Source of the DNA: Callorhinchus milii
Taxonomy: Eukaryota
Direction: 5' to 3'
DNA: 64,000 bases
Assembly (NCBI RefSeq): GCF_018977255.1
Contig: NW_024704742.1
Location: 71,364,001 to 71,428,000 of the forward strand
Shown: positions 1 to 64,000 of the stretch, in pieces
Layout: each line of letters opens with the position of its first letter
How positions within the stretch are numbered: the stretch's first letter is position 1
Notes under the pieces: model-generated
The model's input: the letters and a program-made list of their open reading frames with translations, nothing else
Databases searched by the model: none
What the model was told of the DNA's origin: nothing
Position numbers and translations under genes: made by a program

Positions 1-1108
1 GCATAATCAATTGCCTATGGTGGGCCAGAGGGAACAGGTAATACGTGAGAGCCAGAAGAGCACTTGAATTACGAGATGAGTTAAGTCTGAATTATGCAAC
101 CAGCACTGAAACACAGGAGTCTGGGTAGCACCAGGTTCAAAGGTATTGCTGTCCAACCCAACAATAATAATCCTTGCATTTAATTTAAAAATCAGTGCCT
201 TTGGACGTCCTTCCGACATGAAAGGCACTATGCAGATGAAATTTTGTATTGTATTTAGCACCTTATGTTATCTCACGGTTTCATAGTTATCATCAAAGTA
301 AACATCTCCAAAGTTTTATGTCCCAACTTTTTTTAACAAATGAGTGTGTCCAGTTTGTGTATGTACTTCCCAGTGTCTGTCTTGAAATTGCCCTTACATA
401 CCTGAACCAGTGCCTTGTCCTGCTGCACTGGCCGACCTAAAGGTACTTATCTGAGTTTATTTTCTCTATGCTTGCCAGGAAGTGAGTAATTTTCCCCAAT
501 AAATAAGCATACTAACTTTTATTTCCTTCTGCCAGTTGGGATAAGGTTTGCGAGGTGATATCTGGTTTAGAAAGGAACTTGTGTGTGATTCTCTATGATT
601 TGCTTATAGGGCTAAGTACTTTATTGCCCAGTACTTTTCAAACTATTTTTTTACTATGAAAACTTGGCAGCAGTCAACAATTAACACAACAGGCAAGCAA
701 CAAGAAGGCAACTTCTGGCACAGAAAAAACAGCGAACTTGAGAATCTGAATAAACTGCCAAGACTTATCACTTGTTCCAAAATATTATAAATAATAAAAA
801 CTCCCTAATCCCATTCCTCGTCACCTATCAGGAAACTTGTGATTTAGTGTTGGTTACTTTTGATGTTCTTTTCAAAGGAAAGTTTTTCCTTATTTACAAC
901 TTAATGTGGTATTTGCTGCCTGGTAACTGGAAGTGCATCAGTCCAACCCGTAAGAAACTTCTCTGTGCAAGTGGATCTCATTGGAACTGTTCTGAATAGC
1001 ACCTTTCCAGTTTCCGTCAGGACTCGCTATTCATATTTCAGGCCTGCTATTTAATGAATCCAGTTAGCAAACACCTAACAACAACTTGCACTAATATAGT
1101 GTTTTTCA

Positions 1109-1535
1109 CAATAACAACAAAATTACATTTGTATAGCGCCTTTCATGTTGGGAGGATGTCTCAAAGCGCTGAACAATCAGAGTTCAGACCCGAGCTGGGG
1201 GGTTGCGATTGGGTGATCGAAAGCACGGTCAAAGAGAAGGGTCTTGAGATGGGTCTTGAAGAAGGCAAGGGAGGGGGTGAGGCAGAGGGACTGCTGGATG
1301 GAGTTCCGGAGGATGAGGGCAGAGTGGGTGAAGACAGGTCCACCAATGGTGAGGCGGGCAAGACGGGGGATGTGAAGCAGGCCAGAGCCCGCTGAGCGGA
1401 GGGAGCGAGCAGGATGGTAGGGCGTTAGGAGGTCACAGAGGTAGGGGGAGCAAGACCATGAAGGGCTTTGAAGGTGAGGACCAGGATCTTGAACTGTATC
1501 CTCTGTGTGATGGGAAGCCAGTGGAGTCGGGCGAT
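1109..1535 (-). mobile_element. L2 LINE 3' fragment (decayed)
   Basis: Minus-strand translation contains L2 ORF2 C-terminal motifs (PYLCDLLTPYHPARSLRSAGSGLLHIPR, FFKTHLKTLLFDRAF) and the (TTG)n-type tail shared with the intact L2 at 14010-17736. Confidence 0.85.
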
Positions 1536-1576
1536 AGCATCTCAAAACATTTTGACGTAGGTTTTCTTTTGCACAG

Positions 1577-1641
1577 AATGCTCCATCCTCGGGACAGACA
1601 TTGATCTTCAGAATGTTGAGAACATCACTGTCAGTCCTTAA
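1577..1641 (+). pseudogene. Truncated duplicate (pseudo-exon) of the M1AP exon at 2666-2827
   Basis: ttttcttttgcacag|AATGCTCCATCCTCGGGACAGACATTGATCTTCAG... aligns with ttcttttctgcacag|AGTGCTCCATCCTGGGGACAGACATTGATCTCCAG. It translates (E)CSILGTDIDLQNVENITVSP* with TAA at 1639-1641. Confidence 0.85.
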
Positions 1642-2665
1642 CAAGTCCACGTCCCAAACTTGCAAGCTTTGTGTGATGTGTTCATTTGTCGATACCTACC
1701 TTCCAGACTTGCACATCACAAGATTGGTTGCGATGAAGAAGGCCTTCAGACCATTTCATCTCATTCCTTCCAGAATACCTACCCTGTTGCCTTCCCAGCA
1801 CAGAATCAACTGTCCTGACCTCAAGCACTCTTCCTTTCAACCTGTTAGTCATTAATCACCCTCTGGGTAAATAAAAAGCTTCAGGTGTCTGTCATAAGAA
1901 TGAGATAAATAATGGCTAATTGGAAGTGGTGTTCCTTCCTCCCCCCCCTTTATTGGAACTCCCTGTATAAGGCTCATACATGGCAGTGCCTTCTGGAGAG
2001 GAGGAGTTAAAGTAGGAGAAATACAAAACAATTTTTTCATAGAACCTCATTAGAAAGCCAAGTGAAATTTCATCGTATGTGTCTGGACTGGATTCAACCC
2101 TGAATGAAGTGTTAAACAAAACACTAATACTTTGTAGCATACAATCTACCTGGAACGTATTGGCTTTGTGGTGCTTTATAATTCCAAAAGTGATTACCAC
2201 TGTTCTATTGACAGGTTTCTGATCACCTCAATCTGTAGAATTTTGTGCCGAAGGTTGGTTCAAGTCTCACAGTTCAGGTTGGTTCCCGTGCACCAAAGGG
2301 AATGTTGTATTATTGGAGTAGCTGTTCTTCAAATGATATATTAACCTGGGGTCTGTCTGTTCTTCAGGTGGATGTTGAAAATCTTTTAATGCTATTGGAA
2401 AAGAGAAAGTGTCTTGGCCAACAATTCTCCAGATAAATTGGTCATTCACCTCATGGTAATGTGTGGGACATTGATGTGTTTGCCTTAAAAACAGTCATAA
2501 CAACTTGGATTTATATAGCGTCCTGAACGTGGGAAGTCACTCAGAGTGCTTAACACTTGTCACTAAACTTGTCAGTAATCACTTTAAGATCTTTAATTGC
2601 TGCAAAAGTGCAAATTCTTTCTCGCTTAACAGAGATTTAATGCACACAATTTCTTTTCTGCACAG

Positions 2666-2827
2666 AGTGCTCCATCCTGGGGACAGACATTGATCTCCAG
2701 AAGATTGAGAACGACACTATCAGTCTGGAGAGTTTTTTCAAGGGCTGGTTACACAACCACGGGACAGATAGGGAGCATCTCCATTTACTACTTCCAGCAG
2801 GGCGTCTCTCAAATTCTACACAAAAGA
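2666..2827 (+). CDS. M1AP: M1AP (meiosis 1-associated protein) internal exon, first visible in the window (upstream exons lie outside or were not recognised)
   Basis: cacag|...|gtaagt. Encodes (E)CSILGTDIDLQKIENDTISLESFFKGWLHNHGTDREHLHLLLPAGRLSNSTQK, recognisably similar to vertebrate M1AP (ESSILGTDIDLQ...FFKAWLHN). Phase 1 at both ends. Confidence 0.92.
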
Positions 2828-2844
2828 GTAAGTTTGCGCGCATT

Positions 2845-3130
2845 GGTGTGACCACACCTGGAATACTGTGTGTAGTTCTGGTTGCCACATTACAAAAAGG
2901 ACACTGCAGCTTTGAGAGAATACAAAAGAAGGGAACCAGAATGATTGAAGGGATGGAGGGACTGGAATATGAGGAGTAGTAAACTGGGCATATTCATGCT
3001 GGAAAAGAGAAGGTTGAGTGGTAATATGATAGCGTTTTTAACATCCACCTGAACAGGCACAGTTGTACCTCACTTTAACATCTTATCTGAAGGTTGTAAA
3101 CTGAAGGTTTTGTTATAATGGATAAGGTGG
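2845..3130 (+). mobile_element. CR1 LINE RT 3' fragment (decayed)
   Basis: ccacacctggaatactgtgtgtagttctggttgccacattacaaaaaggac resembles the CR1 RPHLEYCVQFWxPHYKKD motif, with stops. Confidence 0.7.
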
Positions 3131-3326
3131 TGCATAATTATAATTATTGATTCTACAGCACTAGCCGGACATCATGTCTTGTGCGTTTAAGTCCCAACCT
3201 GGGGCTATAATATATGAGTGCTACCAGCTAAGCTAACACCTGAACTTACTTCACAGAGGTTGTTTGAAAAGTAGCAAAGTTGTTTAAACAAAATCTGATT
3301 TGCGAGTCTTTGGTTCTGAACTGTAG

Positions 3327-3483
3327 CCTGCCTGAAATGTGATGTCCAAGAACGACTCATCAGTCCTGCCCTGCTTCCAGGAACAACTGACTTTGTGGGG
3401 AAAACTGAGGGCCTCAGAGATTGTCAGAACCCAAATAAAGCAGTGAACCCGGGATTGCTGCAGCACAAGCTTCAAGTTGTTAA
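3327..3483 (+). CDS. M1AP: M1AP internal exon
   Basis: ctgtag|CC TGC CTG AAA...GTT GTT AA|gtacgt. Encodes CLKCDVQERLISPALLPG...QHKLQVVK; phases join both neighbours in frame. Confidence 0.92.
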
Positions 3484-3520
3484 GTACGTACTCTTCTGTC
3501 TAGACACAGGGTCTAATTTA

Positions 3521-3911
3521 ATAATGATAATATTAATCATCCTTGCATTTGATACAGCGCCTTATTACATCTTCAAGATGTCTCAAAGAGCTTCACAGAA
3601 TATACTGTAAAGTGAATTGACTGTACATTTTGTGGGCGAAATGCAGCAGCCAAATGCACAAAGCAGTGTCGCACAAACAATCGTGGATTGAATGACCAAA
3701 TTATTATTCCTTTAAATTTTATTTAATAAGTGAATATTACCCTCGTAAAAGCAATCCGCCAATCTACTAACAACAGTGTTCCTACTTATTGCTAGATAAA
3801 CAGAGGTGTGTTGAGTAAGGAAACTTGCCCAACATTTTGTCATGCCTGGGAATCGAACCTCGGTCTCCTGCTTGCAAGACGAGTGCTCTAACTACTACGC
3901 TACAGGACTCC
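3521..3911 (-). mobile_element. tRNA-derived SINE (family A: tRNA-Ala-like head, Nin/Deu-like core, L2-type tail, (ATT)n end)
   Basis: Reverse complement begins GGAGTCCTGTAGCGTAGTAGTTAGAGCACTCG with a GGTTCGATTCC B-box and ends aaatgcaaggatgattaatattatc; matches many copies in the window. Confidence 0.85.
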
Positions 3912-4664
3912 ACAGCTCAGGAATTTACAAGATTTCTTAACAGATTGTTTCATTCGAAATGTGCCATTATCAAATTATTATCTTTCTAAAACATTGAATG
4001 TGCTTTGAAGTATGATAATTGAATACCTTTTCAGCACATTTAGTTGAAGCAATTCAATAATTACTTTTCTTATTACAAAATCTGTTAGGAAATATTACAA
4101 AATAAACCTCACTGTGTAATGCGTGTTAAAGTGTCTGAGCACATCAGTGTTCAGGGGCTTTAGGATAACAAGGTGTCTGCAGTGTGCAACAAGGAACAAT
4201 GTGAAAATGTTCACATGGTGTTTATATGGAATAACAAATGATCTGCGATGTCCAAGGCAGAAACATCAATGTTTTCAGAGGATTTATGCACAGGATAACA
4301 AATGGCCTGGAATGTGTTACAAAACCGAAACTCAATCCAGTCCAGAGTTCTTGGCTGATTTACAGAAGACACAATCTGCCATGTGTTAAAAGATATCAAC
4401 ACATCAAGGTGATCAGATGGTTTATATGCAGGATAACATGTTTTTCACATAGGGATTGTTAGCCTAAATCTTCCAGGAGCTGAGTTCAAGGTTACAGCAA
4501 AGAATGCATTGGGTTAGCTAACTCCAGTGGAGGAGTTGATATATGGGGAGTGGGGGTGAATCGAGCACCAGCACAGACACAATGGGGGGGAAAACATGGC
4601 AACCAGGATTAGAGTAGAAAGCTCCGTGGGGGAGCAACCGCCAGTCCAGTCACAATGGGAGAAA

Positions 4665-4950
4665 GAGTCCTGCAGAGCATTGGTTAGATCACTTGCCTCG
4701 CAAGCGAGAGGACCCTGTTTCAATTCCTGGGCAGGGCGAAACCTTAGACAAGTTTCCTTACTCCAACGCCTGTTTATCTAGCAGTAAGTAGGAACCTGGT
4801 TGTTAGTCAATTGGTGGATCGCTTTCTGGGGGTAATAATCCCTTCAAAAAATTAATAATTTGGTCACTCAATCCACAAGTGTTTGTAGGACACTGCTGTG
4901 TGCAATTGGCTGCCGCATTTTTCCAACAAAATATACAGTCAATTCACTGA
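4665..4950 (+). mobile_element. SINE family A copy (3' truncated)
   Basis: gagtcctgcagagcattggttagatcac...gtttcaattcctgggcagggcgaaaccttag head plus Deu-like core. Confidence 0.8.
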
Positions 4951-5084
4951 ATAGAGCTCTTCATGTTCTGTAATTGTCTATTCTATGATTTTTATTCCAT
5001 AATTTTCTCTTCTATGATTTTTATCTTTTTTTTGGTTCTGCTCATTGATTGTTCTAACGACAATGTATACCTCCTGATTTACAG

Positions 5085-5226
5085 AGCTCTGAAGTCTGAT
5101 GGGGTCTGTGAATCAGTATTTTATGGACTCCCCCTTGTAATTAGACCCACAAACTGCTGGAAGCTGGACTGGGATGAACTGGAGACAAACCATCATAACT
5201 TCCATGCACTCTGCCACACACTGGAG
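5085..5226 (+). CDS. M1AP: M1AP internal exon
   Basis: tttacag|A GCT CTG AAG...CTG GAG|gtgggt. Encodes ALKSDGVCESVFYGLPLVIRPTNCWKLDWDELETNHHNFHALCHTLE, containing the conserved M1AP LDWDELETN motif. Confidence 0.95.
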
Positions 5227-5461
5227 GTGGGTGAACGTAAAAACCACAGTAAAAAAAAATAGATTCAATATGATAATTATTATCAAAGAAATACCTTTTT
5301 CCCATCAATAGTTATCCACTGTTTTTCAATGTGAACAACCCTACCCCCTCCCTCGCCCTGACTTCACCACTAAGGTCAAGGCCAAAGATTTCAGGTCGTG
5401 CATTGTTTCTGACGATTGCAGAGAGCGGCGTTTCATCGCCTGTTCAGATTGAGTTCACAAG

Positions 5462-5827
5462 ATAATAATAATCCTTTCATTTGATATAATGCCTTATCAC
5501 GTCATTGAGATGTCTCAAAGTGCTTCACAGAACATACTGGAAAGTGAATTGATTGTACATTTTGTTGGTGAAACGCGGCAGCCAATTGTGCAAAGCAGTG
5601 TCCCACAAACAGTTTTGGGTTGGGTGACCACTTTTTTTTTTTGGAGGGATTATTATCCCCGGAATGCAATCCGCCAATCAACCAGCAACCGGATTCTTAC
5701 TTACTAATAGAGGTAAACAGAGGCGTGTGGACTAAGGACTTGCCTAAGGTTTTGTCTCATCCAGGAAGTGAACCCAGGTCCTCTCGCTTGCAAGGCGAGC
5801 TCGCTAACCACTATGCTATGGGACTCC
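5462..5827 (-). mobile_element. SINE family A full-length copy
   Basis: Same head, core and (ATT)n tail as the other family A copies. Confidence 0.85.
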
Positions 5828-6144
5828 ACATCCCCTACTCCACAGAACTAAAGACTCCACAGATCACATAAGAGGTTAGGATGAAGAAGCCCTTTGACCC
5901 AAATTATTTCATCCTTCCTGAATAACCACCTACCCTTCCTCCTATTCCAACATCGAGCTGTTTCTTAAGCTGGTCTCAAGCAAGGCTTTCTGATCAGCCA
6001 TTTCTCTGCCAATGGAACAATGGCAGTAGTGGGAGCAAAGATGACAGCTACCAGTGGCTTTCCACCAAACTCGTGTGCTGAACTTGGTGGGCTTGAAGGG
6101 AAATATTCACACCCAGATATAGTTGATAATTATTAAGTAATTTG

Positions 6145-6360
6145 TTTTTGATCAGCCAGGTGTCTGACACATGTGCAAACCCATCGCCATGTATCTAAAC
6201 CAAACAGAGAATTCATGCATCCCACCTGCACATGGAAATTCCAGAAACAGTTTAAATGAAATGCGCACTCTCTCTCTGGAGGGATGCATCCTGCTTACTT
6301 AATTACAGAGAGTATTAGGCGCAGGTTGGAAAGAGCCAAGGCTTGGGGACCCCAGAGTTT
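6145..6360 (-). mobile_element. 3' end of a poly(A)-tailed LINE (family P), 5' truncated
   Basis: tttttgatcagccaggtgtctgacacatgtg...ccaaggcttggggaccccagag matches copies at 24375, 36795, 39075, 41460, 44855 and 55425. Confidence 0.7.
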
Positions 6361-7970
6361 TTGAAATTGTGATCAGAAACAACAAATGGGAGCACGGACA
6401 TATTCAGGCCTAACCATTGTGCTGGAGGTAGTGGGAGTGGGAGGGAGTTGGAGATAGAGGAGGTTATATTCGTTTGTTAGTAAAGAAGTTTGGATCATAA
6501 TTTTCTGCCAGTTGATAGTTATCATCAGCAATAATTATACAATTAAATCTTGTACTATTCACCTCATTCACTGTTCCTTAATTACTTGTCCAATTCCCTT
6601 TAAAATGTTGCTAGGGTCTTAGCCTTTGTACCTAACTTGCAGTAAGTAAACATGAAACAAAGAGCTTTTTTTAAAAAAAGAGTGAACGGGAGAGGAACAT
6701 TATAGGTCTGTTGGTTCCTCCCACTGAAGCTCTATACTCTAATTCCAATTCCATGCTCTTTCCATATGGGAATGAGTAGATAGTCTCTTTGGAAGAAGTG
6801 AGGCTCTACTGAAGGAAATGGGATTAATTTGGTCACTCAATCCATGATGGTTGTGGGACACTGCTGTGCACAATTGGCTGCCGCTTTTCTCCCACAAAAT
6901 ATACAGTCAATTCATTTTATAGTATCGTTTGTGAAGCGCTTTGGGATGTCTCAATGACGTGATAAGGTGCTATATCAAATGTAAGGATTATTATTATAAT
7001 TGTTACACTACACAGTCATTAATGTACTCTGTATTCTAAGAATTAATTATGAACAATTTTGAACACAGTTAATTCTCTTTTTCCCAGACCTAGGCATCCA
7101 ATTAAGCTCTTTAAAGGGCTCTGCTTCAAACTGACTCGTATTCGCTTTTTGGTTGCATAGGCGTGAACATGAGGAGTTAATTACCTCCGGTTGTGAGGTG
7201 GCGTTTTTGCTGGCAACCCAGAGGGAGCTGAGTGGCAAAACATCTCCTCACAGCTGTAATTTTTATGGTGTTAATCAGCAGATGTGCAAATGGAAACTAT
7301 CAAGGCCACACTTTCTTAGGTTCAGCAATACTACTCAAAGGCTCTGCTCCTTGCTCATGACCAGGAGACACGACCTGCAATAATAATCCTTGCATTTGAT
7401 TTGGCACTTCATCAAGTTGAAACATCACAAAACACTTTACATATTTCATCTGCTAAATAACCCAGTGAAATTGACAGCTGTGCGGATATGTTTTTCTACT
7501 CCGAACTCACAGGTCTGCCAGCATCGTCACTTCAGTAGCTGGAGTTAATTGGCTCTTCATGTTAATGCTGAGATGTGGGCTGCACTAAAACAGAACCCTT
7601 GTTGAAAGAAGCAAAGAACTTGAATTATTACGTTAGTTTATCATGGTGAAACAATTCAAAGTGATTCATAGAAAGTATTGTATTTGTAGGCATTAAAGTA
7701 GCCATTTTGTGAATAGCAATAAAACAGCCATAAAGTGAATGATTAACTTTTTCTGGAGAATTGTTGGCTGGACAACAAGAGAAACTACCTTCTCTTTTCC
7801 AATATTTCAAACGTTTAACATCCACCTGAAGAGGCAGGAGGGTCCTCGATTTAAAGTTTCACCCTTCATATTGCAGCAATACCCCTCCACCCCCCACCGG
7901 ACTTGGACTGTCAGCCTAGACTGTGATCCTAATTCCTTAGGTGAAGTTTATACCCACAACCTTAAGCAAA

Positions 7971-8289
7971 AGGACCTGGGTTTGATTCCAGGGCAGGGCG
8001 AAATGTTAGGCAAGTTTCCTTACTCCACACACCTCTGTTAACCTAGCAGTAACCAGAAAGCCGGTTGTTAGTTGATTGTCGGATTGCTTTCCTGGGGGTA
8101 ATAATCCCTTAAAAAAATGTGGTCACTCAATCCACGACTGTTTGTAGGACACTGCTGTGCGCAGTTGGCTGCCATGTTTCATCCACAAAATATACAATCT
8201 ATTCACTTTACAGTATATTCTGTGAAGTACTTTGAGACATCTCAAAGACGTGATAAGGTGCAATATCAAATGCAAGGATTATTATTATA
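7971..8289 (+). mobile_element. SINE family A copy
   Basis: B-box gtttgattcc, core, and tail aaatgcaaggattattatta. Confidence 0.8.
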
Positions 8290-8549
8290 ACTAAAGATCT
8301 TTGATCTTGGAGTGAACTCTGAAATACCAATTTCTAGCCACGAGGGGGAGAATTTGCTTTACATCTCTAATTTACTGAGGACCTCTTGTGGCAGAAATCA
8401 TTCAAAGCAGCATTGCAACACAGGAAAGAGATTCTTTATTAGAACAAGTTAACACTTGAAAAATATCAAGGTCTGAAAGTTCATCTGGTGTTAGCCTGTG
8501 AGCCAACTTTTTTATACCTCAACCTTTCTGGCTGCTCTATTCACCTTAA

Positions 8550-9125
8550 TATCTCTTGGCCTCAACCCTTGACTCCAGGACCACTGCTGTCCTGACAAAA
8601 TGTCTGTCAGACATCAAGTCCTGGATGAGAGGTAACTTTCTACAGTTGAAAGTCAACAAGTCCGAGGCTCTCCTGATTGGCTCACCTCAGCGCCTCCTCA
8701 CCTCAGGAACTATCACCATCCATGGTTGCACACTCCACCTTACGAAACCAGTCCGGAACCTTGGCATCTTGTTTGACCCTCAACTATCCTTTCCACCACA
8801 CATCCGTGCCATGACCCACTCTGCCTTCTCCTATCATCGCCCGGCTCCCCTACTGTCTCACACGGCAGGCTGCCAAAACCCTCATACATGCATTCATAAC
8901 ATCCACACATGACTATTGCAAACTCCCTGCTTGTCAGCCTCCCCAACTTCTCCCTCCATAGACTTCAGATCATCCAGAACTCTGCAGCCCGTGTCCTCTC
9001 CTGCATCAGGCTCCGTGACCCTATCACCCCCATCCTCGCCCGACTCCACTGGCTTCCCATCACACAGTGGATACAGTTCAAGATCCTAGTCCTCACCTTC
9101 AAAGCCCTCCATGGCCTTGCTCTAT
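8550..9125 (+). mobile_element. L2 LINE RT fragment (frameshifted)
   Basis: ORFs contain CLSDIKSWMRGNFLQLKVNKSE, VRNLGILFD and [12 protein letters not shown]...LARLHWLP. Confidence 0.85.
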
Positions 9126-9354
9126 GTTGTTGTTGTTGCCAGATCTACTGGCTTTTTGTCTCCTGGGTGCACTACCCTCAAGATCCCCTATGTGAAAGCT
9201 GCTATGCAAGTTGTCAACGGGATGGTCTTAGTTTAACATCTATCGGCAAGTGCCCTACAAAATAGCATCACTACAGTCTACTGTAAATCCTGTGAAGCGC
9301 TTTTGAAATGTTTTGATGACATGAGAAAAGTAATATATCACATTTAAAGATTAT

Positions 9355-9707
9355 GGAGTCCTGTAGCTCAGTGGTTAGAGCATTGGCTCGCAAGCGAGAG
9401 ACCTGGGTTGGATTCTTGGGAGGGCGAAACGTTGGGTAAGTTTTCTTGCTCCACACGCCTGTTTACCTAGCAGTAAGCAGGAACCTGGTTGTTTGTCGAT
9501 TGTCTGATCATTTTTTTGAGGGTAATAATCCATCAAGAAAATAATTGATCACTCAATCCATGACTGTTTGTGAGACATTGCTGTGCGCAATTGGCTACAG
9601 CGTTTCTCCCACAAAATAGTCAATTTACTTTACAGTATATTCTGTGAGGTGCTTTGAGGTGCTTCAAAGATGTGATAAGGGGCTATATCAGATGCAACAA
9701 TTATTAT
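9355..9707 (+). mobile_element. SINE family A full-length copy
   Basis: ggagtcctgtagctcagtggttagagc head through to the attattat tail. Confidence 0.85.
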
Positions 9708-10282
9708 CTCATGTGAAGAACGAAACCCCTGACATCACTGCGCTCCCCAGCACTGCACTGGAACATCAGCCTGGTCTGTGAATTCTAACCACAAGATCAC
9801 ATGAGAGATTCGGATTAAGAAAGAAAGCCCTTTGCTCCATTTGATCTTATCCTTCCACACTACCATGCTGTGTCTTCCAATTACAGCATTGAGCAGCTTT
9901 TCAAATGAGTCCCACGTACTGAAGTGGGGTTTGAATCCACAACAAAACAACAATAATAATAATCCTCGTGATAGAAATTACGCCTTATCAAATCGTTGAG
10001 ACATCTCAAAGCGCTTCACAGAATATATTATAAAGTGCATTGACTGTATTCTCTTTGCAAAACGCAGGGGTCAATTGTGCATAGCAATTCTTCACAACAG
10101 TCATGGATTGAGAACAAACAACAACAAATTGCATTTATATAGCGCCTTTCAAGCCGGACATCCCACCACACTGACAACCTTCTGATCTAGATGCAAAACT
10201 GAGTCATACTGATACAATGATAATTGGTAAACATCACTCTCGTTGATTGCTCTATCTGAAAAGTTGTTTTTTCATTTGCTAG

Positions 10283-10489
10283 AAAAGAAGCTTCATGCTT
10301 TTAGCTCGTTCTGAGCCACAGGTCACAGGATCCAATTGTACTGTCCACGTCTACTCTTACTACATCTTACTGCCCTCCAGCACACTGACACTTCTGGTCA
10401 AGCCTATTGCTGTCCGTGAGCTACTTTTACCATGCGAGCTTCCCTACAGGTCAGAAGCACCACCTGAGACAGCACTGAGCAAAGTGGAG
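10283..10489 (+). CDS. M1AP: M1AP internal exon
   Basis: tttgctag|AAA AGA...GTG GAG|gtgagt; 207 nt, phase 0. Encodes KRSFMLLARSEP...YYILLPSSTLTLLVKPIAVRELLLP...KVE. Confidence 0.93.
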
Positions 10490-10802
10490 GTGAGTGAGTG
10501 GCTGCAGAGGAATCAACATTCTAACCACCTACTGTGTTAAGATAGTTTATCTAACCTCCCTTGTAATACATTTATGTGATTACTATCTTCCTTGGGGGGT
10601 GGGATATAAGTGGGGTCTCTTTGGAGCTGAACTGGCTCCATGGTGACATGCTTGGTAATGGAGTATTGGAATCGAGCCAGCCCTCTGTGGTGGTCTTGAT
10701 AGTCTGCGCCAGGTGGGTATGCAGTATTTCAGGGCACAGCTGATAACAGCATAGCTCATCATCAGGATCTAGAATTTATGTGATTATCTAAAATATTTGT
10801 AG

Positions 10803-10967
10803 GATATCCTGGATGGATTAGAGGTGGAGCCCACATATAACCCACTGGCTGTGAAAAGCAACCTTTACAAGTACCTGCGAGGGACTTTAGCCAGAACGCC
10901 TTATCGTCCACAGTGCAAGCAAGTTCAGCGCAAGGAGCATCACCCTGCCGAACATCCCAAGACACAG
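10803..10967 (+). CDS. M1AP: M1AP internal exon
   Basis: tttgtag|GAT ATC...ACA CAG|gtattt; 165 nt. Encodes DILDGLEVEPTYNPLAVKSNLYKYL..., matching the M1AP LEPTYNPL motif. Confidence 0.92.
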
Positions 10968-11223
10968 GTATTTATAACAACAAACTCACAGAATCCTGAA
11001 ATGTTTATAGTATAGGCGGAGGCATTGTGTCTGTGCTGGTGCCTCCTCCCCGCAGGAACTATCTATTCTAACCCCGTTCCTGTGCTCTTTCTCCATTGTC
11101 AATTGCTGGTCCTATCTCGCCCAAGATAACTCTAATCCCATTTTCCTGCTCTTTCTATCATGACTGTGCTGGTGCTAGTCCCGCACCCCACACACACTGG
11201 AACTCCTCTACTCTTAATTTTAA

Positions 11224-11900
11224 GTGTCAGCTTGGCTCAGTTTGTTTAAGCACCTTGGAGCCTAAGAATTTGTAGCTTCAAGCACCACATCGGGACTTTG
11301 AACTCAGTCCAGGCTGACTCTCCAGTACATTGCTGGGGTAGTGCTCCATTATCAGAGGGTCCGTCCTTCTGAACTATCTCTAACATTGGGGATCAGCTTT
11401 GTCCCTGTTCTCTCCAATACCTCCAACATTGGGCAGATCGAAAGTACGTCCCCAGGATGTTTGTTCTCCATTGATGACTAAGAACAGGTGTTTCCTAGAT
11501 ACATGCAAGAGGTCACATCCTAACCACAATTGGCCAAGTAAATATGATTTAAATATTGGCAAACCACAAGCTGGTGATCTTGAGCTCACAGAACATTGCT
11601 GGGAGAGCGCTGCATTGTCAGAGGTGCCATCCTTCAGATGAGGCATTAAGTTCCTGTCTATTTAGATGGACATTGACAATTCTATTCTCTATTCAAAAAG
11701 AGAAGGAGGTTTCTCCCAGTATCCAGGTCCTGGCTGACCCCAGATAAAATTGGTCATTCGCTTCATATGTGTTTGAGGAGGTCTTACTGTGCTCATTATG
11801 GCCACAGTCACTACAGTTAACTACACTTCCCTGTGAAGATCTTTGAGGTGTTTGAGGTGTTTTGACAATATAAGCATTGCCTCAAATGCAAAGATTATCA
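11224..11900 (+). mobile_element. Fragmented second tRNA/Deu-type SINE (family B)
   Basis: Head gtgtcagcttggctcagttt and core gcattgtcagaggtgccatccttcagatgaggcattaa. Related pieces at about 26620-26705, 28770-29035, 39830-40040, 43520-44180, 46560-46815 and 62130-62540. Confidence 0.6.
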
Positions 11901-12142
11901 TATTCAATAACAACTTGCATTTATATAGCACCACAGAGAGCTTGACAGTAGAAGATCACAGTGGATATACTGGACACAACCAGTATCAAATACCGGACAC
12001 TTATTTTATAGTATAAAATAATCTGTGCATTTAATATAGTGCCTTCATCAGACCATCTCGAAGATTGCATACAGAACGCATTTTGTCAAATGGAAGATTT
12101 GTTTTTGTTAATACTTTTCTTTCATTTTTCTTTCACCTCCAG

Positions 12143-12313
12143 CAACATTTCAGGCAGTACCAGAGTAAAATGAAAGCCACCGTGGCTCCTCTCCCAATGA
12201 TTCGCCACTCCACAAACCAAGCCAAGAGTTTCAGGCCTGCTCTTCCTATGAATAGCTGCTCATACAGTATGTCCTTGCTCTCAGACGATGATGAGTTTCT
12301 CTCAGGCCTGTGA
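12143..12313 (+). CDS. M1AP: M1AP last coding exon
   Basis: Long polypyrimidine tract then ctccag|CAA CAT TTC. Encodes QHFRQYQSKMKATVAPLPMIRH...DDDEFLSGL*; ATVAPLPM is a conserved M1AP C-terminal motif. Confidence 0.9.
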   Translation, partial: QHFRQYQSKMKATVAPLPMIRHSTNQAKSFRPALPMNSCSYSMSLLSDDDEFLSGL

Positions 12314-13415
12314 TCAGCTCTTGCCATGTTTTCCCGGGGGGTGGGTGGAAAGGTGGGGGGGTGCTGTTTAGAAATAGACATTCCAGAAGAAAAACTCTGC
12401 CAAGGTATCAGAACATAAAAGTAAAGTGAGTATAGCACCCGTCTGAAGCTTTCATTCTGTCTCCTGAGTCTTAGCTGCTTCCATCTGTGTTTGTCGTTGC
12501 TAATTGTAGGCCACAGATCTATGTTGCTTGGGTCAGTGCCTTTCAATCTTAGCAACTGCCTTTCTTAACCACTCGTGGTGAACTTTGTTAGTTCGGAAAT
12601 TGAATCTTATCTTATGCCACCCTGAATGTGAAAGCTTTATCACAACCTGTCACAACAGGAAGTGTAGCACTACATTCACAGCAGGTGCATCGAGTGGAAC
12701 TCTCTCCATTGTTTGAGACTACAGTAACATTGAAGGAGAAAATACCTGTACCTTGTGTAGGGCCACTATCTGCATTGGATATGGCATAATCTAATTGGTC
12801 CCACAGTGGATAGTCTCCTTCCCTCGTCACAGGACAACTTGTAAGCAGTCCTGTATTTGTAGCACAGTCTAATTGCGGTTAAATTAGGGAATGATTTCTA
12901 AATACCACATTAATCTATCTACCAGATATCTGAAATTACACCTCATCCCAGTCTGCAAGAATGTTTTGTCATAAAATTTAAGACATCAAGGAAGTGTAGG
13001 AAAAAAATTCTTAAAAATCTAAATTTGAAATCTGGTTTCTTTTCTTTTTTTTAAAAGCCACAGGAAACCAGATTCCAAATTGAGCCTGGATTTCAGAATT
13101 TTCAACAATTCTGCCCCATCTTAAATATTGAGAGAAAAATAGTGTCACAGGCTATGACCAGGTGGAATTTTGGGTCTCCCAGCACTTTGCAGTGAAACCT
13201 TGGTATAAAAGGAACGTTTCTGTTGCGCATTTCTTTTGACTTCAGTGGGTACTTTCTCACAAAATGTAACCCGGTTGTGTGCTGTTTGTTGCTAACTTTT
13301 AATATTCTGCAATTTGACAAACCACAGAAATTAAAAATTCACGGAAAAACAAAAAAGTGGACAGATGTGCATCATTTTGCCAAGAATCGAGACAAAAACA
13401 TATAGGTGAAAACTG

Positions 13416-13579
13416 AATGCAAAATACTGCAGATGCTAGAAATTTGAAACAAAATCAGAAGTCGCTGGGAACACTCAGCAGGTCAGGCAGCATCTATGGA
13501 GAAAGGAAAATGAGTCAACATTTCGGGTCCACTACCCTTCGTCAGACCTGCTGAGTATTCCCAGCGACTTCTGTTTTTG
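13416..13579. mobile_element. 164-bp palindromic non-autonomous Penelope-like element with 13-bp TSD
   Basis: Direct repeat taggtgaaaactg at 13403-13415 and 13580-13592. Internal inverted arms cagaagtcgctgggaacactcagcaggtc / gacctgctgagtattcccagcgacttctg. A partial second copy lies at about 62925-62990. Confidence 0.75.
13512..13546 (-). ncRNA. Minimal hammerhead ribozyme core (probably degenerate) inside the Penelope-like element
   Basis: Minus strand reads CUGACGA-A-GGGU-AGUGG-ACCC-GAAA-UGUUGAC: CUGANGA and GAAA boxes around a 4-bp stem II. Confidence 0.55.
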
Positions 13580-14009
13580 TAGGTGAAAACTGTGTCATTC
13601 TTAAATAGACTTTTTAAATCTATCACTGAAGAATGATTAAGGAACATTGCAGCAATTTCGGGTTCAAATGGGTCCTGTAAACCAAACTGACAGCCTTGGT
13701 GCTAATAATAATAATCCTTGCATTTGATATAGCACCTTATCACGTCTCAAAGTATTTCACAGAATACATTGTAAAGTGGATTGACTGTGGATTTTATGGG
13801 CAAAACGCAGCATCCAATTGTGCACCCCAGTATCCCACAAACAGTTACGGGGGAGCAGCTTTGTTGAAGGTGCTTACCTTTGGATGTGATAAGATCACTT
13901 ACAAAATATGCAGTCATTATACTTTATACTTTACATTAAATCCTGTGAAGTGCTTTACTTCCTCCCCTCCTTCTCCCCCCGCCAACTAAATGCAACAATT
14001 ATTATGTTA

Positions 14010-17000
14010 ACAACAACAACAACAAGATTCCATTTATAGAGCGCCTTTCACGTCAGGAGGACGTCCCAAGGCGCTGCACAGTTGGGTCATGACCCGAGCA
14101 GGGGGGAAATGGTCAGGGTGAGGGGAGGGAAGGGAGGGAGAGAGGAGGGGGGAAATGGTCAGGGTGAGGGGAGGGAAGGGAGGGAGCGAGGAGGAGGAAG
14201 AGAGTCGAGAGGGGAGCTGAAGGCACGGTCAAAGAGAAAGGTTTTGAGACCGGCCTTGAAGGAGGAAAGGGAGGAAGCAAGGCGAAGGCACTGGGGGATG
14301 GAGTTCCAGAGCCTGGGGGCTGAGAGGCTGAAGGCCCGACCACCGATGGTAGGGCGGTTGGGGCGGGGGACGTGGAGCAGACCGGAGCCAGAGGAACGGA
14401 GGGTACGGGCAGGTAGGTAGGGGGATAGTAGGTTGGAGAGGTAGGAGGGAGCAAGGCCGTGAATGGCCTTGTAGGTGAGGATGAGGATCTTGAAATCAAT
14501 CCTCTGGGGGATGGGGAGCCAGTGGAGGCGAGCGAGGGTGGGAGTGATGTGGTCCCGAAGCCTGGTGCGGGACAGTACACGAGCTGCAGAGTTCTGAATG
14601 ACCTGCAGCTTGTGGAGGGAGGTGGCGGGAAGGCCGGCGAGGAGAGAGTTCCCATAGTCCAGCCTTGAGGTGACAAAGGCGTGAACCAGGGTTTCAGCAG
14701 CGTGAGGGGTGAGGTAGTGCCGTAGTCTGGCGATATTCCGGAGGTGATGGAAGGCGGTGCCAGTTGTGGTGCGGATGTGAGGGAGAAAGGACAGCTCAGG
14801 GTCGAACAAAACGCCGAGGTTCCTGACTGGCTTTGAGAGGTGGAGAGTGCAGCCTTGGATGCTGATGGTGTCAGCGCCTGAGGTGCGGAGGCGCTGACGT
14901 GAGCCAATCAGGAGGGCCTCGGTTTTTCGCACGTTGAGCTGAAGAAAGTTGTCTCTCGTCCAGGACTCGATGTCGGACAGGCAGGCTGTCAGGACATCGG
15001 TGGTCGTGGAGTTGAGAGTAGAGGAGGAAAGGTAGAGTTGGGTGTCATCCGCATACATGTGGAAGTTAACCCCATGTTTGCGGATGATGTCACCAAGGGG
15101 GAGCATATAGAGGGTGAAGAGGAGGGGACCGAGGACAGAGCCCTGAGGGACACCACATGAGACAGTACGGGGGGTGGAGGAGAAGCCATTCGTTGAGACG
15201 AAGTGAAGACGGTGGGAAAGGTAAGAGCTAAACCATTCAAGGACAGTGCCTTGAAGGTTGAGGTGGGAGGACAAGCGGTGGAGTAGGATAGCGTGGTCGA
15301 CCGTATCGAATGCTGCCGATAGGTCGAGGAGGACGAGGAGACAGAGGGAGCCCTGGTCACAGATGGTCAGGATATCATTGGTGACCTTGACCAGGGCAGT
15401 TTCTGTGCTATGAGCAGCACGGAAACCTGACTGAAGGGGTTCAAAAAGAGAATGGGTGGAGAGGAAAGAGCGCAGTTGGGAGGCGACAACTCTTTCCAAG
15501 ACCTTGGAGAGAAAGGGGAGGTTGGAGATGGGCCGGTAGCTTGATAGCTGCGACGCATCAAGGGAGGGTTTTTTCAGGGTGGGCGTGATGATGGCAGTTT
15601 TTAATGGAATGGGGACAGAGCCAGAGGAGAGGGACAGGTTTATGATGTCAGTGATGTGTGGGGCAAGAAAATGGAGCTGGGAGATAAGGAGTGGAGTGGG
15701 GATGGGGTCAAGGGAGCAGGTGGTTGGTTTTAGGGATAGGATGAGTTCAGTGACAGAGGGTGGGGAAACGGGTACGAAGGTGTGTAGGGGAGGATGGGTA
15801 GGAGTCGGAGTGTGGGAGGGAAGGGGTGGGTGGTGGGTGGAAGTTGGAGGGGAAGTGACCGCGGAGCGGATTCCCTTGATCTTGGATTCAAGGAAATCCA
15901 GCATCTCCTCGCAGTGAAGGTTGGAGGAGATGACCTGCGCGGGGTGGCGGGGGGGACGGAGGAGTCGGGATGTGGTGGAAAACAGTAGCCTGGGGTTGTT
16001 CTTCGCCTCCAGGATTATCCTGGAGTAGAAGGACGACTTGGCCGAGGCTAGAGTGGAGCGGTAAATTTTGAGGAGGTCCAGCCAGATTTGTCGGTGGACC
16101 GTTAAGCCGGATTTGACAAAGGTGCGCTCAGCAGCCCGCACCTGGCATTTCAGTGAGCGGAGGTGGGTGGTGTACCAGGGGGAGGAGCGGGAGTAGGAGA
16201 CAGTGCGGGAAGTGATGGGGGCAAGAGTATCGAGTGTGGAGGAGAGGATATTGTGGAGGAGGGAGAGAGGAGAAGAGGGGTCGGTGAGGGTTGAAGGCCA
16301 GAGGGAGAGGAGTTCAGAGGACTCCAAGGCATCGGTTAGGGATTGTGGGGGTAACTTCTTCCAAGGGCGGTAGAAGATGGTGGTGGGTCTGGTGGAGGTG
16401 GGGAGGGGGGTGGAGGTGGTGAAGGAGATGAAGTAGTGGTCGGAGATGGCCTTGTCGGTAATAGTGACATCCGAGACACTGAGGCCCCGGGTGATCACCA
16501 AATCGAGTGGGTGGCCGTGACTGTGAGTGGGGGAGTTTATGTGTAGGGAAAGGTTGAGTGAGGAGAGCAGGGAAGAGAAGTCTGTGGAGATGGAGCAGGA
16601 GGGGGTGAAGTGTAGGTTAAAGTCGCCCAGGATGATGAGGCGATCAGAGGAGAGGCAAAGAGATGTGAGGAGTGTTGAAATGTCAGAGATGAAGGTGGGA
16701 GAGGTTTTAGGGGGCCGGTAGAGGAGGAGGATTTTAAGGGAGAGGAATGAGGGGTGGGAGAGGGTGAGGTGCTCGAAGGAGGGGAAAGAGCCAGAGGAGT
16801 AGGGGGATAGGGCAAGTGGTGTCCTTGAGATAAGGGCAACACCACCGCCACGGCGGTTGGGGCGGGGGATGTGGTGGGAGGTGTAGCCGGGTGGCGTGGC
16901 CTCCGTGAGGGGGAAGGTGTCGCCTGGGGTGAGCCAGGTTTCTGTCAAGGCCATGATATCAACGTTCTCATCAAGGATGAGATCGTTGATGACCAGGGCC

Positions 17001-17736
17001 TTGTTGCAGAGGGAGCGGACATTTTGCAGTCCGATGTGGAGGGAGCGGTTGACAGAAGGGTGTGTGGGAGGGGAGGGGGGTCCAGGTTGTGAGGCAGGGG
17101 TGGGGGAATGGGGATGAGGGAGGAGAGGTTGACTCCCCGGGTCTGTGTCCGGGGTGGGTGGCGAGTGTGGTGGGGAATGGGGCAGTCGGTGTGGCTGCTG
17201 CTGGACAGCCAACGCCGAGTGCCACGGTGAGCCCGGCGGAGGATTCCCAGACTGGAACAGAGGGAGGTTGTGGGAGGGTCAAGTGGGGATAGAAGACGAG
17301 AGGGACGGAGAGAGAGGAGGAGAGAGCGGGAGAGATGCAGAGGGGGAGGGTTTGGGGGGAGAGAGGAGGGGGGGGGGGGGGGGGGGTGAGGGGGCTCGGG
17401 TCAAAGCGGCAGCCATAGTGCGCACGCGGGGACCGGGAGCGAGCGGTCAGGTGGATGGCATTATCCCGTAGATTGGGGCATCGAACCCAACAGGACCATA
17501 GTGGGCTCTGATGTGAGCCCGGGGGGGGGGGGGGGGGGCGCGGAGGTTTTTTGTTTTTTTTGTTTTGTGCGCGCGCACTCACCTGAAAACTAATCTATGA
17601 CGTCGCAGTTCCCCCGCTCCGCCTCCAGACCACCCCCTCCCTCCCCTGCCTAGCTGAACTCGCTCCGGCGTCGAGTTTAAGTACCTGGGTCAGTAGGCCC
17701 AGGCTCCTCCCCGCGCTCTCCTGCTGCCGCTCCCCG
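14010..17736 (-). mobile_element. Near full-length L2-clade LINE, young copy
   Basis: CpG-rich 5' region (about 17400-17736), long APE-RT ORF, 3' UTR stem-loop and (TTG)n tail at about 14010-14025. Flanks resemble two halves of a family B SINE; no TSD seen. Confidence 0.92.
14159..17212 (-). CDS. L2 LINE ORF2: AP-like endonuclease plus reverse transcriptase
   Basis: 1017-codon open frame. EN motifs: [42 protein letters not shown] motifs: [55 protein letters not shown]. The annotated start is a TTG; the true start is probably upstream. Confidence 0.93.
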
Positions 17737-18065
17737 ACTGAAGCTCCTATTCACCTGCTCAAGTGAACATTAAAGATTCCATGACACTATTCGAAAAGAG
17801 AAGGGAGTTTCTCTCTTTCAGTGTCCTGACCGACAACTCCCAGTTAAAATTGATCATTTCCTTCATGCCGGTTTGCAAAACCTTGCTGTGTTCAACAACA
17901 ACAACAAATTACATTTGTATAGCACTTTCACGTTGGGAGGAAGGCACTCTACAGTCAGGGATTTGGACCCGAGCTGGGTGTTGGAATTAGGAGGAGTGGA
18001 GGGCAGGGAGGATAGGGGTAGGAGGATGACTGAACGTGTGGTCAAAGAGGAGCGTCTTGAGATGT

Positions 18066-20406
18066 GCCTGGTAATTACCCCTGGCCTCAGTGTCTCAGAT
18101 TTCTCAATCACAGACAAAGCCATCTCCGATCACTACTTCATCTCCTTTTAACTCCTCAATCCCTTTCCCCACCGCCACCAAACCCACTTCCATCTACTAC
18201 GGCTCGTGGAAAAAAATCCCACAATCCCTCTCCTCTGCCCTGGAGTCATCTAAACTCCTCCCTCTCTGGCCTACCTCCCGAACTGATTTATCCTCCTCGC
18301 TCACTCTCCTCCACAACTTGATCTCCACCACTTTTGATGCCCTTGCCCACCTCACCTCCCGAACCACCTCCTAAGCATGAACCTCACCCTGGTACACTGC
18401 TCCCTCAAGGGTCAGGTGCAGGCCGCCAAACACACCTGACTCAAATCTGATCTAACAGTCCACCGGCAGATCTGACCTGACCACATCAAAACGTACCTCT
18501 CTGCCCTCGCTTCCGCCAAATCATCCTTCTACTCCAAGATAATCTTGGAGGTGAAGGACAACCACAGGCTCCTATTCTCCACACCAACCGGCTCCTCCAT
18601 CCACCTTCTCACGCCTAGTCCACTCTCTCCTTAAACATTGACTGTGAGGAGATGCTGGATTTCCTCGAGTCCAAAATCAAGAGGATCCATTCAGCTGCCT
18701 CCGCCCTCCCAACTGCTACTCCCTCCCCATCTACCCCAAACACTCCGACCCCTACCCATCTATTCCTCCACATCTTCGAACCTGTCTCCCACTCCTCTCT
18801 CATCATCACCATATCCAGCATAAAACACACCATCCGTTCCCTTGACCTCATCCCCTTACCTCCCAGCTCAACCTTCTCGCCCCTCTACTGTCCGACACCA
18901 TCAATCTCTCCCTATCATTTGGCACTGTTCTCATCCCCCTAAAAATAGCTAATAATCACCCCCATCCTGAAAAAATCTTCCCTGGACACATCCCTGCTTT
19001 CTTACTACTGGCCCATCTCCAACCTCCTTTTTCTTTCCAAGATCCTTGAAAAAGTCAATGCTCCTTCCACTCCTATCACATCCCTCACGAGTCCCTCCAA
19101 TCAGGTTTCCATGCTGCTCACAGCATGGAAACTGCTCTGGTCAAGGTGACAAACGACATCCTGTCCATCTGTGACCAAGGCTCCCTCTGCCTCAACCTCT
19201 CTGCTGCCTTCGATACAGTGGACCACTCCATCCTCCAATGCCTCTCCTTTCCTCAGAACCTTCATGGTTCTGTCCTTGAATGGTTCAGATCGTACCTCTC
19301 ATGATGTCTGCAGTTTGTCTCTACCAATGGTTTCTCTTCCAGTTCCCACACAGTTCTCGTGTTCCTCAGGCCTCTGCCCTCTTCTTCAACCTATACATGC
19401 TCCCCCTTGGCGACATCATGCGCAGACATGGGGTCAACTTACACATGTACGTGGATGACACCAAAACTATCTTTCTGCCCCCACCCTCGATTCCAGGACA
19501 ACTGACGTCCTAACAGACTGTCTGTCTGACATCAAGTCCTGGATGAGAGCCAACTTTTTACAGTTGAATGTCAGCAAGACCAAGGTCCTCCTGATTGGCT
19601 TGCGCCAGCACCTCTGCTCCTCAGGTACTGGCAACATCAGCCTCCATGGATGGACACTCCACCTCACCAAGCCAGTCAGGAACCTGGGCATCTTGTTCAA
19701 CCATCAACTGTCCTTTCTCCTCCATATCTGTACCATGACCCATTCTGCCTTCTCCTCCCCACCTCTGAAACATTTGCTGACTCCACCACTGCCTCACCCT
19801 TCAGGCCGCCGAAACCCTCATACATGCATTTGCTACCTCAAAGTCTCCTTGTTGGCCTCTCCAACTCTTCCCTCCACAAGCTGCAGATCATTCAGAACTC
19901 TGCAGCTCGTGTCCTCTCCTTTGCCAGGCTCCGTGACCCCATCAACCGCACCTTGCCTGGCTCCACTAGCTCCCCATCCCTCAGAAGATTGAGTTAAAAA
20001 TCCTTGTCCTCACTTTCAAGGCCCTCCTGCCCTTACCCCCTCTTACCTCCTTGACCTACTAAACCCCTATCAACCTGTCCGCTCCCTCTGTTTAGCGGGC
20101 ACCGGTCTGCTCCATGCCTCCCACCCGACACACCCTACCATCGGCAGCCGGGCTTTCAGCCTCTCTGCTCCCACCCTTTGGAATTCCATCCCACAATCCC
20201 TTTACTTTGCTCCCTCCCTTTCCTCCTTCAAGGCACAACTCAAAACCCTCCTTTTCGACCGTGCCTTCAGCTGCCCTCCTACCTCTCTGCTCCTCCTCAT
20301 ACCAACCCCGCCCCTCAAGCTCGGGTCCTGATCCCTGACTGTTCAGAACCTTGAGACGTCCTCCCGATGTGGAAAGCGCTTTACAAATATAATTTTGTTG
20401 TTGTGG
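18066..20406 (+). mobile_element. Decayed 5'-truncated L2 LINE related to the intact copy, in opposite orientation
   Basis: Fragments such as [60 protein letters not shown] and [12 protein letters not shown] across several frames with stops; ends in a ttgttgttg tail. Confidence 0.9.
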
Positions 20407-20679
20407 TTGAAGGAGGCAAGGGGGGAAGTGAAGGGACTGTGGGATTGAGTTCAAAAGCGTGGGGGCAGAGAGGCTGAAGGCCAGACCTCCAATGGTGTGG
20501 CGGGCCAGGCGGGGGACATGAGACAGGTCGGAGCTTGCTGATAGGACGGAGTTAAAATATGGAGTTAAAATATTCAAAGTTACTGTTATTTTTGGCAACA
20601 AAATGCAAAGTCACAACACTTTACAGCAATTCCCTCTGAAGCTCTTTGAGAATGGTTGGACGTCCTCAAAATATATAAC

Positions 20680-21190
20680 TTTTTTCCACCTCCGCCCCAT
20701 TGCCTGCTTCCATCCGTACCTCACAAACAACACAACTGAAACCCTCATCCACGCCTTCGACACGTCCCGGCTGGTCTATTCCACTTCACTCCTCGCTGAT
20801 CTTCCCAGCCCCACCATACACAAAATACAACTAATTCAGAACTCCGCCTCCCGGGTACTCAACCGCACAAAACGTAATATCCCCATCAAACCAGGGGCTG
20901 CCTCCGCTCGGCTGTCTGCGGCCTTCTATTTGTCCCTCGTGCCTTCCCTTCCACCTTCGGTCGCCTTACCTTCAGCCACTACTCCCCAAAATTCTGGAAC
21001 TCTGTTCTTCAATCTCTCCACCTTGCCCCCTCCCTCCCCAATTTCAAATCCCACCTAAAGACCTTCCTTTTTGATTGTGTTCAAGGTCACCTCCTCCCTC
21101 CTTCTTCTCCTGGTTTGTCAAACTCCGCCACTGTAAGCGCCCCGGGACGCTACCCCACGTGAAGGGTGCTATATAAATGCAAGTTGTTGT
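20680..21190 (+). mobile_element. L2 3' fragment, second subfamily (tail ...gggcgctatataaatgcaagttgttg)
   Basis: TETLIHAFDTSRL...IQLIQNSASRVL followed by a distinct tail. Confidence 0.75.
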
Positions 21191-22588
21191 AGTAATAATT
21201 TTTGTTATCAAATTCAAGGATCATTATTATAATTCACTTCCTGTGCTAAAGTTGGCCTTTGACTTCTGTGACCCCACAGAGGCTGTTTTAACTTCCTCTT
21301 TTGATCCAAATGAGCCAAATGAGTCATTTTCAAAGGTCCAGTTGAGAAGTTCCTAATTTACACTTCAGTTTTCAACCCAATGACCGCAGTGAAGTGGTCC
21401 TGGCCCCTTTCAGCAAAACTGGATTTGTTCTGAAACTGACTCTTAATTCACCTTCCTTCTTAGGCTGAAAATGCTTTGTTTTTACAAAAATATTGAAGTC
21501 AGCCACTCCAAATGAAAAGTCAGTAACCACAGACTCAGCTTCTCCCCTCTCTTTCCATCCCATCCACCCTCCCCAATGGTTAAGAGCATTCATCCAGTGA
21601 ATTCCTGTGCCATACAGATCAGGAGAGAATGACCTTGCAATTTCATAATGCTTTATTAGGGAGAAACATCTCAAACTCCTTTTTACACGTACGTCACTGA
21701 GAGTCCTGAAATTCACTGAGAGACTTGAAATTCAATCTTTTATGCAAAACCATTTTATGGAGTGATGATTTTTATCAGTTGCCAATTTGTGCACAGCTAG
21801 CTCCCAAATATTTTCCAGAGGATTATTGGTCACTGGAGGATGGTAGAGTGGGTATTCTGGAAGGAGGATGTCAAGACATAGGAACAGGAGTAAGCCATTC
21901 AGCTCCTGGAGCCTGTTCCACCACTTTATTAGATCATGGCTGATCTGTACCTCCACTCCAATTATCCGCCTTTACCCCATATCCCTTGATACCTTTACCC
22001 AAATCTATCCACCTCAGTCTTGAAATAGGTGTTGCATCAAAGGATTATTATTTACAGCATTCAGTTTGTCTGTATTCTTTAGCATCTAGCAGTTGAACAA
22101 AATGCCCGCAATTCTTCTGGGAATAAGAGAGCTTCCAACAGTCAAAGAGGAAGAAGCTTCAAAACACCCTTTTGACGGTCTATAACTGCTATCTGTTTAA
22201 ACACTTCGTGGAAAAAAAAGTGGTTAAAAAAGAAACCACAAGGCAGCAACAAATTTGAAATAGTAGTGACCGATTTATCTGATGCCTTTCCGATGCATAG
22301 CAGACTCGTCAAGAGCAGCATCTGACATATGTCAGAGAAGCAAATTGAATTCTTTACTAAATATGGTCAAAAGCCCATCACTGGGGGGCAGGGGAGGAGG
22401 GAGCATCATGGTTTTCAAACAAAGTGTGGGGAGAGAAAGTCGAAGAAAATTATTGCAAGTGCTGCAGTGCAGATTGTGGTTAAGATGGAAGGGTTCGTCC
22501 GCTGACAGTGTGGGTTTCTTAAGACGAAATTGGACGTATAGCAAAGAGAGTGATCTCCACACCAGTTGAGACCAGCCCCATTACAGTT

Positions 22589-22943
22589 ATAATAATCATA
22601 ATCCTTATATTTGATATAGCGCCTTATCACTTCGTTGAGATGCCTTAAAGCGCTTCACAGAATATACTGTAAAGGGGATTGACTGTATATTTTGTGGGCG
22701 AAACACAGTAGTCAATTGTGCACATCAGTGTACAACAAGCAGTCGTGGTTTGAGTGACCAAATTAATTATTTATTTATATTTTTCGAAGGGATTATTAAC
22801 CCCTGAAAAGTGATCCACTTACTGCTAAGTAAACAGACGTGTGGAGTAACGAAACTTGCCTAACACTTCACCCTGTCCAGGACTCAAACCCAGGTCCTCT
22901 CGCTTGCGAGGCGAGTGCTCTAACCAATATGCTACAGGACTCC
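22589..22943 (-). mobile_element. SINE family A full-length copy
   Basis: Head, core and tail as above. Confidence 0.85.
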
Positions 22944-23665
22944 ATATGAAAAGATGATGGTGTTCGATCTCTGTGTTTCTGTGTAGAAAAACTTTATATA
23001 TGCCATATGCCTCTCTAAGAGGGAATCTTTTAAGAGGGAATTAAAAGGTATCTAAAAAGGAGACATTTACAGGTTAACAAGACTGAATGAATGCTCGTTC
23101 AAAGAGCCAGTACTTACAAGATGGACCAAATGGCCTTTTGTGCTTTCCGGGGGTAAGAATCCCTTAAAAAAATTAATAATTTGGTTATTCAATGTACAGT
23201 CAATTCTTTACAGTATATTCTGTGAAACACTTTGAAATGTCTCAACGAAGTGATAAGGTGCTATATCAAATACAAGGATTATTATGAAATAAGAGGTATA
23301 TATTTTACAAAAATTAATTTGCCAGGGAGGCAACAATGAGCATGAGTAGCAAGAATTGATGAGGTAACATTTCAGATTGGATGCCATTGCCACATCTCCT
23401 TCTGCAATCTCCACTTCCCTCCTCCTCACTATATGTATCTACAAAGCCTGAAGAATGCATGGATCAAGAGAGAACAGCTCACATGCAAACACAGGCCAGG
23501 GCCACATTCCCACATTTAACCAGCAATTCTCCTGATAAAAATCTGCTCATTCCCTTCACGGTTGGTTGTAAGATGTTGCTGTGCCACAAAATGACTGCCG
23601 ACTTCATCTACAAAGTACACTTGACAGAAAACATTTCAGAAAGGCTTTGAGACACTGCGATGTTG

Positions 23666-24044
23666 TAATAATAATCCTTGCATTTCATATAGCGTCTTAT
23701 CATGTTTTCGAGACATCTCAAAGTGCTTCACAGAATATACTGTAAAATGAATTAACTCTATACATTGTGCAGGTGAAATGCAGAGGCAAATTGCGCACAG
23801 CTGTCCCACAGACAGTCGTAGATTGAGCGACCAAATAATTTTTTTTACATTTATTTTTTGAAGGGATTATTACCCCCGAAAAGTGATCCGACAATCAATT
23901 AACAACTGGGTTCCTAGTTACTGCTAGGTAAACAGAGGTGTGTGGAGTAAGGAAACTTGTCTAAACTTTTGCCTTGCCTAGGAATCGAACCCAGGTCCTC
24001 TCCCTTGCAAAACAAGTAGTCTAACCAATACGCTACAGGACTCC
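23666..24044 (-). mobile_element. SINE family A full-length copy
   Basis: Head, core and tail as above. Confidence 0.85.
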
Positions 24045-24369
24045 ACTGTGCTGTGTAAATGCAAGTATTATTGACATAAACTACTGTGAAGCACCTAGAG
24101 ATGGCAATAAAGTAACTAGAAAAGAGGAAGTTCTGCTCAAAAACTGGAAGGAAGAGACTGGTCTAGCCTGAGATTCAGACCGTGAAATGTCCCTGAGCTC
24201 TTGCTATTTTTACCTCTGGCTCTTACCGCGGAGGAAGTAAAGGCAGTAATATTGCAAGATCTTTTGTAAGACTTTCCATTCACGCAAGAGAAGTCAAAGT
24301 TGGTTGATCTCAGCCCCCGGGGGTCGGTGGAGTGCAGATATGCTTCATTACCCCTTCCCCCCACCACAA

Positions 24370-25170
24370 CTTTTTTTTGGGGTCAGCCAGGTGTCTGGCA
24401 CATGTGGAAACCCATCACCGTGCTAAAGAGTATCCAAGGTTTGGGGACCCCAGAATGTGCATTGGATTAACTGCAGGAATTCAACCAGCTAAAACTGCAT
24501 ACCCTTCCATTGATATTGCTGTCTGGCAAGTTTTCCCGCTGTTTGTCCAGCTGGAACCACCCTACCCGTTAGGGGTTTGGCTTGCAGGGTTATCAGCCGC
24601 TGAGTGGGATGACTTCCTGCCCCCAGTGACTGGTCTACCCTTCCAGGTCCTGCCAATGAGCCAGGCTGGGCTGTGCTGTCATCAACAGTGCCCTGGAATA
24701 CTACGGACCTACCTGGCTCAGGAACCGGACTAGAGACCATCACAGAGGGCTGGCTTGATTCCGACATTACATTTCCAGACATGTCACCTTGGAGCCAGTT
24801 CAGCTGCTTATCTCCCCCTCTCCCCCCAAGGAGGATAGTCACTAGTTGGTCATTCGACATCCGACAAGCGAAAGTTTGAGCCTTCACTAGGTGGATGATA
24901 AGTACAAGGTACTCCTTTTCCCAAAGGCACTGCGTCTCAGCATGAAATGCATGAGAGCATTGCCACCGTTTTCCTGTCTGCAGCTGGGGCACACATCCCT
25001 TCCCATTGAGAGATGGTTCTACCAATTGGAGGTACGGAGTTTAAGCAGCAGCTGCTTCCCTCTCTGCCGGCCAATCAAGGTGGATTCCAGGCGCTGGATG
25101 TACGAACGTGTGTTCACAAACTCGGACTCCAGGTAACAACTTCTAGCAGCTGTCGCCCAATCCTCAGCTC
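24370..25170 (-). mobile_element. Longest copy of the poly(A) LINE family P: ORF C-terminal remnant with CCHC-like motif plus 3' UTR
   Basis: Minus translation across one stop: LLLKLRTSNW*NHLSMGRDVCPSCRQENGGNALMHFMLRRSAF, a degenerate Cx2C...Hx4C. It continues into the shared repeat and ends in poly(A) (T-run at 24371-24378). Confidence 0.6.
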
Positions 25171-25369
25171 CAAGCTTGGGAGCTACTAACCATATTAGTA
25201 ATGATGCATTGAAGTTTTGTGCTGTGCACAAAGTGGTAAAACTGGTTAAAATTGTAATTAGTGAGTTTAATATCTTATTGCTGATAATTCCATCATGTGA
25301 ATCAGTACCAATTTCGTCCAATGGGTAAATACTAACCACCTGTGACTCCATCACAAATGATCAACTGTA

Positions 25370-25990
25370 AACAACAACAAATTGCATTTATATAGGCCTT
25401 TCATATCAAGAGGACGCTGGACAGTAAAGAGCTTTCACTGAGCTGGGGCCTGGAGTGAAGAGGGGTGAGGGCATGAGGGATGGAGGTGGGACGATGACTG
25501 AAGGCACGGTCGAAGAGGAAGGAGGCAAGGGAAGGAGCCAGGTGGAGGGGCTCCGGGATGGAGTTCCAGAAGGTGGGGGCCGAAAGGCTGAACACCCGAC
25601 CTCTGATGGTGGAGCAGGCAGGGTGGGGGATATGGAGCAGGCCCACCGAGTGGAGGGGACAGATTGATAAAGTTTTAGCAGGTCACAGAGATCGGGAGAA
25701 GAAGGCCGTGGAGGGCTTTAAATGTGAGGATGAGGATCTTGAACTCTTTCCTCTGGGGGATGGGGAGCCGGTGGGGCCAGGCGAGTATGCGGGTGATTGG
25801 CTTACGGAGCCTGGTGCGGGAGAGGACACGAGCTGCAAATCTGCAATTTGTGGAGGGAAGAGTTGGGAAGTCCGGTGAGCAGGGAATTAGTGTAGTCATG
25901 ACTGGATGGAATGAAAGCATGGGTGAGGGCTTTGCACCCGAGAGCACCTCAGGTGGCAAAGATGGGCAATGTTGCAGAGGTGGGGGAAGG
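25370..25990 (-). mobile_element. L2 3' fragment
   Basis: [29 protein letters not shown]...FKILILTFKALHG plus tail. Confidence 0.8.
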
Positions 25991-26707
25991 CAGGCCCCAA
26001 ATCTGTCCCACAGCCACCACTGGACTCACCAAACCCTGGGATAGGAGCCAGGATACTGGTTAGCAGGATACCAGTTAAAGGGTCACTAATTACAGGGATG
26101 TTCGCGCTCGTTGTACCGGCTTAACTCAAAAACAATAAAACTGCACACCACAGTTCTTCTGAAGAGAAACAATGAGGAAGTTTGCAAAGAGAGAACTAAA
26201 AGACACAGCACTGTATAAAGTCATGACATATGCCTATGTATAGTTCTGAAAACTGCATTTCTGACCTTGCACAGCTCCCTCAGTCATGTACTTCCTTTAT
26301 GGTTGCACAACCCTGGGGCCGCAATCGACTTGACTGAGGTGTTAACTGAACCAATTGCATTGGCGAGTGGGTCAGCAAAAGAAGGATATTAGCTTAACAT
26401 AATCTTCAGATGCAAAAAACACTCATTCTCGCCTGCACGTACGCAAACACACACACACTGTCTCTCTCTCTCACAAACACAGCACACACACACAGAGACA
26501 CTGAATATTAATGTACACCGTTTATGGCGGAGAATTCTACATTGCCAATGCCTTGCGAGTAAAAGTAATTGTCACCCAGTCATCATGAGAAACTTCTCTT
26601 TTCAAAGAATAATGTCCACCTGAACAGACTTGGTTTAACATCTTATCTGAAGGATGGCACCTCCAACAATGTAGCACACCCCCAGCACTACATTGGAGTG
26701 TCAAGCC

Positions 26708-27215
26708 AACAACGACGACAACTTGTACTTACATAGCGCCCTCTATGCCGGGCGGCATCTCGGAATGCTTAGCAATGGTGGAGCCCAAGACCGAGCTGGG
26801 TGGAGGCAGAAGGTGACCGTAGGCGCAGTCGAAAAGGAAGGTGGGGAAGGATGGAGCGAGGCAAAGGGGTTGAGGGAGAGAGTTCCAACGTTTCGGGGCA
26901 TAGTGACTGAAGGCACGGACGCTAATGGTGGAGCAGAGAATTCGGGGGGTATGGAGGAGGCCGGACCCAGTAGAGCGGAGGCAGCGGGTACTGCTGTGGG
27001 GAAGAGAGGTGGTTGGAAAGATAGAGGCGTGGCAAGGAATGGAGGGATTAAACACTACAGTGAGGATCTTGAAGTTGATCCGCTCTGTGACAGGGAGCCA
27101 GTGGAATTTGGCAAGGACTGGAGTAATCAAGGTGCAGAGTTTGGTGGGGGTGAGAATGCAGACGGAGGTGTTTTGAATGAGCTGAATTTTGTGAATAGTG
27201 GAGGAGACTGGCGAG
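26708..27215 (-). mobile_element. L2 3' fragment (second subfamily)
   Basis: ITPVLAKFHWLPVTERINFKILT...WNSLPQPL plus tail. Confidence 0.8.
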
Positions 27216-27613
27216 TTCTATATAATCCACGCTACATGAGATCCGATGTGGGTCTTGAACTTACAACCTTCTGATTTAAAGAAGCAAGAGGTCTACCAAT
27301 GAGAATGCTGACACCAATTACTGCTCACTCCCTTGCCCACCAGCCAGTTCCAGCATAAAGGCAGTCAATTTCCTGCTTATTAACTGCCAACATCATGCGG
27401 CGCGTGCGCAAAGAAGGAAGTGAGATCAGTGTTGATGACCTGGAAGCTGTGGCCGACAGCCAGATCATTGCCAAGGTTAGTTCCCACTATGTATAGCAAA
27501 CAGAAAGTGACATCAATGGCAACCTAATGACCTGGAAGTCAGCCATTTTAGCTAGCCAGCATGTGGGAAGCAAGCTGGTTGCACTCATAACCGCTTATAA
27601 CCACTTATAACCA

Positions 27614-27953
27614 AATAATACTTGCATTTGATTTGGTGCCTTATCAGGTTGTTGTGACATCTCAAAGCACTTCATGCGTAAAATGGATTGACTGTGTAAT
27701 TTGTGGAGTGAAACGCGACAGCCAATTGTGCACAGCAGTGTCCCACAAACAGTCCTGGATTGAGTGACCATTTTTTTTGAGAGATTATTATCTCAGGGAA
27801 GCAATCCACCAATCGACTAACAACCGAGTTCCTACTTACTGCCGGGAGTGTGGAATAAGGAAACTTGCCTAAGGTTTCACCCCACCCGGGAACCAAACCC
27901 GGGTCCTCTTGCTTGTGAGGTGAGTATGCTAAGCACTACACTACAGGACTCCA
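27614..27953 (-). mobile_element. SINE family A copy
   Basis: Head ends at tacaggactcc; Deu-like core and tail present. Confidence 0.8.
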
Positions 27954-28304
27954 AATCCATGCTATAAAGAAGCAGATTCTAACAGAGATGCAGTGTATTT
28001 TTGTAAATGAATCTAGATAAGGGGTTAAATCTCCAGGAGACTCCCAAGCATCACATGAGAGAGAGAGATAGCGAGAGAGAGTTGCAACAATTCAGTGCAG
28101 CATGTAGCCAGCACAAGGTCAGCGGAACCTGAAAAAATAGGGTAGGAGATGAAGAATGATTATCCATAGGGAAACTTGCAGTATAGAAAGTATGCGATTG
28201 AGGCAAGAATCTCAAGGATAAGTTTAAGAAGCAACATACATTTCTAGAGCTCCAAAACATCTTAAAAGCATTTCGCAAATATTACTGTAAAGTGTATTGA
28301 CTGT

Positions 28305-28676
28305 GATAATCCCAGCATTTGATACAGCGCCTTATCACATCTTCTAGACGTCTCAAAGTGTTTCACAGAATACACTGTAAAGTGAATTGACTGTATATTT
28401 TGTGGGCGAAACGAGGCAGCCAATTGCGAACAGCAGTGTCCCACAAACAGTCATGGATTGAGTGACCAAATTTATTTGTTTATTTATTTTTTAAGAGGTT
28501 ATTACCCCCCAGAAAGTGATCCGCCAACCAACTAACAACTGGGTTCCTACCTACAGCTAGGTAAACAGAGGCGTGTGGAGTAAGGAAACTTGCTTAAGGT
28601 TTCGCTCTGCCCGGTATCGAATCTGGGCCTTTTCGCTTGGCAGGTGAGTGCTCCAACCACTATGCTACAGGACTCC
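28305..28676 (-). mobile_element. SINE family A full-length copy
   Basis: Head, core and tail as above. Confidence 0.85.
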
Positions 28677-29249
28677 ACAAAGTGTAGTGACTGTGTATGT
28701 TGTAGGGCAAACAAGAGCAATATTTTTGTGCAAAAGGGCCCCCTCAAACAACCAGAAGATGAACCGATGGTTTATCTGGGGGATTGTTGGTCAGGATATC
28801 AGGAGAAACTCCCTTCACTTTTCCAATAGCGCTATTGGTTTTTTAGTGTCTGTCTGAACAGGCACAGCCATTTAACGTTCCATCCTAAGGACAGCACCTC
28901 CAACAATGCAGCACTTACACCAGCACTGTATTGGAGTGTCAGCGTAGACACTATGAGTTCAAAGTCCCAACTTGGGGTTTAAACACATAACCTTGATTCA
29001 GAGATGAGAATGCTACCAACTGAGTCAGGCTGACAAACAGTCCCAAAGCTTAAAATGTAATCCTCCAACAGTCCATGTCTCTTATTGATTTCTTAACTAA
29101 CTTTATAATTCTCTCCTGCATTTCTCCACTCTGCTGGGGGATACTAAGAGCAGAGAGTCTTCCTACTTGGCCCCCCTTATCCCTGCAAGCCAATAATAAA
29201 TACAAATGCAAATTGGCTGCTGCGTTCACCCATAAAATACAGTTCAACT

Positions 29250-29640
29250 GAGTTTAGAAGGTTAAGGGGGTGATCTAATTGAGGCGTTCAAAAATGATAA
29301 AGGTATTTGATAGGGTAGTTACCCTGAAACTATTTCCTCTGGAGGGGGAATCCAGAACATGGGAGCATCATCTTAAAATTAGAGCTGGACCATTTTGAAG
29401 TGAAATCAGGAAGCACTTTTTCATGCAAAGGGTAGTGGAAATCTGGAACTCAAAAGGCTGTGGATGTGAGATCCATTCAAATTTTTAAGACTGAGGTAGA
29501 TAGGTTTCTATTAGGTAAGGGTATCAAGGGATATGGAGCAAGGGTGGGTAATTGGAGTTGAGGTACAGATCAGCCATGATCTTATAGAATGGCAGAACCA
29601 GCTCGAGGGGCTGAATGGCCTACTCCTGTTCCTATGGTCC
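29250..29640 (+). mobile_element. CR1 LINE 3' end
   Basis: tttagaaggttaagggggtgatctaattgagg...gatcagccatgatctt...ggggctgaatggcctactcctgttcctatg, typical of CR1 ORF2 end and 3' UTR. Confidence 0.8.
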
Positions 29641-31879
29641 ATTCACTTTACAGAATACCCTGTGAAGCTCTTTGAGACCTTAACGGGAAGGGTGTCCTAG
29701 CTGGACAAGTAGCCAGAAGCTTGCCATTGTTTACAGTTCTAGCTGGTTAAACTCCAGCAGTATCCCCAGCACATTGCTGTGTTCCCCAAATCTTGGCTCT
29801 CATCTCTACCGCCTCCCTGGCTCCTCCATTCCACACTCCCACCACTTGCTCATTCTGTGAAGTCATTCAGCCCATCACCTCCACCCTGACTTGGTTCTAC
29901 TGCCTCCGCATCAGCCTTCGTGCTCACATTCAAATGCCTCACCCCACCCTACTTCTGCAACCTACAGCAACAATACCGATCCAGCCACTCCCTCCACTCA
30001 GTGAACAACAACTTGCATTTATCTAGTGGCCCTCACACATGGTAGCATCTCATACTTGACAGTGGCGGATCATGACACTGAGCCAGGGGTGGTGGTGGGG
30101 GGGAAGGTGTGTGCCTGCATACGCGATCAAAGAGGAAGTTCTTCAGGTGTGACCTGAATATGGGGAAGGAGAGGCCAAGACCGAGGGAATGAAGGAGTGT
30201 TCCAGAGTTTCCGGGCACCCTCCCTCAAACCCCACTCCTTCCCCATTTTCAGGTCACACCAGACAATTTCACGTCCCGCATCCAATCCACCCCATCATCG
30301 GTGGGTAAGCTTTAAACCATTTTGCCCCATTCTTTGGAACACCATCAGTGTCTCTCTTCTTCACCCCTCCCTTTCCACCTTTAAAGCCTGATGTAAGACC
30401 CATCCATTTGACAGCACTTCCAGTTGTCAAGCTCCACATTCAGGGAGGGCTGCATTGTAAGAGGTCCCATCCTTTAGAGGAGACATTAAACCGAGGTTCT
30501 GTGTGTGGCTGTGTGCCTGGATACTAAAGATCATATAATACTATTGGAAAAGGGTAGGGAATTTCTCCAAATAATACTATTGGAAAAGGGTAGGTGTCCT
30601 GGTTCACAATCCCCCAACTAAAATTGGCCATTCACATTTGCCAATATGTAATGTGGCATGTTAATGTAAATTGTGAATAAACAAGTTCAATCCCATCTTG
30701 TGGAGTCCTGCAGTGTCGTGGTTAGTGCGCTTGCCTTGCAAGCGAGAGGACCTGGTTTCATTTCCAGGGCAGGGTGAAACCTTAGGCAAGTTTCCTTACT
30801 CCACATGCCTCTTGTTTATATAGCAGTAAGTAGAAACCCGGTTGTTAGTTGATTGGCGGATCATTTTCACCAGGTAATAATCCCATACATAAAGAATTTT
30901 TTTTGTCTTTGCTAAGGATCCGAAATCTCCATTCGTGTCCAAAATTCAAAGATGTCAGCACTGAAAAGATTTAACTCAAAATCTAGGCTGATATTCCAGT
31001 GCAGTATTGCAGGGAGAGAGTGCTTTGAGATGTCTCAATGCTGCAATAAGGCACTATATCAAATCCAAGGATTATTATATATCTCTCTGTGATACATAAC
31101 CTTTGACGAGGTTAACTAGCGTCATGCCATGCTCTGCACGAAAAACCCCCCACAGGATTTGTAAGTTTTCTGAAAAACATGTTTCTTTTATCCGTATTAA
31201 ACAATTTTATCTGCAATTTGCCACATTTCATAAACTTGACTTTTTTTCAACTCAGTCTCAGGGCGTAGGCAAGAAAGCTTCCCCTGGTTTGTCCAGCTGG
31301 GATCACCTATCCTATCAGAGCCTTTTACCAGGAGCTGTGGGAAGTGCGAAGAATCCATGCTGTCAGCTCACTGACCCAAGTGGCTTCTCTTTGGTTTCCT
31401 TCAAGGCACAACTCAAGATGCTCCCCTTCAACTGCGTTTTTGGTCACCTTCCTACCCCAACCCTCCGTGCTCTCCACCCTCCTGATCCCAACGCCCAGCT
31501 CAGGTCCAGTTCCCTGTAAGCACCTTGGGACATGCTCCCAGTGTGCAAGGTGCTGTGTAAATGTAATTTATTGTTGCTAATTATGAAATGCCACAAATTA
31601 TGAGATAATAGGTGAGGAAGATGCTTCATTTGATCTCATCCTTCCAGAATCCCCACCTGAGCTGTGAATGCCAGCAACGTCCTACAAACTGCCATGAAAT
31701 GAATGAGCAGGAGGTTGAATTTGGGTGATTGTTGGCCAGGATACTGGGACACATTCCATTCTCTTTGAGATCTTTACTGTTCACCTAAACAGGTACAGAT
31801 AGGAGCTCAGTTGAAAGACTCATCCAATAATGCAGTACTCCTTCCCCCGGCCAGCAATGTAAACCAGCACAAGCCGTAT

Positions 31880-32304
31880 GGAGTCCCATACATAGTGGTT
31901 AGAGCACTCCCCCTCGCAAGCGAGAGGACCTGGGTTTGATTCCTGGGCAGGGTAAAATGTTGGGCTGTTTCCTTACTCCACATGCTTCCATTTACCTAGC
32001 AGTAAGTTGGAACCCGGTCGTTTCAACGCCTTGGGATGTCCTCCCCAAAAGTGCTATGCAAATGTAATTTGTTGTTGTTAGTTAAGTGGTGGATTGCTTT
32101 CCGTGGGTAATAATTCCTCCCCCTCTCCCCCCAAAATATTCACTCAATCTATGACTGTTTGTGGGAAATTGCTGTGCACAATTGGCTGCCGTGCTTTGCT
32201 CACAAAATACAGTCAATCCACTTTACAGTATATTTTCTGAAGTGCTGAGATGTCTGAACGACGTGATAAGGCATCATATCAAATGCAAGAATAATTATTA
32301 TTAT
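31880..32304 (+). mobile_element. SINE family A copy interrupted by a short L2 tail
   Basis: Head at 31880; L2 tail at about 32021-32078 inside the core. Confidence 0.8.
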
Positions 32305-32459
32305 AACCCTAGCAAAGCACTGGAGCGCAAGCCTGGACTGTGAGCTCAAAGTCCCAGTGTGGGGCTTGAACCAATAACCTCCTTCCTCAGAGGGAAGAGT
32401 GGTACAGACTGAACTAGGCTGATATACAATATCATTTGAAAGTTACTTAAGAAAAACAT

Positions 32460-32840
32460 TAATAATTCCTGCATTTGATATAGTGCCTTATCATGTCATT
32501 AAGCGCTCTGGGCGCTACCCTGTGTGAAGAGTGCTATATAAATGCAGGTTGTTGATGTTTCAAAGGACTGCACAGAATATATTGTAAAGTGGATTGACTG
32601 TATTTTGTGGGTGAAAAGATACAGCAGTGTCCCACAAACAGTGGATTGAGTGACCAAATTATTATTTTATTTTAAGGGAATCTTACACCCGGAAAAGCGA
32701 TCTCCCAATCGACTAACCGGGTTACTAGTTATTGCTGGGTAAACAGGGGCGTGTGGTGTAAGCAAACTTGCTCTGCCCAGCAATCAAACCCAGGTCAGTG
32801 CTTGCGAGGTCAGTGCTCTAACCACCACACTACACAAGAC
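32460..32840 (-). mobile_element. SINE family A copy with an inserted L2 tail (about 32501-32555)
   Basis: SINE tail, core and partial head. Confidence 0.75.
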
Positions 32841-32997
32841 CTTGTTCCTCTCAGACGAATATCCAGACACATTCACAAATTCATTAATTGTGGCACAGCC
32901 AGTGTTTCATACATCAGAGGCCCCGATATTCACTCCCTCCCCTACCCTCCCAATCCCCCATCTCGATTTTACAGGCTCAGCTGTAAATAAAAATCTC

Positions 32998-33003
32998 TTT
33001 AAT
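32998..33003 (-). promoter_or_regulatory. Candidate DOK1 polyadenylation signal (ATTAAA)
   Basis: About 310 nt after the stop codon and followed by U-rich sequence; motif match only. Confidence 0.3.
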
Positions 33004-33310
33004 AGTAAAAAAAACAAAAAAATCTTCCGTACGTCCAATCTTTCTGGGCAGGAGTTTAAGCTCCATTTTAAAAAAAAAGCAGAGAAAGAGTTATGGAATA
33101 TTTCATCACTTCACTCCCTGCTAGACGATAAGGCAGCCGAGCAAGAAAGAAGATATTCAAATGAAACATAAAAGTGATAAAAATAATTCTCCCAAAGGTT
33201 GAGTGTTTGCCGTGCCCTGTACTCTCTCTCAGTTGTCTTTCTCAGATGCCGCCTCTGTGACTGTGTGTGTCTCTCTTGTTCTCTGTTGTCTCTCTCTCTC
33301 TCTCTCTCTC

Positions 33311-33917
33311 TCAAACATTCCCCAAATCCTCATAAATTGATTCCTGGGGGAGGCCGGAGCCATCGACTGACATCTCCTGCCCAGCCTGGCCTGACCTGGC
33401 AGATTTCACGACCATACTGTAGATGCAGTTGTTGGAGCAGTTGAAATTCCCTCTGCCCTGCGGTCTATCGTTCACGGGCTGTCCCTGATCCTTTGTCTCT
33501 GAGCGTCTGTCTTTCAGATTGCCAACTAGGGGCTTGGGCCCTGGCAGAGGTTTGAGCTTCCTGTTCCTGGCGGGCTCCTGCCCACCCTTGGCCACAGGAG
33601 GCACCAAATAATCGTCCATGCAGGGATTGTAAGGCACCTCGTGGCCCACCACCTCGCTCGTTCCTTTCCTCTTCCAAGCATCGCCCATGTCTGTGGTTTT
33701 CGCTTCGTCGTAGATGGTGCTTGGGTCTGGAAGAGGTTGTTGGCCCCAGCCCTCGGGCTCGTCGTAAATGTGATCCAGGGCCCTGCCTCCAGACCTAGGG
33801 AAGGCCACAGGCCCAGCAGGGTCATACTTGACTCTCTCGTACAAGTCAGCGTACAGCGGCTCTCCCCTGCCCCCCCGGCGTGGGGGTACTGGAGCTTTAC
33901 CCTCCTTCGCCGGGCAC
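33311..33917 (-). CDS. DOK1: DOK1 exon 6 (last coding exon, tyrosine-rich docking tail)
   Basis: gattctag|G TGC CCG...; encodes ...LYADLYERV...HIYDEPEG...IYDE...PYNPCMDDYLVPP...IYEDLGNV*. YDEP and YNPxxDDY are DOK1 motifs. Confidence 0.9.
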
Positions 33918-33920
33918 CTA

Positions 33921-34185
33921 GAATCATAATAATAATCCTTACATTTGATGTAGCACCTTATCAGGTCTTCAAGACATCTCAAAGCACTTCACAGAGTATA
34001 CTGTAAAGTGAATTGACTGTATATTTTGTGGCCGAAACGCAGCCGCCAATATCGCACTTCAGTGTCCCACAAACAGTCGTGGATTGAGAGACCAAATTGT
34101 TATTCAATTTTTTTTGAAGGGATTATTACTCTGAAAAGCGATCCACCAATTGATTAACACCTGGGTTCCTATTCACTGCTAGGGA
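33921..34185 (-). mobile_element. SINE family A (headless) whose tail abuts the DOK1 exon 6 acceptor
   Basis: Sense strand ends ...aaatgtaaggattattattatgattctag|G. Confidence 0.85.
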
Positions 34186-34199
34186 GACTAATTGCCTAA

Positions 34200-35292
34200 C
34201 TGTTTCTTACAGCACAGAAGGAGGCCATTCGGCCCATCGTGCCCATGTTAGTTTTTTGAAAGCTCCCCCGCTCTTACTCTACAAGAGTATAAGAAATAGG
34301 AGCAAGAGTAGGCCATTTGGGCCCTTGAGGCTGCCCCGCCATTTAATAAGATCATGGCTGATCTTCTAACCCAATTCAATTTACCCGTCCTATCCCCATA
34401 TCCCTCCAAATCTTTCCTTTTTGAAAGCTGTTATCGAATTTGCTTCCACCACCTTTTCGGACACTGCAATCCGCCTGCATACGGGCCTGGACCAAACTCC
34501 GTAACCACATTTCACCAGTTCTGGCCAGGCTCCACTGGCTCCCTATTCCCAAACCATCAACTTCAAGATCCTCACACTCATGTTCAAATCCCTTCACTCG
34601 CTGGCACCTCCCTACCTTTCTGACCTCCTCACTCCCCAATCCACCACCCAGTGCCTCTGCTGGACTGGCACCGGCCTCCTGCCTGTCCCTTGCACCCTCC
34701 GCCCCACCATCGAAGTTCACGCTTTCAGCCACTATGCCCCAAAACTCTGTCCCTCAATCCCTCCACCTTCCCCCCTCTCTCCCCTCTTTCAAATCCCGCC
34801 TAGAAAACTTTCCTCTTCGACCATGCTTACGGTCACTCGCCCCTCCCCCCAGCTCAAAATCAGGCTCGGCCACTGTTAAGCGCTCTGAGACACTACCCTG
34901 CATGGAGGGCACTATACAAGTGCAAGTTGTTGTAACAACTCTCTGGATAAAAATTTTTCCTCATCTTCCTTCTGGTCCTTTTGCCAATTATCTTAAACCT
35001 GTGTCCTCTGGTTACCAACCCAACTGCCAGAGGAAACAGTTTCTCCCTATCTACCCTATCTAAACCCCTCATAATTTGGAACACCTCTATTATATCTCCC
35101 CTTAACCTTCTCTGCTCTAAGGAGAACAATCCCAGCTTCTCTCGTCTCTCCACACAATTGAAGTCCCTGGCACCATTCTTGCAAATCTGTTCTGCACCCT
35201 CTCCAAGGCCCTGATATCTTTCCTGTAGTGTGGTGCCTAGAATTGACCACAATACTCCAGCTGAGGCCTAACCAGCAATTTGTAAAGGTACA
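34200..35292 (-). mobile_element. CR1 3' fragment(s) interrupted by a + strand L2 fragment (about 34470-34935)
   Basis: [12 protein letters not shown]...LGLFSLEQRRLRGDIIEVFQIMRGLDRVD...TRGHRFKI and two CR1 3' UTR ends. Confidence 0.85.
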
Positions 35293-35295
35293 AAC

Positions 35296-35831
35296 CTGGG
35301 CAGATTGTCCAGGGGGTCGGAGTAGAGGCTGTCAGCCCTGTGCTGAGGCCTGCTGGGCACCTTCACTGCATCCACGGGGTCTGAATATATGGAGCTGGGG
35401 TCAGAGTTCACTTGGGGCTTGGCAGTCTTGGGAATGGGCGAGCGGGGAGGGGTGGCGGGCGGGTCAGGCAGACTGCGGCCTTTCAGGAGTTTGGGGAGGT
35501 CCTTCTCCTCCGCCCCCATAGGGTTGACTCGGGAAGCCACTGTCAGCTTCGAGACCCCCACCCCCACCTCACTGGAGGAGGAGGAAGAGGAGGAGGAGTA
35601 GAGATTGGGGAAGACGGGGTCCTGAGAGCCCCGCTCGGCCCCAGCCTCCGCGTACCCACTCAGGTCCTGCTCGGAGGAGTGAAAGCTCCTGCGGTTTTCC
35701 TCAGCCTGGGCTTTCTGCTCCCGGATCCCACACTCCACTAGAAGGAAGATGTCGTTGCCATGCTTGGTCTCAAAGGTGAAGTTTCCCGCTCCAGATTCAC
35801 AGCGTCGCCCGGCTTCAAAAGAGAACATGAT
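35296..35831 (-). CDS. DOK1: DOK1 exon 5 (PTB C-terminus plus Pro/Tyr region)
   Basis: ctcgcag|ATC ATG TTC...CCC AG|gtttgt. Encodes [29 protein letters not shown]...IYSDP...LYSDP; 536 nt, phase 0 to phase 2. Confidence 0.92.
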
Positions 35832-36488
35832 CTGCGAGCACGAGACACGGAAATGAGGGGGAGAACAACAACAACAAATACATTTACACAGCACCTTTCA
35901 CGTTGGGAGGATGTCCCAAGACATTCGACAGTTAGGGATTTGGCTCTATTTGAACATCAGTTACTGGCGCACTCGCTGGAGACCCCAACTCCTACCCAAA
36001 CCCTCTCCGCTCCAGTGGCTCTTGCTCTACTCCCCACAAGCTCCATCTTTTCCGAACCTCCATGACCTGGCTGCCCCAGACCCTCATCCTCACTCCATCC
36101 CCCACCCAGGCGCTTTACTGTTAGGTACCTTTGTACTCCACATGAGCCCCTATGGCTTTGCCTCCTTCGAGGCCAGTCTCACGGCACTCCTCTCCGACTG
36201 CAGCTTCGTTCACCCTCCAACCCCTACCCTCCCTGCTCTCCACCTCCAGTTGGGGTGCAAATCCGTCTCTCTAGGCAGGCTGTTCTATATGTTTACTACT
36301 CGCTCACTGAAGTAGTGTTTCCGCTGACTTGTTTTGAATTTACCCCCTTTAATTGCAGATTGACGATTGAACAGTTGATTGAGCCAGTTATTAATATTGT
36401 GGTTGAACTGATGATCCCATTTTACATGCAGTGCTGAATACTACGCTCAGACACTCTGCAGTAAGCAGGCCCCTGTCTAGCTGCTCAC

Positions 36489-36661
36489 CTTGTCCCTCCC
36501 ATATCGCCTCAGCAGCTTGTATGGCCACATGTAGAGGGGCTGCTTGGTTTTGGCATCTTTCAGCACCAGAGCTTCCTGGTCAGCCTTCAGCAGGTATCTC
36601 CCATGTAGCCCGCACCTCTCTGCCGCCTCCGTCTTCTGTACTGCCACCCAGAACTCGTTCA
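36489..36661 (-). CDS. DOK1: DOK1 exon 4 (IRS-type PTB domain)
   Basis: ccctcag|TG AAC GAG...GAC AAG|gtgagc. Encodes FWVAVQKTEAAERCGLHG...WPYKLLRRYGRDK. Confidence 0.95.
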
Positions 36662-36794
36662 CTGAGGGCGGCAAGTCAGAAAGTGTTCATTACCTCATTT
36701 CATCTTCACCATTTCTTCCTTCTGCCACCCGCACTCACTCCCTCTCTACCCTTTCTCGCTCTACACTCTCTCCAGCAGTTACCTCAACGAACTC

Positions 36795-36985
36795 TCTTAA
36801 TACTTGCCAACCTGCTCCTAATACTCTCTGGAATTATCCCTCCAGGGAGAGAGCGCACATTCCATTCCAACAGTCTATCTCTGGGATTTCCATGTGTAGG
36901 TGGGATTCATGGAATTCTCAGCTTGGTTTGGATACTGGAAGCATGGTTTCCACATATGGCAGATACCCGACTGACCAAAAAAAGT
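36795..36985 (+). mobile_element. Family P LINE 3' end
   Basis: Ends ...cagatacccgactgaccaaaaaaag (poly(A) remnant). Confidence 0.7.
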
Positions 36986-37384
36986 CAATATCAAAACAAA
37001 CAATCTAGTATCTTCTCTTCGTTTGCCTCAGGACAGAGCGAACCTCACCTTACTCCTTTCCCACCATTCCACTTTTCTCTCCCTCTGGGGCGCTCTCCCT
37101 CGGGGGCGCTGTCTCTCTCTTGGAGGTAGCGGCCAGGTCAATGAGATGTGTTGTTTTCTCATGACTCAGTTGTCAGACACACAGCTCTATTTATAGACGA
37201 CTCACTGCTGTGCTCGAAAGCAGATAATTAAACACTTCCTGTTCATTCAAAAGTGCAAACTTGGGGTGAAATTCCCCTTCCTCCAATGATTTTCTCTGGC
37301 ACTTTGTGTATGTGTCTTAGTATCAGTTCCTGTGTGTGTGTCAGTTCCTGTTCGCTCCCTCCACTCTCGTGCCATCAACTGTTC

Positions 37385-38410
37385 TGCCTTCACCCACCTC
37401 CACCTCCACAACATTGCCCGGCTCCGCCACCACCCTCAGGGTGCCCTCATACACGTCTTCATTACATCGAGGCTATCACCCCCATCCTTGCCAACTCCAC
37501 TGGCTTCCCATCACACAGAGAATATAGAGGATAGAGTTCAAGATCCTGGTCCTCACCTTCAAAGCCCTCCACGGTCTTGCTCCCCCCTACCTCTCCTACC
37601 TCCTAACCCCCTACCAGCCTGTTCGCTCCCTCCACTCAGCGGGCTCCGACCTGCTTCACGTCCCCCGCCTCGCTCGCACCACTGTCGGCGGGTGGGCCTT
37701 CCGCTACCCTCCCCCACCCCGACCCCCAGCTCAGGGTCCGTAACTCTGTCTGTCCAGCACCTTGGGACGTTCTCCCAACATGAAAGGCATTATACAAATG
37801 TAATTTTGTTGTTGTTATTATTGTTTATTACATCCAGGCTTGACTAAACTAACTCCCTGCTTGTTGGCCTTCCCAACTCCCTCCACAAGCTGCAGATCAT
37901 CTAGAACTCTGCAGCTCGTGTGCTCTCCCGCACCAGGTTAAGTGACACTATCACCCCCACATTCGCCCGGGTTCAACTACTCCCCATCCCCCAGAGGATA
38001 GAGTTCAAAATCCTCGTCCTCAAAGCCTTCCAGTCTTGCTCCTCCCTATCTCTGTGACCCGCTAACCCTATACCAACCTGTCGACTCCCTCTGCCCTTCA
38101 GATATTGGTCTGCTTCATGTTCTCCGCATTACCGCTCCAACATCAGCGGTCAGGCCGACATCCTTTCTGCCCCCACCTTCTGGAATTCCATCCTGGAGCC
38201 CCTCTACCTCACCCCCTCCCTTATTTCCTTCAAGGCCCATCTAAAGACCTTTCTATTCGACAGTGCCTTCAGATATCCTCCCATTCCCACTCCCCCTTGC
38301 CCTTCGCCCCTCCCAATTCCAACACCCAGCTTAGATGTAAACCCTTCACTGTCCATCACATTGGGACATCCTGCTGACGTGAAAGTCGATGTGAAAATTT
38401 AATCTGTTGT
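37385..38410 (+). mobile_element. Two adjacent or nested L2 3' fragments
   Basis: HLHNIARLRHH, QLHWLPITQR; two tails at about 37800 and 38400. Confidence 0.75.
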
Positions 38411-39074
38411 ATTTGGTACACGTAGTTTCGCCCACAAAATAGACAGTCACTCCACTTTACATTATATTCTGTGAAGCGCTTTGAGACTCTCATCAACGTG
38501 ATAAGGCGCTATATCAAATATAAGGATCATTAGTATTATTTGACTGATTTTGCTTGTTAGAGAACAGCTGCTCTGAACAAATAGTCACGAGTCTCCGTTG
38601 GCCCACACACTGAGCTGTTACTGTCACTGCAGTCCATTGTGTAAGTGACCTTTCACTAGGGGAGGGGAGGGAGTGGGCGGAGGAGAACTTCCCTTTTTGT
38701 AGGCAGAAGTCGGAGAGACTAAAACCAATCCTATTCTCGGATTGATTAGTCTGTGGGCAACAGCACCAGAAAGTGAAACACACACATCCATCACTTCTGT
38801 GCTCCCTGCTTTCCTACGTCTTCCCATCTCTCTCCCTCTCTTTCCAATCCCCACATCCCAGCTTTCTCTTTCTCACCCTCCACACTTCATCTCCCTCTCT
38901 AACCCCCACATCCCATCTCTCTGTGTTTCCACACCCCTATATCCGCATCTCTCTCTCTGTCTCTCTCCCACACATCCCATCTCTCTCTCTCTCTCTCTCT
39001 CTCTCCCCACCTTATATCTCTCTCTCTTTCTCCTACAACCCATCTCTCTATCTCTTTCTCTCTCTTCTGAGAAG

Positions 39075-39470
39075 TAACTGGGAGCAAGAAATCCTCCCAC
39101 TTAACTCCTGTTAACCCTGCAAGCCAAGGTCCTAACAGGCAGGGTGGTCCTGTCCTGGCTGGACAAGCAGAGGGAAAGCTTGCCAGACAGTGATATCAAT
39201 AGCAAGCTATGTTAGACTCCATCAGTTACCCCAACACACACTCTGGGGTCCCCAAGCCTTGGCTCTTGCCAACCTGTGCCTAATACTTCCCAGAATTAGG
39301 TAAACAGGATGTGTCCCTCCAGGGAGAGAGCGCACATTCCATTCCAACAATCTATCGCTGGGATTTCCATGTGTAGGTGGGATACATGGAAATCTCAGTT
39401 TGGTTTGGAGACTCTCAAGCATGGGGATGGGTTTCCACATGTGTCAGATACACAGCTGACCAAAAACAAA
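39075..39470 (+). mobile_element. Family P LINE 3' end
   Basis: About 400 bp of the shared 3' UTR ending cagctgaccaaaaacaaa. Confidence 0.75.
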
Positions 39471-39626
39471 TCTCTCTCTCCCAACTCCACTTCCCATCTC
39501 TCTCACATGTCCTGAAGCTGCTCCCTTTACACAACTCGGTATGAAGCTGGTGTTTCAGCTGAGAAAAGGTGACCCTATGGAGAGGGTGGGGGTAGGGGTG
39601 AGGAGTTAGCTGCAGTGATCACTCAC

Positions 39627-39714
39627 CTTCTTCTCTGGAGTAGTAGAGGCTGTTTTCCGCCATCTCCAACGACACAGGTTTTGAGTTTGCCCCACAGAAG
39701 GAGTCACTTGGCGA
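39627..39714 (-). CDS. DOK1: DOK1 exon 3 (PH-PTB linker)
   Basis: ctccacag|TCG CCA...GAA G|gtgagt; 88 nt. Encodes ...LEMAENSLYYSREE (DOK1 LEMxENSLY motif). Confidence 0.92.
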
Positions 39715-40633
39715 CTGTGGAGACACAGAACAGCAATACTCAGCAAGGACACCCCCACCAGCCACAACGCCCTCCTGTCTCTCTACCAAAAAAAACTCGC
39801 CCCACACCCTCCCAATAACTGTCCACGAAATACAGCCGCGAATACGCGCACAGTGATGTGCCACAACCAGCCGTGAATTGAGTGACTGATTATATCTGGG
39901 AGATTGTTGGCCAGGACACTGGGAGAGAGAAACTCTCTTCTTTTTGAATAATACCGCGGGTTCTTTAACGTCAACCTGAATAAGGCACAGACAGGGAGTG
40001 AGGTTCAACTTCTCATCCAAAGGACGTCTCCTCCAAGATGTAATAAGGCGCTACATCAAATGCAAGGTTCATTATTATTATTATATGGGTTCTTCCTCCC
40101 ATCCCTTAATCACCAATTTAAAGAAAACAGAAATGAACAGCACATAGAGAGACCATTTCGTCCATCATGCTTTGCAGCTGTCTGAAAGAGCTCTGTGTAT
40201 AGCCCCATTCTCCTGACTCCCTCCCTCTCCCTTCAGATATTTAATTTAATTCTTCTTTGAAAGCTCCTGTGGATTTGAACTCAATCACAGTTCAACAATT
40301 CGCTATGTCAATAAAAACTCAAATCTTTCTCTCAGCAATTCTGATCTTTGCTCTTTAGGTGGTAAAATCGATTCCCTCTACATACTAACAACTGGCTGAG
40401 TACACAGTGGAATTCACTTCGCCCTGTTTATGATCCCAATCAAGAATCTTACAGCAACTTTAAAGTCACCTAAAGAAAAGGCAGATGAGACCATGGCTTA
40501 AAGTCTCAAAGTAGAGAGCTCCAGTGGGGGAGCGAGCAACCGCACGGACACGATAGGGGAGAGAGCAGGGAATGGGATTAGAGTAGAGAGCTCCAGTGGG
40601 GAGCGAGCACCAGCACAGAACATGGCGACCTAC

Positions 40634-40933
40634 TGGAAACGCGGTCTCACACAGCTTCTCCACCCACTCAGAGCTGGTCAGTTTCTCGGCAGCAAAGGTG
40701 TAGAGCTTCTCTCCAGTCTCAATGCTGAAGGCAGTCATTTCCTTTGGGCAGGTCTCACCGGGAAGGGGAGTGATACTGATGCAGTCCGCCAGCCGGATAA
40801 TCTTCTTGTCCAGCTTCTTGGTAGCTTGTTTCTCCGACACGTTGGAGCCATCTTTGCAATCGTAGAATTCCAGCCGGGAGATGCCATGCTGGCTGGCGGG
40901 ATACAGGACAAACCAGTTCTTTCTCCAGATTTT
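40634..40933 (-). CDS. DOK1: DOK1 exon 2 (PH domain)
   Basis: ctttgcag|AAA ATC TGG...TTT CCA|gtaggt; 300 nt. Encodes KIWRKNWFVLYPASQHGISRLEFYD...KIIRLADC...WVEKLCETAFP; LYPAS.HG..RLEF favours DOK1 over DOK2/3. Confidence 0.95.
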
Positions 40934-42519
40934 CTGCAAAGGAATCGGAGGGGTTTTGGTCAACCAGAAACTGGGAGATTGTCACTCCCCAACCCATTAT
41001 CTGCTGTCTCCGCTCAACTGGCTCTGGCCTAGTGCTTGTCCCTCGTGCTCTCTATTCCACCATTGGTGGCCGTGCTTTAATATAATAATATCAGCCAGTA
41101 CACCCTGAAATTCTGGAACTCTCTTCCTCTATCTCTCTTCCTTGCCCCCTCCTTCCCGATCTTCAGGTTGCGCCTGCAGCCATTCCTCTTTGACCATGTC
41201 TATGGTCACCTCCGGCTGGGCATCATGCTTCATCACTGTCAAGCGCTCAGGGAAGCTACCCAGCGTGAAAGGAGCTATACAATTGAAAGTTATTTATTTT
41301 GGACACTCGAGAGAACCCCCTCCCCATGCTTAAGAGGTTTCAAACCAGTCAGTATACATCCTACATATGAAATTTCCTTGTTCCTGGACTAAAATGTGGT
41401 GCACACTTTCTCTGTCAAGGGACAACAACAATTTGCATTTATATAGCATCTTTCTGAAGAGAATTAGGCACAGGTTGGCAAGAACCAAGGCTTGGGGACC
41501 CCACAGTGTGCTGGCAAACCACATAGCTTGCCATTAATATTGCTGTCTGGCAAGCTTTCCCACTGCTTATCAATAGGACCACCCTATCTGATAGGGCTTT
41601 GGTTTTCAAAGTTAACAGGAGCTGAGTGGGCATGACTCCATGCCCCCAGTGACTGGTATGCCCTTCCAGATCCTCTGCTCTGGAGTTCTGCAGACCTGCC
41701 TGGGTCAGGAACTGAACTGGAGACCACCACAGAAGAGTATGTGTGTGTGTGTGTGTGTGGGGGGGGGGGGGTTGGTATATAAGAGATACGCAAGACACTG
41801 ATTAGGATTCAGAAAACAGGATGAAAAACATTCTAATTCTTGTTAAAGGGACAAGATATAAGGAAACAGAATAAATACATGAGTAGCAGCAGCAACAATA
41901 AGTCCTGCAGAGTATTGGTTAGTGCACTCGCCTCGCAAGCGAGAGGACCTGGGTTCAATTCCAGGTCAAGGCGAAACATTCAGCCCATCAAGTCCGTTCC
42001 AGCAAGACCCATTCCTTGGTCTCCTCCAGTCCCACCTTGCTCTCTACCTTGAGAATTTTACTCTCCAATTCTCTCTCATATTTCTCTCAACCATTTGTCT
42101 CCCAGGCTTTCTGTAGCTGTGTCTTTCAGAATCACCTCCTCCCTACCCTCAACCTCCCCACCATCAACATCATCAAATTGCATTTATTCAAGCTGTTTTC
42201 AGGTCAAAAGGACATCCCAAGTTGCTGTTAATCACATCAGGGAAACTGTCTTCCCCCGTTAAACCAAGCACAAGAGTCTCAGATACGCCAGGGCAGCAGG
42301 ACAAGAGGGTATAAAATCAGGCGTGTGAGGGGCAATTTCAGGACAGTCATCAGAAAGCATTTCTTTACCCAGAGGGGAAATTATCAGCAGGAAGGGAGGT
42401 TGAGGTGAGATGCTGGGATATTTACTGATTCCCTTCATTTAAGAAACAACCCGAAGCAGTAATGGGAAGACAAAAGACAGAGACAATAATAATAATATTT
42501 GCAATTTGCATAGCAATTT

Positions 42520-42860
42520 ATCAAATGATAAGAGTAGATGGAGAGAAACTGTTTCCACTGGCAGGTGGGTCAGTAACCAGGGGACATGGATTCAACATAA
42601 TCGTCAAAAGAAGGGGAGATGAATGTTGAGAAATGTTTTTACACAGAGAGTTGTTACGGTCTGGAATGCACTGCCTGACAGTGGTGGAAACCAATCCGAT
42701 AACAGCTTTCAAAAGGGAATTAAGTAGGTACTTGAAGAGGACAAATTTGCAAGGATATGAGGAAAGAGCGGGGGAGTGGGACTGATTGTGTGGCTCTTCT
42801 AAAGAGCCAGCACAAGCAGAATGGGCCGAATGGCCTCCTTCTGTGCTGTAGGATTCTATT
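42520..42860 (+). mobile_element. CR1 3' end
   Basis: gagaaactgtttccactggcagg...ggtctggaatgcactgcctgac...gggccgaatggcctccttctgtgctgta. Confidence 0.8.
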
Positions 42861-44949
42861 AAAACACCCCAAAGAACTTCACAGTAATAATAATAATGTG
42901 GTCATGACTGTTCGTGGGACACTGCTGTGAGCATTTGGCTGCCACATTTCACCGACAAAATAGTCACTACACTTTAACAGTATATTCTGTGAAGCGCTTT
43001 GAGACGTCTCAACGATGTGACAAGGTGCTATATCAAATGCAAGGATTATTATTATTTATTATGACTCTCAAGTGCAGTGATTGTACTTGCAGGCAAACTC
43101 AACAATTTATGCACAGCGATGTCCTTCAAACAGTCAGGTGACAGGAGAAACTTCTTGCCATCTCTTTTTGAATAGTGTGATAGAGTTTTTAATGTCCACC
43201 TCAACAGGGCACAGACAGGACCTCGGTGTCCAAACAACAGCAACTCTTGACAATGCTGACTCAGGAACTGGACTAAAGACCGTTACAATAGGCTGCAGTA
43301 ATGACCCTTCCTGCAGAGGTAACCAGAAGCCAAAAAAGAAAGGAACTTGCACGTTTACAGTGGCTAATCACCCTGAAAGGCTCCATAGATAAACAAAGTC
43401 GAAGTTAAAGTTGAGCAGCTGATCTTCACTGCCTGATTTGCAGAACCATATCCTCGCTGCACTTCTCCTTTCTTCAGCGTGAACCAGGCTGACGTTTTCG
43501 GAGCTGCACTCACAGGCCCAGTCACTCGCGCCTCTGAGTCAAAAGCCTGTGGGTTCGAGCCGCACATCAGGTCTTGGAACGTCAGCCTAGACTGTGAGCT
43601 CAAGTACAGTGCTTGGGGAACCTGCGTTGTCAGAGGTGCCGTCCTTTGGACGAGACGTTAAACCAAGGTCCCAGAGTCTACAATGTGGATGAATGATCTC
43701 TCCCTCCCTCGATCGATCAATCGATTGAGTGAGGATCGATTGATCTTCCATTTGACATACTGTAGCAACTTATCCGCCTTTGAGATCGTTGGACAAGGAA
43801 ATAATATACACTAAGCTCTAAGTCAGAAGGTTTCAGGTCCAAGTCCCAAGGCTGACATTCCAGTGCAGTGCTGGGGGGCACTGGATTATCTGAAGCAGTG
43901 GCCTTCAGATAAGATGATAAACCAAGGTCCCGTCTGCCTTTTCAGGTGAAGGTTAAGGATCACATCGCACTAGTCAAAAGTTTCTCTCTCCCAGTGTCGT
44001 GGGCAACAGTTTCACCGATAAAATCAGTCATTCACTTCATTGCTGTCTTTGTGCAAATCGGTCACCTCTCTCACATACAAAACACACAGTCCCTGCACTT
44101 GACAGTAAATCCTGTAAAGTGCTTTGAGACGTCCTCCCAGTGTGAAAGGTGCTCTGTCAGGTATGAGGATCATTGTTAACCTGAACCAAAACAGTTCTTT
44201 GTTTCAGAGGTTGGTGACTCAGGGAAGTGCGAGGCTCAGATTCAGTCACCAACCTGGAAAGCTTGTTGATTGCTGAGGAGGCAGCGCCGAGGAGACAGAT
44301 CCTCGATGGGTGACTGGGCGGGGGGATGGTGGGGGGGTCAGTGACCTCTTCTTTATACAGCCTCACACTGCACCGAGCTGCTGACAGAGTCACAGGACAG
44401 TGTGGGTGGGAGAACTTCTCATATCCTGAGCTTGAAATCTGAGAATGTTCTGGAACTGAAACAGATTGTGCCCTGCCCAGGCCACGCCGGTGTTTGTTTC
44501 CATGTAAACCACTTGGTTCTAACCCCAATCCTGTCATAATAATCCTTACATTTGATATTGCGCCTGATCACGTTGTTAGGATAAACTGTAAAGTTGATTG
44601 ACTGTGTACTTTGCGATGTCTCGAAGACAATGAAAAGCACTATATCAAATGAAAGGGTTACTATTTTGTGGATGAAACAGGCAGTCAGTTGCGCACAACT
44701 GGCAGATTGACAACAAGATCCTTCACATCCCTTCTCCTGCCCCACTCTGTGGCCGGTTCCCTCCATTCTCCTTGTTCCTCAATCCCGCCACTCACCATCA
44801 GTGACCCATCCTTCAGCCACTGAACCCTGCCCTCTGAAACTCACTCCCCAAATCACTAATTCCGGAGAGTATTAGGCACAGGTTGGCAAGAGTCAAGGCT
44901 TGGGGACTCCAGAGTGTGCGTTGGGGTAACTGCTGGAGTCTCAACTGCG

Positions 44950-45952
44950 AAAATGTCTGTCAGACATCAAGTCCTGGATGAGAGGTAACTTTCTTCAGTT
45001 GAACGTCAACAAGACCGAGGCTCTCCTGTTTGGCTCCCGTCAGCGCCTCCACACCTCAGACACTGACAGCATCACCCTCTATGGTTGCACACTCCATCTT
45101 ACTGAGCCAGTCAGGAACCTTGGGGTCTTGTTTGACCCTCAACTATCCTTTCTATCTCACATCCGTGTCAACACCCACTTTGCCATCCCCCAGTTCCGTA
45201 ACATCGCCCGGCTCCGCCACTGTCTCACACTGCAGGCTACCGAAACCCTCAAATACACACTGACTGTCCAGCAGGCAAGGCAGGGGGCAAGGCAGAGGGA
45301 CTGCGGGATGGAGTCCCAGAGGTGGGGCCAGAGAGGCTAAATGCTCGCCCGCCAATGGTGGGGTATCCACGTGTGTCTATGCAAACTCCCTGCTTGTCGG
45401 CCTCCCCAATTCCTCCCTCCTTAGGGTGCAGATCATCCAGAACTCTGCAGCCCATGTCCTCTCCCACACCAGGCTCCGTGACCCTATCACCCCCATCCTT
45501 GCCCAACTCCACTGGCTTCCCATCACACGGAAGATAAAGATAAAGATGCTGGTGCTCACGTTCAAAGCCCTCCATGGTCTTGCTCCCCCCTATCTGTGCA
45601 ACCTCCTAATCCCCTACCAATCTGCCCGCTCCCTCCACTCAGCGGGCTCTGGCCTGCTTCACAACCCCCGCCTCACCTGCTCCACTATTGGCGGGCGGGC
45701 GTTCAGCCACTTTGCCCCCACCCTCTGGAATTCCGTCCCGCAGTCCTTCCGCCTCGCCCCCTCCCTTACCTCCTTCAAGAACCATCTCAATAGCCTCCTC
45801 TTTGACCGTGACTTTGATCACCTTCCTTCCCCCCGGCTCTCCACGCTCCCCAATCCTGACCTCCAGTCGGGTTCGAAACACAGACTGTCCAGCGCCTTTG
45901 GGTACGAATTCCCAACGTAAAAGGCACTATACAAATGTCATTTTGTTGTTGT
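44950..45952 (+). mobile_element. L2 3' region (decayed, with a short inverted piece at about 45270-45360)
   Basis: MRGNFLQLNVNKTEALL...VRNLGVLFD and QIIQNSAAHVLSHTRLRDPITPILAQLHWLP; ttgttgttg tail. Confidence 0.85.
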
Positions 45953-47199
45953 AAAACCGCATAGCTTGCCATTGAGGGATGCTTGTCCAGCTAGAACTAC
46001 CCAACCCGTTAGGGCTTTGTTTACATGGTTAACAGGAGCTGAGTGAGAGGATTCCCTGGTCAGGGCTTCCAAGCCCTGCCGATGAGCCTGGCTAACTGGA
46101 CTGTCATCAGCAGTGCCCTGGAGCTGGGGTTCATACAATGGGTATGTGAGGAATGCCGAAGACCAGATAGTACACGTACTGTATGGACAGGAAAGAAGTT
46201 GCCAAGGGGGAAGCTGATAAATACCTGGGGTGTTGATAGGCTTGTTGCTCAATATATCAGAGCAGGCACAGACGGGACCTCAGTTGATCGTCTCATCTGA
46301 ATGAGGCACCTTTGACAATGCAGCGCTCCCCTGTTATAGGGATGTTAGCCTAGACTGTGAGCTCATAGACCAAGGTTACAGGCAGCGTCACAGGCTTCAG
46401 CCAAGTGTAATAATAATAATAATTTCCATTTGATATCACGTTGTCAAGATGTCTCAAAGTGCTTCACAGGATATACTGTACAGTGGATTTTTTGTGGGCA
46501 AAACCATAAAATTGCACACCGCAGTGTCTCACAAACAGTCGTGGAGGAGTGACAATTTTATCTGGAGGATTGTTGGCCCGGACAGCAGGAGAGGGTAACT
46601 CCATTCTCTTTTCGATTTTTAACATCCAACTGAACAGGCAAATGTCAACTTCAGTTTAACTTCTCATCCGAAGGATGGCGCCTCCGACAATGCAACACCC
46701 CCCAGCACAGCATTGGAGTGTCAGCTTACATGATGTGATTCCAAGTCCTGAAATGGGGCTTGTACCCACAACCTTCTGACTCAGAGGAGAGAGTGTTACC
46801 ACTGAGTCAGACTGTCGCACTATGTTCACCAGTCATCTTCCGCTCGGACAGTCAGACACTCTGCCATCCCGAGTGAAATGGGAGTAAGCCTGGCCGGAGT
46901 CTCGTCGCTCACTCCCATTCCCATCAGGAGTTAATGATGGGAAGCAAGAAAATCGTGGCTTCCATGTCCTAACAGGTCTGGACACACCTAGTGTGGAGTG
47001 CGGAGAATGTCAAGCCCTCGGGGTGTTAGTATCAATCTCACACATAACACAGTCTCTTCAGATGTTTATCAGATACCAGGAGCATTTCTCAGTATGGAGT
47101 GTGGACAGACAGTGTAGATGGAGCTACAGTCTGTTTCCAATCCATGCTGTCACTAAACTGAGAGTGTGGGCAGACAGTGTAGACCCTGTTGATTGGAAG

Positions 47200-48022
47200 C
47201 CAGGCTCCACTGGCTCCTCATCACCAAACGGATTGACTTCAAGAGCCTCACAATTGTGGACAAATCCCTTCACGTCCTGGCACCTCCCTGCCTCAACAAC
47301 AACAACTTGCATTTATATAGCGTCCTCCACGCAGGGTAGCATCTCAGAGTGTTTAATAGTGGTGGAGCCTGATTCCAAGCCGGGTGGGTGGGAGGTGACC
47401 ATAAGCACGGTCGAAAAAGAAGGTTTTCAGGAGGGACTTCAAAAAGGGGAGAGGGGGGGGCAAGGCGGAGGGATTGAGGGAGAGGGTTCCAAAGTTTCAG
47501 GATGTAGTGGCTGAAAGCACGACCTCCAATGGTGGAGCAGAGGGTGCGAGGGGCAAGCAGGAGGCCGGTGCCAGTCGAGCGGAGGCGCCGGGTGGTGGAT
47601 TGGGGAGTGAGGAGGTCAGAGAGGTAGGGAGGTGCCAGGGAGTGAATGGATTTGAACATGAGTGTGAGGATCTTGAAGTTGATCCATTTGGTGATGGGGA
47701 GCCAGTGGAGCCTGGCCAGAACTGGTGAGATGGGGGTACGGATTCCAAGAAACTCACACTCATGTTCAAATAACTTCACTCCCTGGCACCTCCCTACCTC
47801 CTCACTCCCCAATCCACCACCCAGCACCTCCACTCGATTCCTCAGCCTTGCCCCCGTTCTCCCTTTTTTCAAGTACGCCTGAAAACCTTCCTTTTTGACC
47901 GTGCTTATGATCACCTCCCCCCTACCCCACCCCGGCTCAGAGTCAGGCTCCACCACTGTTAAGCGCTCTGAGACGCTACCCTGCGTGGAGGGCGCTATAT
48001 AAGTGTAAATTATTGTTGTTGT
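47200..48022. mobile_element. Inverted pair of L2 (second subfamily) 3' fragments
   Basis: Minus copy at about 47293-47740 and plus copy at about 47750-48022 share reverse-complementary blocks. Confidence 0.8.
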
Positions 48023-48904
48023 CATTGAGACATGCTGCAAACTATCACATCACAAGATCACAAGAACACAAACAGGAGAATGGTTCTGACAAAGAAGGCC
48101 CTTCAAACCACCTGATCTCCTCCCTCCAGAACACCCACACTACAGTCCCCCCATCACAGTATCAAACTCCTTTTTATATAAGTTCAAACCCCCTTCCTGG
48201 TAACCCTGTTCCTGTCATTAATTACCTTTTGGGTAAACAAACACTTCCTGGTGTCTGTCCTGAAATTGCCCCCTTTATATCTCTAAACCGGTGTCCTCTG
48301 AAAGTGTTGATGTTGATTTACTTTTTCATTCTCATTTCAAATATTAAACACCTCTATTAGGTCCTTTCTGAGTTGTTTTCTCTCAACAATAAAGAGCTCT
48401 GCCTTGTCTAATCGTTGCTCACAGCTCATTCCACTAACACTGGGGATCAGCCTCAGGGCTTTCCTCTGCACTGGCTTTACAACAACAACTTGCATTTACA
48501 CAGCGCCCTCCACACCGGGCAGCAATCCTGGGACCTAAGCAGCCCCTTATGTCACAGTGACCAGAACTGTCTGCAGTGCTCAAGGTGTGGCCTGACTCAA
48601 GTACAGTGTGACCTCTGGGGATCTGAGCTCACAAGATTGACGATCGAGCCCAGCACTTTGTTGCAACAGTTTGTTGCTGCCAAATGTAAATTGCTCTTGT
48701 AGAATGTATTGTAAAGCAGAGTTTATTTTGTGGGCGAAACACGGCTTGATATGAACCAAAGCTATAACTGGTTGACTGTCTGAAAGCTGAAACATAAGCT
48801 CTCATAAGATCAAGCTAATACTACTTACTCATTATTATGAAAATAAGACCTTGCGAAACATTGATCAAAAATACCGAATATGTCATCAAGTACCAGAAGT
48901 AAGA

Positions 48905-49755
48905 GGGCAAATTTCCTACAGTTGAATGTGAACAAGACTGAGGACCTCCTGATTGGCTCACGCCAGCGCCTCAGCATCTCAGGCTCTGGAAGTATCAACC
49001 TCCATGGTTGAACGCAAAAACTCACCGGCAGTCAGGAACCTCGGTGTCTTGTTCGACCCTCAACTGTCTTCTTCCCCACATCCAAGCCATGACCCGCTCT
49101 GCCTTCCCTCACCTGCGTAACATCGCCCGACTCCGCCATTATCTCACCCCTCAGGCCACTGAAACTCTTGTTCATGCCTTCATCACATCTAGGCTCGACT
49201 ATGCAAACGCTCTGCTTGTCGGGCTTCCCAACTCCTCCCTCCACAGGCTGCAGATAATCCAGAACTCTGCAACCCGTGTCCTCTCCTGCACCAAACTCCG
49301 TGACCCCTTCTCCCCCATTCTCGCCCAACTCCACTGGCTCCCTATCCTTCAGATGATCAAGTTCAAGATCCTGGTCCTCACCTACAAAGCTCTCCATGGC
49401 CTCGCCCCACCCTACCTCTGTGACCTCCTAACCCCCTACCAACCCTCCCGCTCAGCCGGCTCTGGCCTGCTCCACATCCCCCGACCCACCATTGGTGGGA
49501 GATCCTTCAGCCACTCTGCCCCCAACCTCCGGAATTCCATCCCCCAATCACTCCGCCTCGCCCCCTCCTTAGCCTCCTTCAAGTCCCACCTCAAGACCCT
49601 CCTCTTCAACTATGCCATCGGCCACCCCACTTCCCTTCCCTTCCCCCCACCCCGACCCCAGCTCAGGTCTGAAATGCTGTACACTGTCCAGCACCTTGGG
49701 ACGTCCTCCCGACGTGAAAGGCACTATACAAATGTAATCTTGTTGTTGTTGTTGT
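48905..49755 (+). mobile_element. L2 3' region
   Basis: ORF 49008-49838 contains [12 protein letters not shown]...LVHAFITSRLDYANALL...HWLP...FKSHLKTLLF; ttgttg tail. Confidence 0.9.
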
Positions 49756-49994
49756 TCCTCAGGAAAACTGCAGCTGCACTTTTCTATTGGCTCTGGGTAC
49801 GAACAATGATTAGACAAGCTCGGGTTCTTCAGTCTTGAGAGAAGATTATTCAGAGGGACCTTATAGTGGGGGACTCACTTAATAAAGAACCTTAGGCTGT
49901 GGTAGGAAGATGGTAAGGGTGGGTGCTCTGCAGGGATACATCACAATAAAAATTTACATTTATGTAGAGCCTCTGACAGCAGGCAGCACTTTTA

Positions 49995-50317
49995 TAATAA
50001 TAATAATAATAATCCTTGCATTTGATATAGCGCTTTTCACGTCGGGAGGACGTCCCAAAGCGCTTCAAAGAACACACTGTAAAGTGAATTGACTGTATAT
50101 TTGTGGGCAAACGCGGCAGCCAATTGCGCACAGCAATGTCCCACAAACAGTCGTAGATTGAAAATGACCAATTTATTATTGTTTTGGGTTTTGGAGGGAT
50201 TATTATTAGGCTCTGTGTGGAGTAAGGAAACTTGCCCAAGGTTTCGCCCTCTGCCTGGAATTGAACTCAGGTCTCTTGCTTGCAAAGCGAGTGCTCTAAC
50301 CACTGAGCTACAGGATT
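49995..50317 (-). mobile_element. SINE family A copy with an L2-like tail stem-loop
   Basis: Family A head and core; tail contains ttcacgtcgggaggacgtccca. Confidence 0.8.
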
Positions 50318-50499
50318 CAAGTTGCTGGAAATCAGATGGGCCAGAGAGTCATCATCATAAAACATTACAGAGAGGTCCATTCCCACAGCCAACGTGAATC
50401 TCCATTGTGATTCTGCCGCTGCTGAATTCCCCCGCTGGAGGTCTTAACCAACCCCACCCATGTGCTCTTTTCCCGGATTCGTCTACGTCTGGATGGTCC

Positions 50500-50724
50500 A
50501 TCAGGTGGCCCCCGGGCTGCATCTGGGCCGCATCCGGCAAGGGGGATGATTTCATCCGGCCCACGAATCATTCCATTGACTGACAATTGCCGCCAGATTG
50601 CCTAATCACCAGGGGACTCGAGCTCTGCCAAACAACAGGCCTGACCAGTCAGGATAAAATATTGTTTATGCGGCCGTTTCTCAAATCTGGCATCCGACCT
50701 CAGCTGCCAAACAGTGGGCCCCTG
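50500..50724. mobile_element. Possible hAT-Charlie-like non-autonomous DNA transposon remnant
   Basis: gggccgcatccggc...gatgatttcatccggcccacg subterminal motif and a ...gggcccctg end resemble Charlie/MER-type termini; no TSD verified. Confidence 0.4.
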
Positions 50725-50935
50725 GTCTACATGATCAGAGCTATATAACATGCACTCATTTGCCTTCACTGCTCCAGCACTCGCAGCCTGAGTTAGTAAA
50801 ATCTTTCACTCTGATATCCCTGTGAATCCCAAGTGCTCCCTGTGTCTCCCAGTGCTCCCTATTCTCCAGAATGGGATTGATCGAGTACCAGCAGAGTTAC
50901 AATGGAGACTGCCGTGCTGAGTGCTATATTTAAGT

Positions 50936-51271
50936 GGAGTCCCGTAGCATAATGGTTAGAGCGCTCGATTCACAGGTGAAAGGACCCGGGTTCGATTCCC
51001 AGGCAGGGTGCAACTTTAGGCAAATTTCCTTACTCCATACGCCTCTGTTTATCCAGCAGTAAGTAGGAACCCGGTTGTTAGTCAATTGGCGGATTACTTT
51101 CCGGGGGTAATAATCCCTAAAATAAATGTGGTCATTTAATCCACAACTGGTTGTGGGACTATGCTGTGCACAATTGGCTGCCGTGTTTCACCCACAAAAC
51201 ACACAGTCACTCCATTTTACAACATATTCTGTGATGCGCTTTGAGAAGTCTTGACAATGCAATGATTATTA
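50936..51271 (+). mobile_element. SINE family A full-length copy
   Basis: ggagtcccgtagcataatggttagagc...gggttcgattccc B-box, core and tail. Confidence 0.85.
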
Positions 51272-54200
51272 TATAAGCATTTCGAGACTCTACCCTCATG
51301 AAGGGCATCATATGAATGTAAATTGGTGTCGTTGAACCAGCCGCAGTGTACATAAGAACATAAGAAATGCTAGACAAGAAAAACCAAGGACCATCTAGTT
51401 CGCTTTCCACCTTCCTGGCGGTCATATGCACATATGTCACAAACTACCTATGTACTATATCCCATAATGTTATTTCGTAAAAGAAAACAATCTAATCTGT
51501 GTTTGAAAGAATCAACGCTTCTTTGTAACCAATGACTAATTGAGAGTCAATGCAAACTATTTACTCTCATCAATACTGCTGCTTATAAAATCCCAGGGGC
51601 CAGTTTGCGATCTATGTCTATCTATTAAAATTTCTGGGCAGAGAACAGGAAGTATTCCTTTACACATAGGGGATAATTGACGACTGGGAATGGGTGACCA
51701 GGAAGAGTGGTCGAGGCTGGGACTCGTTTAACAAACCGCTCAACGCAGTGACGGGAGGATGGCTCTTTGAGACATCTCAATGACGTGATAAGGCTCTATA
51801 TCAAATGCAAGATTATTATCACATTTTGAAATGCCTCACAGCGATGGGGAGAATCACTGTTTTCACTGGTTGGGGAGTCCATTATAAAATACAAAATTAC
51901 ATTTGTATAGCGTTTCACATCGCGAGGACGTCCAGGGAGATTGTGGAACTTGCTGCCTGAAGTGATGGCTGAATCAAATTGTGTAGATACATTCAAGAGG
52001 AAGCTAGACCTCCACATGAGGGAAGAAGGGAATATGGGGTGTGCGAGGGTGTAAAGAATATAATTAAACTTGTATGGACTGTAAACACTGGCATGGACTC
52101 ATTGGGTAGAGCGCTGTACATTCTTTATAAATCACTGAGGAGGGAGGAGAGGAGCGGTGGGGAAAACTTTGGCAGGTGTTGATCAAAGGCATGTTTTTTT
52201 AAGGTCTTTAAGAGGGGTTTCAAAGACTTAGAGATGAAGAGGAAGGTAAAGAGATTTAAAGAGAGCAAGGCACATTGGCTGAAAGCTTAGCCATAAAGGT
52301 GTGACGGAGGGTGGCGTGGCTGGAGAGACTGAGAAGCAGACTCACAATGGAGCAGAGGTTATGGGGGATGGAGGGGAAACAGAGTCGGAAATTGCAAGGT
52401 TTGGGGGGTTGGGGGAGGGAGTGAGATTGTGAAGGGACAATGATCTTACAAATCAATCCTGAGTTGGTGTGTGTGTATGTGTGTGCGAGTGTGTGGAGAT
52501 AACATGGGCTCTTTAGGAAGAGATGGAGTTGATAGAGGGTGGAGCTACAGGAAGCTGGCCAGGACAAGAAACCTTGTCTCAATAGATCGAGTATCAGGAT
52601 CTGGGTCAAAGGTTTTCAGGAAAACAACATGACATTTATACAGCGTCTTTCATACTGGGAGGATGCCTCACAGCACGTTCCATATAACATCATGGATTCT
52701 TACAGCACTCGACCCATCGTGCCTATGTGGCTCTTTGAAAGAGCAATCCAACTAGTCCCATTCCCCTGCTTTTACTGCATAGCCCTGCAAGTTTTTCCTA
52801 TAACATTCCCTTTTGAATGCTATTATCGAATCTGCTTCCACCACCCTTTCAAGCAGTGTATTCCAGACCCGAGTAAAAAAAAAATTCTCCTCGCCTCCTC
52901 TCCGCCAGAGGAAAAAGTTTCTCCCTATCTACTCTATCAAAACCCCTCACAATTTTGAACATCGATGGAATGAAGAATATCTCTTGGCTCATCTGATCTC
53001 ATCCTCCCAGACTCCCCGCCATTTTGCCATCGGAGCGTTGAGCTGATTGTTAAACGATTCCCAGTGTCCCAGCCTCGATCACCCTTCCTGGTGACCCTTG
53101 TTCCTAGCTGTCAATTCCTCCTCCCTCTGTGTAAAGGAATACTTCCTGGTCTCTGTCCTGAAACAACCTCCACCTACTGAACCTGTGTCATCTTATCCTA
53201 CTGCCCTGGCGTATCTGAGAGTACTGTTCTGCATTTAGCCCACCCCAGCCTTGCCCCTCTCTACCTCTATGACCTAACACCTTACCAACCTGTTCATTCC
53301 CTCTGCTCAGCGGGTTCCGGCCTGCTCCACATAGCCCGCCTGCCCATTCCACCATCCATAGTCGGGTTTTCAACCACTCTGTCCTCACCCTCTGGAACTC
53401 CATCCCACAGTCCCTCCACCTCACCTCCTCCCTTGCCTCCTTCAAGGCCTGTCTCAAGACATTCCTTTTTGACCACACCTTCGACCACCCTCCTCCTGTA
53501 TTCTCCCTTCACTTCTCATGATTCCAACCCCCAGCTCGGGTGCAAACCATTGACTTTCCAGCACCTTGGGACATTTACCCAATGTAAATGTCGCTATATA
53601 AATTTGTTGTGGCCACTTTCTCAATCCCATTTAGAAACTTATATACACCTCTATAAGGTCACCCCAACCCCCCACAAAACAACTTGCATTTTACATTATC
53701 TTCATACAAAACAGCGTCTCAGAGTGCGGCTCGATGATGGGTTTGGACACTGAGAGAGGAAAAGTGAGGGGAGGTGACCCTAGGTGTAGTCGAAGAGATT
53801 CGTCTTAAAGACAATCTGAAATATAATAGGAATAATCCTTGCATATGATATAGCATCTTATCACACCATCAAGATGTCTCAAAGTGCTTCACAGAATATA
53901 TTGTAAAGTAGATTGACTGTATATTTTGTGGGAGAAACACGGCAGCCAATTATGCACTGCAACGTCTCACAAACAGTTGTGGATTGAGATTTTTTATTTG
54001 AAGGGATTATTATTAATAATTATTATTATTAATAATTAATAATTAATCCAGATAGATAAGGAGGGAGCGAGACAGAGGGATTGAAGTTGAGAGTTCCAGA
54101 GGTTAGGAGGGCAGTGAGTGAAGCTACTGCCACCAATAGGGGCACAGAGGGGTTGGGCAAGCCTATGTTAGCCGAGTGGAGGGGGCAGCTAGGGAATAGG

Positions 54201-55751
54201 GTATAAGTAGATCAAAGAGACAAGGAGGTTCTACGGTGCGAGGGGATGTGAGGGTGAGGACCTTGAAGTCAATCTGCTTGGAGACAGGGTGCCAATGGAG
54301 TCTGGTGAGGACTGGGGTGACAGTTTGGTGTGGGTGAGGACACTGGTGGCAGAGTTTTAGCTGATGTTGTGGTGTCAGGACCCTCCTCTTCGGCGACCCT
54401 CTTCCCGACGTGAAAGGTGCTTTACAAATGTAATTTTGTATTGTATTGTAACTCCCTCTCTCAACCCCTTCGCCTCCTCTTTCCCCATTTTCAGGTTGTA
54501 CCTGAAGACCTTCTTCTTCGACCGCACCTATGGTCACCGCCCCCCTCCCCCTGGCTCTGTCAAGCGCAGGCGTGGAGGGCGCTATATAAATGCAAGTTGT
54601 TGTTGGTCCTTCCACAAAATACACAGTCAATCCACTTTATAATATACTTTGTGAAGCGCTTTGATGGCGGGCGGGCCTTCAGCCTCTCTGCCCCCACCCT
54701 CCGGAACTCCATCCTACAATCCCTCCGCATCACCCCCTCCCTTATCTCCTTTAAGACCCATCTCAAGAACCTCCTCTTTGACTGTGCTTTCGGTCACCCT
54801 CCTACCCCTACCCTCCCCGCCTGATCCCAACCACTAGCTTGGGACATCCTCCTGATATGAAACACGCTGTACACATGTAATGACTTGATAAAGCGCTACA
54901 TTATATGCAAGGAATATTATTATTACTCGAAGGTTGGAGGTGGTGGAAAATAGCCCTGGTCAGGTACTGGATAATGGGGTAGAAATGACAGCTGGGGATC
55001 AGATACCACGTTTGCATGTAGGTTTAGTGAGTTTGAAAGAAAGGCCGGGGAGGTTGATTAGGTCAGAGCCGAAGGTAAGAAGACATTGACAGGAATCAAG
55101 GAGTATCTTGTCTTATCTTGTCCATATTCAGCTGCAGAAAGTTGGCGCTCATCCAGGCCTTGATGTCTGACAAGCAGGTGGGCAGAACATCAATAGGCCT
55201 GGGGTCATGGCTAGACGTGAGAAAGGAGGGTTTAGTGCCACCTGCATACATGTAGAAGTTAATCTTGTGACTGCAGGGGACACCACCGAGAGGAGGCAGG
55301 CAGATGAGGGAAAGGAGGACAGAGGGCTGAGCTCCACCGCATGTGACTGTGCGGGGGCGGGAGGCGAGACTGCTCGAGGAGACAGAGTGGAAACATAGGT
55401 CAAGTTGAATTTTATTTGTCGGCCGGGTGTCTGCCGAATGCGGAAACCCATCACCAATCTTAAAGAGTATCCAAACCAAACCGAGAATTCCGTATATCCC
55501 ACCTACCCACAGAAATCCCAGATAGATGGTTGGAATACAATGTGCACTCTCTCTCTCCCTGGAGGGATGCATTCGGATTGCCTAATTCCGGAAAGTATTA
55601 GGCACAGTTTGGCAAGGTCCCCCATCCTCCACCCTTCACCAAACAGAAATAAAATACCTCCAACTCCTGAGCACTCTTATTCTGACGGACGTTAAAGATC
55701 CCGCGGCGCTATTGGAAAAAAGGGAGTTTCTCTCCCCATGTGCTGGCCAAA

Positions 55752-56074
55752 GAGTCCTGTAGCGTAGAGAACTCGCCTTGTAAGCGAGAGGACCTGGGTT
55801 TGATTCCAGGACAGAGTGAAACCTTCATCAAGTTTCTTTACTCCACACACCCCTGTTTACCTAGCAGTAAATAGGAACCCGGGTGTTAGTTGATTGGCAG
55901 ATAGCTTTCCAGGGATAATAACCCCTTCAAAAGTACATGTAAAAAATAATAATTTGGTCACTCAATCCACAGGTTTGTGGGACACTGCTGTGCGTACAGT
56001 ATATTCTGTGAAGCGCTTTGAGATGTTTCAACAATGTGATAAGGCGCTATATCAAATGCAAGGAGTATTATAAT
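55752..56074 (+). mobile_element. SINE family A copy
   Basis: Head, core and tail. Confidence 0.8.
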
Positions 56075-56509
56075 AACCCCCCAGATGATTACGTTATTTG
56101 CCTCACGGCCATTTCTGGGACCTCACTGCGCACGCAAATGGAGCTTAGCCTAAAAAACAGTCACTATATGTGACAATAAAGATAAAAGGGACCAATTAAA
56201 AAGACAAGATTAATAAACATTGCCGTGATGACTTTACAGCCAACACAAAACTCGAGTCCTCCTTCTCCCTCCCCCGCCCCTCACACACACTCCCCACCCT
56301 GTGATACACTACTACCTCGGGATTCAGAACGACTCCCTCTCCCACAACTTTTACCAAACACAAATAAACCACCTCTAACCGTGACCAATGCTACATCAGT
56401 TGTATCCTGTTTATTTAATAAGGCATTTCTACAGAGCGCTCATTTATATCCTCTCTCTCAAGTTTACCCCCCCCCCACCCCGCTCTTAAACCTCAGGCTC
56501 TCTAATTTA

Positions 56510-57780
56510 ACAACCCCCCCCCCCCCCCCCCCCGCCCAAATCTACCCACCTCTCTAAACTACCCCCGCTTTTCTCTCTTTCTGATCTACCCCCTCTCTTT
56601 CAATCTATTCCCCCTCGCTTCTCCCTCAACCCCCCCCCTCTCTTAAACCTCCTATCTCCTCTCTCTCTCAAACCCCCTCCTCCCTCTCACCCCCCCCCCC
56701 CCCCCCCCGTCTCTTAAACCTCCTCTCTCCTCTCTTTCTCAAACCCCCTTCTCCCTCTCAAACCCCCTCCTCCCTCTCACCCCCCCCCCCCCCCGTCTCT
56801 TAAACCTCCTCTCTCCTCTCTTTCTCAAACCCCCTTCTCCCTCTCAAACCCCCTCCTCCCTCTCAACCCCCCCCCCCCCCCCGTCTCTTAAACCTCCTCT
56901 CTCCTCTCTCTCTCAAACCCCCTCCTCTCCCTCAACCCCCCCCCTCTCTCTCTTAAACCTCCTCTCTCCTCTCTCTCTCAAACCCCCTCCTCTCCCTCAA
57001 CCCCCCCCTCTCTCTCTTAAACCTCTCTCCTCTCTCTCTCAAACCCCCTCCTCTCCCTCAACCCCCCCCCTCTCTCTCTTAAACCTCCTCTCTCCTCTCT
57101 CTCTCAAACCCCCTCCTCCCTCTCAACCCCCCCCCCTCTCAAACCCCCTCCTCCTCTCAACCCCCCCTCTCTCAAACCCCCTCTTTCTCAAACCCCCTCT
57201 CTCTCAACACCCCCCTTCTCCTCTCACCCCCCTCTCTCTATCAAACCCCCTCTCTCTCAAACCCCCCCTCTCTCTCTCAACACCCCCTCTCCTCTCACCC
57301 CCCTCTCTCTCAACCCCCTCTCTCTCTCTCTCAAATCCCCTCTCTCTCTCAACCCCCCCTCTCTCTCAACTCCTCCCCCTCTCTCAACACCCCCCTCTCC
57401 TCTCACCCCCCCCTCTCTCTCAAACCCCCTCTCTCTCTCTCTCAAATCCCCCCTCTCTCTCTCAACCCCCCCCCTCTCTCTCAACTCCTCCCCCCTCTCT
57501 CAACACCCCCCCTTCTCCTCTCACCCCCCTCTCTCTATCAAACCCCCCTCTCTCTCAACACCCCTCTCCTCTCACCCCCCCTCTCTCAAAGCCCCCCTCT
57601 CTCAACCCCCCCCTCTCTCAAACCCCCCTCTCAAACTCCCCTCTCAACCCCCCCACCTCTCTCTCTCTCTCTCTCTCAACACCCCCCCCCGTCTCTCTCT
57701 CTCAACTCCCCCCCGCAACCCCCCCACTCACCCCCTCTCTCAACGCCCCCCTCTCAACCTCCCCTTCCCCCCTCCCCCCC
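56510..57780. repeat. Pyrimidine-rich complex minisatellite (ctctctcaaacccccc units) in DOK1 intron 1
   Basis: About 1.3 kb almost lacking G on the + strand. Confidence 0.95.
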
Positions 57781-58195
57781 AGTGTCGGGGTTACCCCCCC
57801 CCCCAGTGTCGGGGTTACCCCCCCCAGTGTCGGGGTTATTCGCACTATTCCGAATTAGCGAAAGAAATGAGCAAATTTGCATTTCCCAAACCTACAAAAT
57901 GAGATCCCCTCTCAGCAGATCCCCGGGACTGTACCCCTCCCTCTGCCCGGGGGGGGGGGGGGGGGGGGCAAAATAGTCCATTTACATAGAAGAAGACGAT
58001 CCAGAAAACACCGATCGCTGCAGAGACTGAGTTGGGGGTCAGAGAGTTGTTGGAGATTCAGCGACAACATCGGGAAAGGAAAAGTTCAGCGGAAACTTTT
58101 AAACTGAAGTCAACGCAAAACTGGGTTCCTTCCCCCACCCCCTGGGAGTGGGAGTGGGTAACATGGTCATACTGCAGGGCTGCTCCCCCACCCCG

Positions 58196-59483
58196 TCTGT
58201 CTGTCTGTCTGTCTCTGTGTGTGTCTGTCTGTGTGTTTATGTGTGTGTGTGTGTCTCTGTGTGTGTGTCTGTGTGTGTGTGTCTCTGTGTGTGAGTGTGT
58301 CTCTGTCTCTGTGTGTGAGTGAGTGAGTGAGTGTGTGTGAGTGTGTGTGTGTCTCTCTGTGTAAGTGAGTGTGTGAGTGAGTGTGTGTGAGTGAGTGAGT
58401 GTGTGAGTGTGTGTGTGTGTGTGTGTCTCTCTGTGTGAGTGTGTGTGTGAGTGTGAGAGTGAGTGTGAGTGAGTGTGTCTCTGTATGTGTGTCTCTGTGT
58501 GAGTGAGTGTGTGTGAGTGAGTGAGTGAGTGAGTGAGTGAGTGTGTGTGTGAGAGTGTGTGTGTCTCTCTGTGTGTGAGTGTGTGTGTGTGTGTGTGAGT
58601 GTTTGAGTGAGTGAGTGTGTGTGTGTGTGTGTGTGAGTGAGTGTGTGTGTGTGTCTGTGTGAGTGAGTGTGTGTGTGTGAGTGTGTGTGTGTGAGTGTGT
58701 GAGTGTGTGTGTGAGTGAGTGTGTGTGTGTGTGAGTGAGTGAGTGAGTGAGTGAGTGAGTGTGTGTGTGTGTGTGAGTGAGTGTGTGTGAGTGTGTGAGT
58801 GAGTGTGTGTGTGTGTGTGAGTGAGTGTGTGAGTGAGTGAGAGTGTGTGTGTGTGTGTGAGTGAGTGAGTGTGTGTGAGTGTGTGTGAGAGTGAGTGTGT
58901 GAGTGTGTGAGTGAGTGTGTGTGTGTGTGTGAGTGAGTGAGTGTGTGAGTGAGTGTGAGTGAGTGAGTGTGTGTGTGAGTGTGTGTGTTTGAGTGAGTGA
59001 GTGTGTGTGTGTCTCTCTGTGTGAGTGAGTGTGTGTGTGAGTGAGTGTGTGTGTGAGTGAGTGTGTGTGTGAGTGTGTGAGTGAGTGTGTGAGTGTGTGT
59101 GTGAGTGTGTGTGTGTGTGAGTGAGTGAGTGAGTGTGTGTGTGAGTGAGTGTGTGTGTGAGTGTGTGAGTGTGTGTGAGTGAGTGTGTGTGTGAGTGTGT
59201 GAGTGTGTGTGTGAGTGAGTGTGAGTGTGTGAGTGTGTGTGTGAGAGTGAGTGTGTGAGTGTGTGAGTGAGTGAGTGTGTGTGAGTGTGTGTGTGAGAGT
59301 GAGTGTGTGAGTGTGTGTGTGTGAGTGAGTGTGAGTGTGTGAGTGAGTGTGTGTGTGAGTGTGTGTGTGTGTGAGTGTGTGAGTGTGTGTGAGTGTGAGT
59401 GTGTGTGTCTCTGTGTGAGTGAGTGAGTGTGTGTGTGAGTGTGTGTGTGTGTGTGTGTGAGTGTGTGTGAGTGAGTGAGTGTG
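58196..59483. repeat. (GT)n/(GTGA)n compound microsatellite
   Basis: About 1.3 kb starting about 15 nt inside DOK1 intron 1. Confidence 0.97.
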
Positions 59484-59498
59484 CAGGCTGGCTCTCAC

Positions 59499-59555
59499 CT
59501 TGCCAAACTTGAGATGTAGGACCTGAAGTTGTCCTTCTTTTATGGCCTTGTCCAT
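59499..59555 (-). CDS. DOK1: DOK1 exon 1 (start codon)
   Basis: gacATGG Kozak-like context; MDKAIKEGQLQVLHLKFGK|gtgaga. Similar to the DOK1 N-terminus (MDGAVMEG...RFG) and phase 0 into exon 2. Confidence 0.88.
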
Positions 59556-59667
59556 GTCACTCTCTCTCTCTCCCCTCCCGGCCACCCGGTCGGTCTCTGG
59601 TTAGGGACCTCTCCTCGTCTCAGTTGCTGGTCAGTTTTGTCCAACTTCCGCGTTGTCGGTTCCTCTG

Positions 59668-60215
59668 CCCCTCCCTCTCTCTCCCTCTCCTTCTCTCTCT
59701 CTCCCCCTCCCTCCCTCTTTCCCCCTCCCCCCTCTTTCCCCCTCCCCCTCCCTCCCTCGTTCCCCCTCTCCCTCCCTCTTTCCCCTTCTCTCTCTCCCTC
59801 CCTCCCTCTTTCCCCCTCTCCCTCCCTCCCTCTTTCCCCTTCTGCCTCTCCCTCCCTCCCTCTTTCCCCTTCTGTCTCTCCCTCCCTCCCTCTTTCCCCT
59901 TCTCTCTCTCCCTCCCTCTTTCCCCCTCTCTCCCTCCCTCCCTCTTTCCCCCTCTCTCCCTCCCTCCCTTTCCCCTTCTGTCTCTCCCTCCCTCCCTCTT
60001 TCCCCCTCTCCCTCCCTCCCTTTCCCCTTCTGTCTCTCCCTCCCTCCCTCTTTCCCCTCTCTCTCTCCCTCCCTCTTTCTCCCTCTCTCCATCCCTCCTC
60101 TTTCCCCTTCTCTCCTCCCTCCCTCTTTCCCCTTCTCTCTCCCTCCCTCTCTCCCCCTCTCTCCCTCCCTCCCTCTTTCCCCTTCTCTCCCTCCCTCCCT
60201 CCTTCCCTCTCTCTC
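59668..60215. repeat. CT-rich ~30-bp tandem repeat upstream of the DOK1 ATG
   Basis: Units like tttccccttctgtctctccctccctccctc. Confidence 0.95.
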
Positions 60216-60530
60216 TGGTCCGTTTCTTTGCTGACAGCTCAGTTATTGAACCTCCACCAACTCCTGAGTCTCCACACACAGTCTGGCACAGTACAGCCCA
60301 ACCATGGTACCCCCTCCCCCCCTCCCAACACCTGCCCCCATCCAATAAGATATATTTCACCAATAAAAAATCTCCTTTCCTCCAATTGCAATCCTTCGAC
60401 CCCAAAGAAACCCTCCCTCTCTCTGTAACAGCGATGATCCTTACATCTCACACAGTGGCTCGTCACGTCCTTGAGATGTCTCAAAGCAGCATTTCATTGT
60501 GAAATGTCGCGACTGACTGTGTTTTGTAAT

Positions 60531-61252
60531 AAATAATCCTCGCACCTTATATAGCGCCTTATCATATCGTTGAGACATTTTCAAGCGCTTCACAGGATGG
60601 ATTGTAAAGTGAATTGACTGTATATTTGGGGGCAAAACGCAGCAGCCGATTGCGCACAGCAGTGTCCCACAAACCGTCGTGGACTGAACGACCAATTTTT
60701 TTTATTTTTCTTTGAAGGAAGTATTACCCCCAGAAAGCGATCCGCCCATGGTGAAGTCTTGTAGCTTAGTGGTTAGAGCACTCGTCTCACAAGATAGAGG
60801 AACCTGGGTTCGATTCCTGGGCAGGGCGAAATGTTGGGCAAGTTTCCTTACTTTGCATACCCCTGTTAACCTCACAGGAGTAGGAACATTGTTGTTAGTC
60901 TATTTTAGTCAGATCGCTTTTCTGGGGGTAATAAGCCCCTAAAAAAATAGTAATTTGGGGTCACTCAATCCATGACTGTTTGTGCGACACTGCTGTGTGC
61001 AATTGGCTGCCACATTTTGTCCACAAAATATACAGTCAATTAACTTTATATTCTGTGAAGTGCTTTGAGGCGTCTCAAAGTTGTGTTAAGGCGCTATATC
61101 AAATGTGAGGATTATTATTATTACTATTAACAACCGGATTCCGACTTACTGCTGGGTAAACAGAGTCATGTGGAATACGGAAACTTGCCTAAGGCTTCGC
61201 CCTGCTTGGGATTGGAACCCAGGTCCTCTCACTTGTGTGCTAACCACTACAC
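60531..61252. mobile_element. SINE family A (+, about 60753-61127) nested in an oppositely oriented family A copy
   Basis: The minus copy stops at ...cagaaagcgatccgcc and resumes at aacaaccggattccgacttac after the plus copy's tail. Confidence 0.8.
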
Positions 61253-62542
61253 TATATAACTACGTAAGGGCGAATGAATGCAGCAACCAGTTTTGCACAG
61301 CAGTCTCCACAAATAGCCAAGCAGAAATGAGCCAGGTGGACACAAGGATAATAATAATACTTTTTTTTGGTCAGCTGGGTGTCAGCCACTATGCCTCAAA
61401 ACTCTGTATCTCTCTCCCTCAATCTCTTCTTGTCCCCTCATTCTCCATCTTTACGTCGTGCCTGAAGATCTTTCTTTGACCATGCTTACAGTCACCTCCC
61501 CCCCGGTTCGGCATTAGGCTCCATCACTGTTAAGTGCCCTGCAATCCTACCCTGTGTGAGGGGCACTGCATACATGCAAGTTGTTGTTGTTGTCACCCTT
61601 GTATTCAAATCCCTCCCCCTACCTCTCTGACCTCCTCTCTCCTCAAAGCAGTACCCGTTGCCTTCGTTCCTCCGGACCTGGCCTCCTCCTCGTCCCCCGA
61701 GTCCTCCGCTCCACCCTCGGCGGCCGTGCCTTCAGCCACTACGCCCGAGGCTCTGGAATTCCCTTCCTCACTCCCTTCGCCTCGCTCCCTCTCTTCCGAT
61801 TTGCAGGTCTCTGCTGTAGACCTTTCTCTTCGACCGCGTCTTTGGCCACCTTCCTCCCCCTCCCCCCGGCTCGGCCCCAGAATCCGTTACTGTAAAGCGC
61901 TCTGAGACGCCGTCCGGCGTGGAGGGCGCTATATAAATCCAAGTTGTTTTGTTGATGTTGACACATGCAGAAACCCATAAGTTCCATGCATCTCGCGTAC
62001 ACATGAAAAAACTTGAGATGTTTATTGGAATGGAATGTGCACTCTCTCCCTGGAGAGGTGACATTTGATACAGTGCCTTTCACATTCGGAGAGCATCTCA
62101 AAGAACCTCATAGAATTTTACTATAAAGTGCAGTGATTGTGTATTTTGTAGACAAACATGGCAGCCAATTTGTGCACAGCAACGTCCCATAAACAGCCAT
62201 GAGGTGAATGACTGATTTTATTTGAGGGATTGTTGGCCAGGACACTGGGAGAGAGAAACTCCTGTCTCTTTTCGAGCAGTACCATGGGATCTTTAATGTC
62301 CCCTGAACAGGCAGACAGACCTCGGTTTAATGTCACATCAGAAGGAACTATCCAGAATATTGGTGAGAGTCAATCTTGATCAGACTCTTCATGTGTCAGC
62401 CTGGCTTAGTCGGAAGCGCTCTTGCCTCAGAGTCAGAAAGTTGTGGGTTCAAGCGCCATGTTTGAACTCTGAACTGTGAGCTCACAGTCTAGGTTGAATG
62501 CATCGTCAGATGTGCTATCCTTCGGATGATACATTCAACTTA

Positions 62543-63420
62543 ACAACAACAAAATTACATTGTAGAGCGCCTTTCACATTGGGAAGGAAGCCATCGCAAG
62601 GCGCTGGACAATCAGTGTTGCGGGCCCGAGCAGGGGGTTGGGATTGGGGAGGGTGGAAAGGAAGGTGACCAAAGGTACGGTTGAAGAGGAGGTTCTTGAC
62701 ATGGGTCTTGAAGAAGACAAGGGAGGGGGCGAGGTGGAGGGACTGTGGGGTGGAGCTCCAGGGGGTGGCAGCAAAGTGACTGAAGGCCCACCCGCCAATG
62801 GTGAAGCAGACTGGAGCCCACTGAGCAGGGGGAGCAGGCAGGTTGGTAGGGGTCAGGTGGTCGCAGAGATAGGGGGGAGCACGACCATGGAGGGCTTTGA
62901 AAGTGAGGACCAGGATCGTGATGACTGACTTTCCTTTCTCCATAGATGCTGCCTGACCTGCTGAGTGTTCCCAGCGACTTCTGTTTTTGTACAGAGATAA
63001 CTTTGGGTGTCATTCGCATACATGTGGAAGTTGACCCCTTGTCTCCGGATGATGTCACCAAGAGGAAGCATAAATATATATAGAAAAGGAGGGGACCATG
63101 GACAGTCTCGGTGAGGGGGCTAGATGAGAAGCTATTTATGGAGATGTAGTGGAGATGTGTGTGAGGTAGGAATTGAAGGACAGAACAATGAAGGTTAAAG
63201 TGAGAGGAGAGGACGTAGAGGAGTGGTCAATGGTATCGAAGTCAGCAGAGAGGTCAAGGAGGACGAGAAGGCAGAGGGAGCCCTGGTCGCAGATGGACAA
63301 AATGTAATTTGTCACTTTGACTAGGGCTGTTTCTGTGCTGTGGGCGGCACAGAAATCCAATTAGAGGGGTTTGTGAAGGGAGTGGCGGGAAAGGAAGGAG
63401 CAAAACTGGAAAGAAACAAC
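62543..63420 (-). mobile_element. Decayed L2 RT/3' fragment containing a Penelope-like insert (about 62925-62990)
   Basis: [14 protein letters not shown]...[36 protein letters not shown] and ILVLTFKALHG. Confidence 0.85.
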
Positions 63421-63779
63421 TTCAAATTTAAGTCCCATCTGTGCCTGTTCATCAATGATCCTGTAGTGCTATTCAAAAAAGGAAGAGATTTTCCCTGTCC
63501 CAGTGTCCTGGCTAACAATCCCCTGATAAAATTAATCATTCACTTCATGGATGTTTGTGTGTTATACCTATATGTAAATTTGCTGCTACACTAACTACAC
63601 AACAAAAACATTACATTTTATAGCGCTTTCACATTGGGAGGACATCCCAAGGCGCTGTTAATAGTAAATCCTGTGAAGCGCTTTGAAACAATTTGATGCT
63701 GTGATTAGGTGTGACATCAAATAGCAGTTCTCAGCCTCTGAGATCAATAATAATAATCCTTTATCTTGCATGGTATCAA

Positions 63780-63995
63780 GCTTCTCGGGTTGGGAGTGGG
63801 GGGGTAAGTCAGGTCTCCTCGGAGAGAATCTGGCTCCGATTCATGAGCCAGGCAGGTCCGCAGTATTCCAGGGCACTGCTGATGACAGTACAGCCCAGCC
63901 TGGCTCATCGGCAGGACTTGGAAGGGCAGACCAGTCACTGGGACCAGGGAGTCTTCCCACCCAGCTCATTATCCAAAGCCCTCACAGGTGAGGTG
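63780..63995 (+). mobile_element. Family P LINE 3' UTR segment
   Basis: Reverse complement of the 24590-24730 segment (ccagtgactggtct.cccttcca.gtcctgcc.atgagccaggctgggctgt). Confidence 0.7.
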
Positions 63996-64000
63996 GTCCT

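What the first reader, a model, noticed from the sequence alone, without database searches (positions are those of the whole stretch)
33918..35295. Apparent intron gain in DOK1: a 1378-nt intron built wholly of retroelements, with AGGT at both junctions
Seen: the Tyr/Pro-rich tail is split at CCCAG|GTTTGT...TTCTAG|GTGC (phase 2), and only splicing restores the frame to the YDEP and YNP motifs. CR1 sequence starts within a few bases of the donor. The acceptor AG directly follows a SINE (ATT)n tail with no classical polypyrimidine tract, and everything between is CR1, L2 or SINE. From memory, human DOK1 has five coding exons and encodes this region in one terminal exon. Inference: a lineage-specific intron created or re-bordered by retrotransposon insertion at a duplicated AGGT proto-splice site, a mechanism rarely documented in vertebrates. 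AG|GT is also simply the consensus, so this is not proof.
Basis: partly seen in the sequence, partly recalled or inferred. Interest (0 to 1): 0.72.

Follow-up and report, generated by a model that had tools for sequence, protein, structure and literature searches.

The report
LINE-made intron in elephant-shark DOK1
An extra intron in the elephant shark's DOK1 signalling gene looks like a single jumping-gene (CR1 LINE) insertion that landed in a coding exon and is cut out cleanly using the four bases duplicated at its ends, a way of gaining introns that is well known in theory but seldom caught in vertebrates.

Summary
The intron is real. The gene is Callorhinchus milii dok1b: six window exons joined at 35296/33917 translate exactly to RefSeq XP_042193032.1, and isoform X2 uses the same acceptor. 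RNA-like contigs fit the splice only indirectly. The site is unbroken in a teleost genomic contig and in 8 genomic-type ORFs of birds, teleosts and a rodent. Shark, ray and other chimaera DNA was not obtained.
One 5'-truncated CR1 starts at intron base +3. An antisense L2, a second CR1 3' end and a SINE-like repeat are nested inside it. The last bases (ATGATTCT) match the CR1 terminal octamer, not the SINE tail (0 of 20 other tails). So intron = GT + CR1 + AG, flanked by AGGT.
Best reading (0.75): CR1 insertion into exonic AGGT with a 4-bp target duplication created the intron. This is the textbook model. I found no LINE-made coding intron in a vertebrate in print; the nearest case is a DNA-transposon-like intron in notothenioid slc26a2. 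The scan noted DNA-transposon-type cases in other genomes. An empty site in a close relative is still missing.

The parts
59499..59555 (-). dok1b coding exon 1
   Evidence: joined translation identical to XP_042193032.1
40634..40933 (-). coding exon 2 (PH domain)
39627..39714 (-). coding exon 3
   Evidence: introns 3 and 4 at the same places in teleost contig L001
36489..36661 (-). coding exon 4 (PTB domain)
   Evidence: intron 35832-36488 joined in runs X1, X3, X8
35296..35831 (-). exon 5a: 5' part of the ancestral terminal exon; ends CCCAG, phase 2
35647..35664 (-). alternative donor (exon ends at 35656) used by RefSeq isoform X2, spliced to the same new acceptor; removes 120 aa in frame
   Evidence: joined translation identical to P0017 = XP_042193057.1; not seen directly
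35294..35297 (-). AG|GT, upstream copy of the proposed 4-bp target-site duplication; 5' splice site
   Evidence: that it is a TSD is inference
34934..35293 (-). 5'-truncated CR1, end of ORF2, sense to the gene; starts at intron base +3; carries a stop and a frameshift
   Evidence: tblastn of P0155 aligns 35293-35138 and 35174-34941; profile positive from 35293, 0 of 10 at 35296, 35299, 35302
34473..34933 (+). nested L2-type LINE 3' fragment, antisense; about 6 CR1 bases lost at its insertion point
   Evidence: many window copies, best 83%; similar to the RT-bearing element at 14159-17278; the label L2 rests on a recalled motif
34393..34472 (-). host CR1 resumes
   Evidence: collinear with window copies at 42663-42763 and 52850-52778
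34276..34392 (-). nested 3' end of a second CR1-type family (boundaries approximate)
   Evidence: matches window copies 29527-29635 and 21986-21873
34205..34275 (-). host CR1 3' UTR up to the start of its tail
   Evidence: collinear with the copy at 42764-42852
33927..34204 (-). nested SINE-like repeat, 5'-truncated, with (ATT)n tail, inserted into the CR1 tail
   Evidence: 24 window hits, 11% from the majority base; the label SINE is inferred, tRNA head not tested
33920..33927 (-). ATGATTCT: remnant of the CR1 terminal octamer repeat
   Evidence: other copies continue with TTCTATGATT or TTTTATGATTCT (loose ends in X1, X3, X8); window copies; L003, L004 tails; GATTCT in 0 of 20 other SINE tails
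33916..33919 (-). AG|GT, downstream copy of the proposed duplication; 3' splice site
   Evidence: used by RefSeq X1 and X2; X1 contig 1 begins at 33919
33311..33917 (-). exon 5b: rest of the Tyr/Pro-rich tail to the stop codon

Best explanation
A sense-oriented, 5'-truncated CR1 LINE (about 0.55 kb) inserted into the single terminal coding exon of dok1b in the chimaera lineage, at CCC-AGG-TGC, and duplicated AGGT. The upstream copy plus the first CR1 bases make a usable donor (CAG|GTTTGT). The CR1 tail plus the downstream copy make the acceptor (ATTCT-AG|G). Splicing removes the element and one AGGT and restores the earlier reading frame. Later an L2, a second CR1 3' end and a SINE inserted into the now neutral intron and took it to 1378 nt. 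SHOWN: splicing in RefSeq models, CR1 start at +3, nesting order, tail match, unbroken site in bony vertebrates. INFERRED: that AGGT is a target-site duplication, that the site was intronless just before insertion, and that this happened after the split from sharks and rays.
For: (1) Both RefSeq isoforms use the acceptor; X1 uses both sites. (2) Run X1 contig 6 stops aligning at 35294 with 26 letters left, the number expected if it overlaps by 30 letters the contig that starts at 33919; X8 contig 28 also leaves at 35294; X3 and X8 have zero depth at 35160-35274. (3) Teleost contig L001 has introns 3 and 4 but one continuous HSP across the site, residues 207-457; 8 ORFs with intron-like N-termini run unbroken to the stop. 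(4) CR1 homology switches on at 35293. (5) One CR1 copy at 42531-42860 threads collinearly through the intron around the three nested inserts. (6) The intron ends in the CR1 tail motif. (7) The direct repeat across the junctions is 4 nt here and 0-2 nt in the four shared introns, whose acceptors lie 32-120 nt from any repeat. (8) CR1 makes short TSDs: 13 of 16 coelacanth insertions, with examples of 2-10 nt (PMC4255032).
Against: No empty site from a close relative was seen, so the TSD is unproven; AG|GT is also the splice consensus. The spliced joint was not printed. The 3' assignment rests on 8-9 bases, and 4 tail bases are missing at the SINE insertion. The residue encoded at +6 to +8 does not match the CR1 profile (0 of 10), so the conservative CR1 start is +9, and the profile has only 10 of 153 usable proteins. 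I saw no clear TSD by eye at two other old copies of this CR1, and nested inserts show small target deletions instead. The elements are old (SINE 11% from the majority base; CR1 77-91% identical to other copies), so the ends may have been reworked. The peptide around the site varies from 28 to 39 aa among 22 orthologues, so precise insertion cannot be checked at codon level.
Confidence: 0.75

Rival explanations
1. An older chondrichthyan or holocephalan intron of other origin was later filled and overwritten by retroelements; deletions left CR1 and SINE next to the splice sites, and AG|GT is just the consensus.
For: 59% of the window has a self-hit, so introns fill with repeats. No elasmobranch or other chimaera genomic DNA was obtained. 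No empty site was seen.
Against: It needs all older intron sequence lost except GT and AG, with both ends of the same CR1 at the borders. The four shared introns keep 32-120 nt of non-repeat acceptor sequence. Two skate ORFs run unbroken from the start of exon 5 to the stop on 1377-nt contigs, a weak hint of absence.
Confidence: 0.12
2. CR1 made or entered the intron, but the present acceptor was set later by the SINE insertion ('re-bordering'); ATGATTCT is a chance variant of the SINE tail.
For: 2 of 20 other SINE 3' ends contain ATGATT within 30 nt. Further in-frame AGs exist inside the SINE (exon starts at 33956, 33977, 33986).
Against: GATTCT follows 0 of 20 other tails, and ATGATTCTA occurs once in the 128,000 bases of both strands. 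It is the continuation seen in other copies of this CR1 in three runs. The CR1 breaks off at its tail exactly where the SINE begins.
Confidence: 0.08
3. CR1 cDNA was captured during double-strand-break repair, with AGGT as a repair-made direct repeat rather than a product of the CR1 endonuclease.
For: Repair-made introns also carry short direct repeats (PMC3443670). TSDs were not evident at other window copies.
Against: The insert is 5'-truncated and ends at its natural 3' tail, as expected of target-primed reverse transcription.
Confidence: 0.04
4. Not a real intron: an assembly or annotation artefact, or a rare disruptive allele.
For: The joint was not printed. No listed DNA contig spans the donor end. 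Ensembl-derived model P0002 is two residues shorter at the junction.
Against: Two RefSeq records give the same protein. DNA-like run X11 of another study spans the acceptor unbroken, 33320-33953. Several nested, diverged inserts imply long fixation.
Confidence: 0.01

Closest known systems
Transposon-insertion model of intron gain at AGGT protosplice sites (Yenerall and Zhou 2012, PMC3443670; passages read)
   Same: An element inserts into exonic AGGT; the duplication supplies AG|GT and AG|G; the coding sequence is unchanged.
   Different: Their table lists 35 cases in Oryza, Drosophila, Oikopleura and Zea, none in a vertebrate. Here the element is a CR1 LINE and its own ends are still legible.
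Notothenioid slc26a2 intron 3 (Torii et al. 2025, PMC12357937; section 20 and passages read)
   Same: Vertebrate coding-region intron made of TE sequence, 4-nt direct repeats contributing to GT-AG, later lengthened by a nested element.
   Different: NTE-1 has putative inverted repeats (DNA-transposon-like) and is supported by related species without it. This case is a non-LTR retrotransposon in a lineage with very low intron turnover and lacks an empty-site comparison.
Introners (Gozashti et al. 2022 PMC9860276, 2025 PMC12130899; passages read, and supplement searched for 2025)
   Same: TE-made introns with TSD-co-opted splice sites; about 5% of classified families are non-LTR retrotransposons.
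   Different: Introners were called as families of at least four similar introns. Both C. milii assemblies are listed with 0 families, and the authors note a lack of recent gain in vertebrates. This is one old, nested, single event.
SINE/Alu intronization: rice CatA intron; four Alu-activated human 3'-UTR introns (Sela et al. 2007, PMC2394776; passages read)
   Same: A retroelement insertion into an exon yields a new intron.
   Different: The human cases are alternative 3'-UTR introns with splice sites inside the Alu or the exon; the rice case is a SINE in a plant. Here the intron is in coding sequence and must be spliced for the full-length protein.

Membership tests
Intron gained by transposon insertion at AGGT | Intron is spliced at the predicted sites | tested here: met
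   RefSeq X1 and X2 reproduce exactly; contig end-points fit; the joint itself was not printed
Intron gained by transposon insertion at AGGT | Absent from distant orthologues | tested here: met
   teleost contig L001; 8 genomic-type ORFs of birds, teleosts and a rodent
Intron gained by transposon insertion at AGGT | Absent from the sister group (sharks, rays) | tested here: inconclusive
   only skate ORFs P0135 and P0137 on 1377-nt contigs, which may be RNA
Intron gained by transposon insertion at AGGT | One element spans the intron from end to end | tested here: met
   CR1 from +3 (conservatively +9) to -3; the 3' end rests on 8-9 bases
Intron gained by transposon insertion at AGGT | AGGT direct repeat across both junctions | tested here: met
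   4-nt repeat versus 0-2 nt in the four shared introns
Intron gained by transposon insertion at AGGT | Empty site with a single AGGT in a close relative | not testable with these tools
   no other chimaera sequence; no genome held
CR1 LINE insertion | ORF2 C-terminal homology to CR1 | tested here: met
   63% identity to P0155 in tblastn; P0155 in turn fetches loci with ATTCTRTG tails
CR1 LINE insertion | 5' truncation and 3' octamer microsatellite | tested here: met
   octamer as described in PMC8665684 and PMC4316615; the tail is split by the SINE
CR1 LINE insertion | Short target-site duplication | tested here: inconclusive
   AGGT fits the 2-10-nt examples in PMC4255032 but cannot be told from splice consensus without an empty site
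Introner (family of intron-generating TEs) | At least four similar introns made by the same element in the genome | not testable with these tools
   no genome held; the published screen lists 0 families for both C. milii assemblies, so it is not filed as an Introner

The most novel reading that the evidence does not exclude
CR1 LINEs are a recurrent, overlooked source of coding-region introns in cartilaginous fishes. Their tail ends one base short of an acceptor (ATTCT + AG), so insertion at AG-starting targets yields a 3' splice site. Similarity-based Introner screens would miss such introns because copies are variably 5'-truncated, old and buried under nested repeats. A share of the few chimaera- and shark-specific introns would then be CR1 copies bounded by their own TSDs, and the new acceptors could seed new isoforms such as dok1b X2.
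Probability: 0.18. Interest if true: 0.85.

Novelty: new variant of a known kind. Interest (0 to 1): 0.66.

Why it matters
How vertebrates gain introns is largely unexplained: most gained introns have lost any trace of their source (PMC2746811), and genome-wide Introner screens list none for this species. C. milii has the lowest intron turnover among the gnathostomes compared by Venkatesh et al. (PMC3964593) and a slow neutral rate, which is probably why both ends of the founding element can still be read. The locus gives a concrete, testable case of a LINE turning into a coding-region intron, a search rule for others (CR1 tail + AG at the acceptor, truncation point at the donor), and a possible example of a new acceptor creating a new isoform. 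It does not change the known function of DOK1.

Tried and rejected
No whole genome was held, so no genome-wide CR1 consensus or survey of CR1-bounded introns was possible. No listed holder was on record as RNA; X1, X3 and X8 behave as spliced RNA and X11 as DNA. Contig depths (17.9 on the exon path, 2.24 on a 65-nt unspliced contig in X1) are a poor measure and were not used as a retention rate. A search for short split ORFs (exon 5a or 5b alone) found none among 306 candidates; this shows nothing about sharks. The metagenome scan gave 1 locus from 35 candidates, a teleost. Exact scans for the CR1 3' motif found 0 in viral and 0 in prokaryote contigs. The protein scan of prokaryote contigs gave 7 loci, apparently contaminating vertebrate CR1s of other families, used only for the tail motif. 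An imperfect 8-nt repeat in the spliced mRNA (TGCCCAGG / TGCCCGGC) could be read as a longer TSD, but it would add 8 nt and shift the frame, so it was rejected as less parsimonious. Tandem genomic duplication and intronization were rejected: the intron has no similarity to the flanking exons (hits start at 35111 and end at 33919 and are to repeats elsewhere), and orthologues show no large extra peptide at the site. A branch point was not established; the UnA candidates at -25 to -10 are weak. Rhincodon gene models that start at exon 5 (P0015, P0142) were not counted as evidence. Literature searches found no report of this intron or of a CR1-made intron. The supplementary PDF of Venkatesh et al. 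2014, with the intron-gain note, was too large to read and may list this intron; its table archive had no hit for DOK1. Files 13-14 of the PMC12130899 supplement were not searched.

Full report
1. What the locus is. The minus-strand gene is Callorhinchus milii dok1b. Exon 5a hits XP_042193032.1 at 100%, and Pfam gives PH + IRS-type PTB. Six window exons (59555-59499, 40933-40634, 39714-39627, 36661-36489, 35831-35296, 33917-33311) translate exactly to that 586-aa protein. The stretch 35295-33918 is 1378 nt, GT...AG, phase 2, with AG|GT at both junctions. If retained, it stops the protein after residue 393 and removes the tail with the YDEP and YNP motifs.

2. Is it spliced? RefSeq isoform X2 (XP_042193057.1) joins an exonic donor at 35656 to the same acceptor and deletes 120 aa in frame. 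So two models use this AG. Four runs of four studies were laid on 33320-36760 (4 of 14 listed). The shared intron 35832-36488 is joined in X1, X3 and X8. The 35296/33917 joint is not among the 15 joints printed (187 hidden). The indirect signs agree with it. X1 contig 6 (855 nt) stops aligning at 35294 with 26 letters left, and X1 contig 1 begins at 33919; a 30-letter overlap of those two contigs across the splice predicts exactly 26 (inference from 31-mer assembly; the letters were not shown). X8 contig 28 also leaves at 35294. X3 and X8 have zero depth at 35160-35274. A low-depth X1 contig (33890-33954) is unspliced. X11 behaves as DNA and spans the acceptor unbroken. No listed DNA piece spans the donor.

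3. Is it lineage-restricted? A metagenome scan returned one locus of 35 candidates, teleost-like contig MDSQ01069685.1 (L001). It has introns 3 and 4 at the same positions and a continuous frame across residues 207-457 of P0001, which includes the site at residue 385. Of 154 proteins screened, 25 lack exon-4 sequence before the exon-5 start. Eight of these are assembly ORFs that begin with an intron-like peptide ending in Q and run to the stop: five bird-like (P0022, P0032, P0034, P0078, P0081), two teleost-like (P0086, P0114) and one rodent-like (P0153). Several lie on contigs of 8-23 kb. The other 17 are gene models, splice variants or ORFs starting at the exon-5 Met and were not counted. 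For elasmobranchs there is only a hint: two skate-cluster ORFs of 375 aa from the exon-5 start to the stop on 1377-nt contigs, which could be RNA. No other chimaera sequence was found. The human exon count is recalled, not checked.

4. Anatomy of the intron. 5' end: a CR1 ORF2 fragment from an ENA contig (P0155) aligns by tblastn to 35293-35138 and 35174-34941 at 63%. In a profile from the 10 of 153 proteins that reached far enough upstream, the residue at 35293 is the majority residue (8 of 10), and those at 35296, 35299 and 35302 match 0 of 10. The residue at 35290 also matches 0 of 10, so the start is +3, or +9 if read conservatively. Middle: a single CR1 copy elsewhere in the window (42531-42860) threads collinearly through 35057-34932, 34472-34393 and 34275-34206; a second copy (52965-52700) does likewise. 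The gaps are an antisense L2-type fragment (34933-34473), the 3' end of a second CR1-type family (about 34392-34276) and a SINE-like repeat (34204-33927). The labels L2 and SINE rest partly on recall. 3' end: the CR1 breaks off at ...GCTGTAAGA (34205), the start of its tail. Other copies continue TTCTATGATT (loose ends in X1 and X8) or TTTTATGATTCT (X3); the window copies continue GGATTCTATT and AGAATCCATGATG after GCTGTA. CR1 loci L003 and L004 end in (ATTCTATG)n, the octamer described for CR1 (PMC8665684, passage; PMC4316615, passages). After the SINE's (ATT)n, the intron reads ATGATTCT-AG. GATTCT follows 0 of 20 other SINE tails, and ATGATTCTA occurs once in the window. The SINE therefore inserted into the CR1 tail, and the intron is GT + one CR1 + AG.

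5. Controls. In the four shared introns the acceptor lies 32-120 nt from the nearest repeat and has 14-15 of 20 pyrimidines; here the distance is about 1 nt and the count 10 of 20. The direct repeat across the junctions is 0-2 nt in those introns and 4 nt here. This control is small (n = 4). The donor matches 7 of 9 positions of the recalled donor consensus, as good as the best shared intron, with +5G and +6T supplied by the CR1. AGGT occurs 7 times in the 1143 coding bases of exons 5a+5b, so a suitable hit is rare but not extraordinary in a genome this rich in repeats (59% of the window has a self-hit).

6. Mechanism. Best reading (0.75): target-primed insertion of a 5'-truncated CR1 into exonic AGGT with a 4-bp duplication; the spliceosome removes the element and one copy, restoring the frame; later insertions enlarged the intron. 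Short TSDs are normal for CR1: 13 of 16 coelacanth insertions had them (PMC4255032, passages). Against: no empty site; no clear TSD by eye at two other old copies; the 3' call rests on 8-9 bases; the elements are old (SINE 29 of 257 columns off the majority base; L2 70 of 433; CR1 77-91% pairwise in three hits); and the local peptide length varies from 28 to 39 aa among 22 orthologues. Rivals: an older intron overwritten by repeats (0.12), an acceptor set by the SINE (0.08), repair capture (0.04), artefact (0.01). Because this is the last intron, retention would probably escape exon-junction-dependent decay and give a tail-less PH-PTB protein (inference from general knowledge), so the founding allele must have spliced well from the start.

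7. Relation to what is known. It works like the AGGT transposon-insertion model; the 2012 review lists cases in rice, fly, Oikopleura and maize only (PMC3443670, passages). The nearest vertebrate case seen is notothenioid slc26a2 intron 3, an inverted-repeat element with 4-nt direct repeats and a nested insert (PMC12357937, section 20 and passages). Alu-activated introns in human 3' UTRs and the rice CatA SINE intron are the retroelement precedents (PMC2394776, passages). Introner surveys classify about 5% of families as non-LTR and list 0 families for both C. milii assemblies (PMC12130899, passages and supplement search; PMC9860276, passages). It is therefore not filed as an Introner. Gained introns of teleost serpins showed no repeat similarity (PMC2746811, passages). 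Passages of PMC13343379, PMC12124190, 10.1101/443036 and 10.64898/2026.06.26.733778 added nothing on this locus. Nine searches found no report of this intron or of a CR1-made intron; the library lacks most subscription journals. Earlier scan notes hold nothing near this locus and a few DNA-transposon-type intron cases in other genomes (not checked by me).

8. Verdict. A real, probably chimaera-specific intron whose two ends coincide with the two ends of one CR1 LINE. The mechanism is known; the element class and host are unusual. Interest 0.66; new variant of a known kind. The decisive missing item is the orthologous site in other chimaeras and in sharks.

Noticed in passing
window 35656 / 33917 (-): RefSeq isoform X2 uses an exonic donor (GG|GTACGC) with the new acceptor and deletes 120 aa of the Pro-rich region, including two YSDP motifs; this isoform could not exist without the gained intron.
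   Followed up: partly
window 14159-17278 (-): A 1039-aa open frame with endonuclease and reverse-transcriptase domains: an apparently intact L2-type LINE ORF, possibly young.
   Followed up: partly
window 33956, 33977, 33986 (-): Three further AGs inside the SINE are in frame with the donor and stop-free; their use would add 13-23 SINE-derived residues. No RNA support seen.
   Followed up: no
P0156 (UniRef A0A4W3GZ..., C. milii 'ERCC-6-like'): The model's C-terminal 70 residues or so are CR1 ORF2 sequence, 80% identical to this intron's CR1; probably an annotation artefact or an exonized CR1.
   Followed up: no
L002-L007 (bacterial genome contigs): Short contigs in Nocardia, Streptomyces, Chitinophaga and Fredinandcohnia assemblies carry vertebrate-type CR1 3' ends, four of the six with ATTCTRTG-like tails: likely contamination of those assemblies.
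   Followed up: no
window 3287-3499 (-): Weak Pfam hit to an IL27B-like FN3 domain (E 6e-5, below the curated cut-off); may be an exon of a neighbouring cytokine-receptor gene.
   Followed up: no
window 33572-33869: Six exonic differences in X1 and three in X3 relative to the window: probably alleles.
   Followed up: no
window 56600-60300: Long low-complexity blocks (C/T-rich, (CA)n-like, purine-rich) flank coding exon 1.
   Followed up: no
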